From: Diplonema japonicum
Lineage: Eukaryota; Protista; Euglenozoa: Diplonemea
NCBI GenBank assembly: GCA_964019335.1
Contig: OZ025732.1
Coordinates: 248,001 to 312,000, forward strand
Direction: 5' to 3'
Length of the DNA stretch: 64,000 bases
Shown: piece by piece, positions 1-64,000 of the stretch
Layout of the letters: each line of letters begins with the position of its first letter
Numbering within the stretch: the stretch's first letter is position 1
Made by a program: the position numbers and the translations under genes
The notes under the pieces: generated by a model
What the model saw: only the letters and a program-made list of their open reading frames with translations
The model's database searches: none
Told to the model about the DNA's origin: nothing

Positions 1-446
1 CGGCGCAGAGGGCGTAGACGTGATCCAGGAGGACCTAGAAGTGGCTGAATGCTTCACCGAGGGAGAGCTTGCTGACCTGATAACGAGCAGGAAAAGAGCA
101 CAAACGCGTGCCTACGAACGTTCGATCCGTACAAACTTCGCTAAGGAGAGAAGGCACGTGACGGCCTGGATGAATAACAGCACCAAGCAAGGGACACAGA
201 CAGTGGATGCAGCTGACGGAGGAGTGACGGCCAACCTGAAGAAGATGGACAAAGTGATGCGGACGGCGTGGTCGGACATCTTCTGCGCACGAACACCAGA
301 AGACGAGCCGCAGTTCGACGAGTTCCAGAGACGGTACGGTGAGCACATCAAGAGCAACCCGATGGCACACGCCCCCATCGACGCCAAGCTGCTGAAGGAG
401 GTGATCGGTAAGAAAGCGGACAAGGGGGCATGCGGCGTGGACGGCT
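1..446 (+). pseudogene. Non-LTR retrotransposon ORF fragment (region immediately N-terminal to the RT domain)
   Basis: Translation ends ...KKADKGACGVDG, the 'A.G.DG' motif preceding RT domain 1 of LINEs. It is cut at 446 and a short repeat follows at 452. Confidence 0.7.
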
Positions 447-451
447 ACTGA

Positions 452-585
452 GCGTGTCAAAACTACGAAAAGCTTTAAAGGCGACAATAGGAACGAGGGC
501 TATGCTCCAGAAGGGGAGCATTAATAGATAGGAACTCACACCACAAGAGGCTGTCCTCCAGTGGGATTGTCTTTTACTATGAGTT
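452..585. repeat. Short structured interspersed repeat (family D), copy 1
   Basis: GCGTGTC...TTACTATGAGTT recurs with the same boundaries at 17956-18089 and, internally deleted, at 38592-38692. Confidence 0.85.
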
Positions 586-631
586 TTTTTTTTTTTTTTT
601 TTCCCCCCCGTGTTTCTTAATCACTTTTCAG

Positions 632-833
632 CTACCTCATCAAGAAGTTCTGCTGGTCAGCAGGGCAGGCCCTGAGTTACGTGAAGGAGCGGTCGCCTCG
701 TATCGACCCCAACCCCGGCTTCCGATCGCTTCTTGTGGAGTACTCAAGGAACTTCCGAAGGCAGTCTTCTACCTCTTGCCGAAGACAATCACCCTGGGGT
801 GAAAAGAAAACCAAGAGTGTTGACATTTTTTAA
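632..833 (+). pseudogene. C-terminal part of a dual-specificity phosphatase (terminal exon or relic)
   Basis: Frame from 633 reads YLIKKFCWSAGQALSYVKERSPRIDPNPGFRSLLVEY, matching the DSP C-terminal pattern 'AYL...AL..VK.R.P.I.PN.GF..L..Y'. It is preceded by TTTTCAG and was missed by the ORF track. Confidence 0.6.
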
Positions 834-1040
834 GATCCGGTCGACTTTATATATATTTGTTTGTTTTTTTTTTTTTCTTCTTCTTTTCTTTTAAGAACTC
901 CGCGTTACCACGTAGAGTAAGATAAAGAAAGAAAGAGGAAAGGAGGGGAGGGGGGGGGGGGGGGGGGTAGTGTATATATTTATCTTTTCTTTTCCCCTCT
1001 TTTTCTATAATATTATTTACTATACCCCCCAAGGTACGAA

Positions 1041-1793
1041 ATGTCCGTCTCTCTGCACGTGTGTCTGCCCGCTGGGCAGCGTGTAGCTGTGGAAGCGTTG
1101 GCGAGCGACCTCGTCTCATCCCTGAAGCAGCAGGTAGCGTTGGAGTCGAACCTCGTGCAGGACAGCTTCTCGCTCTTGTTCGACAGCGCAGTTCTCGACG
1201 AGGACGCACGCGTGGGCGAACTTCCTTTCGAAGACGGAAGCGAACTGGAGGTCCTCTTCGATAAGAAGCTAGCCGCAATGGCAAAGCTCAAGTCCCTCGG
1301 CTACATCGGCGACAAGTCCAGCCTAACCCATATACTTCGTGACAAGCTAGAGACCGAGACGGACGCAGGATTCCGGGATATTCTCATGGCGGTGATTGAC
1401 TCTGAGCTCTGCTTTGATGATTACGACAACCTGCTTCTCACTGCCGCCCAAGGGGGCTTTCCTTCATCGGTCGAGTTGCTCATTGATTCTACAGACGCGA
1501 ATCTTAACGCGGGCAAGAAGGCAAAGCCGATCCATCTTGCAGCCAAGCGGGGTGCGCTTGCTGTCGTTCGCCTGCTTGTTGACAGAGGGGCGTGCCCCAA
1601 CACGGTTGACAACGTGCTGCAGGTCCCCTTGCACTACGCCTCTGCCCACGGCCATATCCCTGTCGTTCAGTTCCTCTTGCAGAGCGGTGCCGATCCGTCA
1701 CGTAAGAACTCTTTCGGGAACACCCCGCTGCAGTTCTCCGAGGATTCCGGGTCTCACGAGTTGTCAACCATTCTGGAGCTCTGGGGGCAGTAA
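1041..1793 (+). CDS. Ubiquitin-like domain + ankyrin repeat protein
   Basis: N-terminal UBL pattern (V.L..G....VE....D.V..LKQ.V......L.F...VL......L), followed by ankyrin repeats (PIHLAA, PLHYAS, GNTPL). Confidence 0.85.
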   Translation: MSVSLHVCLPAGQRVAVEALASDLVSSLKQQVALESNLVQDSFSLLFDSAVLDEDARVGELPFEDGSELEVLFDKKLAAMAKLKSLGYIGDKSSLTHILRDKLETETDAGFRDILMAVIDSELCFDDYDNLLLTAAQGGFPSSVELLIDSTDANLNAGKKAKPIHLAAKRGALAVVRLLVDRGACPNTVDNVLQVPLHYASAHGHIPVVQFLLQSGADPSRKNSFGNTPLQFSEDSGSHELSTILELWGQ

Positions 1794-2283
1794 GATAAAT
1801 ATATGGGGGAAGGAGGTTTTAAGAATAACGGGTTCGCTAGCTTTCACTTTATTCAGTCCTGGGTGAAGTGAAAGTAGTAAGCGGCACAAAGCAAAAGCTG
1901 AAAAAGAAGGAAAATAGCGGTTTTAAAACTAAAATGCTGCCCCTTTTCGGCATTTTATTTTAAGAATTAAGTGACAATGAATACTCGACTCCACCTGAAG
2001 GGGGCATCACCGTGATCTTCACGAGCCCGAAACACCGACAAGTACCAGAAGCTCACCGATAGGCCCCCAGACACTGGGGAGGCGTGAAACGCAAACCTAA
2101 ACCTGGGCTAGAATAGTGTTTTAATGCACTTTTGTGCATTTTAGTATTTCATTTATTTATTTTCTTTTTTTCCCCCTTACAACAGGGTATTGGGTCAAAA
2201 GATCATAAGGTTAAAAGCCAGCTCAGGGCCTGAATGTCACTTCTTCGCCATTTCTTTTTTTGAATTCTTTTCTTTAGGAAGTT

Positions 2284-2315
<32 letters not shown>

Positions 2316-2405
2316 CGGTTATTATCCTGTGGGCTTAATGGTTAAAAAGAAAAAAAAAGAAAACCTTTTTTTCAGGAGGAGCGGGGAGAAAAAAAAAAAA
2401 AGAAA

Positions 2406-3458
2406 ATGCGGCTCGGTACCAAAACCTTGATCGCTATCATCACTATTGTAATGTGCGGGTACATATGGGACGGTGTGAAGGGGGCGGACCAAGACTCCAA
2501 GACCACCAGCGGGGTGGGGGCACAACCCACTCCGCCATCAGGGCAGGACAGACCGTGCACGGCCATGCGGGAGATATACCCAGGGAAGATCTCAAACGGA
2601 ACATGGAGGCCCGAGTCCTGCAAGCTAAAACAGTTCACCCACACAGAAGTGCTGGCGTGCATGAAGACTCAGCGATTCTACGCCATCACTGACTCCCTGG
2701 GGAGGGATATCATGAACCGGCAGATCAAAGCATACACCAGCGCAAAGAAGTCCGAAGGGACACCCGAGACACTTCCTGTCTCTTCCGTCATCGAGTACAC
2801 ATGGGCAGCTTCAAGTGCGTCCAGTTTCGGGTACCTTACGAGGGACGCACCCAAGAGGGACACAGGGAGCTTCTTCAGAAACAACGCCACCTTTGTACTT
2901 TTCTCGAATGGGCTGTGGGACATAGGGGCGCACTCTTGCGGCCTTATTCACTTCTTCGACTATTTAACGATGAAGATAAAGAGGTACCGCGAGGAAATGG
3001 CCCCCGGTGCCAGGATGGTTTTATACGCAATACCGTACATACACTACAAGCCAAACAGCTACAAGAACTGGAGCATTATCTGCAACCCGTCCCATCGTGT
3101 GGCCCTTTACCGTGAGGTGCTGGATCAGGTCGCGTCTTGCCTGGGTGTGGGGATTTTGGACACCTACACTATGAAGAAGGTCCATGCTGACCTCTCGCCA
3201 GACGGTGTTCACTTCAACTCTGAGGGGAACGATGCCATCAGCAATCTCATACACAACATGATGTGCCTGCCACAGTCTATCCGGCTGGAGCCACACCACC
3301 CGAATCTACCTTGTACGGACGAAGCAATCAGAGCGGCCAAGGACCGTTGGGCCGCAGCACCTGTAGTGAACGGACCGCCCGTGGGCTGCCCTCTTGGTGA
3401 CTTTGTTTGTTACAAGAGCCCTGAGGATTACTTATCACGGAAGAGATTAAAGCTGTGA
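2406..3458 (+). CDS. Signal-anchored SGNH/TBL(PC-esterase)-like protein, paralogue 1
   Basis: N-terminal TM segment, C..YPG...W.P..C motif, TDS (GDS-like), NGLWD, DGVH. Confidence 0.8.
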   Translation: MRLGTKTLIAIITIVMCGYIWDGVKGADQDSKTTSGVGAQPTPPSGQDRPCTAMREIYPGKISNGTWRPESCKLKQFTHTEVLACMKTQRFYAITDSLGRDIMNRQIKAYTSAKKSEGTPETLPVSSVIEYTWAASSASSFGYLTRDAPKRDTGSFFRNNATFVLFSNGLWDIGAHSCGLIHFFDYLTMKIKRYREEMAPGARMVLYAIPYIHYKPNSYKNWSIICNPSHRVALYREVLDQVASCLGVGILDTYTMKKVHADLSPDGVHFNSEGNDAISNLIHNMMCLPQSIRLEPHHPNLPCTDEAIRAAKDRWAAAPVVNGPPVGCPLGDFVCYKSPEDYLSRKRLKL

Positions 3459-3480
3459 TTTCTTTTTTTATGTTTTTTTA

Positions 3481-3605
3481 AGAAGGCCGGCAAGAAGGCC
3501 GGCAAGACCACCAAAGGAGGAGAAACCGCTGCTGAAAGGGGATAGGTGCAGGTAGAAGATGAGAACAAGGGGGCGTCTCACAAAGACTTCCTTTAACTCA
3601 TATAT
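3481..3605 (+). repeat. 3' end of retroelement family C (5'-truncated)
   Basis: The same 3' terminus ...GTCTCACAA..CTTCCTTTAACTC occurs at 8304-8359, 17648-17922 and 30350-30901 with variable 5' truncation. Confidence 0.75.
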
Positions 3606-3773
3606 TTTTTTTTTGTTTTGTTTTTTTTTCTTTCGTGCTGAGGTGGATGCGGCAACTGCGCTGGTATGCAGGCAGCAGGAACACGTCAGTGTCGACGTAT
3701 GACCATAGGATTTAGGGGGAGAAAGAAGCGATAGAACCATGAAACAAAGCGAAAGACCATCGGCAGAGGAAGC

Positions 3774-4753
3774 ATGCTTGAAGTGGTGGTGAGCAAGAGG
3801 CAGGCGGCTCTGTTGAAACTCTCTGAGATGGGGATCGAAGTGAAAGGAAGGGACTTGTACGGAGTCTTACGTGACCTGGCAGATACGATTGACGAGGGGG
3901 ACGTAATAGAAGACGAGGATGAAACTTGTACTGTAAACCTTCTACTGGATGCTGGGGTGAGTGGTGGGGAGGAGGAGGCCCTTCACCTTGCAGTTCACCG
4001 CAATCTTCCTTCTTGTGTGAGGTCCTCTTGATTCGCACTTCTGTGGACGTGAAATCAGAAGTGTCTCTAAATTGGGATGATTCGTACGTTTCAGCACTTC
4101 ACCGGGCCACTTCTGGGGAGGTGGCGGCTGTTCTCTTGAGACACAATGCAGATGTCAACGCAAGAGACGGTGACGGTGTTCCTGTCATTCACGGTGCAGC
4201 ACGTTGGAAGCATCCTGGGGCAAGCTTTCTGTACTTCTGAAACACAATGCAAGATGTGAATGCGAGAGATAGGAAAGGAAAGACGGCTCTGCATAACGCT
4301 CGCCCCTCCGTTGTCCACCTGCTTCTTGAGCACAAGGCAGACATCGAGGCAAAAGACAACTGGGGAAGAACACCCCTTTTCGCTAATGGTTTAAGGTTGG
4401 TTGAAGTACTTCTTGAGCACAATGCTGATGTGAAGGCAAGGGACAATAGAGGGAACACGTGTCTACACAACGCTGTTGGATGCATAATCTTTATTGGTTT
4501 GTTTGATATTCTGCCTGTTCTGTTAAAACACAATGCAGATGTGACGGCAAGGAACGATGAAGGGAAGACGGCTCTCGATCTTGTCCCGTATGATGAAAGG
4601 AACTTGAGTGACATGGCCAAAGCGATGCGACGCCTGTTGGAGGACCCGAGTCTCGCTCATGATCTGGAGCTGTTCGAAAGTGGGAGGGAGCTGAGCGACG
4701 TCAGCAGGCTTCCTGTTGTTCAACTGATTTCAGGATTTTGTAATCAATGGTGA
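3774..4753 (+). pseudogene. 5'-truncated, frameshifted UBL-ankyrin paralogue
   Basis: Homology to 11201-12424 is spread over three frames (ORFs 3774, 3926, 4247). Confidence 0.85.
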
Positions 4754-4915
4754 TCTCTGAAGACTAGTGTTGTTGATCTGATTTCAGAAGCAAGAATGAA
4801 GGAGTTCACCCCCCCCCCCCCCCCACAAATTCTATGAATTCTATTTTTGTTATTTTTAATTACTTCTTGCTTCTCCACAACTAACTTTGCAAAAAGGAAA
4901 GGATACCACATAACC

Positions 4916-6149
4916 ATGAAAGGAAGCGAAGGACCACCGGCAGTGACGCTGCAGGCGAGGCTCCCCACCTCTGAGACCATCAGCATTGAGGCAGTGGCTT
5001 CGGAGGAGATGAAGAAGGTGAAGGAGAGGATCGCATCGATGGGAGGGTTGGATGTGGACATCTTCACCCTCACCTTCGATGGGGTGGTGGTTGCGACGGC
5101 TGCTGACGACGGCGGTGGACAGCTTGTCGGAGATCTTCCTTTTGAGGATGGAAGCATGCTTGAAGTGGTGGTGTGCAAGGCAGGCGGCTCTGTTGAAACT
5201 CTCTATGATGGGGATTGAAGTGAAAGGAAGGGATTTGTACGGAGCCTTCCGTGATGGCTTTTTTTATTTCAGGTACGGAGGGGACGAGAACAAGATCTGC
5301 GAGGTTTTGAACTTTCTCCTGGATGCTGGGGTGAGTGGTGGGGAGGAGGAGGCCCTTCACTTTGCAGTTTACCACAATCTTCCTTCTTGTGTGGAGGTCC
5401 TCTTGATTCGCACTTCTGTGGACGTGAATTCAGAAGTAGAGCTTCTTGACGATTTGGAATATTCGTACAGTCACCGGACCCGTTCAGCACTTCACCGGGC
5501 CACTTCGGAGGAGGTGGCGGCTGTTCTCTTGAGACACAATGCAGATGTCAACGCAAGAGACGGTAACGGTGTTCCTCTCATTCACCGTGCATGTTGGGTG
5601 CATTCTTTTTCTGTAGTTCTAAAACACAACGCAGATGTGAATGCGAAAGACAGGAAAGGAAGGACGGCTCTTCATAACGCTCGCGCCTCTGCTGTACACC
5701 TGCTTCTTGAACACAAGGCAGACATCGAGGCAAAGGACAACGAGGGAAGAACACCTCTTTTCGCTAATGGTTTAGAGGTGCGAGGTCAGGCTGTTGAAGC
5801 ACTTCTTGAGCACAATGCTGATGTGAGGGCAAGGGACAATGAAGGGAACACGTGTCTGCACCACGCTGTTAGAAATGGTTGGTTCAAAGTAGTTCCTGTT
5901 CTGCTGAGACACAATGCAGATGTGACGGCAAAGAACGATGAAGGGAAGACGGCTCTCGATCTTGTTTCCTCTGATGATGATGATGGTGACTTGTGTAATG
6001 CGATGCGATACCTGTTGGAGGACCCGAGTCTCGCTCATGATCTGGAGCAGTTCGAAAGTGGGAGGGAGCTGAGCGACGTCAGCAGGCTTCCTGTTGTTCA
6101 ACTGATTTCAGAGTATATTGCCGATGCTTGGTGGGGATATTTGAACTGA
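4916..6149 (+). pseudogene. UBL-ankyrin paralogue with one frameshift near 5178
   Basis: GTGTGCAAGGCAGG here versus GTGTGCAAGAGGCAGG in paralogues (2-nt deletion). Otherwise full length, so it could be a sequencing error. Confidence 0.8.
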
Positions 6150-6209
6150 TTTCAATAATAATGACGAGAATCTTTAATTGCCATGTTACAGGAAGATGTT
6201 TTTTTTTCT

Positions 6210-7265
6210 TGGTCGGCGGTCGGAGCGGCATCGAACAGACAACAAAGACTAGAAAAGCTGAAGCACAAGATCCGCAGTGCGCAGACGGCGGAACCTGCGC
6301 CACGGACGGAGGAGCTGGAACTGGCATGCCTCACTACCCACGACGGCGACGAAGCCCTGGCCCCACACTCAGCCCCAGCCCCGGCCCCGCCCCTCGCAAG
6401 CCACCACAAGAAGAAGCGAAAGGGAGGCGCATGCCCGGACGTGTACCTTGGCCACGACACCAAGCTGGTAAGGACCAGCACAGATCGTGCACCAGAGCCA
6501 CCTCTGCTCGTCAAATGGCGGTCCAAGAGCGCGAAGCGCGGGCAGTTGTGCGACGGACAAGCGGAGCCCGCAAAGAAGAAAGACCGATTGGACCTCCTCA
6601 GGGCGAACCGACGGTCGGGCAAGGCCGCCGTTCACGCCCTGGCTGAAGAACATCGAGCGGGTCTGGAAGATAAGCTCTCCCACACGAAACTGGCGACGGC
6701 CGGGATCGTCGAAGCGGAAGGGGAGTGGACGCCAGAAGCCATGATACGGGTCTGCAAACACGTGCTCGGCGAAGAGCCTAAAACCGCGAAGGAACTCGGG
6801 ATTCACATGAATTTTGTCCGGTTCGCCCTCATCCTGGACTTTGACAAGACGTGGATCATGGCCAGGTATGACTCGGAAGGCTGGAAGGCGAAGGGGGACG
6901 TCGAGAGACGGCAGCAGTTCACGCGGCACGGAGATATGAGAGCCTTGAAGGATCACTACTTCGTGGCCACTGACTGGCTGTTCTTCACCACGCTGCAGTG
7001 GCATAATGTGGGACAGCGCCACCCCCCAAGAACCACGAAGACCTTACGCAAGTAAGAGAGCTGGCCCGAGGGCAAAAAACCTCATTTCTCCTTGGAGATG
7101 AGAACATATATTATAGTGCGACATGATCAGACTGGAACGGCCGCCCCGGGGCATCCTCTGCTCAACCCGGCGGACGTGGGAGGCCCTTCTTCGGAAGGTG
7201 CCAGTCGCTTGATCAGTGTCGTCGAATGCGCGCTATATTTTATATTTTATAAGTACATATAACAA
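6210..7265 (+). mobile_element. Family A element, copy 1
   Basis: 6285-7265 is near-identical to 22553-23525 apart from an 8-nt insertion near 7020. The 5' boundary is approximate. Confidence 0.8.
7130..7206 (+). ncRNA. Conserved pseudoknot RNA motif (A-type), copy 1
   Basis: GACTGG/CCAGTC closing stem, GCA-TCCTC-TGC hairpin, GGGAGG, and a cUUCGg hairpin. It covaries with the B-type motif. Confidence 0.75.
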
Positions 7266-7597
7266 CGGATGAGTGAACTGAAGCGACTCCCAACGAGCAT
7301 CCTGAAGGCTTTCGCAGACCTCTTCAACCTGATCGAGGAAACAGGCCAGTGGCTGAGACAGATCACGACAGCCCTGGTGTCCCTGATTCCGAAGGGTGAG
7401 GGGTCAGCACCACTGAATCATCGTCCCATCACAGTGACCAGCACCATCTACCGCTTGTGGGCGTGTACGAGGCTGAAGGGTGTCCTTGACTGGCAAGAAC
7501 GCTGGATCACGCCGAGACAGCACGGGTTTCGACCCAAGCACAGTACGACAACTGCCCTCATGGAGTTATGTACCAAGCTGGAACTTGCTCTGGTACA
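7266..7597 (+). pseudogene. Non-LTR reverse transcriptase fragment (domains 0-2)
   Basis: RMSELKRLP...LIPKGEG..PLNHRPITV...YRLWA...QHGFRP. Confidence 0.85.
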
Positions 7598-8174
7598 GAT
7601 CTGAGTCCTTTGCAGAATGTTCAGTCCATTGGGGACTGGTTTCTCTCGTTTTGCTACTCTCTGAAGACTGTTGATCTGAGCCCCCTTCGCAATGTCACCA
7701 CCGTCGGCTCCTCTTTTCTCAGTAACCTCAGTTCATTGACTTCTGTTGATCTGAGTCCTTTGCAGAATGTGACCAAGATGAACCACTGTTTATTCATGTC
7801 TGGTTGTGCTTTTTTAAGATCTATCGATCTGAGCCCCCTGCACAACACCTTTACTTCTACATCCCGGGTGCATTCCTGTTTTCTCAAGGAATGCAAAGCT
7901 CTAACGAATGTGGATCTGGGCTTTGTGGAACGTTCAGTCAGTTGGCGATGAATTTCTTTCCGACTGCGAGTCTCTGGAAACAATTGATCTGAGCCCCCTT
8001 CGCAATGTCACCACCGTTGGCAGGTTGTTTCTTTCAGGGGCCCCAGTGGAACACAGAGAGGATGTTGTGGAGTTCCGACAAACAAGACCAACAAGGACAA
8101 AGCCAACAAGGTTCGTGGGCCCTCCTGTGGATCAGGCAACCTGTAAAGGTAAAGGGTGTTGCATCGTTTCTTGA
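7598..8174 (+). pseudogene. 3' half of the LRR-CaaX gene, frameshifted
   Basis: Near-identical to 16843-17418, with a frameshift near 7920. Ends CCIVS. Confidence 0.85.
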
Positions 8175-8254
8175 TGACTTTCACGGGGCAAAGCAGGGCA
8201 TCCTGGGCAACCACCACTAGTTATTTTAATCGTAGTACAGTTGTTTGTTCCCCC

Positions 8255-8289
8255 TACTTCTCTATTCTAACTTAAAATCATTTCAGCTA
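8255..8289 (+). mobile_element. 35-bp 3' terminus of PLE family B
   Basis: Matches ~43029-43062. It sits in a C-run, and the paralogous empty site is at ~17607-17630. Confidence 0.7.
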
Positions 8290-8404
8290 CCCCCCTTTTT
8301 TAAAGGTAGAAGATGAGAACAAGGGGGCGTCTCACAAAGACTTCCTTTAACTCATATATTTAAACTGCAGGCACAGTCTACTTGATTACAGGGAATGCAC
8401 TGTA

Positions 8405-8546
8405 ACGGGGCACAGGTCTTGTTTTACATGAAGCGTCACTCAAGGAACAAAAAGCACATCTGGTCGCCTCTCTCAGCAGACGAAGGGGAGAGAGGTGGGA
8501 TTGGCAAGCCAGCAGGATGTGTCTGATTTAAAAAAAAAAAAAAAAA
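8405..8546 (+). repeat. LINE-like 3' tail with poly(A)
   Basis: The sequence is shared with 52263-52375 and ends in an A-run at ~8529-8546. Confidence 0.55.
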
Positions 8547-8715
8547 GGCCTCCACACAGAGCAGCAGAGCAGGTCCGCATGTGGCACAGTCGGTAGGAAG
8601 GCCTTATACTATTTCTTTTTTTTTATTTGGTAGTTGCAGAGTTCAGCATGTTCTCCCCCCCCTCCTAACTCACACACAGCCTATTTTTGGTGTAAGAAAA
8701 GAACACTATATAAAA

Positions 8716-9825
8716 ATGGAAACCCAACCGCTGGTTGTGAAGACCCCCATGCGGAACAGCTTCGGACGAAGGCTGTTCAACGTGGTGGGCATCAGCGCCA
8801 TGATCATGTACCTTGGGTGCATTGCTGGTACTGTGGTATGCATCTTGTCCGGGTACTACATGATGCTAATGCTCCCTATAGTAGGGCTCATCACCTTCTG
8901 GTGCTGCATGTTGGGGATGTGGATTAGCCCCGAAGTCCGTGCCTGTGCAAGGGAGGCGGAGGATAGGAAGAGCAGCGAGGCCCTTGTAGCATCGTGGCAG
9001 AACACAGAGGCGGTAGTTGTAATGTGGATCAAATGCTACCACATGCGGAGAGTGACATACAGGAAGTCCAATGGAACCAGCGGCACTTCAGAGGAGAGGG
9101 TGAACACTCACAGCGCCGTTGCACCTGTCTACTATGACACACAGGTGGACGAGAGCCCAGCCTTCACGGTACCCAACGAGAAGACGCTGGTGTCCTGCGA
9201 TATCGAGCTGAGCTTCGGGGACAGCACTACACTGCACTCTGTGGAGGACCAGTACCGCAGGTTCCTGGAGGCCAACACACAGGACACGCACCAGGACAAG
9301 GGCCTCAGGGTGGATCTTCCTGAGTTCAGGAGTTCACTGATGGTAAGGAACAAGGGGATGCGTAACCTGTACATGTTATCCACAGCGCTTGGTGTCCTCC
9401 CTGTCGTGCACGCCTGTGTCTCTGGTGTCGTGAAGCGTGGTAACTACTCCGTGAAGAAGAAGCTCCTCATCAGCCGTGAGAGCCCCTACGCAGTACGCCC
9501 TGCTGAGGTTCCCACTGTGGGTGTTCCTTTGGAGAACTCGGCGTGGGCCCTGCCTTACGTCGTGCACTCAGGCCCGGTTAATCAGCAGCAGCAGCAGCAA
9601 GAGCAGCAGCAGCAGCAAGTACAGCAGCCGCAGCAAGTACAGCAGCAGCAGCAACAATGGCAGCAGCAAGGACAGCAGCCGCAGTGGCAGCAGCCTTTGC
9701 AGCCTCCAATGGGTCAGCCAGTGCAGCAGCAGCAGCAAGGACAGCAGCCGCAGTGGCAGCAGTCTTTGCAGCCTCCAATGGGTCAGCCGGTGCAGCAGCA
9801 GCAGCAGCTCACTTATGGTTCGTAG
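8716..9825 (+). CDS. TMEM151-like membrane protein with polyQ/QP tail
   Basis: Two N-terminal TM segments, the I.CYH...ERVNTHSA...Y....DES pattern typical of TMEM151, and a CAG-rich C-terminus. Paralogue of 28628. Confidence 0.75.
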   Translation: METQPLVVKTPMRNSFGRRLFNVVGISAMIMYLGCIAGTVVCILSGYYMMLMLPIVGLITFWCCMLGMWISPEVRACAREAEDRKSSEALVASWQNTEAVVVMWIKCYHMRRVTYRKSNGTSGTSEERVNTHSAVAPVYYDTQVDESPAFTVPNEKTLVSCDIELSFGDSTTLHSVEDQYRRFLEANTQDTHQDKGLRVDLPEFRSSLMVRNKGMRNLYMLSTALGVLPVVHACVSGVVKRGNYSVKKKLLISRESPYAVRPAEVPTVGVPLENSAWALPYVVHSGPVNQQQQQQEQQQQQVQQPQQVQQQQQQWQQQGQQPQWQQPLQPPMGQPVQQQQQGQQPQWQQSLQPPMGQPVQQQQQLTYGS

Positions 9826-10189
9826 GTCATAGGTTTTTCTTTTCTTTCTGGGTGGGAAAGAGGGGGTTTTTCATTTATCACGCACACCCTTTTTTTCTTT
9901 CTTACTTACGGAGGACGATTTTTATAACAGTATGCTTCTTGTGCCGAGCAGAGAAGACCTTCGCAGCTATTTTAAAGTTTGTTTTTTTACTCGTGCGAAC
10001 GTTATTTTCTCCCATTTTCTTTCTCCCTGAACGGTGAGCACCCACCCGCACACAAGATGTTTATCAGGAATCTTTTTCTCGGGGCTTTCTCGCCTTGCTA
10101 CAAATAGCTTGTCTAAGACTGCGCTGAAGAAGCCTTCTCAAGGTTGATGTTGTTTCTTCCATTTCAGATTATCCCCCCCCCCTTTTTCT

Positions 10190-10325
10190 TTCTTTCTTTT
10201 TTGTTATTGCTAAAAGGAGTTTGATTGATATTGTTTATTGCGGTAGTGGTAGCATTGTTGGGGCTTATCCTTTCACAGGTTAACCCCCCGTCAGTGCACA
10301 ACCAACAATCAACCGACTCTTTTTT
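10190..10325 (-). repeat. Family E short interspersed repeat (representative copy)
   Basis: The core GTAGCATTGTTGGGGCTTATCCTT.ACAGGTTAACCCCCCG..GTGCAC also occurs at ~43150, 44843, 48053, 49273, 50792, 53710, 55627 and 62181. In most copies the minus strand ends in CAAGC(A)n. Confidence 0.75.
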
Positions 10326-11200
10326 TTTTTCTCGCTCAAATGTGCAGGAAACGAGTCTTCTGGCTTTGCGTATAAGCTCACCCGGCTGTGCACACATCAA
10401 CGGTCAGCAGCCGGCTCTTTTTTCCTTTCCTGTTATCCGTGGAAGGAAGAGCATATCGCAGGAGGTGCGGGGCGCCACCAGCACTGGCGTCTTCATCTCT
10501 GTTGCCACCCCCCCCCCCCCCCCCCCGGGAGTACTTTTAATTCTCTTTTCTAGCTTCAAAGATACCATTTTTTATATTTTTGTTCGTCGGTATCACTTCC
10601 CTTGATGCACGCGTTTGCTGCCGAATGCGCGCTAAATTTTCATAATTATATAACAGTCGATCGGAAACAGAAGAACGTATACCAAGCGGTCGCCGCCGTC
10701 TCGTTCTCTTAGAGTCCTTGCTTTAGCGCAGTTTTCCTCGGTGATACCTAGGCAGTTCTTGCTATACCTAGGCAGGGAAAAGTGCTGAGCAGGTTTGGGG
10801 ATGAAGATGAGCCTCGTTGTCACCGACTCCACAAACCGCGTCAGGGACATCGGTGATGGTGTTCTTCGTAATAGTCTTTTCCTGCCTTGCACCCTGGGGT
10901 CTCTCGATTTGTAGTTGGAGGTCAACACCGGTTTTTGATATTTTCCCCCCTCTTGACGTCAGCCTGTACCCTTCTTCGCCTTCTTCAACAGGAACACTCC
11001 CCCAGGACCACTCCTGCTTCACTTTCTCCCTCGGCTTGCCGCCGTATGGCTATATGAGGGGCAGGTGGTGTCGTTTGGTAGCCCCCCCCCCCCCTCAACC
11101 TTCTTTTATTCTCTGTCCTCTCTTTTAATATCAGTACGCACAACCTTGTATCAGCAAACAACATAGGATATTGAAGAAGAACAAGAAGAGGGACATAGCC

Positions 11201-12424
11201 ATGAAAGGAAGCGAAGGACCATCGGCAGTGACGCTGCAGGCGAGGCTCCCCACCTCTGAGACCATCAGCATTGAGGCAGTGGCTTCGGAGGAGATGAAGA
11301 AGGTGAAGGAGAGGATTGCATCGACGGGAGGGTTGGATGTGGACTTCTTCACCCTCACCTTCGATGGGGTGGTGGTGGCGGCGGCTGCTGACGACGGCGG
11401 TGGACAGCTCGTCGGAGATCTTCCTTTTGAGGATGGAAGCATGATTGAAGTGGTGGTGTGCAAGAGGCAGGCGGCTCTGTTGAAACTCTCTGGGATGGGG
11501 ATTGAAGTGAAAGGAAGGGATTTGTACGGAGCCTTCCGTGGTAAGGCATATTTCAAGAACGGAGGGGACGAGAAGATGTGCGAGGTTTTGAACCTTCTCC
11601 TGGATGCTGGGGTGAGTGGTGGGGAGGAGGAGGCCCTTCACTTTGCAGCTTACTGCAATCTTCCTTCTTGTGTGGAGGTCCTCTTGATTCGCACTTCTGT
11701 GGACGTGAATTCAGAAGTGTCTCTTCCTGACGATTGGGATGATTCGTACATTTCAGCACTTCACCGGACCACTTCTGGGGAGGTGGCGGCTGTTCTCTTG
11801 AGACACAATGCAGATGTAGACGCAAGAGACAGTGATGGTTTTCCTGTCATTCACAGGGCAGCATGTGAGAAGCATGCTGAGAGCAAGCTTGCTGTACTTC
11901 TGGAACACAATGCAGATGTGAATGCGAGAAACAAGGCGGGAGGGACGGCTCTTCATGGCCTCTCTGTCGACCCCTCTGCTGTACACCTGCTTCTTGAACA
12001 CAAGGCAGACATCGAGGCAAAGGACAACGAGGGAAGAACACCCCTTTTCTTTGCTACTAAAATAGAGGCAGTGGAAGCACTTCTTGAGCACAATGCTGAT
12101 GTGAACGCAAGGGACAATAGAGGGAACACGCGTCTGCACTGCGCTGTTAGATGCACCAATGTGCGTATTTTTCGTTGGCTTGATATTCTGCCTGTTCTGC
12201 TGAGACACAATGCAGATGTGATGGCAAGGAACGATGAAGGGAAGACGGCTCTCGATCTTGTCCCCTCTGATGATGAGGACATTACCAAAGCGATGCGATA
12301 CCTGTTGGAGGACCCGAGTCTCGCTCATGATCTGGAGCTGTTCGAAAGTGGGAGGGAGCTGAGCGACGTCAGCAGGCTTTCTGTTGTTCAACTGATTTCA
12401 AGGTGTATTAACATGAGTTGGTGA
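11201..12424 (+). CDS. Ubiquitin-like domain + ankyrin repeat protein
   Basis: Intact ORF from ATG 11201: UBL followed by about 7 ankyrin repeats (G.TALH, GRTPL, HNADVNARD). Confidence 0.85.
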   Translation: MKGSEGPSAVTLQARLPTSETISIEAVASEEMKKVKERIASTGGLDVDFFTLTFDGVVVAAAADDGGGQLVGDLPFEDGSMIEVVVCKRQAALLKLSGMGIEVKGRDLYGAFRGKAYFKNGGDEKMCEVLNLLLDAGVSGGEEEALHFAAYCNLPSCVEVLLIRTSVDVNSEVSLPDDWDDSYISALHRTTSGEVAAVLLRHNADVDARDSDGFPVIHRAACEKHAESKLAVLLEHNADVNARNKAGGTALHGLSVDPSAVHLLLEHKADIEAKDNEGRTPLFFATKIEAVEALLEHNADVNARDNRGNTRLHCAVRCTNVRIFRWLDILPVLLRHNADVMARNDEGKTALDLVPSDDEDITKAMRYLLEDPSLAHDLELFESGRELSDVSRLSVVQLISRCINMSW

Positions 12425-13005
12425 TTGCTATCAAGCGGATATGACGGCAATCAGTGTGGCGCTCGCGAAGCTGGTGAAAGAAGACACACGAGAACAGCAG
12501 ATCAACCTCCTGACCGACTCGATGGCAAGCCTGCTGAAACTGAAACATCCACACGCTGGAGCACATCCTCATCAAAGACCCGAAGAGGGCAATCAAGTTC
12601 CTCGAGGACACCGAAGAGACCTACAAGCCCACCGGCAAGCCCCCCGACGAACCCACCGACTAACCCCCACCGACTAGCCGTCTACCTAGCAAGCTAATCA
12701 AAAGGCAGCAGGAAGAAAACAAATCAAGTGTAAGCAAATAGGAAGAAAAAAAAAAAGGAAAGAAAGAAAAAAATAACATAAACCCCAACAACCCTCTTCC
12801 CCCATGAGCATCAACAAAAAAAAAAAAAAAAAGAAAAAAAGAAAAGCCATTAGCCAACAGTGGAAAGAGAATACCCATGTCACAAAGGTGCTAGAACAAT
12901 AACACAGGCCGACACGAAAGCACGAACGTCTCAACACACTTCCGTTGGCTCACAGCCCAGCTGGGTGGGGTCGGTCTGGCTAGACCAAGAGGAGGTGGAA
13001 TTTAA
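12425..13005 (+). mobile_element. 3' fragment of a second ingi-like LINE (RNase H relic + 3' UTR)
   Basis: MTAISVALAKLVKEDT..QINLLTDS is homologous to 24220-24305. The 3' UTR is shared with 29974-30291 and ~15520-15640. Its poly(A) resumes at 14895 after the piggyBac insertion. Confidence 0.75.
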
Positions 13006-14892
13006 CCATCTACCAACGGACCATTTTTGCCCACCAGGGGGTAATTTTCAAAACTTCAAAAAAAGCTATTCCAGCGCAACGCCGGGGCTATATGCCCCCG
13101 GAAATGCCTCCAGATGTCCCAATTCTAGAGAGAGGGTGCCCACAGCAGGGTCCACCCCCACAACATTGTCAAAAATATCGTTCCTGAAGTGCCCGAGAGG
13201 GGATACAAAAAACAAGTCAAAAAAATCGACTGTAAAATTCTATAAAAAGCTATTTAAGGCCTTCTTGACGCGGTTCGTATGTGCCCCAGGGCTGGGGAAC
13301 TTCTTTTTTGACCCCGGGAGGGGTTTCTGGGGGGTATCCCCGGCAAGGTGGTAGTCTTTGAAGCACGGAGTCACGCAAAGTTGTACCAAGCAGGCTGAAC
13401 ACTGAAATAGGGGTCTTTTCGACTTGCAATGCTTGCACCGCACGTTGCACTACTTTTTCGGGGAAATGGTCCCAGAAGGTACTGTCACGGCGCATTGGGG
13501 TCTCAGAGCACTCGTTCTGTGTTTCGGGGCATGGTATTGGGGCAGCCTCGTCGAATGCGCGCTATATTTTATATTTTATAAGTACATATAACAATCGATT
13601 GAAAGAAGAAGAACGTTTACCAAGGTATTGGGGCAGCCTGCTCTGTAGTTGACTTTATCTGTTGTTTAGACTGCCTCCCTAGTAGCCCTTCGATGACTGC
13701 CTCTTTGAAGGGCGTAAATCCACTGTCGTTCGTACTCAGGGCGTTGGGGGGCAAGGCTTCTTTCAAACAAGCCAAGCATTCGCCAGAGATTTACCTAACA
13801 AGTACAAAAATACTTTTAGGGGCCACTTTTAAGTCATAAGGGAGCGTTTATGGCGTTTTGTCACAGCATCACCCAGCGTCGGTTCCGCCCATTGCGGTGT
13901 TGTAAATATGCACTTGGTGGGGGGCGGGATGTCCTTTCCGGCTTTCATTCTCTTTTGGCGGACACGTCAAATTCGACTTCACCGGAACATCCAACGTCGA
14001 TAGAAAGCACGCTGGCATGATGTCATGCCACGTTGTGGTGCAAAGGATGCTCGCGTGCTGGTGGAACTGGGTGTCCCCACGGGATGCGCGTCCTTGGCAT
14101 GCGGCCTCGCTTCTTTGGGGCATCCATGATCTCCGGGAGGCCTTTGCGATAAGTAGAAGTCAGCACGCTTGTTTGTTTCGCTGTGGAAACACAGATTTCC
14201 CAGAATAGTCAAAAAGCGGTCTCTTGACATGACGGTGGCGTACCCAGGGGTGTAGTTGAGAGACGTGGAGCCAGTGTGCCAGTAATCAGAATAATCTGGC
14301 TTGATATCCAAGTCCATCGACAAAAGGACACCTAGGAAGGTATGCAGAGAAGCAGCATCGAGATCCAGGGAGACACCTTTTTTAGCCGCATTTGCCACAT
14401 TGTTCGAAGTTATGACCCGAATAACGTTTGGGACGAGCATTTGGAGAATATATGGTATGGCATTGAGCCTTTGATGTCAAAACAGGGTCCACAAGGATTT
14501 CGATCTTCACGAAACCGGATGCCTTCCAACTGCTCCGGCTTTGCCGTCCAATCACCCTGCTGTGACTCGGAATCGGTCGAATTCGTATCAGAATCACTGT
14601 TTGTATCAAAATTGCATAATAGGGATGAGCCATCAGTGCTGCCATCACTCATAACGTCCTCTTCCAGCCTCTTTCCGGGCGCCTTTTTTTGAAGTGATTT
14701 TTAAGGGTAAATTTGGGCTGGCGTTTTTTTTCATTTTCTTGTTAAGCTAGGGCAGCATTTAGTTTATTTTTTTCATATTTTCCGCGCAGGACCCCGCCGG
14801 CAAGAAAGGGCCGGGCCGTATTGCATTGAAAGCCCTTTGCGTAAAAGATTTTTTTTCAAATCGTCTATATATAGACGCTCGTTGATAAATGG
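13006..14892 (-). mobile_element. Defective piggyBac transposon (family 1)
   Basis: TTAA at 13002-13005 and 14893-14896. TIRs CCATCTACCAACG / CCATTTATCAACG (11/13). Minus-strand transposase relics: MSRDRF, YNTAMGGTD and the Cys-rich CKHC..CSAC...LC...CFKDYH. Confidence 0.9.
13549..13623 (+). mobile_element. 75-bp terminal fragment of family A with a 16-bp TSD
   Basis: Identical to 23480-23554. Flanked by GGTATTGGGGCAGCCT at 13533-13548 and 13624-13639. Confidence 0.9.
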
Positions 14893-16047
14893 TTAAAAGA
14901 AAAAAAAAAAAACAGGGCTTGTTTCGTCATCGTAAGAGGCCACTGACAAGCCTACCGACTAACCCCCACCGACTAGCCGTTTTCAACAGTACCCCCTCAT
15001 CCTGCTTTTTTTGTAGCTTTTTACTTGTTATCTTTCTACATTCTACATCCACCCACGGGGATGGCGGACGGACGCAGTGGCACACATCCCACCGACGGAG
15101 GAGGAGGTGGACGAAGAAGATTCCCGAGACGACTCAGAAGACGAAGAAGAAAGAGAGGCGGGAGGAGAAGGGGAAGTCGCGGAGCTGGAGCGCATGCTGC
15201 TGGCGGAGCAGAGGCAGCAGGACGAACCCGCAACGGCACGCTGTCCATTCCTTCAATATACAATTGAGGTACCCCCCCTCCCCACATAATCTTACTTCTT
15301 CAGGTTTCCCCAGTGTTTTGTTATTTTCCAAAGAAAGGGATAGAATGCACAATCATGAGCCTCGCATTCACGTGCATCACCGGCCAGTTCATCTTTTCCC
15401 TTCTTTATCTTAGTGATAAGTATTTTTTTCTCTTAGAACCTCGCGTTTTGTTTTACCACGTCTTCATATTCTAAAATATAAAAAGGATAGAAAACACAAA
15501 CATGCACAGAAAGGCGCTGGAACAATTGCTCAGGTTGACACGAAAGCATGAACGTCTCAACACACTTCCGTTGGTTCTACTCAGCCCAGCTGGGTGGGGT
15601 CGGTCTGGCTAGACCAAGAGAAGGTGTAATTTAAAGAAAAGGAAGAAGAATGACTTTGGTTGCTTATAAGCCGCCTGGCGTACAAGCAACTGCAGGCACA
15701 GTCTACTTGATTACAGGGGGTGCATCTCAACAGCAGTAGGTTCTTTTGCGTTCTGCATTGTGTCTGTCCTTAATGCGTGCGGTGTGCAACTCAACCCTAG
15801 CCGGGCCCCCGGGTAACCAAGATTCTGCGAGGTTCTGTACTCGTGCAGTTTGCTGCCTGTTCGTCACCCTGAGCATCTGCGCTGCCCGCTGGCGCTACCG
15901 GTGATGAACCGACGAGGAGGCCAACAGCGAACAACACATCTGATGTACTTTTTATATTTCCATGTTATCCCCATCACCGGGAAAGAAGAAGCACCCCCCC
16001 CTCCCTCCACATGATCTTACTTCTTCCCCAGTATTTAGAGCATTAAC

Positions 16048-17418
16048 ATGAGCCTCGCAGTGTTGATCAGGACTGTCGACGAGGATGTGGTGCACGAGGT
16101 GGAGCTGTCTGGGTTTGACAGGGTGAAGGACCTGTACAGGAAGGCGGCAGAGGCTTCTGCGGTGGAGGAGGGGATGTTCCTCTTGCACTTCGAAGGTGTT
16201 GTCTTGGATAATGATGGGACATCTGGCGGTGGTGGGGAGGAGCAGGAGATACAGCAGCTTGGGATAGGACAGGGGAGCGAGCTCCTCTTGTGCGGTATTC
16301 ATAGAAGAACACTTGATGTCAGTCATGTGGAACTCTCGAGTCGAAAGAAGGAGAATGCAATGCGTCTTGAGGAGAATCCTGAGCTTCTTCTTTCGGTGGA
16401 TGTCACCGGTCTGGACTGTCTTGATGGCAGGCTCACAAGTAAGCTTCCCTCAAATCTTCGGCACCTCAAGGTGTGGTCCCTGGGCGACGGTGCGACCTCT
16501 ATTGGGGACTCCTTTTTGTCTCGCTCCTCACTCGTCACCTTGGACCTGACGGCCTTGCAGGGTGTTCAGTCCGTTGAGCACTATTTCCTCCGCGAGTGCA
16601 AATCCCTCACTACTGTGGATCTGTGTTCCCTCCGGAACCTCACAACTGTCGGAGATTGCTTCCTCACAGGCTGTTCTTCATTGACTTCTATTGATCTGAG
16701 TCCTTTGCAGGGTGTAAAGTCCGTTGGGCACTGTTTCCTCCACGGGTGTAAATCCCTCACTACTGTGGATCTGTGTTCCCTCCGGAACCTCACAACTGTT
16801 GGAGATTGCTTCCTCGGTGGCTGTTCTTCATTGACTTCTGTTGATTTGAGTCCTTTGCAGAATGTTCAGTCCATTGGGAGCGAGTTTCTCTCGTTTTGCT
16901 ACTCTCTGAAGACTGTTGATCTGAGCCCCCTTCGCAATGTCACCACCGTCGGCTCCTCTTTTCTCAGTAACCTCAGATTATTGACTTCTGTTGATCTGAG
17001 TCCTTTGCAGAATGTGACCAAGATGAACCACTGTTTATTCATGTCTGGTTGTGCTTTTTTAAGATCTATCGATCTGAGCCCCCTGCACAACACCTTTACT
17101 TCTAGATCCCGGGTGGTCTATTTTCTCAGGGGATGCAAAGCTCTAACGACTGTGGATCTGGGTCCTTTGTGGAACGTTCAGTCAGTTGGCGATGAATTTC
17201 TTTCCGACTGCGAGTCTCTGGAAACAATTGATCTGAGCCCCCTTCGTAATGTCACCACCGTTGGCAGGTTGTTTCTTTCAGGGGCCCCAGTGGAACACAG
17301 AGAGGATGTTGTGGAGTTCCGACAAACAAGACTAACAAGGACAAAGCCAACAAAGTTCGTGGGCCCTCCTGTGAAACAAGCAACCTGTAAAAGTAAAGAG
17401 TGTTGCATCATTTCCTGA
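16048..17418 (+). CDS. Ubiquitin-like + leucine-rich repeat protein with C-terminal CaaX
   Basis: N-terminal UBL, about 10 25-aa repeats (SLTSVDLSPLQNV..IG..FL..C), and a CCIIS C-terminus. Confidence 0.85.
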   Translation: MSLAVLIRTVDEDVVHEVELSGFDRVKDLYRKAAEASAVEEGMFLLHFEGVVLDNDGTSGGGGEEQEIQQLGIGQGSELLLCGIHRRTLDVSHVELSSRKKENAMRLEENPELLLSVDVTGLDCLDGRLTSKLPSNLRHLKVWSLGDGATSIGDSFLSRSSLVTLDLTALQGVQSVEHYFLRECKSLTTVDLCSLRNLTTVGDCFLTGCSSLTSIDLSPLQGVKSVGHCFLHGCKSLTTVDLCSLRNLTTVGDCFLGGCSSLTSVDLSPLQNVQSIGSEFLSFCYSLKTVDLSPLRNVTTVGSSFLSNLRLLTSVDLSPLQNVTKMNHCLFMSGCAFLRSIDLSPLHNTFTSRSRVVYFLRGCKALTTVDLGPLWNVQSVGDEFLSDCESLETIDLSPLRNVTTVGRLFLSGAPVEHREDVVEFRQTRLTRTKPTKFVGPPVKQATCKSKECCIIS

Positions 17419-17955
17419 TGACTTTCACGGGGCAAAGCAGGGCATCCTGGGCAACCACCACCCTCCCTACACCCGCTTACATCTAATAGAGTAAAGGTCC
17501 CTCTTTCTTCTTCTTCCTTTCTTCTTTCTTTTTCCGCTCATGCATAAACAAATGCAATTTAAAAAAAGAGAAAATGCGCCAAACTAGTTATCTTGTTACT
17601 AGTATCGTTGTTTGTTCCCCCCCTTTTTTTTTTCTTTGGGAGGCTTCAGAAGAAGGTGAAAGGAAGGAGGGCCTTCCCTGCTGAACCACGCAAGAGAGTA
17701 CTACGCTGCGATCAATCGGAGGGACGAAGGCGGTGATCGAGTAGAGTAGAAGGGCAATCATTACGACCAAGAACGATCTAGAAGAGTTGGGGAAGCAATG
17801 GACAAGGGAAAGCTGGGGAGGAGGCCGGCACGACCACCGAAGGAGAAACCGCTGCTGAAATGGGATAGGTGCAAGTAGTGGATGAGAACAAAGGGGCGTC
17901 TCACAAAGACTTCCTTTAACTCTCTTTATCTGGATCAAGACAGTCAAGAAGGGCC

Positions 17956-18089
17956 GCGTGTCAAAGCTACGAAAAGCTTTAAAGGCGACAATAGGAACGA
18001 GGGCTATGCTCCAGAAGGGGAACATTAATAGATAGGAACTCACACCACAAGAGGCTGTCCTCCAGTGGGATTGTCTTTTACTATGAGTT
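17956..18089. repeat. Family D repeat, copy 2
   Basis: Near-identical to 452-585. Confidence 0.85.
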
Positions 18090-18640
18090 TTTCTTTTTAT
18101 TCTCTCATTTCTTTCCCCCCCGTTTTTCTCATTCGTCCATCCCCCCGTTCAGCTTCCCTTCCTGTTTTTAACTAATACTTCTTTCTTATTCTCTTTCCTT
18201 GCAATACCATTCAGTTCAGATAGATCTGTGCATGTCCGTCCTTGGCACTCTCCATCAGTGTTCGGAAGGAGATCACTCTGTTCTGTGCGACCTGACTGAC
18301 GGGTTCGGTGTCGCCTTCATCGTCGTCAGATTTAATTTTGGCCTAATTTTCGCCCCTTTGACCCCTCCCCCTCCCTTAGGGCTATGTTGGCAAGGAAACG
18401 CGTTTCCAAGCTTTTTTTTGAAAAAGAGAGATAGCGGAAACGGAGACATTCCTTATCTTGGGGCTGTTTCCCTAGTATCTGAAAAATAAGGAAGCGGCAA
18501 CGGAAACAGAAACGGAAGCGTTTCCCGGTTTCTCCCATTCTCATTGTTGAGGGGGCAGCATGCAGATATAGTAGGATATTACAATAAGGAAAGAGAGCAA
18601 ACTAAATCAGCTTTCTATGCCACAGGAGTGAAAGGAGACC

Positions 18641-19056
18641 ATGAAAGGAAGCGAAGGACCATCGGCAGTGACGCTGCAGGCGAGGCTCCCCACCTCTGAG
18701 ACCATCGTCATTGAGGCAGTGGCTTCGGAGGAGATGAAGAAGGTGAAGGAGAGGATCGCATCGATGGGAGGGTTGGATGTGGACTTCTTCACCCTCACCT
18801 TCAATGGGGAGGTGGTGGCGGCGGCTGCTGACGACGGCGGTGGACAGCTCGTCGGAGATCTTCCTTTTGAGGATGGAAGCATGCTTGAAGTGGTGGTGTG
18901 CAAGAGGCAGGCGGCTCTGTTGAAACTTTCTGAGATAGAGGTCAGTGTAAAAGAAAAGACTCCTTCAGAAGGGGACTTGTTAGATATAATGAGGAAGGGG
19001 GACATATGGGCGGACGAAAAGATCTGCGAGGCTGTAAACCTTCTACTGGATGCTGG
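18641..19056 (+). pseudogene. UBL-ankyrin paralogue interrupted by a LINE
   Basis: Matches paralogues up to ...LLLDAG (GGATGCTGG) and then switches abruptly to LINE sequence. Confidence 0.85.
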
Positions 19057-22039
19057 ACTTCACCGGGCCAGAGTTACTCCCGGACATAAAGGTCTACGAC
19101 CCATGGGAGATCGAAGCTCGGAAGAAGAAGAAGAAGACGAAAAGTCTGAAGGGACTGTCGCGGTACACAGCCGCAGAATTTCTCCACCATTATGGTGTGC
19201 AGAAGGGTTGGAGCAAATACCAACTCGCCCTGAAGGACCGACAGGCGCACAGGGAAAAGGTGGAAGAGAGAAGAAGGAAGAAGGAGCAGGAAGTCCCGGA
19301 CAGCGTACGACAAGAACTGGAACAAGTAAAGATCCAATGCATGCAGCTACAACAGCAACAACAACAGCAACACCAGCACATGCAGCACACCCCAGCACAA
19401 GCCGCAGACACAACTGCAGCCATCGAGCAGATGAAAGCCGAGCTGACGAGACAACAGAAGGCGACGGATCTAACCGGAGTGCTGCAGGAAATTGCAACGT
19501 TGAAGGCACAGCAACAACAGCAAACACATCAACAAGCCCAACAACAAAAGCAAACGCAGGACCATGACCAAAAGCTGCAGAACATGACAGGATTACTGCA
19601 GGAGGTGGCACAGATTAAGACTGCCCAGACAGAACAAAGCGCACTTTTAGAAAAACAACAACACCACCACCAACAACAACTTTTGGAATGGCAGCAGAGG
19701 CAGGAAAAACAGAAGGAGGCGTGGCAACAAGAACAAGAGCAAAGACAGGGCAAACAGCAACAGCTCTGGCAAGAACAGCAAGAAGAATGGCAAGGAAGGC
19801 AACAGCAGCTCAGGCAAGAACAACAAGAGCAATGGCAAGGGTGGCAACAGCAAAACAGGAAAGAGCAGCAGGAGTGGCAGAGAGGGTTGGAGGAAAGGAT
19901 GGTGTCGATACTAACGAAAATATCAGCAACAGAACCGGCACCAGCACATACCAAAAGTCCAAACAACAACCAGCCTCAGCAGACAGTCTCAACAGACCCA
20001 ACAGCCACTCAAATTGACAAGACCCAACAGCTGCAACAGCAACAGCGACCGCCCCAAGAGCCGACACAAACAAGAAGGGAACCCGAAGAGGTACCAGGGA
20101 AGACAACCCAAAAGTTCGTACGATCACGGTCAAGCGAAAGGCCGCCACAGATGAAGAACCCCAAAGACCCCCCAACAAAAAACCACTTGTCATGCAGCGT
20201 CAAGCGCGGACAATAAGAATGAAGCATCAAGTCAAAGAACATCAACAACGTCAAAAACAACAGTCTCACAACCAAAACCATCACACACAAAAACATCGAC
20301 AACAACATTATCAATCCCCCGCCTAGCAGCACCAAGCGCAGACGAGGAGGGAACAGGGCAAAGCCCCCCACAAACAACAACACGACCGACACTCACACAA
20401 GAGCAACAGCTCCAAAGAACACCCACACCGCACACTCCATCAGAAAGATGGAACCCGCCTACGCCATCATCGTATCGCAGACATGCAGAAGTGGCAGCCT
20501 TGATAACAGGGTACGGTGAAGAGGAAAGCGAAGAGGAGGAGTACGCAGTAGTGTTCGAGGAGTCGGAAAAAGAGAGGAAGAAAAGAGAACGAGCAGAGAA
20601 GGTAGCGCTGGTTGCACTGGGAAACAAAAAGGCGCAGGAGCAGCCGATAACGATTGTCGAAGAGGACGCACAGACACTGAAGGTGGTGACATTCAACTGC
20701 AACAGAGGCTGGGGGTCAAGCAGGGAAAGCATCAAACAAGGCCTGAAGAAACACCAGATCGATGTATTATGCCTGCAAGAGGTGAACATGAAGAGGACAA
20801 TTGAAATAGGAGGCTACAACACCTTCCAACAACCCCGCACAGTTCCAAGACAAAAAGGAAAGGCTGCGGAAGGAGGCGGAGTAGCCATTTTGGTGCGGAA
20901 GGGAATACCGACAAGGCAAGGAGAGACATACAGCGGAAAGGTCACTGAAAAGATCTCCGTGCATGTCAGTCAGAAAGCAGGGCCCGAAATCCACATAGTG
21001 AACATTTACCGCCCCCCGATAGGCGGTGGTGATGATACGCGAAAGGAAGACTTCGTGGTGGGAGACCTGCAAGAAGGAGAGAACGTTCTGACAATGGGAG
21101 ACATCAACCTACACCACGAGGCGTGGAGCGCGTTCGCAACGCAGAGCGAGGGCGGCAGGAAGGTGATGACATGGGTCGCGGAAACGGAAAGGATAATTTG
21201 GAACGACCCACGCAAACCAACCTGGCAAAGAAATATACAACGCTCCAGCCCAGACATCGTGATCGGGCAGCCAAGGTGGCCGAGAAAATGGAAGCTGCTG
21301 GAAGGCTGGGTATCGGATCACCGACCAGTCATGACAGAAGTCCCATACGAGAAAACCACAGAGCAAAAAGCAGCACGAAAGGTACTACAATGGCAGTGGC
21401 GAAAAGCAGACTGGACAAAGTACACATTAGACCTTGAACACGGAGCTCCCAAGGTGGAAAGGTGCAAAGACCCCAATGAGATGCTGAAGCAACTGGGTCC
21501 GAAAGCGAAAAAAACACTCCTACATGTAATCAACCTATCATGGCAAGGAGGCTGTGTCCCACAAAGCTGGCGAGATGCACTCACAAAGCCCTTGCCCAAA
21601 CCGATGAAGGACCTCACGGACCCCAGCAGCTATCGTCCCATCGACCTCACCAGCAACCTGTGCAAGCTCGCTGAGAGGATGATAAAGGCAAGACTCAACT
21701 ACTTACTGGAAGATCCGACATCGAACGTGCACAAGCTCTGCAACACACAAGCCGGATTTCAAGCAGGCCGAACAACAATAGAACAGATTGCAGCACTCAC
21801 ACAGAGGCTTAAGGACGGTCAAAAAAAGAAGAAAGTCTCCTACACCATATTCCTCGACTTCGAAAAAGCATTCGACACGGTGCAAAAAGCAAAGCTAATG
21901 GAGAAGCTGACGGCCATGAAGTTCCCACCGCTGTACTTGAACTGGATAGGCGCCTTCCTACAGAATAGACAGGCAGCAGTAAAACTGGAAGGAGAGACAA
22001 GCGACAACCGTGAGAAGGAAGAAGGCGTACCGCAGGGAC

Positions 22040-23554
22040 CTTCTTTTTCTGCTTCTTCTTCTTTTACGCGAACAACGACGACTGTCCATCAGAGTCTGCT
22101 GTGGTCCGATGTCCCGGTGCACCAACGAGGTCGTGGGGGCATCACGAGAGGTCGCACGTCAAGCCCCGGATCACAACCGAGACGTGCACACAGCGCAACG
22201 ACCGCGTGTTTCCCTCGCACCCCAGAACGATTCTCACCCCTGGCCGGTCTGTCGGCTACAGACGACCTGTACTTGCCGGAGCTGACACAGCACAGCAGAG
22301 ACATGTACATGCTGGAGCCACCCGCGGATTTGACTGCTGCGACGGAACCTCCTCCTCCCCCACAGGGGGACATGTACATGCTGGAGCCACCACCCACAGA
22401 GTCGACGCAAACAGACGACGACCCCCATCCTCAGTCAGCGAGACCTGCCCCACGGGGGACCGATGAGGCACAGAAATCTGAAGGTGGTCATAGACCTGAC
22501 TGGCGACGACGACGACAAAGTCTCTGCCCCGACCTCGACCCCGCCATCGGAAACGGCGGAACCTGCGCCACGGACGGAGGAGCTGGAACTGGCATGCCTC
22601 ACTACCCACGACGGCGACGAAGCCCTGGCCCCACACTCAGCCCCAGCCCCGGCCCCGCCCCTCGCAAGCCACCACAAGAAGAAGCGAAAGGGAGGCGCAT
22701 GCCCGGACGTGTACCTTGGCCACGACACCAAGCTGGTAAGGACCAGCACAGATCGTGCACCAGAGCCACCTCTGCTCGTCAAATGGCGGTCCAAGAGCGC
22801 GAAGCGCGGGCAGTTGTGCGACGGACAAGCGGAGCCCGCAAAGAAGAAAGACCGATTGGACCTCCTCAGGGCGAACCGACGGTCGGGCAAGGCCGCCGTT
22901 CACGCCCTGGCTGAAGAACATCGAGCGGGTCTGGAAGATAAGCTCTCCCACACGAAACTGGCGACGGCCGGGATCGTCGAAGCGGAAGGGGAGTGGACGC
23001 CAGAAGCCATGATACGGGTCTGCAAACACGTGCTCGGCGAAGAGCCTAAAACCGCGAAGGAACTCGGGATTCACATGAATTTTGTCCGGTTCGCCCTCAT
23101 CCTGGACTTTGACAAGACGTGGATCATGGCCAGGTATGACTCGGAAGGCTGGAAGGCGAAGGGGGACGTCGAGAGACGGCAGCAGTTCACGCGGCACGGA
23201 GATATGAGAGCCTTGAAGGATCACTACTTCGTGGCCACTGACTGGCTGTTCTTCACCACGCTGCAGTGGCATAATGTGGGACAGCGCAAGAACCACGAAG
23301 ACCTTACGCAAGTAAGAGAGCTGGCCCGAGGGCAAAAAACCTCATTTCTCCTTGGAGATGAGAACATATATTATAGTGCGACATGATCAGACTGGAACGG
23401 CCGCCCCGGGGCATCCTCTGCTCAACCCGGCGGACGTGGGAGGCCCTTCTTCGGAAGGTGCCAGTCGCTTGATCAGTGTCGTCGAATGCGCGCTATATTT
23501 TATATTTTATAAGTACATATAACAATCGATTGAAAGAAGAAGAACGTTTACCAA
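22040..23554 (+). mobile_element. Family A element, copy 2, nested in the LINE RT; carries a 307-aa ORF (22463-23386) of unknown function
   Basis: Starts right after GVPQG and ends ...GAACGTTTACCAA, where the LINE resumes at EWG..LR.LY. Confidence 0.85.
23390..23466 (+). ncRNA. Conserved pseudoknot RNA motif (A-type), copy 2
   Basis: Identical to 7130-7206. Confidence 0.75.
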
Positions 23555-24965
23555 AGGAGTGGGGGAGTATGGCGTCCACCCTCAGGGCGCTGTATCTGAC
23601 GTACGCACTGCCAGTAGTGACATATGCGCTCGGGGTGTACGGACCAACGCTGATAAAGGGAGAGATCAAGAACCTGCAATTGGTGCACAACGAAGCGGCC
23701 AGATGTATCACCGGATGCAAGCGTTCAACCCCCGTCGAAGTTCTGCTGAGGGTAGCCCGGCTCTGGCCAATCGAAGACATGATAGGATATGAGACATCCA
23801 CATGGTACGAACGGTTCCAGAGGATGGAAGGCACCAGCGGGCACCAGGCAGCTCAAGGAGAAGGAAAGGAAGAGCGATCATGGCTACACGAGGCTCGAAA
23901 ACGAGAAAAAAGCCTGAAGATGGAGCAACACCCGCGAGCGCCGCTGCACAGAAAGGCAGCCATCCCACCGTGGGAGTGGAACACGCTGGAGAGGCTGGTC
24001 ATCGTGACAGAAGGCGAAGGGGTAAAGAGGCTGTAAGTAGCGAAACAAAAAACAGCAGCCCTTGAGGTAGTCGCAAAGCTACCGAAAGCCGACATCACTG
24101 TCTACACCGATGGGTCAGTCGAGGAAGGCAAGGGCGGTGCGGGTGTTGTGATAGAAAGAACAGAGGGAGCGACGGCCGAGATAAGCGCAGGCGTCGGCGA
24201 CCTATGCGACAGCTTCCAAGCAGAGATGTGCGCAATCAACACAGCGCTTGCGAGGCTCGTGAAGGAGGACACGCAAGGGATGCAGATCAACCTGCTGACA
24301 GACTCTGGCGTGTCTGCTGAAATTAAGACAAGGACCCGCAAGGCAACAAGAAGACGTGGTGGTCGAGGCATGGCACAACATACACGCGCTGACAACGAGA
24401 GGAAACCACCTCACATGCTGCTTTATCCCAGGCCACTGCGGGATAGAAGGAAACGAGAAGGCAGACCAACTCGCCAGCAACGGCAGAGACAAAGAAACAA
24501 CACAGAAGATAAGCATGGGTGCGGCAAAGAACCACCTAAGAAAAGCTGGGAAGCGGGGAATATTAGCAGATTGAACAAGGAAAAGACATACAATAAGTGG
24601 GCAGGAAACACAGAAGCACCAAAGAAGATGGAAGGGCTGAACAGGAAAGAGGAAGCTGAGACACATCCTTGTGGAGAACCCACGAAAAGCAATCCAATAC
24701 CTCGAAGACACCGGGGACCTGCCCCCCTCCGCAACAACTCCACAACAACCAACTAACCTGCCGAAGTAGCAAGCCAATCAGAAGGCGGCTGAGGCACTAA
24801 AGATTCATTCAGAATCCCGAGATCCCATCCCTGATCCCCAATCCTGTTTCTCGCAGAAACAGAGAGCACTACCAACCCCCCACCACAGCAGCCGACGAGA
24901 GAGACGCAGCAGTGAAAATAAAAAAGCCCCCCTGAACAAGTTTTCCCCCACCCCTATAACGTGAT

Positions 24966-25011
<46 letters not shown>

Positions 25012-25192
25012 ACTGAGGTCCTTTTACAAGACCTTACGGAAAACGCCTACTACTCCTCAACCGGCCCACCGGCCGAACCACCGGTCTGGCCCCCAGCCCG
25101 CTTATCGTCACGGATACCAACCTGCCTACGATAACCGCTGGGGCAAAGATCAAAACAGGTACGAGATCCGCAAGGACTTCTTCCTTAGCACA

Positions 25193-26590
25193 ATGGCAAA
25201 GGACCAAGTCAAGAAGTCGCGGGACATCTCCAAGCCTAGCCCGGTCAGCTGCAAACGAAACAACGGCAGCATTGACTGGGCCCTCTGGGAGTCTCTCAGC
25301 CAGGACGCAGCCGCCAAGTTCATGGCCAAGTACAGCCGCATCGTAAAGAACATGCGCCAAGGAAAGGCCCCCGAACAGGACGCAGCAGGTATCATCTACC
25401 TCGCTGTCGACAAACACGGTGAACCTGTGTACGCAGGGCAGACGTTTAACACCTTACGTCGTCGTATGCAGGGCCACTGGAGCAGCGCCAGATCGCACAG
25501 AGAGAACGCTGAAAGCAACGACACCCGCTTTCACAAGGCCCTCAGGGAAAACGGGGGCCCGTTATTCGCTTTCCCCGTCGAATCGATCAACCCCAAGTTC
25601 TTCGACGACGCCAAGTCCTTCCGTCGTGTTGCGATCCCCAGGGAGAACCAGTACATCAATAGGCTGGCTTGCTCCCTTAACATGCGTGGTAGGTTTGCTA
25701 AGACGCAGACCCGTCGCCGCCGCAACACGAAACGTAAACCTAAGACGGTACGCGAGCAGCAACAGCAGCGACACCAACACCAGGGGCGCTCGAATGCCAA
25801 ACAGGACCCCAGCAGCAACACTACTACGTCCCCTTCGAACCCCAACAACACCCCCACCAGATCTACTGCTCCCTCGATACGGCTGAACGACGACGGGGAG
25901 CTGTCGATCCAGGCTACTGGGTCCAACTACAAGTCCCTGTGTATGAAGATCACCGCGATGTGTGCACACCCCGATGTGCTGAACTACGACTTCACTACCT
26001 GGGCCCCCAAGACCGTCTTCAGGTACCTGAACTTCCTGAGACGTTACTTCGTCGGGAACTTCTTCACCGCCAAGATCGCGGCTATCGAACGAGGCCTCAC
26101 CAACCGCCTCAGCCCTGCCCTCTTGAAAAAGGTGGTCCGCCGAGACGAAGGCTTCGTGTGGTTCAAAACGAGTTTTGACCACAAGGCCAAGGAGATGATC
26201 CTCTGGCGTAAGGTCTTCGAGGACAAGGAGGTAATTGCGGCATGCCCCAAGCCAGCCCTCCTTCGCAGAGTACACATGTGCAACAAGCTTGGCCACAGTG
26301 TGCAATGTGACGAAGCTCAGCATCGAGACCCCGCGTCCAGAAGCGGCCGAGCCTACAACAAACTGCCCTGCTCGAAGCGCAAGACCTCACACACACATGA
26401 GGGACACGCCTGCGGACTAGCAGCAGAGGTCATCGATGACGACGAAGTGAAGGAGGTTCTGAACAGAGGCATGAAGTTCCGCCTCTCAACACACGCCCTC
26501 CTCTCTTCCCAAAGTCTCGAGGAGGACATCAACGGGTTCATCACTCAGAACTTTCCAGTCCACCCGTCGGGACACCGGACACGGGAGTGA
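25193..26590 (+). pseudogene. GIY-YIG endonuclease + linker of the PLE ORF, truncated before the RT
   Basis: Motifs as above. Homology ends shortly after GMKFR. Confidence 0.8.
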
Positions 26591-26941
26591 CACACCGATG
26601 CCGTCGTCTACCATGGGACACGCGACACTCCAACCAGTGGTCGGCTCCCAGATTGTGACAACGTCGGCTGTGGAGTCATCGCTCGCCCGAGCCGTGACAA
26701 CGCCCGTTCTGGCAGACGCCCCCCTCGGCGCCCGCCAGGTACAGCTCACTCCTTGCATCCAGTCCTTCCATGAGAACATCGGACTCGGGATGGATACGCC
26801 GATGGTTCCCGCCATGGGACACGCGACGCTTCAACCGGTGGTCAACGCCCAGAGAGACACGACGTTGACCCTGGAGCCGCCCGTGGCCCGAGCCGAGGCA
26901 GACGCTCCCCTAGACCCTCCCAGGCGGATGGTGGTTTAGAA

Positions 26942-28021
26942 ATGATCGACCTCACGCAGGACTCCCCGGACAGGCCCTCGCGCAAGAAGAAGCACGACGG
27001 CACTGCTCACGAGCACGAAAGCCGTCGTGGTAAGAGTTCCTCCACAGGCGATGGCGATCTTCTCATCCTGCGCGAGCAGTCACAGGGTTTTGATCAGGAA
27101 GCCCTCAACCGAAGGGCCCTCCAGAGACGGATGGATCGATACCTCAGTCTCTTGGTCTACTTCCGGCGACACCCGGAGCTCTTGGACGAACACCAGCGTC
27201 AGCTCCTGTCGGTCGGCCCCCTCCCGATGCACCTGGACACCTCTCCACATCAACTGCTGCTCGAGGCCCGTGACACGGATAGAACTGCCGACCAACAGGC
27301 AACCGTCGCCAACCAGGAACAGCTTCTTCTGATTGCGCACAAGGCGTTGCCTACCACCGAACGTCTTCGGTTGTCTCACGAATGGCACTCGGGGCTGAAC
27401 ACCGCGGTACAGCAACAGTGGTGGTCGGAGTTCTTCGCCCAAGGCGGCTGGAAACACCCACTCTTCGGTTCCGAGGCCCCAAGAGGTGACGAGACTAGGA
27501 CTCCAGGGAGGACCCCTCTCCTGCTCACCTACAACGGGGAGAGGAACAAACGCCCGGAACCCGAAGACGGCCCCGCCCTTCCCGCGGCCAAACGGGATCT
27601 CGCCGCGACGAGGCCGAACACCAGAGTCACTGGACTTGTCGCCCTTAAGAGGCTCACCAGGGAAGCAGACGTCGACGGCCCTGAGGACCTGGATGAGCTT
27701 CGACACCTGGGCTTCCTTTCCCAGGGCGAGGCCGTCTTTGACCTCAGCTGCATGTCCAGGGCTTGCACACACTTCCTGGGTGAGACCCCCATGGTCACGG
27801 TCCCCCTCGACACACGCGTCGCGATCCCGTGTCTGCTGGTCTGTTATGACTCGACGTGGCTCTACGCTTCCCGCCAGGGACAGGGCTTTCGGTTGCAGAC
27901 CCAAGGGTTCAAGGACAAGTCGTATCCGACTGTGGCAGCCCTACTCGCTGACTTCGTGGGGGCAGGGACCCTCTACTACAGCGAGTCACAGTGGTCGACT
28001 GTGCTGAACTCCTACAACTAG
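26942..28021 (+). CDS. Unknown accessory ORF within family B
   Basis: 359-aa open frame. The diverged copy at 42258-42565 keeps the same protein sequence in pieces. Confidence 0.5.
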   Translation: MIDLTQDSPDRPSRKKKHDGTAHEHESRRGKSSSTGDGDLLILREQSQGFDQEALNRRALQRRMDRYLSLLVYFRRHPELLDEHQRQLLSVGPLPMHLDTSPHQLLLEARDTDRTADQQATVANQEQLLLIAHKALPTTERLRLSHEWHSGLNTAVQQQWWSEFFAQGGWKHPLFGSEAPRGDETRTPGRTPLLLTYNGERNKRPEPEDGPALPAAKRDLAATRPNTRVTGLVALKRLTREADVDGPEDLDELRHLGFLSQGEAVFDLSCMSRACTHFLGETPMVTVPLDTRVAIPCLLVCYDSTWLYASRQGQGFRLQTQGFKDKSYPTVAALLADFVGAGTLYYSESQWSTVLNSYN

Positions 28022-28325
28022 GAACTACTGGAGACGACCCTACGCAATGTAGGAGTGCCGGCCCGGCGTGCTACGAGGGCGATAGGCTATGCAGGGTCTC
28101 ACAGACCTCGCACCCTATGATTTTAGTTTCCACCTTTTCCTTTTCCACTTCTTGTCTTTTAACTTAACCCTTCTGCTTTCCCAACATGGTTTCCGTCCCG
28201 GGTATGACGTTAAACTGCGTCCGCCGACGCATTTGGGTCAACATTCTCTGATGACCAAGCCGTCTTTTTCCGTTTCTTCTCCCCTTCTCTTTGTTATGTT
28301 ATTTTCATTATTCTTTCTGGCGATA

Positions 28326-28399
28326 GACTGATACGGGCCATGGAAGCAACCTCTGCTTAATTCCTGGTACGTGGGAGGCTCCTCTTGAGGATGTCAGTC
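28326..28399 (+). ncRNA. Conserved pseudoknot RNA motif (B-type), copy 1
   Basis: GACTGA/TCAGTC stem, GCA-ACCTC-TGC, GGGAGG, TCCTC/GAGGA hairpin. Confidence 0.75.
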
Positions 28400-28627
28400 A
28401 CCTTTTCCCTTTTTTACTCGACTCTCTGTTTTCGTATGCAGTATTTATTCTTTCCCACCCCTTTTTATCTATTTCTTCGCTTCTTCATCCTAACTTAAAA
28501 CCATTTCAGTTACCTCTTTACTATTTCTTTTTTTTATTTGGTAGTTACATTGTTCTCCCCCCCCCCCCCCCCCCTTCCCCTGACTCACACAGCCTATTAT
28601 TTCGTGTAAGAAAAGAACACTATAAAA

Positions 28628-29776
28628 ATGGAAACCCAACCGCTGGTTGCGAAGACTCCCACGCAGAACAGCTTCGCACGCATGATTTTCAACGTGGTGA
28701 GCATCAGCGTCATGATCATGTACCTTGGGTGCATTGCTGGTACTGTGGCATGCATCTTGTCCGGGTACTACATGCTGCTAATGCTCCCTATAGGAGGGCT
28801 CACCACCTTCTGGTGCTGCATGGTGGCCATGTGGATTAACCCCGAAGTCCGTGCCTGTGCAGGGGAGGCGGAGGATAAGGAGAGCAGCGAGGCCCTTGTA
28901 GCATCGTGGCAGAACACAGAGGCGGTAGTTGTAATGTGGATCAAATGCTACCACATGCGGACAGTGGCATATAGGAACTCCGATGGAAGCAGCGGCACTA
29001 CACAGCAGAGGGTGGACACGCACAGCGCCATTGCACCTGTCTACTATGACGCACAGGTGGACGAGAGCCCAGCCTTCACGGTACCCAACGAGAAGACGCT
29101 GGTGTCCTGCGATGTCGAGCTGAGCTTCGGGGACAGCACTACACTGCACTCTGTGGAGGACCAGTACCGCAGGTTCCTGGAGGCCAACACACAAGACACG
29201 CACCAGGACAGGGGCTTCGGGGTGGATCTTCCTGAGTTCAGGAGTTCACTGATGGTAAGGAACAGCAATGGTCTGGGGATGCGTAACCTGTACATGTTAT
29301 CCACAGCGCTTGGTGTCCTCCCTGTCGTGCACGCCTGTGTCTCTGGTGTCGTGAAGCGTGGTAACTACTCCGTGAAGAAGAAGCTCCTCATCAGCCGTGA
29401 GAGCCCCTACGCAGTACGCCCTGCTGAGGTTCCCACTGTGGGTGTTCCTTTGGAGAACTCGGCGTGGGCCCTGCCTTACGTCGTGCACTCAGGCCCGGTT
29501 AATCAGCAGCAGCAGCAGCAAGAGCAGCAGCAGCAGCAAGGACAGCAGCCGCAGTGGCAGCAGCCTCAGCAGCCTCCAATGGGTCAGCCAGTGCAGCAAG
29601 GACAGCAGCCGCAGTGGCAGCAGCAGCAGCAGCTGCAGCCAATGCAAGGACAGCAGCAGCAGCAGTGGCAGCAGCAGCAAGGACAGCAGCCGCAGTGGCA
29701 GCAGCCTCAGCAGCCTCCAATGGGTCAGCCAGTGCAGCAGCAGCAGCAGCAGCAGCAGCTCACTTATGGTTCGTAG
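28628..29776 (+). CDS. TMEM151-like membrane protein with polyQ/QP tail, paralogue 2
   Basis: Close paralogue of 8716-9825. Confidence 0.75.
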   Translation: METQPLVAKTPTQNSFARMIFNVVSISVMIMYLGCIAGTVACILSGYYMLLMLPIGGLTTFWCCMVAMWINPEVRACAGEAEDKESSEALVASWQNTEAVVVMWIKCYHMRTVAYRNSDGSSGTTQQRVDTHSAIAPVYYDAQVDESPAFTVPNEKTLVSCDVELSFGDSTTLHSVEDQYRRFLEANTQDTHQDRGFGVDLPEFRSSLMVRNSNGLGMRNLYMLSTALGVLPVVHACVSGVVKRGNYSVKKKLLISRESPYAVRPAEVPTVGVPLENSAWALPYVVHSGPVNQQQQQQEQQQQQGQQPQWQQPQQPPMGQPVQQGQQPQWQQQQQLQPMQGQQQQQWQQQQGQQPQWQQPQQPPMGQPVQQQQQQQQLTYGS

Positions 29777-29973
29777 GTCATAGGTTTTTCTTTGGGGTGG
29801 GAAAGAGGGGATTTCTCATTTATCACGCACACCCTTTTTTTTCTTTCTTACTTCAGAGAATGATTTTTATAACAGTATGCAACTGTGCCGAGCAAGAAAG
29901 CCTTCGCAGCTATTTTAATGGTTTTTTTTTTTACTCGTGCGAACGGGCTTTCTCGCCTTGCTACAAATAGCTT

Positions 29974-30291
29974 GCCGTCTACCTAGCAAGCTAATCAAAA
30001 GGCAGCAGGAAGAAAACAAATCAAGTGTAAACAAATAGAAAAAAAAAAAAAGAAAAAAAAAGAATCCCGAGGACTGGCAACCAAAGGAGAAAAAAAAAAG
30101 AAAAAAAAAAAAGAAAAGCCATTAGCCAACAGTGGAAAGAGAATACCCATGTCACAAAGGTGCTAGAACAATAACACAGGCCGACACGAAAGCACGAACG
30201 TCTCAACACACTTCCGTTGGCTCCACACAGCCCAGCTGGGTGGGGTCGGTCTGGCTAGACCAAGAGGAGGTGGAATTTAAAAAAAAAAAGA
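29974..30291 (+). repeat. 3' UTR + poly(A) of the second ingi-like LINE
   Basis: Matches 12677-13005 and ends GGAATTT(A)n. Confidence 0.8.
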
Positions 30292-30349
30292 AAAAAAGGT
30301 TTCTTCCATTTGATTATTGATTCTTGTTTTATTTTATTTATTCTGCCGC

Positions 30350-30901
30350 TCGCGGCAAAGAGCTTTTAGCAAGCTTCTTGTGGCTCGTGTGCACAAACTG
30401 AAGGCCGCCGTCATTGTATGGTATGTCGTCTTTGACTTGTCTAAACAAAGGGGGGAACCTTGGCAGCGTGTTTCGGGTTATCGAACCTCCTCTTTTCCCC
30501 CCACGCCACTGGGATTGTATCAGTGTTCTTTTTTTCTCGCAGAAGTACAGCAGAAAGCGAGGAGATTGCATGGACTGATGAAGAAGATCTGGCACACATG
30601 GGAGCTAGGGAGGGTACTGAAGAAGGTGAAAGGAAGGAGGGCCTTCCCTGCTGAGCCGTGCACAATGGTGCACACACGATCGGATGGAACAGGAGGTCAA
30701 TATTTGCATCACCGAAGACCAAGCATGACCTAGAGGCGTTGAAAGGACAATGGGCAAGAGAACGAAGAGAAAGAGCGGCCAGGCTGGGGAGAAGGCCGGC
30801 AAGACCACCAAAGGAGGAGAAACCGCTGCTGAAAGGGGATAGGTGCAGGTAGAAGATGAGAACAAGGGGGCGTCTCACAACGCCTTCCTTTAACTCATAT
30901 A
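30350..30901 (+). repeat. Longest copy of the family C retroelement 3' end
   Basis: Shares its terminus with the 3481, 8304 and 17648 copies. The 5' boundary is approximate. Confidence 0.7.
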
Positions 30902-31833
30902 TTTTTTTTCGTTTCAGGTCCTGAGAACGGCTCTAGTAAAAGGAAGGCAATAGAGCACACCAGTGTTCTTTCTCTTCCCCCCCCCCCCTTACAAATTGTT
31001 GTTTGTACAAAGAGGGAATATGCCTTTTATTTTTTTTCTTTTTAAGGTTTTTTGGTTGTTGTAGAGAATCAAAAGAAAACAATAGAATTGCTCAATAATT
31101 ACAGCTTTTTTTTTTTTTTTTCAATGATAGTTTTCCCCCATCTTCGATTTTCACCCTAATTACTCTGTGAATCCCACGGGGAGGGAAGGAGGGAGGGCGA
31201 CAGTTGGCCGGCACTGGTCACTCAGGATGTGCCTGCTAACGCAATGGAGATAAACTTCTCGTTTCCTTAAAGTTTTTTCTTCTTCCTCCCTGCTGTGCGT
31301 ACAACAACAGTCAGCTGACTCTTTTTTCCTTTCCTGTTATCCGTGGAAAGAAGAGCATATCGCAGAAGCCTTTGTCTATTCTTTTGAAAGGTGTGGGGCG
31401 CCACCGAACACTGGCGTCTTTATCTCTTTTATAAACCCCCTGCCCTTGCCTTCTGGGAGCACCTTTAATTCTCTTTTCTAGTATTTTCTTCTTCCTTCAA
31501 AGACACCTTTTTATTTCTTCATATTCGGTTCGAGTCGGCCACCAGCACCGCGAGACTGCCAAGGAGTTCGTCGGCATCACGTCCTGCAACACTCCCTTGC
31601 ATTGCACGAGTTTGCCCAATGCGCGCTATATTTTCATGCCGCCGTCGTGTTCTCTTAGAGTCCTTGCTTTAGCGCAGTTTTCCTCAGTTACCTAGGCAGT
31701 CCTGCTATACCTAAGCAGGATATTCTGCTCGTCGTGGGTCGTGGTATTCTGGGAGAGGTTGACTTTCTCATGCGGCTTTGTAAAAAGAACGAAAAGGAAG
31801 GGGGGGGGAGAAAGAAAGAAAAAAAAAGGAAAG

Positions 31834-33114
31834 ATGGATAATCACGCAAAGGCAAAGGCCCTGTTACTTGTCCTGGTCATAATGTGTGTGGTCCATGGGA
31901 TGCAGGTGAGGAACAACAACAACGACAGCAGCAACAGCAACCACAACCACAACCACAACCACAACAGCAACAACAACAACGACAACGACAACGCAAGACA
32001 GATGTCTCCGCCTGCCGCAGTTCCAACAGCCACAGAGCAGCCTTCCCCAACGGAACCTCAGGTCACAGTGGAGGAAGATCAGTACCAGCTGGAAGAGGAG
32101 GTCTTCGACCCGATCGAAGCAGCGAAACAATTTGGCGAAGACGCCCTGCAGGCGGTAGTCGATACACGTGACATGCTGGACCCTGACAGCAAGGTCATTC
32201 AGAACAATGTTTCAGTCGGCAGGCCGGTCTGCAGGCACATGAACGAGATATACCCGGGAAAGCTGGTAGCGGACCCTGTGTGGCATCGATGGGTGCCGGA
32301 CAACTGCGATCTTGAAATACTGAACAGAAGGGCAATGAACAGATGTTTCAAGCACCTCCGGCTGTACATGGTGACAGACTCTTTAGGGCGTGAGATGTTA
32401 ACCCACCTTGGGCTTGCGTATCGGATTTTCAACAGGCTGCCAGAGGGCGGAGATTTACGTGTAATGGATCACGCATGGAGCCCGTTCACTTCCAAGCCGT
32501 TTGGGTACCTAAACCAGAATTTATCGAGGGACAGTGGAGAGTTCTTGCGGGAGAAGGCCAACTTCCTGTTTATTTCGAACGGGTTTTGGGACGCCGGGCA
32601 TTTTTTTTGCGGGCCCGTGCACTATTACGACTATCTTCTCCTCAAGGTGAAGAGGTACTCCTCCGAAATGGCGGCTGACGGCTCCCGTGCTGTGTTGTAC
32701 AACATCCCTTATATATCTGATAAGAAGCCCTGCTACCCTGAAAGGAAGTTAGCAGTCTTCAGAGAAGCGATCCGACTGGTCGCGGCCTGTACTGGAGTTG
32801 GTATTTATGACACATTTGAAATGCAGAAGACAAACATGAAATATGCCACTGATGGGATCCATTTCCGAGGTAAAGGCTTGGCAACGAATTTGGGTGTTTT
32901 ATTGAACATGATGTGTCTGCCTGAGGGTACGAGGCTTGAGCCGTTCCACCCCAACATAACATGTTCACCTGAAGTGATTTCCGCCACGAAGGCACGGTGG
33001 GAGGCTGACGAGGTTGCCATGACACATTCTCCTGAATGCCCCAAGCTTCGCAACACCTGCTACAAAAGCCCCGAGGAATATTTGAACATGCAGCCGAAAA
33101 AAGCTGTTTCTTAG
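31834..33114 (+). CDS. SGNH/TBL-like protein, paralogue 2 (N/H-rich stem)
   Basis: TM segment, AAC/CAC low-complexity stem, YPG..W.P..C, TDS, NGFWD, DGIH. Confidence 0.8.
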   Translation: MDNHAKAKALLLVLVIMCVVHGMQVRNNNNDSSNSNHNHNHNHNSNNNNDNDNARQMSPPAAVPTATEQPSPTEPQVTVEEDQYQLEEEVFDPIEAAKQFGEDALQAVVDTRDMLDPDSKVIQNNVSVGRPVCRHMNEIYPGKLVADPVWHRWVPDNCDLEILNRRAMNRCFKHLRLYMVTDSLGREMLTHLGLAYRIFNRLPEGGDLRVMDHAWSPFTSKPFGYLNQNLSRDSGEFLREKANFLFISNGFWDAGHFFCGPVHYYDYLLLKVKRYSSEMAADGSRAVLYNIPYISDKKPCYPERKLAVFREAIRLVAACTGVGIYDTFEMQKTNMKYATDGIHFRGKGLATNLGVLLNMMCLPEGTRLEPFHPNITCSPEVISATKARWEADEVAMTHSPECPKLRNTCYKSPEEYLNMQPKKAVS

Positions 33115-33489
33115 TCTATCTATTCTTAACTCTCTCCCCGTTTTTTTTTTTTTTTTTTTTTTTGCACAAGAGAACATGGGGGGGGGGGGGGGGAGAAGAA
33201 ATAGCTAGCAGCTTTTTAGGGTTATGTTATTGTCGGGACTAAAGACTAATCGATGGCAGCGTGATGAGAAGTTCCAACCCCTAGTTTTTCTTTCTTCTTC
33301 TTCTTTTTTTTTTTATTATTATTGTCGAGACTGACCAATGGGATGATATGTCATTGATCTAGCTATGGAGGGGTTGGGGGTTTGTACTATTTTCGCATAT
33401 TTTCGCCCTGATTTGCGAAGAATGCGAAGTTTTGGGCTCAGATCTGAAAATGCGAAAATGTGCGGAAGACTGTTACTATTCGTTTCACA

Positions 33490-33632
33490 GCTATGTTGGC
33501 AAGGAAGACGCGTTTCCAAGCTTTTTTTTTTTTGAAAATATTTAAGGAAGGACGGATACAAGAATCTGAGAAGGTAAGGAAGCGGAAACGGCCCAAGAAA
33601 AGCTTAGAAACGCGTTTCCTTGCCAACATAGC
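33490..33632. mobile_element. MITE-like element with ~33-bp inverted repeats
   Basis: GCTATGTTGGCAAGGAAGACGCGTTTCCAAGCT ... AGCTTAGAAACGCGTTTCCTTGCCAACATAGC. A one-ended copy is at 18381. Confidence 0.7.
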
Positions 33633-33935
33633 ACTGGGGGGGGGGGGGGGGGGGGGGGGTTACTAATTCTTCTTCGACTAGAAAGGTTCTGTTGGAGGTG
33701 GAAGGGTGTGTTTTTTTTTTTTTTTTTATTCACTCGCTGCCCCCTTGCTGCTCCTGCTTTCATGAGCGAAGCGGGCGGAGGTTCCTTTTTATTTGCGAAG
33801 CAAGACAGTGCTATTGAAAAGAGAATCAAAAACTTTTTTCTGTTTTTCAAGGTATTAACCTAAGAATTAAAAGAAAGAAGAGGACCTCCCCCCCCTCACT
33901 CCCCCTGTACTTATTCGGAGCTGATAATCAGTTAT

Positions 33936-34828
33936 CCCCTAAAGGCCCGGACGTTTTTGTCCTTATTTCAAAATTTGCTTTTTCGCTAAGTACTTTTTTT
34001 TGAACACGGCCCCTGGACTTTAACCATCCCGGCTTTTGAGAAAATGAGCAAACCGATTCGTTGACATACAGCGCTACCTCACCTTTGACAACCTGGAAAA
34101 CATCAGTAAAGCCTGAAACTGCACCTCATGCGCAGGTTTCTTGACATCATTGTCAACCGGTGTAGGACTGTGCGGACCCCTGGCAAGTGGTTGTCTGTTG
34201 ATGACAGTGTTATCCCGACAACAATAAAAGTCATGGCACCACGAAAAAACAACTCGGTGGGCATCAAGGTAATCGCTACATGCGACTCATAAAGCGGTTA
34301 CCTGGCGAATTTCAACATTTTCAGCAAAGAAGTCCACAACACAGGACCTAGTCATGCGTACTGTCGACTCCTAAGGGTTTGCTGTCGACCCCTGACCGGC
34401 AAGACCAGCTCCAGGGGACTGGAGTTCATATGAAAACCCGGAAGTGGACCATGGTCGTTTTTTATTGGGTCCTGGAAAGCTGTGTTGCCAACCCCTCCAT
34501 AATCAAAAAGTCTCCAGACTGACCTCAATCCTAGAGTTCAGGGCACCAAATAGGGCTGAATGCTGCCCTTTTTAGCCCAGCCATAACTCCACGGACCCCC
34601 CCACGACAAGACCCCCCAAAATCGGACATAAAAAGTACCCCCTCAACCCCCCTCTTACACACAAAGTTAAGTGTTCTCATCTGAATCTGGCACCTGGAAT
34701 TGAAGATTTTAGTACCGTTTACCCTTTCCTTTGCACCTTCCTATGGTTGCATGCTGCCCTTTTTTTGAGTATTCAAAGCAACAACGAAAATGGGGGGGTA
34801 CCGTAGATAGGCTCCGGGCGTTTAGGGG
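33936..34828 (+). mobile_element. Internally deleted piggyBac (family 2) with TTAT TSD
   Basis: TIRs CCCCTAAAGGCCCGGA / CCCCTAAACGCCCGGA, with TTAT on both sides. Relics LSVDDSVIP, GIKV..CDS.SGY and RKW...F. Confidence 0.85.
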
Positions 34829-36252
34829 TTATGGATAAATTATTGGGCAGATTCCTCCCCCCCCCCCCCACCCACTCCCCGAATTCTCTTTCTATTCGTC
34901 AAAAGGCCGTTGGGTGAAGGAGTCTTCGATTAGGGTAAGGAAGAAAAAAAAGAAAAAAGAGAAAGCAGGTAACTTCACTGCAGCTCTTCTTTTCGTTTTT
35001 TTTTTTTTTTTGTGGGCCGTTGCTAAACCACTTCGTTTCCTATCATAGGGAATTTTTTTTTTTTGTTTTTGTTTTAACATTACTATTGTCGGGGCTAAAA
35101 ACTAGTTGATGGCAGCTTTTTTTTCTTTTTTTTTTTTTTTTTTGAACAAGACGGCTGGCCGTGTGCACACAACAACTCCTTTATTTTGAACACCAGCGAC
35201 GCATGGCATTTCTCAAGCCATTCAGCAGCTACATCAGGAAGGACGCTTTCATCTACCTAGGCTAACCGTAACATACCGCCGTTCGTATGCAGTACTTATC
35301 CTTCTTCACCTGCTTTTCTTTTTACTTTTTTCGCTTTTTATTCCCACTTGCAACACTATTTCAGGTACCGCCAGGCCAGGCTTATGGCAGGGATGGATAC
35401 CTAGGTTTTTTGTTCGACACCCTCGTATTTTTCTTTTTACTTTTTTTTTTTTTCGCTTTTTCTTTGTGTTCCCACTTGCAATATCATTTCAGGCCAAAAG
35501 AAAGATAATAGAATAGAATAAGAAAAAAGATTTTTTTTTCGCAACTTAGCACTTGATCTTCTTTTTTTTTTTTTTTTAAAAAGATTTTTTAGGAAGAAGA
35601 AATGGGAGTACCATCCTCAAGAACAGAATATGAGAAGAAAGAAGGAAAAGGGTATTACCGTACAATTAAGAAAAGACGACCCCCTCTCCCCCCCCTCCCT
35701 CCCCCCCTCGGGATACAGAATAGAAGAATTATAAAAAAAAATGAATTCTTTTTTTTCTTTTTTACTTTTTTTTTATTTTTCCATCCTCGATTTTTGTTTT
35801 AACAATATGGCAGCGTAATGAGCTATTTTATTAGGTAAAATTCCGCTCGTGCGCACAAACAAAGAAAATGTCAAGGGACGAGTTCGAACTAGGGAAGGTT
35901 AAGTGGGCGGACGCCGAGACATCGACATGTCCTCCTAATTCCGCTCGTGCGCACAAACAAATGGAGCGCCAAACTAGTTTTTTTGACCGGCTTTTTTTTT
36001 GTTTTGTTTTGTTTTTTTGTTTTTAAAAATATTATTGTCGAGACTAAAAACTAGTTGATGGCAGCCGTAATGAGCTATTTTATTAGGTAAAGATTCCGCT
36101 CGTGCCGCACAAGCAAATGAAGCGCCAAACTAGTTTTTCTCTCCCCATTACAATTACAATGTCGGAGGAAAGGCCCCCCCCCCACCCCTCATTTTTATGG
36201 ACATGGTTCGAATACAAGGAGCAAGGGTCCTTTGATATCCTCCCAGAAGAAA

Positions 36253-36285
<33 letters not shown>

Positions 36286-37608
36286 GTGATGATTTTTCTT
36301 GGGTGAGCACACACCCGCACACACCGGGATTTTTATCAGGACCTTCTTTCCTCCTCAGCTCCATGTTCTTCGGGGTTCCCCCCCCCCCCCCCCCCTCCCA
36401 CTCGTAGCCACCGTTAGCTCCATCCCCTACTAGGTTTTACCTAAGATTGAGCGAGGGGCTGAAAGGTTCGGTGGTTCATGTTCCTCTTTGGCCTGGTCGG
36501 CGGTGGTTGGAGTCAGCCCATCAGAAGTCTTTTTTACGGGCGATAGATTGAGACTCTTCGCGTACCTGCCACATACCGCAGGTACCCTTAAGTGTCTCTT
36601 TTTTTTTTTTTTTTTTTGTGCTTTGTGTTAATTCTTTTTTTAATTAAGATAATGGGCAGGGAGAACTTGCTTTGTTGTAATTCTCAGGAGAAAAGAAGAA
36701 GAATAGAAGGAAAGAAAGCTCATTGAACTGCACATAACTCTCCCATACCTCTCCTCCCCGGCTTATCAGGGATCATCAATCAGAATTTCAAGCGTCAAGG
36801 CATTGCAGGATTTTCGGTTTTTTTTTATTTTTTTTTTTTATTTGAAAGACTTCCTGAATATTCTTTTATTTTTATTAAGGCAGAAAAACTGGCTCGTGTT
36901 CCTACGCCAGAACTAGTTATCTTTCTTTGCTTTTTTTTTTTGGAGAAGGAGACACCTCGGAGGCGGAGCTGGCCATTGGCTTTCGAATGGAAGACCGGTA
37001 GGTCATTGAGATTCCCAGCAGAGGAAAAAAGCAGTGTCTCAGATGCAATACCATATTATTTCTTTTCGTTTTTTTATTTTATTATTTTCTCCAATATATA
37101 TATATCGTCCAAAGGAAGGAAAGAAACAGGCCACGCAAAAGGCTCCGTCACGGCAGCGGGACGGATGAACGGTATTTCATTCTGAAAGATATGGACTTTC
37201 TTTGTGAATAATCCATCCCCTTTAAAGGACTGACTCGCTACCCCCCCCCCCCCCCCCATCGTTTTTTTTTCTCCTTTTTGTATTCTGTTCCCGAACACGA
37301 AAGAAAAGAAGAAGAAAGAAGAACTGGTTTCCCCCCCCCCTCTTTTTTTTTGCTTAACTAATAAGTATTTTAAAAAGAAAAGGAATCTTTCCGAAGAAGA
37401 GAAGAAAGATAAAAAGAAAAAAAAAGGTTTTTTTTTTCTTTTTTTTTTTTTTTTGTTAAAGACCAGCTCTCTAAGAAAGAAAAGTACCAAAAGAAGAATG
37501 AAAAAAAAAAAGAAAAGAAAAAGAAGAAAATCATCCCCCCCCTTAATATTTTTTTTTTACAAAACACCTTTCAAGTACACACAAAGAAGAACAGTACACT
37601 TAACCAAG

Positions 37609-38526
37609 ATGGACTCGCCACACGAGGCCACGGTGCGAAAGTGCTTTGAGACCATGCAAAGGATGTTTTGCAGCTTCCAGACTAGTGTTCCAGATAGCGC
37701 CCACCATGAAGTAAATGTTGTGGGCATGAGAGAGTGCACAGACGGGTGGATTGTCATCACTCAGTGGGTAGCAGAGAACTGCAACAAAACAGATATTTTA
37801 GAATTAGGCACGTCAAAAAAAGAAGGACTAGTGTGCTGGCGTGGACTCTGCTTCGTGAAGGGCGAACGAGTGAGCATACAGTCGATCTCTCGTATGACCA
37901 GAATCAGCCCTCCTGAAGAATGTGGAGCCAGTCATAACACCATTCTGGAGCTAGCCTACCAACGAGCATTTCTGTCAGTGCTCCACTTGGGAGACCGCCA
38001 AGCAACCTCTGCAACCTTAGTGGGGCTTGGGTCTGGGTCTTTATCTTTCGTGATTTCATCGCTCCTGCCATCTCTGTCACTCACAGTTGTGGAGATAGAC
38101 CCAGTCGTGGTTGAAGCAGCAGAAGTATTTTTCGGCTACCCGCCTTCTCCTTCCGTGGTCACACTGCAACAGGATTTCTTTTCAAAATCGTGTTCTGCTG
38201 GGGTTTCCGATATTCTCATTCTGGATGCTTTTACGCCTTCTGGTGCCCCGTACAGTACTCCTGCATCGGCGGTGCCGCTTCTGCTGTCTCATCTGAAGCC
38301 GGACGCGGTGTTGGCCATCAATGTTGTGTCCTCCATCCATGATGTTTCGGAGTGGGCGGCCGCTCTGTCAAGCACCCCTTGGCGGCACCATGTGGTCTTT
38401 ACCACCGTTGAGGGGCAGGCGGTTATTGTTGCATACATCAGGTTAAAGAGCAGGCAGCAGGTTGCCCACGCCCTTGAACAGGGAGGGAGGCAGAGCCTGG
38501 TCGCGGGGATATCGGCGGTTAATTAA
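37609..38526 (+). CDS. Class I SAM-dependent methyltransferase (spermidine-synthase/METTL13 C-terminal-like)
   Basis: LVGLGSGSL, VVEIDPVVVEAA..FFG, DILILDAF, L..D.VLAIN. Confidence 0.8.
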   Translation: MDSPHEATVRKCFETMQRMFCSFQTSVPDSAHHEVNVVGMRECTDGWIVITQWVAENCNKTDILELGTSKKEGLVCWRGLCFVKGERVSIQSISRMTRISPPEECGASHNTILELAYQRAFLSVLHLGDRQATSATLVGLGSGSLSFVISSLLPSLSLTVVEIDPVVVEAAEVFFGYPPSPSVVTLQQDFFSKSCSAGVSDILILDAFTPSGAPYSTPASAVPLLLSHLKPDAVLAINVVSSIHDVSEWAAALSSTPWRHHVVFTTVEGQAVIVAYIRLKSRQQVAHALEQGGRQSLVAGISAVN

Positions 38527-38881
38527 AAGGAACGAGTGAGAAAAGGTTTTCTCTTCTTTTTAGCTACAGGAGTTGAAAGGTACACACAACCGCGTGTCGA
38601 ACTACGAAAAGCCTTAAATGCGACAATAGGAACGAAGGCTATGCTTTAATAGATAGGAACTCAGACAGTGGAATTGTCTTTTACTATGAGTTTCTTTTCT
38701 TTTTTTTTTTTTTTTCTTTTTTACACTTCGGGCTTTTTTTTTTATTTTTTTTTTTTTCAAGAGTAAAATGTTATTTTTTTTTGTTTTTATAAAAGGTCAG
38801 ACCCCCACCCCCCCCTGTTTGCAGGAAGAAAAGAAGAAAATGCCCATTTAGAAAAAAGAAAAAGAAGAAAAATAGGAAACG

Positions 38882-39934
38882 ATGAGCATTTTGCGGACCA
38901 GGTTTTTGTACGTGCTTGTGGCAGTGCTTATAGTTGACAGGTTGATGCTGTTTAGGTCGCAGCAGGCACGGGATCACGCAAGCTGGCTGAGGTCGCAGGG
39001 CGACACAAGCGGGAAGATGGGTGGGGACGAGCAGAAACCTGCAGCATGCAAGGGCATCGAGGATATCTACCCAGGCAAGCTCGTAGGAGACAGGTGGGAA
39101 CCAGACAGATGCGAGCTCGGCAAGCGCAGACCGGAGGAGGTTCTCACATGCATGGCTAGTAATGGGGTGTACTTTGTCACCGACTCACTGGGAAGGAACA
39201 TCTTAGATAGTTACACCAGCTTATTCGACACATTGTGGAACGAGTCGGGCGGCGTTCCCGACCACGAGCGGCCGGAGATAGCCACAATGAGCTGGAACCC
39301 CGCCACCTCCTATAAGTACGGCTTCAAGGCGGATTACGGACGGAAGATTACAAGACGCTTTCTTCAAAACACCGCCACCCTGACCGTCATGTCAAATGGT
39401 GTTTGGGATATCGGTGTCACATCATGCGGCCCTGCGCACTATTTTGATTATCTCACGTTGAAGGTTAAGAGGTACAAGGCAGAGATGCGAAGTTTTGGGG
39501 AGATGCTTCTCTTGAACATTCCGTTTATACATCACAAAGAGAGCAAGAAGGACTGGGGGATTCTGTGCAACCCGGGGCCTCGTGTGGCAGCGTACAGAGA
39601 AGCTCTAAAACTGGTCTCCGCGTGCACTGGTGTGGGCATCCTTGACACATATCAAATGCAGAAGCAGTATCCGAACGAAACATATGATGGGATTCACATA
39701 ACTGATAGAGGCAATAGTGCTATTGTAGGGATCATCCTTGACATGTTGTGCGGGATGGAAGGAGACCGGTTGAGGCCTTATCACCCGGAGCTGTCCTGCA
39801 CTGAAGAAGCGGTTTCGAAAGCCAAGGCGCGGTGGACTAAGGTGCAAGGCGCTTCAGGCCCGCCCCCAGGGTGTCCTGTCGGACGGTATTCGTGCTTCGA
39901 GAGTGCTGAGGATTTCTTTAACAGTGGCACGTGA
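38882..39934 (+). CDS. SGNH/TBL-like protein, paralogue 3
   Basis: TM segment, YPG..W.P..C, TDS, NGVWD, DGIH. Confidence 0.8.
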   Translation: MSILRTRFLYVLVAVLIVDRLMLFRSQQARDHASWLRSQGDTSGKMGGDEQKPAACKGIEDIYPGKLVGDRWEPDRCELGKRRPEEVLTCMASNGVYFVTDSLGRNILDSYTSLFDTLWNESGGVPDHERPEIATMSWNPATSYKYGFKADYGRKITRRFLQNTATLTVMSNGVWDIGVTSCGPAHYFDYLTLKVKRYKAEMRSFGEMLLLNIPFIHHKESKKDWGILCNPGPRVAAYREALKLVSACTGVGILDTYQMQKQYPNETYDGIHITDRGNSAIVGIILDMLCGMEGDRLRPYHPELSCTEEAVSKAKARWTKVQGASGPPPGCPVGRYSCFESAEDFFNSGT

Positions 39935-41303
39935 CAGAATGGAAGAAATATCATTTTCTCTTTTTTTTCTTGTGCCGAGCTTTTTTTTTTTTTTTTTTCT
40001 TTAAAGGATTATTTACAAAAAAAAAAAAAAAAATAAATAAAAGGAGAGAAAAAAAAAAAGAAAAAGAGAAGAAGAAAAAGAAAAGACTGGTTTTTGATGG
40101 TACCAGTAGTAGTTAGTGTTAGTTTTAGGTAAACAATACCTCTCTCGTGAAGGGCACAAACACTAGTTTTCCTTTTTTTTTTTTTTTTTTTTTTTTTCCC
40201 CTTCTTTTTTTCTCTCTTTTTTTTTTTAGAGGCAACATGACATTCTTCTTTGTTTGTCCTCCCCCCCCCCCACTCTCCTACTCGAGCGAGACCAAATGGA
40301 AAAAAGAAAAGCACCGAGGTTTTTTTTTTTACCATATTTTCTTTTTGTTATAGCTTCCCCCTTCTTCCCCCACCCACACACACGATGAAGTCTTAGAGCC
40401 TGGCCGCTATTGTTTCGCATCCAGAAGAAAGAGAAGAAGAAAGCGCAGTCTCTCTTGCGAAGGCGCGTTGGAGACCGAACCAGGTGACCCTGTCGGCTCA
40501 TATTCGTGTTTTGAGGCGCGCTGAGGGTTTTTCTTTTAACAGTAGTTGCTGATTGATCATCACCCCTCCCCCCCTCCCCCCTCCCTCCCCCTTCGATGAT
40601 GGGATCTACATTGACACTTGCACAGAAAAACCTATTCGTGTTTTGAGATACACGTATGCCAAAACGAAGCACTAGCCTATGGATAGAGAAAGGAAAGAAG
40701 AAGAAAAGGAAGGGGTTTCTTTTACAAGGAAGACCCCGTGAAGCAGCATAAGCCTTTGGCTTGTCTGAAGTAGTCCATCCTTGAACCTGTATCACCTCCG
40801 TTGCCATTCTTTTTGTTGTATTGGAAAGGACGCAGCTATTCTTTTTCTTTTTCTCTTCCACTTTTCTTTTTTTTTTCACCGGTCCCGGGACCTCCCCGCA
40901 ACAATACATCCTGAAAGTAGTGACAGTCCGTGACGCCAGAGCAGCGGAAGAAGGCAAGAGAGTGCTCACCTCCAGCCCTTGGGATAAGGTAACTACAGGA
41001 TAGATCCCCTCGATAACGAAGGCCTGCTCGCATCTAGGAATGCTCGGCACGATGTGGAAGGTCAGCCTTCCCCCGCCAACGCAGGTCCATCTCATCGCGA
41101 CAAACAGCCACCGCAGGCACCAGACAGCAACCGCAGAACGGTGACCGGTTAGTAGTGAATTTCTTCCTGCACACTGAGGTTTTATCGAGTTTTTTTCTTG
41201 TTGGCTTACTTTCCCCTTGCCCTTCATTTTGGTCTTTTTTTTTTTTTTTTTTTTTCCGTCCCCAGAATCTCTAAAAGGAAAGTGACCGATTTTTCCCCCC
41301 GTG

Positions 41304-41347
<44 letters not shown>

Positions 41348-42257
41348 TGAACAAGAAGAACAACATGAACTCGTCCGGAAGAAAATGTCAACAAATGACC
41401 CTCTTTTGCAACGGAAAGTCCTCGGAAGGTTTCTAAGTACAAAAGTAGCCCGACACCACTTTGTGTGCAGAATTGCAGTCTAATTGTGTTCGCCATATAG
41501 GTCACAATGCGCGCCGTTTGTTTCATTTCTAAGACGCGCGTGCAGAAATATGCTTTTTAGAATGGTCTTTTTTATTTTTTGGCATTCGGAAATTGTAAAT
41601 GACCCAGGCTCCATATTTCTTTTTGTTTTCTTCAATAGAAAGCGAGAAGAAACGGACGCAGTTGGGAAATCTGTGAAACTTAAGGGGTCATTCTGGGTGG
41701 TTTGGGGGAAAATACTGCCATTTTGGCCTATTTTAGGCTAAAGCCCCTTAAGGGCTCTTTAAAAGCAAACTTCTCAAATTTATAATTTGTCATGAGTAAG
41801 AAAAAGAATGACAAACCTCAGCAGATGGGTAGAGAATGCATGTTTGGCCCCAAAGATACCGATGTTGAGCAGGCAAGTGTTAAGAATTGGGTTTTCAGGA
41901 AAATGGGCCTTTTAGGCCAGTTCCCGTTAAGAACCCCTCGAAAAAGCAAGAAATAGGGCTAAAAAAACCGGTTTTTGGGGGGCTATGCAACGCCATAAGT
42001 TTTTCGCTAAGTACTTTTAACAGTAACCCGACCCAGGGGTCACAAAGGTGTGTGTTCACCACTTTTATGCACCCTAGGTGCATTTCAAGCTTTTAAACTG
42101 CATTTTAAACATTTTTCGTCGTTTTTCTGACCTCTGTTTTTCGCTTCCCGGGGGGCAGCCGTTGCAAAGCCTGCCACCCTCATGGCAAAACAAGCATCGC
42201 AATTGAAAGAACGGTGTCATGTACACCATATGTCATCTTCCTATGGTTGCATGCTGC

Positions 42258-43059
42258 GCCAACCAAGAGCAACTACTTGTGACTGCGCACAACGCACTGC
42301 CTGAGTCCGAGCGTCTCTGGCTGTCTCACGAGTGGCACTCGGGACTGAACACTCCGGTGCAGCAACAGTGGTGGTCGGTGTTCTTCGCCAGGGTGGATGG
42401 AAGCACCCGCTCTTTGGCTCCGAGACCCCAGGAGGCGATAAAGCTAGAAGGGTTCGGGACAAGTCCTACTCGACCGTGGCAGCCCTGCTCGCTGACTTTG
42501 TAGGGGCCGGGACCCTCTATTACAACGAGTCGCAGTGGTCGACTGTCCTGCATTCCTACAACTAGGAACAATCGGAAACAACCCTACACAATGTAGGAGT
42601 GCCGGCCCGGCGTGCTACGAGGGCGATAGGCTATGCGAGGTTTCACAGACCTCGCACCCTATTATTTAGTGTCCACCCTTTCCATTTTCTTTCCAATTTT
42701 AAACTTTTTATTACCCTTTCTGCTTTTCCCTTTCCCTACATGTTTTCGGTCCCGGGTATGACGTTAAACTGCGCCCGCCGACGCGTTTGAACCAGCACTT
42801 CCTGGCGACCAGGCCGTCTTTTCTCTTTTCCTTCTTCACTTCGTTCCGTTATTTTCATTATTCTTTCCGGCGATAGACTGATACGGGCCATGGAAGCAAC
42901 CTCTGCTTAATTCCTGGTACGTGGGAGGCTCCTCTTGAGGATGTCAGTCACCTTTTTCCTTCTTTATTCGACTCTCTGTTTTCGTATGCAGTATTTTTTC
43001 TTTTCCACCCCTTTTTATCTATTTTTTTCGCTTCTCTATTCTAACTTAAAATCATTTCA
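42258..43059 (+). mobile_element. 5'-truncated, internally deleted family B PLE copy
   Basis: Homologous to 27308-28509. GCTGC is duplicated at 42253-42257 and 43060-43064. Confidence 0.85.
42876..42949 (+). ncRNA. Conserved pseudoknot RNA motif (B-type), copy 2
   Basis: 100% identical to 28326-28399 despite diverged flanks. Confidence 0.75.
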
Positions 43060-43798
43060 GCTGCCCTTTTTTTGCTCAAATAATCAAAACAAGAAGTTTT
43101 CGGAGGTGCCCAAAAAGGTGTTGACATTTTTTTTTCGGACGAGCTCATATATTTATAATGAATTGTTAGTGCTAAGAAAAGAGTAGCAGCATTGTTGGGG
43201 CTTATCCTTCTACAGGTTAACCCCCCGGCTGTGCATAACAACTATCAGCCAACTCTTTTTTTTTTATTGAGTCGGCTGGCTAAGGGGGGCTTGGCGATTC
43301 AAAAGAAGGAGAATGAAATAGGAAGAAAGGAGAATCAAGAAGGAAGGTACTTCCTAATGACCCTCGACGGTGTTACTTCTCTGCCATTCATGTCGATTGG
43401 CTGTGGGATAGATCTGCGGGCTAATGAAAGGTCAGGGGAGAAAGAATAAAGGGGATTGATCATGTACCACGCGTCCACCTAAGAAAAAGAAGAAACAAAA
43501 AAGATAAATAAGATTGAAGAAAAGGGTCCCGTTTCTGCTTTTTTATTGCTCCCTCGGAGAAGTAACTGGATGGTTCTCTTTCTTTTCTTTCTTTTTCAGG
43601 TGGAAGGTCCTTTTTTTTTTTTTTTAAACAATTATATTGACAGTGAATTGTAATTGCTAAAGGGAGGGGTAGTGGGTAGCATTGTTGGGCTGCTGTGCAT
43701 ACATTTCTTTTGTGTTATTCTTCACTTCTCTTGTGGGGTTAAAGGGCTTTATCTGTTAAAACAAAGAAAAAAAAGTTTTTTATTTTAAAAAAAGGAAG

Positions 43799-44714
43799 AT
43801 GTTGAGGTACGTGCTTGCTGCTTGCGTTGCCACCACAATGGTATGGGGGGGGGAGGGGAGGGTAAGGGGAAAAGAAGGTGAAGACACTAACAATATCCCC
43901 ACAGGCACAGGACTGTTCTCTGCTTACGAGAGGTTTTGGATCGTGTCCACTGGGTCAAGGGTTGGTAGATCTCGAGACTTTGATCAGCTGCAGAAGTGAG
44001 ATCTGTGACAACCTTATCGACACTTGGGATTTGGCACACGGGAGCGACATGACCAAGAAGATAACAGGGTCTGGCTACGGCTGCCACATCACTGACTGGG
44101 ATGGGATGGATGTGGGTGACGTGATTTGCGGTCCCAGCTCGCCCACCCCGCCGACCCCCCCTGCGCCCACCCCTCCACCCGCCCCTGCGAACTGCTGGAA
44201 TCTTGTGAACGGGACAGGGTCATGCCCTGCAGGTATGCAGCCGGCTGACCTTGCGACACTGACAAGGTGCCAGGACAAGGTGTGCTCGGACATGTTGGGG
44301 AGCTACGGGGAGGCGCACGGGAACGACACGGCGTGGAAGCTCCTGGGGAGTGGCTTCGGATGCGAGATTTCGCCGTGGCACGGGGAGGAGGTCTCCACCG
44401 TGATCTGCATGCCAGGAGAGGCCCCTCCCTCCCCTCCTCCCTCTCCTCCCACTCCTCCCAGTCCAACACTCCCCACTCTCTGCGACGGGGTCAGGGTTCG
44501 GAGCAGGTTCTGCCCAACAGGTGAAGAGCCTGTGAGTCGGGAGGTGGTGAGTCAGTGCTCCCAGATGATCTGCGACAGCATGGGGTTCCACAACACCACA
44601 CGTGGACTGGAGAACAACTTCAAGCTCATGGGGAACGCCTTCGGCTGCAGGCTGGAGCCCTGGGTGAACGCAAGCATCGACCTCATCACCTGTTCTCCCT
44701 CTCAGGGGCTCTGA
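43799..44714 (+). CDS. Secreted Cys-rich protein, 3 APT-like domains (exon 1 43799-43840, intron 43841-43904)
   Basis: Signal peptide MLRYVLAACVATTM spliced via GTATGG...CACAG in frame to AQDC. Six-Cys repeats with Pro linkers. Confidence 0.85.
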
Positions 44715-46824
44715 TGATCCCCGTCGTTGGTGACTTCTTCTTTCTTTCTTTTTCTCTTTTTTTTGGGAGAAAGGGGAAGGTAAGTAGATACAAGGGGGAC
44801 GTTCCCAGACAGGAACCTCCTTTATCTCGTCTCTTTTTTTTTTGCTTGAACTAGAAGAACAGTGTATTGATAATGAAGTGTTTACTGCGAGCAGTGGTAG
44901 CATTGTTGGGGCTTATCCTTCCACAGGTTAACCCCCCGGCAGTGCACAAACAGAATCAGTTCAGCAGCTCACCTTTTTTAAGCTCGGTTGGAAATCACTT
45001 TTTTCTTTTTTTTTTCTTGTCATCTCTCGACTGGTTTTGCTCTTCTTTTATAAGACGTTCATCTCCGTGCGCCGTGTGGTAACTTCTTTTTCTTCTTCTT
45101 CTTCTTCTTTTTTTGCTTGGGCTGGGAGGACAGTTTTGTTCTTTTTTCAGGTGCCAGGTAGGCTCGCCCTGTAATCAGGTAGACAGGCTTGTGCAGGACG
45201 TTTTCTTTTTCACATCAACCAGAGCCCCACCACTTTTTTTACTGGTACATACAGCAGGAAAAGGCCCGCTTCTCCTCTGCTAGTCTTCATCCTTAGGGGC
45301 TTGGCACCACAGTGTTATCCTCTCTCTTCTTTTTAGTGCACTTTATTTTATTTTTATTTTTTTTGTTTCAACGGTTCATATGAAGAGCTTCCTGTGTCTT
45401 GGTGGCTCATTTTTCTTCTCTTCAGGGGAGGGAAAGAGAAGAAGAAGAGAGTCGAGGCAGCTTATGCCAGTTCCCGTACTGTAGGTTCGAGAACATCCCC
45501 TACTGTAGGCTGAGGGATGGATAGCCTTACAAATAAAAGGCATGGTGACTAATGGTGACTACTTCTCTCTTCATATCAACCAAAGGACCCTTTTTTTTTG
45601 TATACTTACTTCGGTATTAGATAGCAAGGAAAGGGTCCTCTTCACTCTGCTTCTCCTTTATTAATCCTCTTTACTTTTGGGTTAGTTTCGCCGTGTATCT
45701 CATCGCGACAAACAGGAACCGAATTCTCACATCAGGCGAAGAGGCCCCCTTTTTTTTAGCTTATTTACGTATCATCAGCTCGTCTGGATATTACATTTGT
45801 CGGTTTTTTGAGAATTCGAGATCTTTTTTTTTGTTTTTTTGCTTGAGCAAGAAAAACAAGAAATTGATTTATAATGAGTTGGTAAACCCCCCGGCTGTGC
45901 ACGCAACAACAGTCGACCGATTGCTATTTTGATCATTCTGAGCAGAGGAAGGTAAGACATATGCGTGTGCCGTTCTTACAGCTGCGAAGCTTGTTTTGCC
46001 ATAGGAGTGGCGGGCTTCTGCAGTTCTGTTGGCCCCAGGAAAGGCGAAAGCCGAGGTCCGGAAGTTGGCGAGGAATGTTAAAGACTGCCTAGACGGCAAC
46101 GGTCTGCACACAAGGTGGTGACGGACTACTTGTTTACTCAGAAGTCTATTTTTTCGTTATTTTATTGACATTTCTTTTTCCAGACGAATTCATGCAGCGG
46201 GAAAAAAAGGCCCTCTTCGCTCCACTTCTCTTGTGTTAGTTTTTATCTTAAGGGGCTTTCCACTTATAACGTTATTCTTTTTTTCTTTCCGCTTTTTTTT
46301 TTTTAATGCCATTTTTTTGGAAATTTATTCCACTCTTCTGAAGTTGTACTTCACGCTGAGTCCCATTACTTCGCGGTGGTATAATATACCTCAGTAGCCC
46401 AGTTCTTTTGCCTCGGTTCAGGTTTCTTTCTTTGCCAATTTCTTGGGCACAACATTTTCCTCCCAGTTTGCCGCACCAGGTATGAGAAGGAGATCTGAGA
46501 TGGTGTGAAGTCCCTACACTGCATAGCAGTCTGTCGCAGAACAAGACAGGCGAGGGTGAGTTCGATGACCTGAAAAAGGAATAGTCAAAAGAATCCTCCT
46601 CGTGGTGAGGTAATTCAGAGAGTGAAATGAAACCACTTACCTATCAAGGAATGACTTTACCGTCTCTCGGTTCAGCATACTTATCATCGAGGAGGGCCCG
46701 AAGGCCCGATGGTAAGATGCGGAACTTCTGTGGTAACGGTAAAGGTCATTACTTGTTAAATAGTTATTATTTGTGCATTTTTTTCTTGTTTGGCACACAT
46801 GAGAGCTAGGGATAGAGGAAAAAG

Positions 46825-47987
46825 ATGTTGAAGTACGTGCTTGCTGCTTGTGTTTCCGCCGCAATGGTATGGGGGGGGAGAAGAAGGTGATTACACAACA
46901 CTCATAACCCCCACAGGCACAGGACTGCACTTCGCTTGTGCATCATGTTGGATCGTGTGATTTGGGGCAGAGGTTGGCGGATCTCAATGAAATGACCAGC
47001 TGCTCAGCCTACATCTGTAGTAACCTTCTTGACCCCTATGCGATTGCACACGGCAGCGACATGACTAAGAAGATAGCAGGGTCTGGCTATGGCTGCGTCA
47101 TCGAAGACTGGGATGGGATGTATGTGGGTGACGTGATCTGCATGAATGACCCTAATCCGCCTCCGCCCACTCCTCAGCCCACCCCTGAGCCCCCTTCATA
47201 TCCCCCATGGGCACAGGACTGTGATTCGCTTTCTCATGAGGTGGATTCGTGTTCAAGGGGGCAGGTGTTGGTGGATCTCGAGACCATGACCAGCTGCAAA
47301 GATACCATCTGTGGCCTTCTTGACCCCTATGCGATTGCACACGGGAGAGACATGACCAAGAAGGTAGCAGGGTCTGGCTACGGCTGCCTCATCGAAGACT
47401 GGGATGGGATGCATGTGGGTGACGTGATCTGCATGAATGACCCTAATCCACCCCCCCCTGCGAACTGCTGGAATCTTGTGAACGGGACAGGGTCATGCCC
47501 TGCAGGTATGCAGCCGGCTGACCTTGCGACACTGACAAGGTGCCAGGACAAGGTGTGCTCGGACATTTTGGGGAGCTACGGGGAGGCGCACGGGAACGAC
47601 ACGGCGTGGAAGCTCCTGGGGAGTGGCTTCGGATGCGAGATTTCGCCGTGGCACGGGGAGGAGGTCTCCACTGTGATCTGCATGCCAGGAGAGGCCCCTC
47701 CCTCCCCTCCTCCCTCTCCTCCCACTCCTCCCAGTCCAACACTTCCCGCTCTCTGCGACGGGGTCAGGGTTCGGAGCAGGTTCTGCCCAACAGGTGAAGA
47801 GCCTGTGAGTCGGGAGGTGGTGAGTCAGTGCTCCCAGATGATCTGCGACAGCATGGGGTTCCACAACACCACACGTGGACTGGAGAACAACTTCAAGCTC
47901 ATGGGGAACGCCTTCGGCTGCAGGCTGGAGCCCTGGGTGAACGCAAGCATCGACCTCATCACCTGTTCTCCCTCTCAGGGGCTCTGA
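46825..47987 (+). CDS. Secreted Cys-rich protein, 4 APT-like domains (intron 46867-46916)
   Basis: Same exon/intron structure, in frame. Confidence 0.85.
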
Positions 47988-49833
47988 TGATCCCCGTCGT
48001 TGGTGACTTCTTCTTTCTTTCTTTTTCTCTTTCTTTCTTTTTTTTTTTTTTTTTGCTTGAACTAGAAAAACAGTGTATTGATAATGGAATGTGTTTATTG
48101 CGAGTAGTGGTAGCATTGTTGGGCTTAACCCCCCGGCAGTGCACAAACAGAATCAGTTCAGCAGCTCACCTTTTTTAAGCTCGGTTGAAAATCACTTTTT
48201 TCTTTTTTTTTTCTTGTCATCTCTCGACGGGTTTTGCTCTTCTTTTATAAGACGTTCATCACCATGCGCCGTGTGGTAACTTCTTCTTCTTCTTTTTTTG
48301 CTTGGGCTGGGAGGACAATGTGTCTTGTTCTTTTTTCAGGTGCCAGGTAGGCTCGCCCTGTAACAGATAGTGCTTGTGCAGGGCGCCACCAACACCAGCC
48401 TGCAGCGTACACGTTTTCTTTTTCACATCGACCGGAGCCCCACCACTTTCTTTACTGGTACATACAGCAGGAAAAGGCCCGCTTCTCCTCTGCTAGTCTT
48501 CATCCTTAGGGGCTTGGCACCACAGTGTTATCTTCTCTCTTCTTTTTAGTGCACTTTATTTTATTTTTATTTTTTTTGTTTCAACGGTTCATATGAAGAG
48601 CTTCCTGTGTCTTGGTGGCTCATTTTTCTTCTCTTCAGGGGAGGGAAAGAGAAGAAGAAGAGAGTCGAGGCTGCTTATGCCAGTTCCCGTACTGTAGGTT
48701 CGAAAACATCCCCTACTGTAGGCTGAGGGATGGATAGCCTTACAAATAAAAGGCATGGTGACTAATGGTGACTACTTCTCTCTTCATATCAACCAAAGGA
48801 CCCTTTTTTTTTGTATACTTACTTCGGTATTAGATAGCAAGGAAAGGTCCTCTTCACTCTGCTTCTCCTCTATTAATCCTCTTTACTTTTGGGTTAGTTT
48901 CGCCGTGCACCTCATCGCGACAAGCAGCCACCGAAGGCACCAGACAGCAACTGCAGAACGGTGACCGGTTAGGGAATTTCTTCCTGCACAGTGAGCCCCC
49001 ATGCACACTGGGATTTTATCGGGTTTTCTTTTCTTCTGGTAGCAGATCACTTCATCTTTCCAGTTTCCCGTTGTCTTGCCCCACGTGATGGATAACTCCT
49101 GGCTGTGCACAAAGCTCGGTTGAAGCCAGCTTTTTCGTTTCTTTTTCTCTTTTTTTTCTCACATCAAGCGAAGAGGCCCCCTTTTTTTTAGCTTATTTAC
49201 GTGTCATCAGCTCGTCTGGATATTATATTTGTCAGTTTTTTGAGAATTCGAGATCTTTTTTTTTTGTTTTTTTGCTTGAGCAAGAAAAACAATAAATTGA
49301 TTTATAATGAATTGTTATTTGCCAAAGAAGAGCAGTGGTAGCATTGTTGGGGCTTATCCTTCTACAGGTTAACCCCCCGGCTGTGCACACAATATCAATC
49401 AACCGGTTCTTTTTTGATCATTCTGAGCACAGGAAGGTGGGACATATGCGTGTGCCCTTCCAGCTGAGAAGCTTTAAGGGTGGCGAGGAATGAATGCTTA
49501 AAAGAATGCTTAGACGGCAACGGTCTGCACACAAGGTGGTGACGGACTACTTGTTTACTCAGAAGTCTATTTTTCGTTATTTTATTGACATTTCTTTTTC
49601 CAGACGAATTCATGCAGCGGGGAAAAGGCCCTCTTCGCTCCACTTCTCTTTCTGTTAGTCTTCATCCTATGGGGCTTTCCACTTATAATGTTATTCCTTC
49701 TTTCCGCTTTTTTAATGCACTTTTCTTTTTTATTTATTCCATTCTTTTGAAATTACTTTTTCACGCTCATCGGGATAAAGGGCTTTATCTGTTAAAACAA
49801 AGAAGAAAAGGTTTTTATTTTAAGAAAAGGAGG

Positions 49834-50729
49834 ATGTTGAGGTACGTGCTTGCTGCTTGCGTTGCCACCACAATGGTATGGGGGGGAGGGGGGGGTAAGG
49901 AGAAAAGAAGGTGAAGACACTAACAATATCCCCACAGGCACAGGACTGTTCTTTGCTTACGAGGGCGAGTAGTCCTGAGTCATGTCCACTGGGGCAAGGG
50001 TTGGTGGATCTCGAGACTTTGACCAGCTGCAGAAGTGAGATCTGTGACAACCTTATCAGCGTTTGGGATTGGGCACACGGGAGCGACATGACCAAGAAGA
50101 TAGAGGGGACTGCCTACGGCTGCATCATCAGCGACTGGGATGGGAAGGATTTGGGTACTGTGATCTGCGGTCCCAACTCGCCCACCCCGCCGACCCCCCC
50201 TGCGAACTGCTGGAATCTTGTGAACGGGACAGGGTCATGCCCTGCAGGTATGCAGCCGGCTGACCTTGCGACACTGACAAGGTGCCAGGACAAGGTGTGC
50301 TCGGACATGTTGGGGAGCTACGGGGAGGCGCACGGGAACGACACAGCGTGGAAGCTCCTGGGGAGTGGCTTCGGATGCGAGATTTCGCCGTGGCACGGGG
50401 AGGAGGTCTCCACCGTGATCTGCATGCCAGGAGAGGCCCCTCCCTCCCCTCCTCCCTCTCCTCCCACTCCTCCCAGTCCAACACTTCCCACTCTCTGCGA
50501 CGGGGTCAGGGTTCGGAGCAGGTTCTGCCCAACAGGTGAAGAGCCTGTGAGTCGGGAGGTGGTGAGTCAGTGCTCCCAGATGATCTGCGACAGCATGGGG
50601 TTCCACAACACCACACGTGGACTGGAGAACAACTTCAAGCTCATGGGGAACGCCTTCGGCTGCAGGCTGGAGCCCTGGGTGAACGCAAGCATCGACCTCA
50701 TCACCTGTTCTCCCTCTCAGGGGCTCTGA
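49834..50729 (+). CDS. Secreted Cys-rich protein, 3 APT-like domains (intron 49876-49937)
   Basis: Same exon/intron structure, in frame. Confidence 0.85.
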
Positions 50730-52457
50730 TGATCCCCGTCGTTGGTGACTTCTTCTTTCTTTCTTTTTCTCTTTCTTTTTTTTTTTTTTTTTGTTTGAAC
50801 TAGAAAAACAGTGTATTGATAATGGAATGTGTTTATTGCGAGTAGTGGTAGCATTGTTGGGCTTAACCCCCCGGCAGTGCACAAACAGAATCAGTTCAGC
50901 AGCTCACCTTTTTTAAGCTCGGTTGAGAATCACTTTTTTCTTTTTTTTTTTCTTGTCATCTCTCGATGGGTTTTGCTCTTCTTTTATAAGACGTTCATCT
51001 CCGTGCGCTGTGTGGTAACTTCTTCTTCTTCTTTTTTTGCTTGGGCTGGGAGGACAATGTGTCTTGTTCTTTTTTCAGGTGCCAGGTAGGCTCGCCCTGT
51101 AATCAGGTTGACAGGCTTGTGCAGGGCGCCACCAACACCTAAAAGCCTGCAGCGTAAGCTTTTTCTTTTTTCACATCGACCGGAGCCCCACCACTTTTTT
51201 TACTGGTATACAGCAGGAAAAGGCCCGCTTCTCTACTAGTCTTCGTCCTTAAGGGCTTGGCACCATAATGTTATCCTCTCTCTTATAATTAGTTTCGCCG
51301 TGCATCTTATCGCGACAAACAGCCACCACCAGACAGCAACTGCAGAACGGTGACCGATTAGTGAATTTCCTTACTCTTCCTGCACAGTGAGCCCCCATGC
51401 ACACTGGGATTTTATCGAGTTTTCTTTTTCTTCTGGTAGCAGATCACTTCATCTGTTTCCAGTTTCCCGTACTCCTGGCTGTGCACAAAGCTCGGTTGAA
51501 GCCAGCTTTTTCGTTCTTTTTTTCTCTTTTCTTTCTCACATCAAGCGAAGAGGCCCCCTTTTTTTTTTAGCTTATTTACGTGTCATCAGCTCGTCTGGAT
51601 ATTATATTTGTCAGTTTTTTGAGAAATCGAGATTTCTTTTTGTTTTTTTTCTTGAACGAGAGAAACAATAAACTAAAAAAAAAAAAAAAAGAACTGTTAA
51701 ATTTATAATGAATTGTTATTAGCTGCGAAGCTTGTTTTGCCAAGGGAGTGGCGGGCTTCAGCAGTACTATTGGCCCCGGAAATTGGCGAGGAATGTTAAA
51801 GACTGCCTAGACGGCAACGGTCTGCACACAAGGTGGTGACGGACTACTTGTTTACTCAGAAGTCTATTTTTTCGTTATTTTATTGACATTTCTTTTTCCA
51901 GACGAATTCATGCAGCGGGAAAAAAAGGCCCTCTTCGCTCCACTTCTCTTGTGTTAGTTTTTATCTTAAGGGGCTTTCCACTTATAACGTTCTTTTTTTT
52001 TCCTTTCTTTCCGCTTTTTCTTTTAATGCCATTTCTTTTTTATTTTATTCCACTCTTCTGAAGTTGTACTTCACGCTGAGTCCCATTACTTCGCGGTGGG
52101 GTAGCAGCATATTTCCCGTGGGGTAGTAGGGGTCTCTGGTATAATATACCTCAGTAGCCCAGTTTTTGCCTCGGTTCAGGTTTCTTTCTTTGCCAATTTC
52201 TTGGGCGACATTTGCCTCCCAGAGGAACTGTGCACGAGGGTACACACATTGCTGGAACCCCCACGGGGCACAGGTCTTGTTTTACATGAAGCGTCACTCA
52301 AGGAACAAAAAGCACATCTGGTTGCCTCTCTCAGCAGACGAAGGGGAGAGAGGTGGGCTTGGCAAGCCAGCAGGAAAAGAGAAGAAGGCTAGGGTTTGTC
52401 AGGAAAGGAGGGGAAAGAACAAAGGCCAATCTTTTATAAAAGAAAGGAAAAAGAAAG

Positions 52458-53643
52458 ATGTTAAGGTACGTGCTTGCTGCTTGCGTTTCCGCCACAATGG
52501 TATGGAGGGGGAGAAGAAGGTGATACACACTCATAACCCCCACAGGCACAGGACTGCACTTCGCTTGTGCATCACGTTGGATCGTGTGATTTGGGGCAGA
52601 GGTTGGCGGATATCAATGAAATGACCAGCTGCTCAGCCTACATCTGTAATAACCTTCTTGACCCCTATGCGATTGCACACGGGAGCGACATGACCAAGAA
52701 GATAGCAGGGTCTGGCTACGGCTGCGTCATCGAAGACTGGGATGGGATGTATGTGGGTGACGTGATCTGCATGAATGACCCTAATCCGCCTCCGCCCACT
52801 CCTCAGCCCACCGCACCGCCCACCCCTTCATATCCCCCACAGGCACAGGACTGTGATTCGCTTTCTCATGAGGTGGATTCGTGTTCAAGGGGGCAGGTGT
52901 TGGTGGATCTCGAGACCATGACCAACTGCAAGGAGACCATCTGTGGCCTTCTTAACCCCTATGAGTTTGCACACGGGAGCGACATGACCAAGAAGGTAGC
53001 AGGGTCTGGCTACGGCTGCCTCATCGAAGACTGGGATGGGATGCATGTGGGTGACGTGATCTGCATGAAGGGCCCTAATCCGCCCACTCCTCAGCCCACC
53101 CCTCCACCCCCCCCTGCGAACTGCTGGAAACTTGTGAACGGGACAGGGTCATGCCCTGCAGGTATGCAGCCGGCTGACCTTGCGACACTGACAAGGTGCC
53201 AGGACAAGGTGTGCTCGGACATTTTGGGGAGCTACGGGGAGGCGCACGGGAACGACACAGCGTGGAAGCTCCTGGGGAGTGGCTTCGGATGCGAGATTTC
53301 GCCGTGGCACGGGGAGGAGGTCTCCACTGTGATCTGCATGCCAGGAGAGGCCCCTCCCTCCCCTCCTCCCTCTCCTCCCACTCCTCCCAGTCCAACACTT
53401 CCCGCTCTCTGCGACGGGGTCAGGGTTCGGAGCAGGTTCTGCCCAACAGGTGAAGAGCCTGTGAGTCGGGAGGTGGTGAGTCAGTGCTCCCAGATGATCT
53501 GCGACAGCATGGGGTTCCACAACACCACACGTGGACTGGAGAACAACTTCAAGCTCATGGGGAACGCCTTCGGCTGCAGGCTGGAGCCCTGGGTGAACGC
53601 AAGCATCGACCTCATCACCTGTTCTCCCTCTCAGGGGCTCTGA
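52458..53643 (+). CDS. Secreted Cys-rich protein, 4 APT-like domains (intron 52500-52545)
   Basis: Same exon/intron structure, in frame. Confidence 0.85.
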
Positions 53644-54602
53644 TGATCCCCGTCGTTGGTGACTTCTTCTTTCTTTCTTTTTCTCTTTCTTTCTTTTTTT
53701 TTTTTTTTTTGCTTGAACTAGAAAAACAGTGTATTGATAATGGAATGTGTTTATTGCGAGTAGTGGTAGCATTGTTGGGCTTAACCCCCCGGCAGTGCAC
53801 AAACAGAATCAGTTCAGCAGCTCACCTTTTTTAAGCTCGGTTGGAAATCACTTTTTTCTTTTTTTTTTCTTGTCATCTCTCGACTGGTTTTGCTCTTCTT
53901 TTATAAGACGTTCATCTCCGTGCGCCGTGTGGTAACTTCTTTTTCTTCTTCTTCTTCTTCTTTTTTTGCTTGGGCTGGGAGGACAGTTTTGTTCTTTTTT
54001 CAGGTGCCAGGTAGGCTCGCCCTGTAATCAGGTAGACAGGCTTGTGCAGGACGTTTTCTTTTTCACATCAACCAGAGCCCCACCACTTTTTTTACTGGTA
54101 CATACAGCAGGAAAAGGCCCGCTTCTCCTCTGCTAGTCTTCATCCTTAGGGGCTTGGCACCACAGTGTTATTCTCTCTCTTCTTTTTAGTGCACTTTATT
54201 TTATTTTTATTTTTTTTGTTTCAACGGTTCATATGAAGAGCTTCCTGTGTCTTGGTGGCTCATTTTTCTTCTCTTCAGGGGAGGGAAAGAGAAGAAGAAG
54301 AGAGTCGAGGCAGCTTATGCCAGTTCCCGTACTGTAGGTTCGAGAACATCCCCCACTGTAGGCTGGGGGATGGATAGCAAATAAAAGGCATGGTGACTAA
54401 TGGTGACCATAATAATGGAAAGCCTTCGCGGTGGGGGTGGCTTTCTTCCGCTTAAACAGGGTTGCTTTCGCTGAGCGAACATTTCGTAAGCGATATTTGA
54501 TATGATGATTGTTGTCTATTCGATAAGGATGAAGTTTTTTACCTCCGGTAGTTTATTGTTTTACAAGAAAGGAGGGGAGGGAACAAAGGAAGATAATAGA
54601 TG

Positions 54603-55497
54603 ATGTTGAAGTACGTGCTTGCTGCTTGCGTTTCCGCCACAATGGTATGGGGGGGGGAGAAAAAAGAAACACTCATAACCCCCACAGGCACAGGACTGCA
54701 CTTTGCTTATGCATCATGTTGGATCGTGTATATTGGGGCAGAGGTTGGCGGATCTCAATGAAATGACCAGCTGCTCAGCCTACATCTGTAATAACCTGCT
54801 TGACCCCTATGCGATTGCACACGGCAGCGACATGACCAAGAAGATAGCAGGGTCTGGCTACGGCTGCGTCATCGAAGACTGGAATGGGATGGATGTGTCT
54901 GACGTGATCTGCACGAATGGCCCTATTCCGCCTCCGCCCACTCCTCAGCCCACCGCACCACCCCCCCCTGCGAACTGCTGGAATCTTGTGAACGGGACAG
55001 GGTCATGCCCTGCAGGTATGCAGCCGGCTGACCTTGCGACACTGACAAGGTGCCAGGACAAGGTGTGCTCGGACATGTTGGGGAGCTACGGGGAGGCGCA
55101 CGGGAACGACACGGCGTGGAAGCTCCTGGGGAGTGGCTTCGGATGCGAGATTTCGCCGTGGCACGGGGAGGAGGTCTCCACCGTGATCTGCATGCCAGGA
55201 GAGGCCCCTCCCTCCCCTCCTCCCTCTCCTCCCACTCCTCCCAGTCCAACACTCCCCACTCTCTGCGACGGGGTCAGGGTTCGGAGCAGGTTTTGCCCAA
55301 CAGGTGAAGAGCCTGTGAGTCGGGAGGTGGTGAGTCAGTGCTCCCAGATGATCTGCGACAGCATGGGGTTCCACAACACCACACGTGGACTGGAGAACAA
55401 CTTCAAGCTCATGGGGAACGCCTTCGGCTGCAGGCTGGAGCCCTGGGTGAACGCAAGCATCGACCTCATCACCTGTTCTCCCTCTCAGGGGCTCTGA
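54603..55497 (+). CDS. Secreted Cys-rich protein, 3 APT-like domains (intron 54645-54687)
   Basis: Same exon/intron structure, in frame. Confidence 0.85.
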
Positions 55498-56643
55498 TGA
55501 TCCCCGTCGTTGGTGACTTCTTCTTTCTTTCTTTTTCTCTTTTTTTTGGGAGAAAGGGGAAGGTAAGTAGATACAAGGGGGACGTTCCCAGACAGGAACC
55601 TCCTTTATCTCGTCTCTTTTTTTTTTGCTTGAACTAGAAGAACAGTGTATTGATAATGAAGTGTTTACTGCGAGCAGTGGTAGCATTGTTGGGGCTTATC
55701 CTTCCACAGGTTAACCCCCCGGCAGTGCACAAACAGAATCAGTTCAGCAACCCTTTGCTAAGCTAGAAGCTTAGAGTCACTTTTTTCGTTTCTTTGTTTT
55801 TTTGATCCCGAAGCTGGTGACTTCTTTCTTTTTTTTTTTTTTTTATTTGCTTGGGCTAGAAAAACAATATTATGTGGCGCCCCCTGTAGTGAAAGTAGAC
55901 AGTTCAGCGCCAACAAACATCAGCCTCGTAAACTTTGTTTCATATCAATCGGGGCCTCCCCCTTAATTTTCTTTTTACTGGTTTACAGCAAGAATAGGCC
56001 CTCTTCGCTCTGCTTCTCCTCTATTCGTCATCATCCTTATGTCTCCTCCTCTTTTTTAATGCGTTATGGCACGGCAAAGATCTTTTCCGATAAGCGGTGT
56101 TGTCTTGTTGCATTTCCCTGTAACAACGGTGCACTACACGACCCCTTCTTCTGTTAGTCTTCATCCTAAGGTGGAAGCGGATGACAGCAAGAGAAGGCCC
56201 TATTCGCTCTGCTTCTCCTCTATTCGTCATCATCCTTATAGGTTTAGCTCTTTTGACGTTATTCTCTCTCCTCTTTTTTTTTAATGCATTTTATTTTGTT
56301 TTATTTTTAAGGTTCTGAGGAGCTGCCCTGTGGGATGAGTGGTTTGTTTCTCTGTGACAGCACAAGATTGGCTTCCTCCATGGCACACTTAACGCAACAA
56401 AAGAAAAGAAAAAGAGAAGTGTTAGTTCTGCAAGTAAGGCCCCCTTGCAGCCGTAGCAATTGGAGTGCCTGTTGATGCAGGTCGTGATGTGCGATTCTGC
56501 GTTATGGCAAGGCGAAGATGTTTTTCGATAAGCGGTGGCAAGGAGAGAAAGAGGGGGGGGGGATTCACCAGCCTTGTAAAACATCAACCCAGGTTAGAAT
56601 AAAGAAGAAGAAAAGAGGGAAAGAAACGAAAGGGAAAAAGGAC

Positions 56644-58119
56644 ATGAAGCGCATTCTATTCCTTGTACTGGCACTTGCGGTAGGAAGCAGGGTCTTCCGC
56701 CCGCGAACAAAGGGCTTACCGGGTGAGGACACAGAAGCAGTTAGTAGCGCAGCCGAACCCCAATTCAAGGTAGCTCTTCCAGTTCCAACTCCTATTCCTA
56801 CCACAAAGGTAGATCTTCCAGTTCCAACTCCTGTTCCTACCTCAAAGAAAGCTCTTTCTGTTCCAGCTCCAGTTCCTACCTCAAAGAGGGCTCTTCCGGT
56901 TCCAACTCCTATTCCTACCACAAAGGTAGCTCTTCCAGTTCCAACTCCGGTTCCTACCTCAAAGAAGGCTCTTCCAGTTCCAACTCCTATTCCTACCACA
57001 CAGGTAGCTCTTCCAGTTCCAACTCCAGTTCCTACCTCAAAGAAAGCTCTTTCTGTTCCAACTCCTGTTCCTACCTCAAAGAAAGCTCTTCCTGTTCCTA
57101 CTCCAGTTCCTACCTCAAAGAAGACTCTTCCTGTTCCAACCCCTGTTCCTACCAAGGTGGACTCAAGCGGAACAAAGAACAGTGGGAAGTCAAAAGGTCG
57201 CAACCTGGATAGGAAAGATCTACCAATATGCCGGGAGATGGCAGACGCGTACCCGGGAAAGCTTGTAAAGAAGGAGTGGGTGCCTGAGACCTGCAGGCTG
57301 CAACGCTTCAGCTTGGAGGCGAAGGGCAGGTGTGTTGGTGAAAACGGTATTTTCACAGCATCTGACTCCCTGGCAGAGGCGTTCCACAAGTTAATGTCCA
57401 TCGAGTTCACCCGGGCTAAGAAGAAGTTCCCTTACATGGAAACAAAGTATTCAAATACAGTTCGAAAGCTTGTGTGGAGCCCATCTTCCGCGGCCAGGCC
57501 TATGCTTAAGGAGAGCTACCTTCCGTTCCTCAGGAAGGCTTCCTTCGTCGTCTTATCGAACGGTTTGTGGGACATCGGGATGGCATCTTGTGGGATCAAC
57601 CACTATTTCGACTTTCTTCGTTTAAAGGTTGTGACATACATGAAAGAGATGCCTGCTAACGGGACAATGGTCTTGCACAACATCCCGTTTGTCCACCATA
57701 AGTTCAGAAAGGGGAAGAATAACTGGGGGACACGGTGCAACCCGGGGCCTCGTGTGGCGGCGTACAGGGAGGCCATGGAGCTAGTCTCCGCGTGCACTGG
57801 TGTGGGCATCCTTGACACATACCAACTGCAGAAGCAGAACCCTGCAGAATCTCACGATGGCATTCATTTGGGATATCTCGGGAATAATGCGATTACTGAG
57901 GTTTTGTACAACATGATGTGCCCTTCGAAGGAGATGCGGTTGAAGCCGTACCACCCGGAGCTGTCTTGTACCGATAGGGCCATTGCGGAGGCGAAGGCAC
58001 GATGGGCTACGGTGCCTGAGGCCAATGGACACCCTGAGGGCTGTCCTCGTTTTAAGACCAAATGCTATAAGGACAGCGACTTGAAAGGGGCGGACTACCT
58101 CGAGGCCAGCACAACGTGA
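56644..58119 (+). CDS. SGNH/TBL-like protein, paralogue 4, with mucin-like stem
   Basis: Signal/TM segment, ten 13-aa repeats, SDS, NGLWD, DGIH. Confidence 0.8.
   Translation: MKRILFLVLALAVGSRVFRPRTKGLPGEDTEAVSSAAEPQFKVALPVPTPIPTTKVDLPVPTPVPTSKKALSVPAPVPTSKRALPVPTPIPTTKVALPVPTPVPTSKKALPVPTPIPTTQVALPVPTPVPTSKKALSVPTPVPTSKKALPVPTPVPTSKKTLPVPTPVPTKVDSSGTKNSGKSKGRNLDRKDLPICREMADAYPGKLVKKEWVPETCRLQRFSLEAKGRCVGENGIFTASDSLAEAFHKLMSIEFTRAKKKFPYMETKYSNTVRKLVWSPSSAARPMLKESYLPFLRKASFVVLSNGLWDIGMASCGINHYFDFLRLKVVTYMKEMPANGTMVLHNIPFVHHKFRKGKNNWGTRCNPGPRVAAYREAMELVSACTGVGILDTYQLQKQNPAESHDGIHLGYLGNNAITEVLYNMMCPSKEMRLKPYHPELSCTDRAIAEAKARWATVPEANGHPEGCPRFKTKCYKDSDLKGADYLEASTT
56770..57156 (+). repeat. 39-bp coding tandem repeat (~10 copies, xALPVPTPVPTSK)
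   Basis: Read directly from the sequence. Confidence 0.85.
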
Positions 58120-58582
58120 GAGGAGGAGAGCAAGAAGAAGAAGAAGGATTTGTGTCGTGTAGACAGACAGCCTGATGCAGGTTGAAGGTATGACAGAGCC
58201 GCCCCGGCTAGGGTTGAGCACACCGCATGCATTAAGGACACGACGCGGAACGCAGAAGAAGCTGCTGCTCGGCCGAGGAGCACCCCCTGTAATCAAGTAG
58301 GTAGTTCGTGCTTCGTTGCGCGCTTAACGCCACCTAGTGTTGCAATCAAAGCCCCATTTTTTTTTTTTTTGTAACCACAGGGGGCCCTCCTTTGTCCCCT
58401 GTTTCCTCCCTACTACTCCTAACTTTTGAGCAAACCTTTGAATCGGGGTTTCTCTTACATATTATCGGATTTCTCCTTTTCTCTCTCTTTTTTTTTTCCT
58501 TTTTTTTTTTTTTTTTTTTTTTTGCGGAACAAGCCACATCTCTCGAGATAAAAAAGGAATTTGTTCGATGTTTGTCTTTTAC

Positions 58583-58620
58583 GCTGCTGGCCTCCTCGTC
58601 GGTCATCACCGGAAGCACCC
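58583..58620 (+). other. Truncated HDV-like ribozyme core
   Basis: GCTGCTG GCC TCCTCGTC GGT CATCACC GG is homologous to 62494-62523. The 5' strand of P1 and J4/2 are missing. Confidence 0.6.
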
Positions 58621-59663
58621 ACCAGCCTTCCTTCATTTCTTTTTATACTTTTTCTTTTTTTTTTTAGTAGATTGCTGTATTCACACAAGCTCTCCCTTGC
58701 TTATTACCTTGCTGGATCTCAAGGTCGTGTGAAAGAGAATGTCTTTCACTTCTGAGCCTTCGCCACTTCCAGCGTGCCCCCCCACAAGAAAAGGGAGAGC
58801 TGAAAACGGCTTTTTTTTTTTGTTACAAATATTTATCTTTCAAAAAATGATTTTATAACTTTATGCAACTTGTGCCGAGCAAAAAGCTTTCGCAGCTTTT
58901 TAAAAATCTTTTTTGCTCGTGCGAACAACAAAGACATATAGTCATAAAGAATTATTTTTGTTGTCTTCTTGTTTTTATCTGCTTCCTCCCCTCGCACTTT
59001 CTTCAGACGGAAAGAAAGAAAGACCAAGGTAAACAGATGTTTCAAGATGAGCCATGACGGACCATCTCTGCCTGTGCAGGACTTCTCCGAGCTTTTCTTT
59101 CAAAGGCCTCCTAAGGCCTTACAAGGAGAGCGCTTGGTGGCATAGTGACCCAAGCCTTTCCAATCAGCTTTTTACAGTTCGTTCACCTTTGTTTTTTTTC
59201 TTAAAGTGTTTTTTTAAAAAAGAAAAAGACAGGTGCTAAGTAGGTAGTCTTTTTTTGGGCAGGGCGCCGCCAACACCGGCCTTTAACTCTTATATTTTTT
59301 TTATTTTTATTTTTTTTTTTTCAACTGCAGAGCGAGGAGGATAAGCTGCCTCCTGTGACAATATTCGTCAGGTGACAGGTCCCCCCGCTTTCTTATTCTT
59401 CCCCCTTCTTCCCCTTTTCTTTCCTCATGCATCTTCTCTTGGCAGATTTCTGTGTCGGTCGGGATATAGATAAATTTCATTTTTTTTCTTTTTTTCCAGT
59501 TGGTAGTGACTGAGAGCAAAAAAAAAAAAGGCCTTACCTTTTTTTTTTTTCTTTTTTTCTCACGACGGAATACTCTTTTCATTGGAGAGGCCGTTTTTTT
59601 TTTTTCTTTTTTTTTTTTGCTACAACAGGCGTCCTGCCACATACCGCAGGTACCCTTAAATGT

Positions 59664-59713
<50 letters not shown>

Positions 59714-60049
59714 CTTTTTTTTTTTTCTTGCATTTAACAACGGTTCTTGTAGTATTTAGTATCAATCCCTCTTTAGGAGGACCAAGACAGGTTTTACCAT
59801 ATGATATTTTCAGCTCACACCGGTATTTCTTTTTAATTTTTTCACAAGGGGGTAGATAATTTTGTTACCTATCTGACTACTTAACAAAAGATGAGAGTAG
59901 ACCCGGGGGACCAGAAAGGCAGTAGGTTCGAAGCTTCGCTATTTTCTTTCTTTCTTACCCCCCCTGTTCTTAAATTTTTGCACGCAAGAGTAGAACCACA
60001 GGTAAAAGAAAGAAGAATAAGAGGCGGGATATTAAAAGAAGGTGATAAC

Positions 60050-61465
60050 ATGAAGCGGGTTATATTCATGATGTTCGCACTACTAGCAGTAGGCAGGTTG
60101 CTCCGGACGCAGCAGGAAAGCCGTTCTGACATCGCTTCTCCTCCTTCGGCCTTTGCTTCAGTTCCTACTCCTGGTCCTACCACAGTTACAACTCCTGTTC
60201 CTACAGCAGTTCCCACCACAGCTTCAACTCCTGTTCCTACCACAGTTACAGCTCCTGTTCCTACAGCAGTTCCTACCCCTGTTCTAACTCCTGTTCCGAC
60301 TCCTGTTCCTACAGCAGTAACTACCGCAGCTACAACTCCTGTTCCTACCACAGTAACCACAGTAACTACCACAGCTTCACCTCCTGTTCCTACCACAGTT
60401 ACAACTCCTGTTCCTACAGCAGTAACTACCACAGCTTCAACTCCTGTTCCTACCACAGTTACAACTCCTGTTCCCACAGCAGTAACTACCACAGCTTCAG
60501 CTCCTGTTCCAACTCCTGTACCTACTACCACAGCAGTTCCTACAACTGCAGTTCGAACTCCTGTTCCCACAGCAGCACCGGCACTCAAGATTGCGACGAA
60601 GGATCTACCAAGATGCAAGGAGATGGCAGACATATACCCTGGTGATCGGAAGCTGACGAAGTGGGTACCGAAGAACTGCAGGCTGAAGGACTTCTCTGTA
60701 GAGGAGAAGGGCAAGTGCATAGGCGAGAAGGGCATCCTCGTGGTGACCGACTCCTTGGGGGAGGCGATCTTGAGGAGGGTGTCGTCCGACTTCTTAGTGG
60801 CGAAGCGGCGGTTCAAGCACATCAAAGAGCGGTACCCTAATGCTGTTCACCACATGGCGAAGAGCGTGGCTACTTCGTCGAAGCCTATGCTTAAGGAGAA
60901 GCACCTTCCGTTCCTCAGGAAGGCTTCCTTCGTCGTCTTATCGAACGGTTTGTGGGACATCGGGATGGCATCTTGTGGGATCAACCACTATTTCGACTTT
61001 CTTCGTTTGAAGGTTGTGACATACATGAAAGAGATGCCTGCAAACGGGACAATGGTCCTGTACAACATTCCGTACATCCACCACAGGGAGCCAACAGGCT
61101 GGGGCACGTATTGCAATCCGGGGCCTCGTGTGGCGGCGTACAGGGAGGCCCTGAAGCTGGTCTCCGCGTGCACTGGTGTGGGCATCTTTGACACATACCA
61201 AATGCAGAAGCAGGACATGACAACACCTGACGGGATACACGCTTCTGGGAAGGGAAACCAGGCCAGAGCCAGCGTCGTTTACAACATGATGTGCCCTCCG
61301 GAGAAGGATAGGCTGCGGCCGTTCTACCCTCAGTTGGCTTGTACTGATGAAGCCATTAAGGAGGCCAAGGCTAGGTGGGCAGCAGTCCCTGAAGCAGCCA
61401 ATCGTCCGAAGCGCTGCCCGTACACGAGGCCGAAGTGCTACAACAGCAGCATTCTTCCTTGGTAG
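60050..61465 (+). CDS. SGNH/TBL-like protein, paralogue 5, with Thr/Pro mucin-like stem
   Basis: Signal/TM segment, TPVPT repeats, TDS, NGLWD, DGIH. Confidence 0.8.
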   Translation: MKRVIFMMFALLAVGRLLRTQQESRSDIASPPSAFASVPTPGPTTVTTPVPTAVPTTASTPVPTTVTAPVPTAVPTPVLTPVPTPVPTAVTTAATTPVPTTVTTVTTTASPPVPTTVTTPVPTAVTTTASTPVPTTVTTPVPTAVTTTASAPVPTPVPTTTAVPTTAVRTPVPTAAPALKIATKDLPRCKEMADIYPGDRKLTKWVPKNCRLKDFSVEEKGKCIGEKGILVVTDSLGEAILRRVSSDFLVAKRRFKHIKERYPNAVHHMAKSVATSSKPMLKEKHLPFLRKASFVVLSNGLWDIGMASCGINHYFDFLRLKVVTYMKEMPANGTMVLYNIPYIHHREPTGWGTYCNPGPRVAAYREALKLVSACTGVGIFDTYQMQKQDMTTPDGIHASGKGNQARASVVYNMMCPPEKDRLRPFYPQLACTDEAIKEAKARWAAVPEAANRPKRCPYTRPKCYNSSILPW

Positions 61466-62443
61466 GGAATACACTTTTTTTCCTTTTTTTTTTGTTCACG
61501 TTGCGCTGATGACACGCTTATGCCGAAGCTGCTCTCGGTCGTGAGGGCTGATGACTCTCAAGGGTGTCGGAATGCGAGTGCGGTGGGCTGGGCTTTTGTG
61601 TACGCCCTGGATACAACCACTGTGCATTTGGTCCACTTTTTGTTTTAAGATTTGCCCTTGCTCTCTCCATGGTTCAGTTCACATTTAGTTAGAAGGGAGG
61701 GGGGGTGGGCGTTTTTTTGTATGGATGGGATGCACAAACAACGGCCAGTTCCTCTTTTCATCAAAGACTTAACGCACTTGTGCCCCCCGGGAGCAAGCTC
61801 TGCAGGTAAAAGATGTTTCCTTTTAGGCGATCCTGTAGGTTCCCTTCGGAGATACCTTTTTTCTTGCCCTTGGTCTGGTGTGATAGTAATAGGGTATTAA
61901 GTCGATTCTTTTTTTTTTTAGTTCTGTTTTTTTTTTTTTTTTTTTTTTTTTTCATTTTTCTCTCTGTGTTTGCCACCCCCCTCCCCCTCCCCCATCTCAC
62001 TGCCAGTTTAGGAGAAGCTGTTTTGTTTTTGCTTTGTGTTCAGGGTTCCGCTTTTTTTTCTCTTTTTTTTTTATTCGTCCTGTTTGAGAAAGAGAATAAA
62101 GAACGGGAATGAAGAAGTAAAGAAGTGTTCTTTTTTTAGATTCAGGCAGTTTACGTTCGGCAGCTAACCGCCGATTTTCTTTGCTTGAGCAGGAAGAACA
62201 ATATATTGATAATGAATTGTTATTGCTAAAAAGAGTAGTGGTAGCATTGTTGGGGCTTATCCTTCTACAGGTTAACCCCCCGGCTGTGCACACAACTGAC
62301 TCTTTTTTTTTTCATTTCCCTCTTCTCGTTTTTTTTTTTATACGTTTTGTGATGCAGCGTTTTGGTTACTTTGAGATGGTCTCCTGACACTTGTGCTTTT
62401 TTTGGAATACCTTGGTTTAAAGTTCTGAGTTTATTTTTTTCAA

Positions 62444-62577
62444 GGTGGTGGGGATAACATGAAAGTATCAGAAAAACATCAGATGTGTTGTTCGCTGTTG
62501 ACCTCCTCGTCGGTCATCACCGGTAGCACCCGAGTGGAAGAACGTAACGCAGATGCTCAGGGTGGCGAACAGGCAGC
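62444..62577 (+). ncRNA. HDV-like self-cleaving ribozyme
   Basis: P1 GGUGGUG/CAUCACC; P2 GCUGUUG/CAG(G)CAGC; P3 ACC/GGU; L3 UCCUCGUC; P1.1 CC/GG; P4 CACCC-GAGU/GCUC-A-GGGUG; J4/2 GCGAA with the catalytic C at 62566. Confidence 0.8.
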
Positions 62578-63133
62578 AAACTGCACGAGGAGAAGGCTCC
62601 AGCGTCAGACAGTTGCATATTCCTTGAATGTGAGAAAAACCACAGTTCAGGATACAACTGCTGTCGCTGCGGCAAGGTAGGAAGTCCTTCCTGTCTTAAG
62701 TCTACGCTGAAGAAGGCGGGAAAGACTTTCACTGCCGACCTTGAACTAGGAAGCTGGGTGTGTCCACCCTGCCTGTGGGCAGTTCAGATCAACGGCGAAG
62801 AGATGATCATTCCCACTCCCTCCCCGAAGGCCCCTGTGCCTCCGGAAGGATCAACTCCTTCCAAGAACTCCTTGACGGAAGCAGTTGAAGCTTTCCTGAG
62901 CAGTCCTCAAGGTGTTGCCTACATACACACGAGACACGGAGAGCTTGTTGACCTCACTGAGGAAACGGGCCGCGGAGGCCCCGCTGACCGCGGAGGTCAG
63001 CCCGAAGAGGTCCTAGGCCGTGGAGGCCTCGCTGACCGCGGAGGTCAGCCTGGACAAGAAATGGGCCGCGGAGGCCCCACTGACCGGCTGTGCACAAACA
63101 ACAATCAACCGACTCTTTTTTTTAATTCCCTAA

Positions 63134-64000
63134 CCCCTAAAGGCCCGGAGCCTATCTACGGTACCCCCCCCCATTTTCGTTGTTGCTTTAAATACTCAAA
63201 AAAAGGGCAGCATGCAACCATAGGAAGGTGCAAGGAAAGGGTAAACGGTACTAAGATTTTCAATTCCAGGTGCCAGATTCAGATGAGAACACTTAACTTT
63301 GTGTGTAAGAGGGGGGTTGAGGGGGTACTTTTTATGTCCGATTTTGGGGGGTCTTGTCGTGGGGGGTCCGTGGAGTTATGGCTGGGCTAAAAAGGGCAGC
63401 ATTCAGCCCTATTTGGTGCCCTGAACTCTAGGATTGAGGTCAGTCTGGAGACTTTTTGGGGCTGTGGGATGAAAAAAGCAACTTGTGAGTTTTTTTTCCA
63501 GCTGGGGTAGCATGCAAGGGTAAAAAACACGTTTTGCATAAGGGGGTTTTGCAACAGGGCACCACGTTTGCACCTTCTTCCCGCACCCAGGAACAACACA
63601 GGGCACCCTCCTCACCTTCGTTCCGTTCATCATGGTCTCGGAGGTGTGATTTAGGGTCAAATCGAGACGTTTTGGGTATTTCTGAGTGAGGGAATCCTCA
63701 TTGCTAGCGTGTTTGCGCTTGGGGGTCGGTGACGGTGTTGTCGGGGGGGGTGTGCTATCGGTTTTTGGGGCATGGGTGAGAAGCTTTCCAACAAGTTCTT
63801 CTTTGAAGCCCGGGAAGCCATAATTTTTGCCACATTCCCTGCTCTTCTTCCAGATTATGGAGGAGTTGGCAACACAGCTTTCCAGGACCCAATAAAAAAC
63901 GACCATGGTCCACTTCCGGGTTTTCATATGCCGAACTCCAGTCCCCTTTTGCGTTGTACTCTGGGATGGAAAGATTCAGATTCCGCTGTTTTTTTGAATC
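63134..64000 (-). mobile_element. piggyBac family 2, 3' end (runs off the window)
   Basis: TIR CCCCTAAAGGCCCGGA preceded by CTAA, the reverse complement of ~34430-34828. Transposase C-terminus at 63409-63927 (RKW...F....ANS, Cys-rich tail). Confidence 0.85.

What the first reader, a model, noticed from the sequence alone, without database searches (positions are those of the whole stretch)
28326..28399. Unclassified covarying pseudoknot RNA shared by two unrelated tail-less mobile elements: candidate new ribozyme of N-terminal-endonuclease Penelope-like elements
Seen: family A (7130-7206, 23390-23466) and family B (28326-28399, 42876-42949) share no obvious DNA similarity, yet both carry the same architecture ~90-110 nt before their 3' termini. 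A = GACUGG A ACG G CCG cc CCGGG GCA UCCUC UGC UCAA CCCGG CGG A CGU GGGAGG C CCUUC UUCG GAAGG UG CCAGUC. B = GACUGA U ACG G GCCA u GGAA GCA ACCUC UGC UUAA UUCC UGGU A CGU GGGAGG C UCCUC UU GAGGA UG UCAGUC. The variable stems change compensatorily (G-C to A-U in the closing stem; CCGGG/CCCGG to GGAA/UUCC; CCG/CGG to CCA/UGG; different terminal hairpins). The core is invariant: ACG/CGU, a G.A opposition, GCA-WCCUC-UGC, a UYAA bulge, GGGAGGC and UG. Loop CCUC can pair with GAGG to form a pseudoknot. The two B copies are 100% identical here while their flanks carry many substitutions and indels. A cUUCGg loop fixes the + strand. Knowledge: canonical PLEs carry hammerheads in their pseudo-LTRs, whereas Naiad/Chlamys PLEs were described as lacking canonical hammerheads. 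Inference: this is the processing (self-cleaving) or RT-recognition RNA of these elements. It lacks the hammerhead, HDV and twister consensus residues, although the topology is loosely twister-like.
Basis: partly seen in the sequence, partly recalled or inferred. Interest (0 to 1): 0.92.

Follow-up and report, generated by a model that had tools for sequence, protein, structure and literature searches.

The report
Shared 3'UTR RNA fold of retroposons
A 75-letter RNA fold with three helices sits near the end of two different jumping genes in a marine protist (a diplonemid). It is real, conserved and unlisted in RNA databases, but it looks more like a docking site for the copying machinery than a self-cutting RNA.

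Summary
The 74-77 nt motif is at all four stated places. Seven to eight base pairs change on both sides between families A and B, and two more do so in a third variant. Rfam gives no match. The exact core occurs 188 times in this 62.5-Mb diplonemid genome, against 0 for the reversed control.

- Family A is an APE+RT LINE, not a Penelope-like element.
- Family B encodes a borderline GIY-YIG domain and no detectable reverse transcriptase.
- A and B do share other DNA: a second ~45-nt 3'UTR block at or near the ORF stop.
- The CCUC/GAGG pseudoknot has no covariation and looks sterically strained.
- Nothing shows self-cleavage. RNA ends could not be mapped because the public runs are held only as contigs.

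The one hint is that 5'-truncated copies cluster at junction bases G51-G54. A reverse-transcriptase stall or ordinary RNA breakage explains this as well as cleavage does.

My best reading (0.4) is a cis-acting 3'UTR cassette for template recognition or RNP assembly, shared by a LINE and an RT-less partner. A new ribozyme gets about 0.1.

The scan flagged this same motif before on other pieces of this genome (s1-867107, s1-867067).

The parts
7130..7206 (+). Motif (module 2), family A copy 1. It is a three-way junction: a closing stem, a long bulged arm ending in a WCCUC loop, the junction GGGAGGC, a UUCG hairpin and UG.
   Evidence: (105.9 bits)
23390..23466 (+). Motif (module 2), family A copy 2, in the 3'UTR of a long LINE A copy.
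28326..28399 (+). Motif (module 2), family B copy 1 (the finding).
   Evidence: (91.4 bits)
42876..42949 (+). Motif (module 2), family B copy 2. This is a 5'-truncated copy of a subfamily about 86% identical to B1. The motif itself is 100% identical.
28038..28082 (+). Module 1, family B copy 1. This is the second block shared with A: a hairpin with a GCAA(U) loop followed by a GC-rich segment. It starts 17 nt after the ORF's TAG stop (28019-28021).
42582..42626 (+). Module 1, family B copy 2.
23302..23335 (+). Module 1, family A copy 2. This is a form with a 12-nt internal deletion compared with most A copies. In intact A copies the ORF2 UAA stop lies inside its hairpin.
7042..7075 (+). Module 1, family A copy 1 (same deleted form). 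The ORF 6183-7055 stops on the UAA inside it.
23340..23362 (+). A-specific hairpin between the two modules. One pair changes C-G to U-A between A subfamilies.
23467..23555 (+). Family A tail, ending ...ACGTTTACCAA(G/A). It has no poly(A) and no similarity to the B tail.
28400..28515 (+). Family B tail. It is pyrimidine-rich and ends ...CATTTCAG (28509), plus up to 6 nt in some copies. It is unrelated to the A tail.
20155..22911 (+). LINE A ORF2, with Exo_endo_phos (APE) and RVT_1 domains. The C-terminal part continues in another frame (22334-23383) in this copy.
25193..26587 (+). Family B ORF, first piece, with a GIY-YIG-like domain. The frame runs on to 28018 across two conserved in-frame TGA codons (26588 and 26771). 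No RT was detected.

Best explanation
The motif is one of two conserved RNA modules that make up a 3'UTR cassette. Module 1 is a small hairpin with a GCAA-type loop plus a GC-rich segment, at or within about 20 nt of the ORF stop. Module 2 is the 74-77 nt three-way junction. The cassette is carried by an autonomous APE-type LINE (family A). It is also carried by a 3.5-kb retroposon (family B) that has LINE-like 5' truncations but encodes no recognisable reverse transcriptase. I propose that the cassette is the cis-acting recognition or assembly site of the retrotransposition RNP. The covarying stems act as a scaffold. They present the invariant junction (ACG/CGU, G.A, GGGAGGC, UG), the WCCUC loop and the UYAA bulge to a protein. 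That protein is most likely the LINE A ORF2 protein, so B would be copied by A's enzyme in the way a SINE uses its partner LINE. Shown here: the fold, its conservation against diverged flanks, its sharing by both families, the copy number and the TPRT-type copies. Inferred: protein binding, the identity of the protein and B's dependence on A.
For: The structure is supported by 7-8 two-sided pair changes between A and B and two more in the A' variant. The unpaired junction and loop bases are invariant. The motif is 100% conserved between B subfamilies that differ by 12-19% in the flanks. It is also identical among A subfamilies with different flanks. A second block is shared by A and B: 77 exact copies, only the two types, and 0 for the control. 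Its hairpin shows a compensatory U-A to C-G change. Family A has APE and RVT_1 domains. B copies are 5'-truncated at many positions, as LINE copies are. One B copy has an 11-bp target-site duplication, and A copies have duplications of 7-14 bp. No RT was found in B. Both sides of the motif are inherited together, so the template RNA crosses it intact. From my own knowledge: stringent-type LINEs and R2 are recognised through structured 3'UTR RNA, and SINEs borrow that part from their partner LINE.
Against: The last 90-116 nt of A and B are unrelated, whereas classic LINE/SINE partners also share the extreme 3' end. B encodes its own GIY-YIG-like nuclease. An RT-bearing relative of B may exist elsewhere, because only about 0.35 Mb of the genome could be read. 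A derivative that lacks the 3' strand of the long arm still has 6 copies. No binding or mobility data exist. A host protein could be the partner instead of ORF2p.
Confidence: 0.4

Rival explanations
1. The motif binds a host factor. Both retroposons carry it to hijack a cellular pathway, for example RNA processing out of polycistronic transcripts, protection of a tail-less RNA, export or translation. It would then be independent of either element's own enzyme.
For: The motif is shared by elements with different proteins and unrelated tails. Insert orientation is strongly contig-biased: C85, C60 and C95 are almost all plus, while C52, C81, C91 and C96 are almost all minus. This fits co-transcription with unidirectional gene clusters, as described for Diplonema papillatum (PMC10161547). 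The B tail is a pyrimidine tract ending in AG.
Against: No copy outside retroposons was seen in the roughly 0.35 Mb read. No host gene carrying the motif was identified. No similarity to any curated cis-element was found.
Confidence: 0.25
2. The motif is a new class of self-cleaving ribozyme with a twister-like topology. The C-rich terminal loop pairs with the G-rich strand at the base of its own arm, and the RNA cuts itself in or near the junction.
For: It is a compact fold with invariant unpaired bases and covarying stems. The retroposon context fits, in a genome where transcripts must be processed. Six 5'-truncated copies (3 A, 3 B) start at G51-G54 of the junction and none at positions 41-50 of the same 14-nt window. 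The order of elements resembles a twister with a P5 stem (layout in PMC8501958).
Against: No ribozyme family matches, even at E<=10. The conserved twister, hammerhead and HDV bases are absent. The copy starts spread over 4 nt. Two more lie at the loop/P3 border and one lies at G1, which suits an RT stall or breakage at unpaired sites as well. A cut would separate the ORF from the tail needed for TPRT, yet nearly all copies keep both. The pseudoknot has no covariation, and its 2-nt linker would have to cross an arm of about 15 layers. RNA ends could not be examined.
Confidence: 0.1
3. The motif is a recoding element, either a non-canonical SECIS or a distal readthrough stimulator, that serves the in-frame UGA codons of these elements.
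For: The B frame is open for 1016 codons across two TGA codons. Both are kept in the other copies that cover them. Naiad PLEs of spiders and clams encode selenoproteins with a 3'UTR SECIS (PMC8557442).
Against: The motif has no AUGA/GA quartet and no AAR loop, and no SECIS model matches. No in-frame UGA was found in LINE A's ORF2 in the copy read, and intact A copies end on UAA. The part of B after the first UGA scores poorly as a protein.
Confidence: 0.03
4. The motif has no function of its own. It is a stretch recently passed from one element to the other by recombination or template switching.
For: Two blocks are shared in the same order, which shows common descent of the 3'UTRs.
Against: Twenty-four of 77 aligned positions differ between A and B. 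Seven to eight pairs changed on both sides and none changed on one side only. The motif is invariant where the flanks have diverged by 12-19%.
Confidence: 0.04

Closest known systems
Structured 3'UTR recognition elements of non-LTR retrotransposons (R2 3'UTR; the stem-loop of stringent LINEs such as UnaL2, shared with their SINEs). This comparison is from my own knowledge.
   Same: A conserved, covarying RNA structure lies in the 3'UTR of a TPRT element upstream of the 3' end. It is also carried by an element without its own RT.
   Different: There is no sequence or model similarity: Rfam's R2 element and every other family were silent. The extreme 3' ends of the two carriers are unrelated. 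The second carrier is 3.5 kb long and encodes a GIY-YIG-like protein, so it is not a short SINE.
Twister ribozyme (form with a P5 stem)
   Same: A closing stem is followed by an arm with internal bulges. The C-rich terminal loop is complementary to a G-rich strand at the arm's base. An A-rich bulge lies on the 3' strand, and an extra hairpin precedes the closing strand (compare the layout).
   Different: The roughly ten conserved twister bases are missing. There is no second pseudoknot and no U-A site: the 5' junction strand is a single variable base. The arm is about 15 layers long rather than about 8. Rfam's twister models do not match.
HDV-like ribozymes of retrotransposons (R2; L1Tc/SIDER Pr77 of trypanosomatids, PMC4035085)
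   Same: The size is about 77 nt. A 3-bp helix caps a C-rich loop, and Gs directly 3' of the neighbouring helix resemble P3/L3 and P1.1. The retroposon context in Euglenozoa also fits.
   Different: The helices are nested and not a double pseudoknot, because the P1-like 5' strand follows the closing strand instead of preceding it. The strand before the closing helix is UG, with no conserved C. The motif lies in the 3'UTR and not at the element's first base. No 5'-truncation peak occurs at the equivalent site N7/A8.
Hammerhead ribozymes in Penelope-like element pseudo-LTRs (PMC8557442)
   Same: A three-way junction lies near the 3' end of a retroelement, with junction strands of 1, 7 and 2 nt (hammerhead: 1, 7 and 3).
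   Different: There is no CUGANGA or GAAA core and no Rfam hammerhead match. The carriers are not shown to be PLEs.

Membership tests
Hammerhead ribozyme | Three-way junction with the CUGANGA and GAAA core strands and a UH cleavage site | tested here: not met
   The junction strands are N, GGGAGGC and UG. No hammerhead model matches at E<=10.
HDV-like ribozyme | Nested double pseudoknot, with the P1 5' strand before the P2 5' strand | tested here: not met
   The covariation-supported helices are strictly nested. No HDV-like model matches.
HDV-like ribozyme | Catalytic C in the strand between P4 and P2 | tested here: not met
   The equivalent strand is U-G in both families.
Twister ribozyme | About ten conserved bases, two pseudoknots (T1 and T2) and a U-A cleavage site in L1 | tested here: not met
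   Only a T1-like complement (CCUC/GAGG) is present. The L1 5' strand is one variable base. No twister model matches.
Any self-cleaving ribozyme | Site-specific cleavage giving 5'-OH and 2',3'-cyclic-phosphate ends | not testable with these tools
   The public runs are held only as contigs. The only indirect hint is the cluster of copy starts at G51-G54.
Penelope-like element, Naiad/Chlamys type (as the host of the motif) | N-terminal GIY-YIG endonuclease | tested here: inconclusive
   In B, Pfam GIY-YIG scores 22.9 bits against a cut-off of 22.6 for the 465-aa ORF, and 20.9 bits for the longer piece. The Atlas look-alikes are GIY-YIG proteins at 0.87. Family A has an APE domain instead.
Penelope-like element, Naiad/Chlamys type (as the host of the motif) | C-terminal PLE/TERT-like reverse transcriptase in the same ORF | tested here: not met
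   B has no RT hit in any frame at E<=1, none in PDB sequences, no homologue at all, and I saw no YxDD-type motif in the translation. A's RT is a LINE-type RVT_1 preceded by an APE domain.
Eukaryotic SECIS element | AUGA...GA non-Watson-Crick quartet and an AAR apical motif | tested here: not met
   The invariant bases hold neither feature. No SECIS model matches.
LINE and partner sharing a 3' recognition module | The same 3'UTR structure in an autonomous LINE and in an RT-less retroposon | tested here: met
   Modules 1 and 2 occur in both families. A has APE+RT. B has no detectable RT but has TPRT-like truncations.
LINE and partner sharing a 3' recognition module | Shared extreme 3' end | tested here: not met
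   The tails align no better than shuffled sequence: score 13 against a shuffled mean of 15.
LINE and partner sharing a 3' recognition module | The module is bound by the LINE's RT and needed for mobilisation | not testable with these tools
   This needs binding and retrotransposition assays.

The most novel reading that the evidence does not exclude
The three-way junction is a new class of small self-cleaving (or host-nuclease-guiding) RNA. It would cut in its G-rich junction and process retroposon RNA out of the long polycistronic transcripts of diplonemids. The cluster of copy starts at G51-G54 would be its footprint.
Probability: 0.1. Interest if true: 0.85.

Novelty: new variant of a known kind. 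Interest (0 to 1): 0.45.

Why it matters
Diplonemids are among the most abundant marine eukaryotes, and their mobile elements are almost undescribed. This is an uncatalogued structured RNA family with strong compensatory support and about 200 copies. It is shared by a LINE and by a nuclease-encoding retroposon that has no recognisable reverse transcriptase. If it is the handle by which one enzyme copies both, it gives a defined RNA-protein recognition pair for a protist LINE. It would also be an unusual case of a large, protein-coding element riding on a LINE. If instead it cleaves, it would be a new ribozyme class tied to the processing of polycistronic transcripts. Either outcome can be tested with a 77-nt RNA.

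Tried and rejected
- **Rfam:** searched at gathering score on the whole window and at E<=10 on both motif regions. Only noise came back.
- **tRNA-like reading:** ARAGORN finds nothing in the window.
- **RNA end mapping:** all nine runs on offer are held only as contigs. No starts or ends could be read.
- **Relatives elsewhere:**
  - The exact core pattern gave 0 hits in the metagenome and viral collections.
  - The module 1 pattern gave 13 GC-rich contigs, none with the motif.
  - A protein search with LINE A's C-terminus found one transcriptome protein.
- **Divergent families in this genome:** the covariance model run over 264 kb found only A, B and broken copies.
- **A 'discrete 425-nt short element':** I inferred this. 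It was an artefact of using a truncated copy as the query.
- **A PLE with RT upstream of a B motif in L042:** that region holds LRR and ankyrin genes instead.
- **SECIS or other recoding reading:** the defining features are absent.
- **HDV-like refolding with upstream sequence:** I found no complementary P1 strand by inspection.

Full report
**What is there**

A1 and A2 are identical over 77 nt, and B1 and B2 are identical over 74 nt. A and B agree at 53 of 77 aligned positions.

- a 6-bp closing stem;
- one unpaired base;
- a long arm made of ACG/CGU, a G.A opposition, two further helices and a 3-bp cap with a WCCUC loop, with a UYAA bulge on its 3' side;
- the strand GGGAGGC;
- a short hairpin;
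- UG, then the closing strand.

Eight pairs keep pairing through changes on both sides. When the partners are slid by 1-3 columns, only 32-40% are paired.

A third lineage, A', carries CCCAGCAG on the 3' strand. Its 5' strand answers with U at position 18 in all 15 copies and with U at position 13 in three copies. Eight copies carry an uncompensated form.

A G.U pair in B, together with the elements' coding strand, places the RNA on the plus strand. The hairpin loops are UUCG in A and most plausibly CUUG in B.

Folding energy alone is unremarkable, with z-scores of -0.17 and -0.73. The case therefore rests on covariation.

**It is more than chance, and it is under constraint**

The core pattern occurs 188 times in the 62.5-Mb assembly and never in the reversed control.

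B1 and B2 belong to subfamilies that differ at 19% of positions upstream and 12% downstream, yet they are 74/74 identical in the motif. By my own calculation the chance of that is about 1e-5 to 1e-6. A copies whose flanks belong to different subfamilies also carry the identical motif. Those 30 loci were picked as top model hits, so that sample is biased.

**What carries it**

Earlier notes of this scan identify the genome as a diplonemid.

Family A is not a Penelope-like element. Its ORF2 has Exo_endo_phos (APE) and RVT_1 domains. In intact copies the ORF ends on a UAA, 85 nt before the motif. Its copies carry target-site duplications of 7-14 bp.

Family B is a 3.5-kb unit (about 25020-28515) whose copies are 5'-truncated at many positions, like LINE copies. 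Its frame is open for 1016 codons across two TGA codons that other copies keep.

Only a borderline GIY-YIG hit is found in B. No reverse transcriptase appears:
- in any frame against Pfam at E<=1;
- against PDB sequences;
- in the 5.8-billion-protein search, which found no relative at all;
- in the Atlas.

So 'N-terminal-endonuclease PLE' is unverified for B and wrong for A. The statement that Naiad and Chlamys elements lack canonical hammerheads is correct as literature (PMC8557442).

**A second shared block**

A and B are not otherwise dissimilar. Both carry a ~45-nt block that I call module 1. It is a 5-bp hairpin with a GCAA (A) or GCAAU (B) loop, with one compensatory U-A to C-G change, followed by a GC-rich segment.

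In A the block overlaps the ORF2 stop codon. In B it starts 17 nt after the ORF stop. It has 77 exact copies of just these two types, and 0 for the control. The window's two A copies carry a 12-nt deletion in it.

By contrast, the tails after the motif (about 90 nt in A, about 110-116 nt in B) are unrelated. The two elements therefore share a two-module 3'UTR cassette, not a single isolated motif.

**The pseudoknot**

CCUC in the loop and GAGG in the junction are complementary, but both are invariant in every lineage seen. There is therefore no covariation for or against the pairing.

Geometrically, the loop caps an arm of about 15 stacked layers, and its proposed partner begins 2 nt after the base of that same arm. 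If the arm stacks coaxially, the linker cannot span it. The pairing needs sharp bends at the two bulges. Twister does fold back in this way, but over a much shorter arm (layout in PMC8501958). I treat the pseudoknot as unproven.

**Is it a ribozyme?**

No Rfam ribozyme model matches, even at E<=10 on about 230 nt. The defining bases of hammerhead, HDV-like and twister ribozymes are absent.

Direct evidence was out of reach. Every public run on offer is kept only as contigs, which cannot show RNA ends. Those contigs do show that two other coded organisms hold both versions nearly unchanged. In the B-like contigs, similarity stops exactly at the motif's last base.

As a proxy I looked for copies whose 5' end falls inside the motif, using anchored patterns that print 14 upstream letters. 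The results were:
- **Positions 41-54:** six copies (three A, three B) start at G51, A52, A52, G53, G53 and G54. None starts at positions 41-50.
- **Loop/P3 border:** two B copies start here.
- **G1:** one copy starts here.
- **N7/A8, the HDV-equivalent site:** no copy starts here.
- **Extra B tail copies:** these start at about motif position 66, the foot of the hairpin.

These positions are all unpaired or at helix feet. That supports the fold in vivo. It also fits a reverse-transcriptase stall or ordinary breakage at exposed sites as well as it fits self-cleavage. The spread over 4 nt argues against a single scissile bond. The numbers are small, and the background rate was only roughly estimated.

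Two further points weigh against a ribozyme. Nearly all copies keep both the ORF side and the tail side, so the template crosses the motif uncut. A derivative that has lost the 3' strand of the long arm still has six copies.

**Most likely mechanism**

The pattern here is variable but always paired stems, invariant junction and loops, placement in the 3'UTR, and sharing between an autonomous LINE and an element without a detectable RT that nevertheless spreads by TPRT-like copies. That is the pattern of a protein-recognition RNA.

My best reading (0.4) is that modules 1 and 2 are the template-recognition or RNP-assembly site of LINE A's machinery, and that B rides on it. This is inference from anatomy and from what is known of R2 and of stringent LINE/SINE pairs (my own knowledge). 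No binding was tested.

The main rival (0.25) is that a host factor is the partner. Inserts are strongly co-oriented within contigs. Genes in Diplonema papillatum are likely co-transcribed in long unidirectional clusters (PMC10161547). B's tail is a pyrimidine tract ending in AG. These elements may therefore depend on host RNA processing.

The other readings are a ribozyme (0.1), a recoding element (0.03) and a functionless recent transfer (0.04). The remainder is unassigned.

**Limits**

- No relatives were found in the metagenome or viral collections.
- The covariation evidence comes from three to four lineages of one genome.

The same motif was flagged by first readers on two other pieces of this genome (s1-867107, s1-867067).

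Noticed in passing
window 24971-28021: Family B's reading frame is open for 1016 codons across two in-frame TGA codons (26588-26590 and 26771-26773). Both are kept in the other copies that cover them, and similar HRTR(E/D) residues lie next to each. The part after the first TGA is low-complexity and scores poorly as a protein. This may be programmed readthrough.
   Followed up: partly
window 28038-28082, 42582-42626, 23302-23335, 7042-7075: Module 1 is a second conserved 3'UTR block shared by families A and B. It has 77 exact copies genome-wide. The UAA stop of LINE A's ORF2 lies inside its hairpin.
   Followed up: yes
whole genome (one search list): Motif-bearing inserts are almost all on one strand within a contig: plus on C85, C60 and C95, minus on C52, C81, C91 and C96. 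This suggests co-orientation with polycistronic gene clusters.
   Followed up: no
G000:C85:163633-163757, 60484-60610, 47679-47805: Three full B 3' ends are followed directly by a second copy of the last ~125 nt. The second copy starts at about motif position 66. This is a PLE-like 'tail' or a template-switch duplication.
   Followed up: partly
G000:C16:433523, C86:304026, C87:256406, C91:314561, C7:490740, C27:351949: Six copies of an A-type motif have positions 30-44 (the 3' strand of the long arm) replaced by GATCG. This is either a propagating broken derivative or a segmental duplication.
   Followed up: no
window 13548-13623: A 76-nt fragment of the family A tail, 5'-truncated after the motif, is flanked by a 14-bp target-site duplication.
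   Followed up: partly
window 28516-29945 and 8603-10001: A 1.4-kb repeat (90% identical) has a 382/414-aa ORF with no Pfam hit. One copy abuts the end of B1. The other lies 1.3 kb after the truncated A1.
   Followed up: no
L001, L002, L004, L005, L007, L019, L022, L030: One old 5'-truncated A insertion, with a target-site duplication of about 17 bp, sits inside another repeat. It has been amplified as part of that repeat, which inflates the apparent A copy number.
   Followed up: partly
window 28190-28235: Another block of B's 3'UTR is nearly invariant between the two B subfamilies. It includes a GCGUC/GACGC hairpin and is not shared with A.
   Followed up: no
window 24971-25006: A 36-nt A-rich run lies about 15 nt before B1's 5' end.
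   Followed up: no
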